DNA of 11,792 nt from Candidatus Micrarchaeota archaeon (GTDB lineage: Archaea > Micrarchaeota > Micrarchaeia > Anstonellales > Bilamarchaeaceae): positions 1 through 11,792 of the forward strand of contig JBFMCO010000070.1 in assembly GCA_040754495.1 (NCBI GenBank), in the 5' to 3' direction. Shown here one piece after another: positions 1 through 11,792 of the stretch. The number at the start of each line of letters is the position of its first letter. The stretch's first letter is position 1. The position numbers and the translations under genes are program-made. The notes under the pieces were generated by a model. It had not been told where the DNA came from. It was given only the letters and a program-made list of their open reading frames with translations, and made no database searches.

Positions 1-1
1 G

Positions 2-61
2 TATGTGAAAAACCAGGGAATCCCAAGAGGCCAGACGAAGCTCGGCGCCTTCTTCAACTAG
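2..61 (+). CDS. tnpA: 3' fragment of probable IS200/IS605-family HUH (Y1) transposase TnpA; 5' part lies outside the window
   Basis: Frame 2 reads YVKNQGIPRGQTKLGAFFN* (TAG 59-61). YVKNQ fits the Y-I/V-x-x-Q helix carrying the catalytic Tyr at the TnpA C-terminus, and a perfect hairpin follows 17 nt after the stop. Only 19 codons are visible, so the family call is tentative. Confidence 0.6.
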   Translation, partial: YVKNQGIPRGQTKLGAFFN

Positions 62-78
62 GCGCGAGGGGATAGAAA

Positions 79-101
79 ACTGCCGGTCTGTGACCGGCAG
101 T
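79..101. repeat. Perfect inverted repeat (10-bp stem, 3-nt loop); candidate IS200/IS605 right-end hairpin
   Basis: ACTGCCGGTC (79-88) - TGT - GACCGGCAGT (92-101), preceded by GAAA (75-78). Confidence 0.85.
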
Positions 102-115
102 CCCGAGCGCCGAGT

Positions 116-292
116 TAAGTATTTATTGAAGGAATTTTTTGGCAATTTGCTTCCCGACAGGTATAAGAAGACCATACTGCGATTTACTCCCAACTCTTTC
201 GCTATGGTTTCCCATGTGCATTCTCTTTTGACCTTTGCCTGTTTAAGGAGGCTAATCTGTTCGTCTTTTCGAAGCGCTATATAGCTCCGCAT
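116..292 (-). pseudogene. XRE/Cro-like HTH protein gene, apparently truncated by the IS insertion after about 59 codons; not in the ORF track because its frame has no stop before the window edge
   Basis: ATG at 292 with an in-frame TGA two codons upstream. Translation MRSYIALRKDEQISLLKQAKVKRECTWETIAKELGVNRSMVFLYLSGSKLPKNSFNKYL contains the HTH-like TWETIAKELGVNRSMVFLYLSG. TATA-like TTTAAG lies 26-31 nt upstream. Confidence 0.7.
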
Positions 293-317
293 GTGTCAGT
301 CGAAGCAAATGGGATGT

Positions 318-323
318 CTTAAA
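318..323 (-). promoter_or_regulatory. Putative TATA box for the HTH gene (leaderless spacing)
   Basis: Minus-strand TTTAAG 26-31 nt upstream of ATG 292. Confidence 0.5.
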
Positions 324-359
324 CGTTATCCTAATCTGGCCAGGATTATCCACAGAAAA

Positions 360-1013
360 TTAGAAAACGCCCGCAAGCTCGCTGAGGAACGCCTTTGGGT
401 CCGGCGCCCTGACGAACGCGCTGGCAAGGAGCACCCCCTGCGCGCCGAGCTCCAGGGCCTTCTTCACGTCGTCCTTGCTGCTCACCCCGGCCCCGCAGAG
501 CACTGTTATCCTGTGGTTTATCTCCTTGATTGCCTTGACCGAGTTTATCACGATCTCCGGTTTCGCAGTCGAGACGCTCACGCCGCTTCCTATCAGCTCG
601 GGCGGCTCCACCGCGACGTAGGTGGGCGTATAAGCGGCAATGGACGCGGCCTCCCCCGTCGTCGCCGCGCACACGATGCTCTCGAGGCCATGGACGTGGA
701 GGCTCTCTATCGTCGCCTTCAGCTTCTCGGCGTTCCCTATCTTCCTCTCGGAGTGATTCACAATCGAGCCCCGAACCTTCGCGGCTTTCAGCAGCTCCGC
801 GGGTATCGAGCCGGTGTATGCTCCTGCAGGCTCCGCGTCCGCGTGCTGGGCAAAAACGTCCGAGAACCTCTCGGCCGCCTCGTGCAGGAAAAGCGCGGGC
901 GGGCAGATGCCGATTTTCAGGCCGGTCTCGTCGACGACCTCCTTCGCCACGTCCGTGAAAAAGAGCGCCTTCTGTATGCTTTCGGGGTATGTCTTGAGGT
1001 TCAGCACTATCAT
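360..1013 (-). CDS. tpiA: Triosephosphate isomerase, archaeal type (217 aa)
   Basis: NLKTY (catalytic Lys), NHSE (catalytic His), VAVEPPELIG (catalytic Glu, archaeal signature), CGAGV and GVLLASAFV motifs. Confidence 0.97.
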   Translation of the reverse strand: MIVLNLKTYPESIQKALFFTDVAKEVVDETGLKIGICPPALFLHEAAERFSDVFAQHADAEPAGAYTGSIPAELLKAAKVRGSIVNHSERKIGNAEKLKATIESLHVHGLESIVCAATTGEAASIAAYTPTYVAVEPPELIGSGVSVSTAKPEIVINSVKAIKEINHRITVLCGAGVSSKDDVKKALELGAQGVLLASAFVRAPDPKAFLSELAGVF

Positions 1014-1036
1014 GACTGGCTATTGATGGACAAATG

Positions 1037-1045
1037 TTTAATATA
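1037..1045 (-). promoter_or_regulatory. Putative TATA box for tpiA (leaderless)
   Basis: Minus-strand TATATTAAA 24-32 nt upstream of ATG 1013; no Shine-Dalgarno sequence. Confidence 0.6.
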
Positions 1046-1071
1046 TGACGGGCGCGCGCAGGGTACAAAAT

Positions 1072-1124
1072 AAGAAAAACGCCGACGCAGGGAACTGCGG
1101 TTCCCTTCACGCCGAATTTTTCTT
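1072..1124. terminator. Palindromic element: GC hairpin flanked by A- and T-tracts; possible terminator downstream of the tRNA
   Basis: AAGAAAAA (1072-1079) / TTTTTCTT (1117-1124) outer inverted repeat and AGGGAAC-TGCG-GTTCCCT (1089-1106) inner hairpin. Confidence 0.45.
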
Positions 1125-1166
1125 GAGGCCAAACCCAAAACCCAAAGCAAAACAAATGAAAAAATT

Positions 1167-1283
1167 CGCCGACGCCAGGATTTGAACCTGGAATCCCAAG
1201 GGGATCGGTTGTCTCGTTAATCCCGGTTCGAGATTCGTCAACCATATGGTTTCCGACGCACTACCGGGTTATGCGACGTCGGC
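1167..1283 (-). tRNA. tRNA-Ser(CGA) with two introns: 19 nt at position 30/31 (1234-1252) and 16 nt at 37/38 (1211-1226); anticodon 1228-1230; CCA not encoded
   Basis: Acceptor GCCGACG/CGTCGGC with G73. D-stem GCAT/GTGC. Spliced anticodon arm TCGGT-CTCGAAA-ACCGA. Long variable arm TCCC-CTT-GGGA. T-arm CCAGG-TTCAAAT-CCTGG. A15-U48 Levitt pair. Both introns have BHB or BHL geometry that places the cuts exactly where a perfect cloverleaf results. The mature body is 82 nt plus CCA. Confidence 0.93.
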
Positions 1284-1322
1284 TAAGGAAAGCAATTTCT
1301 CGATGGTGCCAACTGTTTTTAT

Positions 1323-1946
1323 TCATTCCGAGAACTCATCCGCTTCGTAGGTCAGGAACTCCATCCCTGCAGTGTCCTTCCACTCGTCCGGCCTGAGCCC
1401 TGCCTTGGCGCACAGCGAATCCAGAAAATGCCTCTTGTCCGGAATCTGCTCCCATACCGCGGGAAGGTACGTGGCCCTGTTCCACCCCTTTCTTATTATG
1501 AGTCCATGCTTATGCGTAAGCCGCTCGAGGAGGTCGTCAGCGTCCTTCACCATGAGGGGGGCGGGCCTTGTCAGCACGGATATGGAGAACCGGACGGCCC
1601 CGAGATCATCCCTCCTCAGCGGATGGAACCTCGGGTCCTCGAAAGCCGAGCAGAGCGCGTTCTCGAGGACGTCGAAGACGAGCGGCCTGTGGGCCTCCAG
1701 CGTGCCGATGCAGCCGCGGAGGTGGCCGAGCTCATGGAGCGTAACGAAGCTCGCGCCGTTTTCGGTAAGCCGCTGCGAAGGGACCTCGCCGGGCTCTATT
1801 TCAAGCTTCTGCCCCCGCTCCAGGAAATAGCCGACGGACTGCCGCGCTATATTGAGCAGGTACGCCTTATCGACCGGGCTGAGCCTTTCCGTGGCGTTCG
1901 CCTCTGCCTTTGGCTCGCCGTTCAGCCTGTGCCCGTTTGCCCGCAA
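1323..1946 (-). CDS. amrA: AmmeMemoRadiSam system protein A (AMMECR1 domain); start probably TTG 1946 (alternative ATG 1967), not 2063
   Basis: ASFVTLHELGHLRGCIG (LRGCIG hallmark), SAFEDPRF, ISVLT, HGLII, ATYLPAVWEQ and LCAKAGL motifs. TTG sits 1 nt after the amrB stop, the same TGA-C-start junction as amrS/amrB. Confidence 0.92.
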   Translation of the reverse strand: MRANGHRLNGEPKAEANATERLSPVDKAYLLNIARQSVGYFLERGQKLEIEPGEVPSQRLTENGASFVTLHELGHLRGCIGTLEAHRPLVFDVLENALCSAFEDPRFHPLRRDDLGAVRFSISVLTRPAPLMVKDADDLLERLTHKHGLIIRKGWNRATYLPAVWEQIPDKRHFLDSLCAKAGLRPDEWKDTAGMEFLTYEADEFSE

Positions 1947-1947
1947 G

Positions 1948-2721
1948 TCACTCGCTGTAGAACGCATAGCACCCATAGCCAACCACCTGGTCCTTCGGCC
2001 CTGCCGTGTCGCCTGAATTCCGATAATCGAGGAACCTCCCCTTCCAGCCTTTCGATTTCGCAAGATGCATGAGGGCGAGAATCGCGCGCTTTCCGCACGC
2101 CTCCCCCTCCTTCCCGAATCGCCCGATGTCGAGTGCAGGCACGGCCTCGTTCGCGGTACGGTCCAGTTTTCTCGCCTGCGCGTAGCTGTAAAAATGGCTG
2201 AGGTCGGAGCTCGCTATAACCACGGTGCGGTCATCCAGCTCGTCCACGATGCGCCCGGCAAGGCTGGACGGCTCGACTTCGCCGCATAGCAGGGGCCACA
2301 CCTCGAAATCATCCCTTGCCACGGTCTGCAGGAACGGAAGCTGGACCTCGAGGCAGTGCTCCGGGCCGTGCGCAGGGGGGAAGACGCAAATCATCCCGCC
2401 GCTTGAGCTGATGGCCTTCACCCGCCCGAGCGGGGTCTCCCAGAACATGTGCCCCGACTCGCATGCGCCGGGGAAAACGGCATAATGGGACGGGCCCATG
2501 ATTACTGCCCTGCGAAAGCCTGAAGCCGAGAGCGCCTTGTATCCATAAGCCGCAGTCGCACCGGAATATACATAGCCAGCGTGCGGGACCACGAGGCCGC
2601 GGAGTTTCCCGGGAATCTCCACGACCGCGGCTTCCGCAATGAAGCCGGCTATCATGGCCCTGAGCTTTCCAGGCTCGCCAGGATAGAAACTGCCGGCGAC
2701 CGCAGGGCTTCTCACGTCCAT
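1948..2721 (-). CDS. amrB: AmmeMemoRadiSam system protein B (MEMO1 family, 257 aa)
   Basis: RSPAVAGSFYP, VPHAGYVYSG, GPSH, EHCLEVQLPFL, IASSDLSH, ACG, YRNSGD and VVGY motifs. Confidence 0.95.
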   Translation of the reverse strand: MDVRSPAVAGSFYPGEPGKLRAMIAGFIAEAAVVEIPGKLRGLVVPHAGYVYSGATAAYGYKALSASGFRRAVIMGPSHYAVFPGACESGHMFWETPLGRVKAISSSGGMICVFPPAHGPEHCLEVQLPFLQTVARDDFEVWPLLCGEVEPSSLAGRIVDELDDRTVVIASSDLSHFYSYAQARKLDRTANEAVPALDIGRFGKEGEACGKRAILALMHLAKSKGWKGRFLDYRNSGDTAGPKDQVVGYGCYAFYSE

Positions 2722-2722
2722 G

Positions 2723-3781
2723 TCAGTCCCACACCCCTTTGATTGTCGCCTTGCAGTGCCTGCACTTCCCTTTCACGATGTCGTTCCTTGTGATGCTGAA
2801 GACGCGCCTCGATACGAGCTCCTTGCCGCATTTGGGGCAGAAGGTGCTCTCGTATTCCGAGTAGCTGGCCGGCACGTTCCCGCAATAAACGTGCTTCAGC
2901 CCCGCCATCAGGCCTATCTCTCGCGCCTTGAGGAGCGTTTCCGGGGGCGTCGGCTCCTTGTCGAGCATCTTGTAGTCGGGATGGAACGCGGTCACGTGCC
3001 ATGGCATCTCCGGGTCCACGCCGCGCAGGAACTCCGCGATTCCCCTCATCTCCGGTTCCAAGTCGTTCCAGTCCGGTATGAACAGAGTCGTCACTTCCAC
3101 CCAGATTCCGAGCTTCTTCGCGTATTCTATCGAGCGCTTCACGGGCTCGTAGCCCGGGGCCTTGCAGAGCTCCGTGTAGAATTTGTTGTTGTAGGCCTTG
3201 AGGTCGATGTTCGCGGCGTCTATGTTCCCTTTCAGCGCGTCCCAGCATTCTTTTGACTCATAGCCGTTCGTGACATAAACGCCCTTCAGCCCCTTTTCTC
3301 TTGCAAGCTCCATTATGTCGAGCGCGTATTCGGTGAAGATGGTCGGCTCGTTGTACGTGAAGGCGATGGAGCGGCATCCGGTGCGCAGGGCCTCGGCCAC
3401 CACCCGCTCCGGCGGCCACTCCTCGACCGAGCGGACAAGGTTGTCGAAATAGGCGCGCCACCCCTTCGGGTCCTTCTCCTTGGCCTCGTGCGGCGCCTGG
3501 CTGATGTCCCAGTTCTGGCAGAAGGTGCATGCGAAATTGCACCCGAAGGTCCCTATGGAGAATATCCTCGTGCCGGGGAGGAAGTGGAACATCGGCTTCT
3601 TCTCGACCGGGTCGATCTGCACCGCGCACGGCCGCGAATGGACCGTAAGCCTGAGCTTCCCGGAGTCGTTGACGCGCACGCCGCAGTATCCTGCCTGCCC
3701 GTCGCCTATCCTGCAGTACCTTGCGCACGCCAGGCACAGCACGGCCCCTCCGGGCAGCGGCCTTGCAAGCAACGCATCCAT
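2723..3781 (-). CDS. amrS: AmmeMemoRadiSam system radical SAM enzyme (352 aa)
   Basis: N-terminal CLACARYC...YCGVR, DPVEKKPMFHF, GCNFACTFCQNWDISQ (CxxxCxxC), IAFTYNEPTI, NIDLK, WHVTAFHPDY and C-terminal CPKC/CRHC zinc ribbons; adjacent to Memo and AMMECR1 genes. Confidence 0.96.
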   Translation of the reverse strand: MDALLARPLPGGAVLCLACARYCRIGDGQAGYCGVRVNDSGKLRLTVHSRPCAVQIDPVEKKPMFHFLPGTRIFSIGTFGCNFACTFCQNWDISQAPHEAKEKDPKGWRAYFDNLVRSVEEWPPERVVAEALRTGCRSIAFTYNEPTIFTEYALDIMELAREKGLKGVYVTNGYESKECWDALKGNIDAANIDLKAYNNKFYTELCKAPGYEPVKRSIEYAKKLGIWVEVTTLFIPDWNDLEPEMRGIAEFLRGVDPEMPWHVTAFHPDYKMLDKEPTPPETLLKAREIGLMAGLKHVYCGNVPASYSEYESTFCPKCGKELVSRRVFSITRNDIVKGKCRHCKATIKGVWD

Positions 3782-3804
3782 GAATTTTTTTTCACATCAG
3801 CCGC

Positions 3805-3837
3805 ATTTAAGCTTTGCCATCAGCGGTGAGTATAAAT
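3805..3837. promoter_or_regulatory. Back-to-back divergent promoters for amrS (minus) and pdxS (plus)
   Basis: Minus-strand CTTAAAT (3805-3811) 24-30 nt upstream of amrS ATG 3781; plus-strand TATAAAT (3831-3837) about 35-40 nt upstream of pdxS ATG 3871. Confidence 0.55.
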
Positions 3838-3870
3838 CCTTTTCCAGCGAATCACTATCAGGCGATTTCT

Positions 3871-4758
3871 ATGAAGAAGGGAACGTTCACGGTAAAATCC
3901 GGGCTCGCGCAGATGCTGAAAGGCGGCGTCATCATGGACGTCACGAACGCGGAGCAGGCGCGGATAGCGGAGAAGGCGGGCGCGGTGGCGGTCATGGCCC
4001 TCGAGCGCGTCCCGGCCGACATACGCGCCCAGGGCGGGGTCGCAAGGATGTCGGACCCGCTGAAGATAAAGGAGATACGGGCCGCGGTCACGATACCGGT
4101 CATGGCCAAATGCAGGATAGGGCATTTCGTGGAGGCGCAGGTCCTGGAGTCCCTCGGCGTGGATTTCATAGACGAGAGCGAGGTCCTGACACCCGCGGAC
4201 GACGAGTTCCACGTGGACAAGAGGGGGTTCAGGGTGCCGTTCGTGTGCGGCGCGCGGAACCTGGGCGAGGCGCTCCGCAGGATAAACGAGGGCGCAGCCA
4301 TGATACGGAGCAAGGGCGAGGCGGGGACGGGCAACATAGTCGAGGCCGTCCGGCACATCCGCGCTATCAATTCGGGCATCTCCGAGCTGGTCCAGCTCTC
4401 GAAAAAGAAGGACGCGAAGAAGCTTGCGGAGCTCTCGTCCGAATACCGGGTGCCCAGGGAGCTTCTGGAACAGACTGCAAGGCTCGGCCGCCTTCCGCTG
4501 GTGAACTTCGCGGCCGGCGGAATCGCCACCCCGGCTGATGCGGCGCTGTGCATGCAGCTCGGAGTGGACGGCGTGTTCGTGGGCTCCGGGATTTTCAAGA
4601 GCGCGGACCCGGCAAGGCGGGCAAAGGCGATAGTGGACGCGGTCGCCCATTTCCAGGACGCGAAGAAAATCTCCGAGGCGAGCGAGGGCATCGGCGAGGC
4701 CATGCGGGGGCTCGAAATCGCCGGCCTGGAGACCAGGCTTGCCGAGCGCGGCGTGTGA
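3871..4758 (+). CDS. pdxS: Pyridoxal 5'-phosphate synthase lyase subunit PdxS (295 aa; start ATG 3871)
   Basis: [94 protein letters not shown] and [11 protein letters not shown] motifs. Confidence 0.98.
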
Positions 4759-4759
4759 G

Positions 4760-4794
4760 TTTTGGGTTTTGTGTTTTGGGTGCGGGGTTTTGCG
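4760..4794 (+). repeat. Degenerate 7-nt tandem repeat (5 units, consensus TTTTGGG) filling the pdxS-pdxT spacer
   Basis: TTTTGGG TTTTGTG TTTTGGG TGCGGGG TTTTGCG, immediately followed by the pdxT ATG. Confidence 0.7.
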
Positions 4795-5379
4795 ATGAAA
4801 GTCGGCGTGCTTGCCTTCCAGGGCGATGTCATCGAGCACATCGGTGCCACGGAGGCTGCGGCGGCGAAGCTGAAGCTGCAATGCAGCGTTTGCGGGGTGC
4901 GGACGGCAAAGGGCCTGGAAGGGCTCGATGCGCTCATCATCCCCGGCGGGGAGAGCACGACCATGTACAAATTGTGCGCGCGCGAGGGAATGCTCGATAA
5001 GATGCGCGGCATCCGGGCGCTCTTCGGGACCTGCGCCGGGGCAATCATGCTCGCCAGGATAATACACAACGAGGAAAAGGGGCAGGGGACGCTCGGCCTC
5101 ATGGATATCGTCGTGGACCGGAACGCCTACGGGTGCCAGGCGGAATCTTTCGAGGAGGACATCGGCACAGCGCTTGGGAAGGTGCATGCGGTCTTCATCC
5201 GCGCCCCCAGGATAAGGAGCGTCGGCGAAGGCGTTGAGGTGCTCGCATCGCGCGGGCGCGAAATTCTCGCGTGCGAGCAGAAGAGCGGCGACAAATACTA
5301 TATGGCGGCCTGCTTCCACCCTGAGCTGACAACGAGCGTTTTCCACGAGCGCCTGCTGGTGGCCGTGAGGCGGGCTTAA
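4795..5379 (+). CDS. pdxT: Pyridoxal 5'-phosphate synthase glutaminase subunit PdxT (194 aa; start ATG 4795)
   Basis: VGVLAFQG, IIPGGESTT, GTCAG (catalytic Cys), RNAYGCQAESF, FIRAP and FHPELT (His-Glu) motifs; directly follows pdxS. Confidence 0.97.
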   Translation: MKVGVLAFQGDVIEHIGATEAAAAKLKLQCSVCGVRTAKGLEGLDALIIPGGESTTMYKLCAREGMLDKMRGIRALFGTCAGAIMLARIIHNEEKGQGTLGLMDIVVDRNAYGCQAESFEEDIGTALGKVHAVFIRAPRIRSVGEGVEVLASRGREILACEQKSGDKYYMAACFHPELTTSVFHERLLVAVRRA

Positions 5380-5444
5380 AAACTTAACTCCCCATATACC
5401 CGTAAGTCTAATTAGCCGTTCCATACCGGTTAAAGGTGATATTT

Positions 5445-5978
5445 ATGGGAATCAGACCCGGAAGGGCAATAAGGGATGCGGACAAGGTCGCATGGACCAG
5501 GTTTTCCAGGAGCAAGCCGCGCAAGTCGTTCATAAAGGCGATGCCGCACGCTGACCTCCACCAGTTCCGCATGGGCGCCATGAAGCCGGATTTCGACTGC
5601 GTCATGAGCCTGCGGGCCGACGAGCCGGTCATCCTGCGCGACAACGCGATAGAGAGCGCAAGGCAGAGCTCGAACAAGCACCTCGAGAAGGTCGCGCTCG
5701 GGAACTTCTATTTCACGGTCCGCGTATACCCCCACCACATCATAAGGGAGAACAAGATGATTGCGGGGGCAGGCGCAGACCGTCTCCAGAAGGGCATGCG
5801 CAGGGCGTTCGGAAGGCCGACCGACCGCGCAGCGAGGCTGAAAGCCGGCACGGACCTCTTCACGGTCCACACCTACAAGGCCAATGCCGCCCATGCGAGG
5901 ACCGCGCTCGTGCGGGCCCAGCGCAAACTGTCAGGAAAGTTCCGGATTGTGGACGAGCTGCCGTCCAAAGCCTCCTAA
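5445..5978 (+). CDS. rpl10e: 50S ribosomal protein uL16 (L10e), 177 aa; start ATG 5445
   Basis: MGIRPGR N-terminus, IESARQ and YPHHIIRENKMIAGAGADRLQKGMRRAFGRP motifs; SD AGGTGA at 5434-5439. Confidence 0.95.
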   Translation: MGIRPGRAIRDADKVAWTRFSRSKPRKSFIKAMPHADLHQFRMGAMKPDFDCVMSLRADEPVILRDNAIESARQSSNKHLEKVALGNFYFTVRVYPHHIIRENKMIAGAGADRLQKGMRRAFGRPTDRAARLKAGTDLFTVHTYKANAAHARTALVRAQRKLSGKFRIVDELPSKAS

Positions 5979-6011
5979 TTTTCGCCTTTTGTGTTTGGTT
6001 GTGGTCATACC

Positions 6012-6053
6012 TTTATAAATTTATCCCATCATAAATATCTCCGGGAGAGGTGA
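6012..6053 (+). promoter_or_regulatory. TATA box and Shine-Dalgarno for the coiled-coil gene
   Basis: TTTATAAAT at 6012-6020; GAGGTGA at 6047-6053, 5 nt before in-frame TTG 6059. Confidence 0.65.
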
Positions 6054-6058
6054 GGGTC

Positions 6059-7999
6059 TTGGCCCAGGATAAGATTACTGTAGATGAACCGCTAATCAGC
6101 ACCGATGTCGACAGCCTAATCCGCATGCTCGCAGAGCGCAAGAGGGTTCCGCTCAATGAACTCCGGCAGCTCTGCAAGATAGACAAGAAGACGATGGACA
6201 AGTGGATTGCCGTCCTCGAGGACGAGGGCTACATCACGGTCGAATACGGCCTGCGCGGCACGAATGTCCTGTGGCGCGACGAGCCCGAGGAAAGCGCGGT
6301 TCAGGTTCCGCAGGCAAGGATCGCTCCCGAATCCAGGCAGGTCCCGGCAGCTCCCGAGGAGGCCGAGGAAAGCACGGCAGAATTCTCCGAAGTCCCCCAC
6401 CCCAAGCCCGCGGAGCAGGCCGAGGAAGCGCCTGCCGGAGAGGAGGCCGCCAAGGAGCGGGGCAAGGTCAATGAAGACTTCACCGCAGTGGTCCCGCTGG
6501 ATGACGAGCCCGGCCCTGAAGAGCTCCTCAGCCAGTACCTGGCGAGGAAGCGGGGCGGGGAGGGCGAGGACATAAACAGCATCAAGTCCAGCATACTCAG
6601 CAGCATGGAGGAAGCGGAGAAGGCCGAGGACAGCAAATCCGCGCCGGCCGGCGGCGACGAGCCCGAGGCCGGGCCCGGTGGCGAAGAGGTCCCGGAAGAG
6701 GCAGCCGAGGCCGCTCCCGAAGAGCCGGAAGCGCCCGAGGAGCCCGAATCCGCGGAGGAGCCGGAGCCAATTTACCGCCAGCGCGAGACAATCAGGCCGA
6801 CCTCCAAGGAGCGCCCGCCCACGGCGGATGTGCGCGAGCTCATGAACTCGTATATGGCCGAAATCGGCAAGGAGAAGACGAAAATCGAGGAGCTCAAGAA
6901 AGAGCGTGAGGCCTTGTATCGCGAGAAGTACGTCACGATGGAGGGGAAGCTCCAGGCCGACATAGTAGTTCTCACAGAAAAAATCATCGAGAAGGAAAGC
7001 AGGGTAGCAGACCTGAAGGAGCGCGTTCTCGAGCTGCCCGACAAGGTGGACGAGCTGGAGAAGCTCCAGGGACAGATGGAAACCCTCAAGAAGGAAGGCC
7101 GCGAGGCCCTCCAGAGGACCAAGGCCAAGGCCGACCAGTTCATATCGGCAATCGGCCAGTCCAAGGCAGAGGTGGAGCAGAGGATAACGCAGGTGGGCTC
7201 GTCCCTCGATTCACAGTCCGAGAGGCTGGGCGAGCTGGAGAAGCTCAGCGCGTCGCTGGATGCCCGCTCGGCCAAACTCAAGGCCGCGCTCGAATCCGCT
7301 ACTGCACAGCTCGAGGAGCTGCAGGGCGCTGCCGGCAGCCTCTCCACAGACATCCAGGAGATCGACCGCACGAAGGGCGAAATCGCGTCCATGGCCGACT
7401 CCGTGAAGGCCGATGTGGCCGCCCGCGGCGAGGAGCTCAAATCCCTTGAGCAGGAGCTCGAGGGAGTGGAGCGCATGGAGCACTGGGTGCAGGAATACAT
7501 CCGCGATTACGAGCACAAAATCGAGGACATCGAGGGATACGTGGCAAAGAGCGAGGACGAGCTTGCCGACCTCAAAGAGGCGGCCGAGTCGCTCTACATG
7601 AAGAAATACCTCGGCGAGCTCGAGAGCCTCACGGACTCATACCAGGGCGAGCTGCACGATGCCGTCTCGAGGGAGAGGGAGATCGAGCAGAGGATGGGCG
7701 AGTCCCGGGAGAGGATATCCGCTCTCGTCAAGGAGAGCCAGGACATGATAAGGAAGCTCAAGAGCGACGCCCCCGAGGCCAGCGAGAAGGACTTCGGCAT
7801 ACTCGTCGCGAAGGTCAAGGCCAGGACCGCGAGGGCGAAAAACCTCGTCGAGGAGAAGCAGGCCGAGAGGGCGAAACTCGTGGACGAGTCGGCAAGGACG
7901 AGGAAGACCTCCAGGCCGGTCCAGAGGCCAGGCTCATCCAGGCCAGTCGCGAAGAAGGTCGCGCCTGCGAAATCCGTGGCCAAGAAGAAGGGGAAGTGA
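6059..7999 (+). CDS. Hypothetical protein (646 aa): N-terminal winged helix, Glu/Pro/Ala-rich acidic linker, long coiled coil, Lys/Arg-rich tail
   Basis: Long ORF with host-like GC3 codon usage. STDVDSLIRML...LNELRQLCKIDKKTMDKWIAVLEDEGYITVEY resembles a wHTH. Heptad-rich E/K/L region spans about 6826-7900. The start is probably the SD-supported TTG 6059 rather than GTG 6050. Confidence 0.88.
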   Translation: MAQDKITVDEPLISTDVDSLIRMLAERKRVPLNELRQLCKIDKKTMDKWIAVLEDEGYITVEYGLRGTNVLWRDEPEESAVQVPQARIAPESRQVPAAPEEAEESTAEFSEVPHPKPAEQAEEAPAGEEAAKERGKVNEDFTAVVPLDDEPGPEELLSQYLARKRGGEGEDINSIKSSILSSMEEAEKAEDSKSAPAGGDEPEAGPGGEEVPEEAAEAAPEEPEAPEEPESAEEPEPIYRQRETIRPTSKERPPTADVRELMNSYMAEIGKEKTKIEELKKEREALYREKYVTMEGKLQADIVVLTEKIIEKESRVADLKERVLELPDKVDELEKLQGQMETLKKEGREALQRTKAKADQFISAIGQSKAEVEQRITQVGSSLDSQSERLGELEKLSASLDARSAKLKAALESATAQLEELQGAAGSLSTDIQEIDRTKGEIASMADSVKADVAARGEELKSLEQELEGVERMEHWVQEYIRDYEHKIEDIEGYVAKSEDELADLKEAAESLYMKKYLGELESLTDSYQGELHDAVSREREIEQRMGESRERISALVKESQDMIRKLKSDAPEASEKDFGILVAKVKARTARAKNLVEEKQAERAKLVDESARTRKTSRPVQRPGSSRPVAKKVAPAKSVAKKKGK

Positions 8000-8000
8000 C

Positions 8001-8020
8001 TTTTCTTTTCCTTCTTTTTT
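8001..8020 (+). terminator. Oligo-T archaeal terminator
   Basis: TTTTCTTTTCCTTCTTTTTT starts 2 nt after stop 7999. Confidence 0.6.
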
Positions 8021-8033
8021 ATCAGGGATACCC

Positions 8034-8468
8034 ATGGGCAGGGTTGCACTCGGAAAGGCAGGCGCAATGGCGCTCGCACTCTCAATAGCCCCCGGCTGCT
8101 TCCAGCACTACGGCCCGGGGTATCAGGAATCAGGCTTCATGCGCTCCCGCATATGCGCCCCTTTCTGCTCTTATGCCGGCTATTCGACGCACAGGAGGGA
8201 AGTGCAGGAAGGCGACCTGGTCGGGGGCGCGCTTCCCGGCTCGTCCGTGCCTTATGCTGACTGGACGATAATGAGGATAACCCCCTCAGGCGTGGAGCTT
8301 GCCCCGCGTCCTGATTCATCCGAGCGCGTCTTCATCCCCTATGGCAGGCAGGAGAGCATCCAGACGGACGTCCCGCGCCCGAACGAAACCTACATGGGCG
8401 GCCTGCTTTTCGAGGAAGGCCCGAGGTCCGGGACGGCGATCATGACAGTTTTGGAAAGGGTATACTAG
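8034..8468 (+). CDS. Hypothetical secreted/lipoprotein-like protein (144 aa), paralogue of the downstream gene
   Basis: Basic then hydrophobic N-terminus ending IAPG-C22; C-terminal domain motifs shared with 8479-9177. Confidence 0.75.
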   Translation: MGRVALGKAGAMALALSIAPGCFQHYGPGYQESGFMRSRICAPFCSYAGYSTHRREVQEGDLVGGALPGSSVPYADWTIMRITPSGVELAPRPDSSERVFIPYGRQESIQTDVPRPNETYMGGLLFEEGPRSGTAIMTVLERVY

Positions 8469-8478
8469 AGGTGTGTTG

Positions 8479-9177
8479 ATGGTAAACACTCTTCTGAGAC
8501 AGAAAACAGCTGAAATATCTCATGCCCTCGGAAAAAATTTCCTGGGTGCCGCGGTTTTGGCTGCCGGCCTGGCTTTGACGCCAAGTTGCATGAAAGTCGA
8601 GCAGCCGCCTCCCGCCCGTTCGCCACCCGCTATAATGAAGAACACAGAAGGCGCCTTAGTGCAAGCGGAAACCCGACCGTCCGAAGAGACCGGAGCCGAT
8701 AGCGGACAACCTGGCAACCCAAAAGCCGCAATGTTGGATTCCCTGGAGCGTCTGCTCGCTGAGTGCGGTGGCGACGTGGGTTGCATACAAAGGACGTCTC
8801 TCGAGAGAATCGCTTCTGAAAAAGAAAACCCCCTTCGGCAAAATTACAAGCCTATAAGCAAAGCGGAAAAGGCCAGGCTCGAGGCCGCTTCTGTCGAGCC
8901 ATATTTTATAGAAATATCAAACAGGACAGGGGTTGGTGGGGAAATATCTACTACCTCCTGGTACGCAGTCAAGCCAGGAGATATCATCTCATGGCGCAAC
9001 CCGACGCCTAATGATGTGAACATCGCAAAGGTTCTGAGAATAAACGATACCGGCGTAGATCTTAAAGAAGTAGATTTTGAAGACGTATGGCATCTCTACT
9101 TCGGTGAAGGGACGCCTTTTACGATTGAGGCCTATAAAGGCAAGAATGGCGCTGCCGTCTTGAAAATAATAGAATAA
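8479..9177 (+). CDS. Hypothetical secreted/lipoprotein-like protein (232 aa; start ATG 8479)
   Basis: SD GAGGTG at 8468-8473. Signal-like ALGKNFLGAAVLAAGLALTPS-C37, Pro/Ser-rich linker, CGGDVGC pair, C-terminal domain shared with 8034-8468. Confidence 0.8.
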   Translation: MVNTLLRQKTAEISHALGKNFLGAAVLAAGLALTPSCMKVEQPPPARSPPAIMKNTEGALVQAETRPSEETGADSGQPGNPKAAMLDSLERLLAECGGDVGCIQRTSLERIASEKENPLRQNYKPISKAEKARLEAASVEPYFIEISNRTGVGGEISTTSWYAVKPGDIISWRNPTPNDVNIAKVLRINDTGVDLKEVDFEDVWHLYFGEGTPFTIEAYKGKNGAAVLKIIE

Positions 9178-9180
9178 AAG

Positions 9181-9759
9181 CTACAATCTCATCTGGTCCT
9201 TCTTCTCGGCCCTGCTCCTTGCGTCATCAACTATGGCCAGCCAGGAATCGCCGATTTTCATGAAGTAGTTGCCGAACGTCTTCGAGAGCGATATGCGCAT
9301 CGGGCGGAATTTCCTCTTGCTCTCGACTGCCACCACCGTATCCCGCTCGACCTTTATCATCCCCACGCGCTTGAGCCTCGGAAGGACGCGGTTGTAGAAC
9401 GTCGCCTTCGAGATGCAGCCGCTCCGTACGAACTCAGCGGTCTCCTCGCCGGACACCTGCGTCTTTTCGGCGAGCAGCCTCAGGAAGCCGAGCGCAATCT
9501 CGTAATACTTCGGCTGGTATTTTTTCGAGAAGATGAAATTGGCGACCTCATCGACGTTCCAGGTGTTCCTCGTGATGGTCTCGTTCCTGTCCTGGAACGA
9601 GCGCAGCTCCTCGCTGTCGTGCCTGGGGAGATAGATGGATTCGGACGACGGCACGCCACGGGAGGAAATCTGACGGCCCGCGGCATCCGGTTTCCGGTCT
9701 CCGGCATCGTTGTCGTCGGGTTTAGGGTTCTGGGTTTCGGCTTCGTCCTGGTCGCTCAT
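9181..9759 (-). CDS. Hypothetical protein with probable winged-helix domain (192 aa; start ATG 9759)
   Basis: Disordered acidic N-terminus, then ALGFLRLLAEK...EETAEFVRSGCISKATFYNRVLPRLKRVGMIKVER (wHTH-like). TATA-like CTTATATT 22-29 nt upstream supports ATG 9759 over 9873. Confidence 0.8.
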   Translation of the reverse strand: MSDQDEAETQNPKPDDNDAGDRKPDAAGRQISSRGVPSSESIYLPRHDSEELRSFQDRNETITRNTWNVDEVANFIFSKKYQPKYYEIALGFLRLLAEKTQVSGEETAEFVRSGCISKATFYNRVLPRLKRVGMIKVERDTVVAVESKRKFRPMRISLSKTFGNYFMKIGDSWLAIVDDARSRAEKKDQMRL

Positions 9760-9780
9760 GCGAAGATTGGGAATAGAAAA

Positions 9781-9788
9781 AATATAAG
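9781..9788 (-). promoter_or_regulatory. Putative TATA box for the wHTH gene (leaderless)
   Basis: Minus-strand CTTATATT 22-29 nt upstream of ATG 9759. Confidence 0.55.
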
Positions 9789-9818
9789 GTTTACCGTGAC
9801 GGTGATATTCGTTCCGGA

Positions 9819-10199
9819 TTACATCTTCGTTGGCTGGAATATGCCTATGACGTTCCCCTCGCAGTCCATGCACAGCTGGTAAAAGCCCATGTCCCCGACG
9901 GTCATCTTCTCCCCGACAGCCTTGCCGCCGGCCGCCTTCAGCTTCTTGAGCGTATCCTCGATGGAATCCACGCCCATCACGATTACCGGCCCCTCGCCCT
10001 TCTTCATCCTCTTCTTCAGGCCGCCGTTTATCGCCCCGGGCCTCTTGGGCATGAACTTGTCGTCCACCTCGACGGTGTAAGCCATCGTATAATCCATCTC
10101 CGGGACGTCGTCCAGCTTCCAGCCGAACACGTCCTTATAGAACTTCTTAGCCCTCTTCACATCGTCTGCCGGTATCTCGAAATGCACTACCGAGTCCAT
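9819..10199 (-). CDS. VOC (glyoxalase/bleomycin-resistance) family protein (126 aa; start ATG 10199)
   Basis: VVHFEIPADDVKRAKKFYKDVFGW, INGGL, VDSIEDTLKKL...GG and DCEGNVIGIFQ motifs; SD-like GGTGG upstream. Confidence 0.92.
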   Translation of the reverse strand: MDSVVHFEIPADDVKRAKKFYKDVFGWKLDDVPEMDYTMAYTVEVDDKFMPKRPGAINGGLKKRMKKGEGPVIVMGVDSIEDTLKKLKAAGGKAVGEKMTVGDMGFYQLCMDCEGNVIGIFQPTKM

Positions 10200-10256
10200 A
10201 AGACCACCGGCAGTTCTAGGGGCAGGCAGGAATAAATAGGTGCGCCTAACTCGCAC

Positions 10257-10568
10257 TTACTCCCCGAAAATAGAGCCGAAGCCGCTCTCGGCCTCCTCCT
10301 CTTCCTTGACGACCTTCTCGGCAACGCGCTTCTCGACGTCCGGCGGCGCGATCTTCACGATGGCCTTGAGCTTCTCGTCGGCTTTTTTTATGAAGTCGTC
10401 CGAAGCCTTCATGTACAAGTAGGTCTTGCCATTGTCCTCGCCGAGGGCCGCCCCGTCCTTGAGCTTGTAGCCCACGCGCGCGAAGCTGTCGTCGGCGTAC
10501 GGGTCGGCCTCGAGGAGCTTCGTCAGCTCCGCTTTCTTCTGGTTCTCGCACTCATAAACGCGCTGCAT
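10257..10568 (-). CDS. Hypothetical protein (103 aa) with acidic C-terminal tail ending GFGSIFGE
   Basis: Clean ORF with host codon usage, TGATG overlap with the upstream membrane-protein stop, and a mixed alpha/beta pattern. Confidence 0.88.
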   Translation of the reverse strand: MQRVYECENQKKAELTKLLEADPYADDSFARVGYKLKDGAALGEDNGKTYLYMKASDDFIKKADEKLKAIVKIAPPDVEKRVAEKVVKEEEEAESGFGSIFGE

Positions 10569-11323
10569 CAGTCTTCTCCCTCATCAGCCTTTATTTTCAG
10601 CGAATCCTCCATCATGACTATCATCGAGGCATAGAGCACCGGATACGCGAAGAAGATGGTCACGAACTGCACGAAGGGGATGAAGTTGAGGATCCAGACG
10701 ACTGCAAAGAGCGAATACATTGTTATGAAGAAGATATGCCTCTTCCTGAGGAAGTCGAAGGCGTGCTTCATGGAGCTGAAGAAGTCGGTCCCAAGCGCAC
10801 CGGCCGAGATGAACGCGGGCGTGAAGAGCAGGTGCACCACGAACGTGACGAAAAGCAGGTAGAGGTAGAGAAGGACGTCCATGAACTCCACGTCGCTGAC
10901 GAAGTAGACGAACACCGCGATGAACGGGCCGGCAAGAAGCAGCCACAACAGGTCCCGGAGGAGCATCACGCCGAACATCTCCGGCGCCTTGTCCAGGGCG
11001 TACGAATAGAATTTCGTCAGGCTCATCTTCTCCTTCCAGGCTGCCGAGCGGTAGGCGCGCGCGAGGGCCGCATTCAGCCCGCCGCTGAAGAATACGAACA
11101 GGAGGCCTATCACGCCGAAGATGGCCATGGTCGGCAGGGCCGAGGGGTCCAGGTCCTTCCCGAACATGGACAGCGATATGAAATACGCGAGAACGACGCC
11201 CAGGGCCGCGAAGAAGAACGCTATGAGGAGGATGATATACATCAGCGAGCCCCACACGAAAAGGAAAGGATTCTTCGAATACGCGTTGAATGCCTTGGTG
11301 ATGCTCTCAATCAAATCTTCCAC
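10568..11323 (-). CDS. Multi-pass membrane protein of unknown function (251 aa, about 5-6 TM segments; GTG start)
   Basis: Several long Phe/Leu/Ile/Val-rich stretches, e.g. FLFVWGSLMYIILLIAFFFAALGVVLAYF, MAIFGVIGLLFVFF, LLWLLLAGPFIAVFVYFV, VLLYLYLLFVTFVVHLLF and IFFITMYSLFAVVWIL. Confidence 0.88.
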   Translation of the reverse strand: MEDLIESITKAFNAYSKNPFLFVWGSLMYIILLIAFFFAALGVVLAYFISLSMFGKDLDPSALPTMAIFGVIGLLFVFFSGGLNAALARAYRSAAWKEKMSLTKFYSYALDKAPEMFGVMLLRDLLWLLLAGPFIAVFVYFVSDVEFMDVLLYLYLLFVTFVVHLLFTPAFISAGALGTDFFSSMKHAFDFLRKRHIFFITMYSLFAVVWILNFIPFVQFVTIFFAYPVLYASMIVMMEDSLKIKADEGED

Positions 11324-11348
11324 CTTTTGATAGTGCTAGCAGAGCAAA

Positions 11349-11358
11349 TTATTTAAAT
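11349..11358. promoter_or_regulatory. Putative bidirectional TATA element between the membrane-protein gene and ppcA
   Basis: TTATTTAAAT containing the palindrome ATTTAAAT (11351-11358), about 21-28 nt from ppcA ATG 11379 and about 26-35 nt from GTG 11323. Confidence 0.55.
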
Positions 11359-11378
11359 GACGCGTCCGTTTTCCATCC

Positions 11379-11792
11379 ATGATTGAAGTCCCGCGCTGCA
11401 TGAGCACGCAGCATCCGGACAACGTGACGACGCCCTTCTTCTCAGACTCGGACATCCTGGCAGGCGAAGCCGAGGTGAAGGAGGCGTTCTTCGTCTTCTC
11501 CCAGCTCGGCTGCCACGAGCAGATGTGGGATTCGGAAGGCAAGGAGGTCGACAACCAGGTCGTGGAGAAGCTGCTCTCCCGCTACCACGACTTCTTCATG
11601 AAGCGGAGGCTCGGCCGCGACCTCTTCCTCACCTACCGCGTCCCGAACCCCTCGGTGGAAAAAGCCCAGGGCAAGATACTCCTCGAGACGCTCCACAGCA
11701 TACCCCGCGCATTCGATGTGGCGAAGACCGCCGGCCTGGACGTTGCGCCCATCTTCGAGGTCATCATTCCCATGACGACCTCGCACCTGGAG
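11379..11792 (+). CDS. ppcA: Archaeal-type phosphoenolpyruvate carboxylase, 5' part (138 codons; runs off the window; absent from the ORF track)
   Basis: MIEVPRCMSTQHPDNV, EQMWDSEGKEVD, LGRDLFLTYRVPNP, LLETLHSIPR and APIFEVIIPMTTS motifs. Confidence 0.95.
   Translation, partial: MIEVPRCMSTQHPDNVTTPFFSDSDILAGEAEVKEAFFVFSQLGCHEQMWDSEGKEVDNQVVEKLLSRYHDFFMKRRLGRDLFLTYRVPNPSVEKAQGKILLETLHSIPRAFDVAKTAGLDVAPIFEVIIPMTTSHLE

Follow-up and report, generated by a model that had tools for sequence, protein, structure and literature searches.

The C-terminal peptide of the ribosomal stalk is the common handle by which archaeal and eukaryotic ribosomes gather their GTPases and ABCE1. In archaea it is carried by aP1 (L12e/P1; Pfam PF00428), in which an N-terminal all-helical dimerisation domain that binds the aP0 spine is joined by a flexible Ala/Pro-rich hinge to an acidic run and a terminal GLxxLFG-type motif. 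In the complex of the Pyrococcus horikoshii aP1 peptide with aEF1A-GDP (PDB 3WY9; PMC4267659), the L103S, L106S and F107S substitutions abolish aEF1A binding and L100S weakens it, the same three residues serve aEF2, and the carboxylate of the terminal Gly is contacted by aEF1A K324 and S423. In studied archaea aP0 carries a seventh copy of the tail, and the peptide works through multivalent pooling on the stalk (PMC7768734). Eukaryotic P1/P2 tails end …MGFGLFD. As far as we could find, the peptide has been described only on stalk proteins, and our literature searches for a stalk-tail mimic in archaea or Micrarchaeota found nothing relevant.

We examined a window of 11,792 nucleotides, positions 1 to 11,792 of contig JBFMCO010000070.1 (C70 below) from a Candidatus Micrarchaeota assembly (GCA_040754495.1), in which a first-pass annotation had pointed out a small protein with a C-terminus resembling the stalk tail on a mixed alpha/beta body unlike that of aP1. 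That observation is confirmed. The gene at 10257-10568 on the minus strand comprises 103 codons plus TAA, starts with ATG, and encodes a protein ending KEEEEAESGFGSIFGE. The tail (residues 88-103: an acidic run plus GFGSIFG(E)) lies at 10260-10307(-) and its GFGSIFG core, G96-G102, at 10263-10283. To test whether such an ending could arise by chance, we scanned all six frames of the 1.63-Mb genome. Of 13,803 stop-to-stop frames of 60 aa or more, only two end in G[FLIMV]xx[ILMV]F[GD] plus 0-2 residues: this one and the true stalk protein aP1, which ends EEQAAEGLASLFG, suggesting that a chance occurrence is unlikely. The protein is nevertheless not the stalk protein itself. A Pfam scan and a genome search gave no PF00428 hit, the sequence has no Ala/Pro-rich hinge, in contrast to the genome's own aP1, and the gene lies outside the L11-L1-L10-L12 cluster: the aP0-aP1 pair is on another contig (C46), while this gene is on C70 between a membrane protein gene and a glyoxalase-like gene.

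Distribution and conservation of the tail

The protein has no Pfam or NCBIfam match but is far from an orphan, and its named homologues come from Candidatus Micrarchaeota. A profile of 25 relatives found a single copy in 194 of 201 genomes sampled across the phylum, and in 149 of 152 high-quality ones, and a profile of 88 diverse members found the family in 83 of 101 Aenigmatarchaeota genomes. The Micrarchaeota tallies for this family, for aEF1B and for PF00428 include one or two unpublished genomes (G029, G198) on which no conclusion depends, and G029 was left out of the aEF1A alignment. An exhaustive phmmer search of 1.84 billion representative sequences returned 118 clusters, almost all of 90-160 aa and almost all ending …EEExAxxGFGSIFG. 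Names attached to a distant subgroup of 96-98 aa are Aenigmatarchaeota. A scan of GTDB genomes with a degenerate DNA pattern for the tail recovered 74 loci, one of them from the cultured Ca. Micrarchaeum sp. A_DKE (NZ_CP060530.1). Records titled Methanothrix sp., Candidatus Acidiferrales bacterium and Candidatus Marsarchaeota (genomes G304-G307; loci L085, L128, L147 and L152) are 0.7-0.8-Mb genomes carrying a Micrarchaeum-type locus of rps8e, the family gene and pyrB, and are probably mislabelled or mis-binned Micrarchaeota. A range beyond the two DPANN phyla therefore rests only on ESM Atlas labels that mention Thermoplasmatota. Architectural variants also occur: two members (P0222 and P0223) carry a Zn-ribbon-like CxxC…CxC insertion in the alpha1-beta2 loop and one (P0200) has a tandem duplication of the body, and both forms keep the same tail.

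We next asked which part of the protein is most conserved, a point set beforehand as a test of the stalk-tail reading. In the alignment of 88 diverse members G98 and F101 are invariant, and G96 (98%), A93 (90%) and G102 (85%) are strongly conserved. Measured by relative entropy, GFGSIFG is the most conserved 7-residue window at 3.17 bits per column. The next six windows all overlap it, and the best window in the body, SFARVGY, which ranks second, scores 2.27. Residues 89-102 average 2.49 bits per column against 1.59 for residues 1-75. This test, proposed in the first-pass annotation, is passed. In the Aenigmatarchaeota subgroup the body has diverged to about 30% identity and lost the DPY loop, yet the tail is unchanged. 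Of the 88 members, 57 end exactly at …FG, as aP1 does, and some family members end …GFSLFE or …GVALFD, closer still to the eukaryotic tails, with which the family shares the G-F-G core and the hydrophobic-Phe end, although it is archaeal only and does not sit on a stalk protein.

The match to the stalk tail extends over 13 positions. Counting from the chain end, the family, the P. horikoshii aP1 and the aP1 of this genome (ending KKEEQAAEGLASLFG) share E at -13, -12 and -11, A at -10, G at -7, a hydrophobic residue at -6 and -3, F at -2 and G at -1. In this register F97, I100, F101, G102 and E90 correspond to P. horikoshii L103, L106, F107, G108 and E96, so that the residues shown by mutagenesis to bind aEF1A and aEF2 (PMC4267659) have counterparts here. 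The genome's own aEF1A keeps the domain-1 contact residues K125, F129 and L166 unchanged and has R132 as K, but the residues that hold the terminal carboxylate, K324 and S423, are T and D, a difference that applies equally to its dealings with its own aP1. In addition, the protein of the window and some relatives carry one or two extra residues after the Gly whose free carboxylate is contacted in the P. horikoshii complex. The family tail is consistently G-F-G-S-I-F-G, whereas the aP1 tails of the same genomes are G-L-A-S-L-F-G. The two are therefore distinct conserved variants, which leaves room for a different affinity or a different preferred partner. Co-folding of the protein with the genome's aEF1A and GDP, run without controls, gave a median score of 0.27 against a mark of 0.32 and is not used as evidence either way.

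Predicted fold of the body

An AlphaFold2 model based on the 88-row alignment (pLDDT 86.5, pTM 0.72) predicts a ferredoxin-like beta-alpha-beta-beta-alpha-beta body (residues 1-75; 10344-10568(-)) with the conserved loop LEADPY...SFARxGY, in the order beta1 2-8, alpha1 9-21, beta2 34-38, beta3 48-54, alpha2 57-67 and beta4 71-73, followed by one long helix carrying the tail (residues 76-101 by DSSP; 10266-10343(-)). The model thus confirms that the body is mixed alpha/beta and differs from the aP1 dimerisation domain, and the tail is predicted to be helical, as that of aP1 is when bound. Confidence is 89 or more for the body and at residues 81-90 is still 89, but falls to 67 (91-100) and 58 (101-103), which fits a protruding, flexible end, although exposure of the tail is inferred from these values alone. 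Like aP1, the protein is small and acidic. The pI of the body is 6.2 (family median 5.4), which argues against a classic rRNA-binding ribosomal protein.

Foldseek and two VIA-align searches returned only generic ferredoxin-like folds: PII, PstA, ACT, KH, xRRM, EF-G/LepA domains and SBDS domain III. Foldseek E-values were 0.014 or worse, Z was at most 7.7, below the noise mark of 8, and the list was flat. The best fold-level matches were small regulators of the PII, PstA and ACT type (Foldseek probability 0.9-0.99, TM 0.43-0.47, Z 5-6), to which there is no sequence relation, and no T-loop or ligand motifs were identified. These matches give the fold class only. A profile search of PDB sequences gave only chance-level TetR and PII hits, and no solved structure was found.

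Because the exchange domain of aEF1B/eEF1B-alpha (PF00736) shares the size (about 85-90 aa), the topology and the acidic character of the body, and because its partner aEF1A is also a plausible partner here, we considered whether the protein replaces aEF1B. It does not: a canonical 85-aa aEF1B lies elsewhere in this genome (contig C56, 57071-57325), and aEF1B was found in 95 of 101 genomes of the phylum. As to a more distant relationship, there was no Pfam hit, profile-profile alignment with hhalign gave a probability of only 26% over 73 columns, and aEF1B did not appear among the listed structure matches, which does not exclude it. aEF1B has no stalk tail.

Genomic context and the stalk in these genomes

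No neighbour is conserved across the whole family. In the window, an archaeal-type PEP carboxylase gene lies next door. Immediately upstream, a 251-aa multi-pass membrane protein is encoded at 10568-11323(-), its TGA overlapping the ATG of the family gene by one base (TGATG). Downstream, at 9181-9873(-) with a probable true start about 9759, lies a gene for a winged-helix-like protein ending WLAIVDDARSR, an assignment made from the sequence only. Neither protein has a Pfam hit. The order membrane protein, family gene, winged-helix gene recurs in the window's own clade (sampled loci L002-L007, L081, L103, L121, L129 and L135), and the membrane protein gene is a conserved partner only there. In the window a glyoxalase/bleomycin-resistance-fold gene (9819-10199(-), assigned by Pfam) is inserted between the last two, an insertion that the close relatives L002-L007 lack. 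A terminator-like weak hairpin plus T-rich run directly follows the stop codon (10231-10256(-)), but its fold of -9 kcal/mol is not significant (z -1.18).

In the large Micrarchaeaceae-type clade, whose members carry an insertion after DPY, the gene directly follows rps8e on the same strand (gaps of -1 to about 20 nt) and precedes pyrB. This held in all 9 loci sampled from families f10/f11 and in 31 further loci found by the tail pattern. In one genome the gene lies divergently beside the uL3-uL4-uL23-uL2 operon. In Aenigmatarchaeota it sits between a radical SAM gene and an unnamed coiled-coil gene, which gave no functional lead. Assemblies of RNA libraries from four runs (at least three studies) contain the locus of Ca. 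Micrarchaeum A_DKE, and in two of them single contigs span rps8e, the family gene and pyrB, which shows presence only and not level, strand or transcript ends. In two independent assemblies the contigs break at the rps8e/family-gene junction (locus L125, 1194-1223) with strongly different depths on the two sides (627 against 15, and about 50-100 against 17). This may mean that rps8e is far more abundant than the downstream gene, but contig depth cannot prove it. A search of the supplementary tables of PMC8975820 for expression of the A_DKE homologue, covering the relevant table only in part, returned no hits.

We also examined aP0 (uL10). In this genome it is 284 aa (L001, contig C46, 1854-2708) and ends …MALEGLKK, with its stop about 20 nt before the aP1 ORF, leaving no room for a hinge and tail. 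Across 61 Micrarchaeota genomes PF00428 matched once in 56, four more carried only an extra sub-threshold hit and one had no match, and the aP0 proteins read were 277-301 aa without the motif. The same was seen in five family-bearing genomes reached through pattern-scan loci, three titled Aenigmatarchaeota and two unclassified archaea, one of which looks Micrarchaeota-like by its family protein. Over the loci read in both phyla (L046-L075, L155-L174) aP0 is 252-301 aa, with a few up to 385 aa that have low-complexity acidic ends, and lacks the hinge and the acidic/GLxxLFG tail that aP0 of studied archaea shares with aP1. The stalk would then carry at most six tails, not seven. To test whether the family supplies the missing arm, we examined the 10 Aenigmatarchaeota genomes without a family hit. 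In the seven where aP0 could be read, all seven equally lacked the motif, so that a complementary presence/absence pattern is not supported.

Possible roles of the stalk-tail protein

We propose that the protein belongs to an unannotated, vertically kept archaeal family in which a small ferredoxin-like body carries, on a long helix, a copy of the stalk's factor-binding peptide. The shared and best-supported step, that the end-peptide is a working stalk-type docking helix for translational GTPases and/or ABCE1, is in our view somewhat more likely than not. The peptide would dock as a helix into the same hydrophobic grooves of aEF1A, aEF2, aIF5B and possibly ABCE1 that the aP1 tail uses, and the near-neutral to acidic body would supply a second, probably protein-protein, interface. 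On this reading, which we hold at about even odds, the protein is a free, off-stalk holder or adaptor of translation factors that works constitutively alongside the ribosome, and is neither a stalk subunit nor an rRNA-binding ribosomal protein. The motif, its register and conservation, the predicted fold class, the distribution and the rps8e linkage in one clade come directly from our analyses, whereas binding to the factors, exposure of the tail and the direction of any effect are inferred. The first-pass interpretation, that a non-ribosomal stalk mimic might recruit, sequester or relocate translation factors as an undescribed regulator, is partly supported: the non-stalk carrier of the tail is real, but a regulatory role remains hypothetical, and near-universal single-copy conservation and placement after rps8e in a large clade fit a constitutive translation helper at least as well as a regulator.

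What is new is the carrier, a conserved non-stalk protein, and the short docking peptide itself is already known. More speculatively, and with less than even likelihood, the family may be an unrecognised general co-factor of archaeal translation, binding aEF1A, aEF2, aIF5B or ABCE1 off the ribosome and, through its conserved body, holding, handing over or withholding them. It would then be either a trans-acting extension of the stalk's factor pool or its built-in antagonist, kept as a core gene by tiny-genome archaea whose aP0 has lost its own tail. A conserved single-copy protein whose most constrained part is this handle would mean that factor traffic is also managed off the stalk. The family also offers a small, tractable protein for which assays (gel shift, hybrid-ribosome GTPase and poly(Phe)) already exist, as does a cultured carrier, Ca. 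Micrarchaeum A_DKE.

Among the alternatives, the best surviving, although unlikely, is that the body docks on the large subunit or the stalk base and that the protein is a lineage-specific ribosome-associated factor-catching arm making up for the lost aP0 tail. The tail-less aP0 of both phyla and the co-location with rps8e would suit a ribosomal component. However, the body is unlike rRNA-binding ribosomal proteins in its pI, aP0 is equally tail-less where no family hit was found, the fold gives no specific ribosomal match, and no fusion to any ribosomal protein was found among longer proteins, although the last is weak evidence. Less likely again is an inhibitory decoy, the sequestering option of the first-pass annotation, in which the free tail would compete with the stalk for aEF1A, aEF2 and aIF5B and so damp or park translation as a hibernation-like regulator. 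The motif evidence is the same, and a monovalent soluble copy of a peptide that works through multivalent pooling would by itself act as a competitor, but a near-universal single-copy gene in very small genomes, placed with a ribosomal protein gene, looks like a housekeeping rather than a conditional arrangement, and no stress-type neighbours or regulators are conserved next to it. Equally doubtful is a convergent likeness serving self-association, the co-encoded membrane protein or some other hydrophobic-groove protein with no direct role in translation, since, despite the consistent GFGxIFG variant, the translational coupling to a membrane protein gene in the window's clade and a fold class (PII/ACT-like) typical of small oligomeric regulators, the match to aP1 covers 13 positions including the Ala at -10 and the chain end, the membrane-protein neighbour is confined to one clade, and the tail is not known to fit another archaeal C-terminal motif (PIP box, HbYX or FtsZ C-terminal peptide).

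A further protein may also combine a non-stalk body with a stalk-like end: in one genome (G239; locus L169, 1495-2028(-)) a HIT-like protein starting MAEDCLFCKI ends in an acidic run plus DLDFDF and gives a weak PF00428 hit (21.6 bits).
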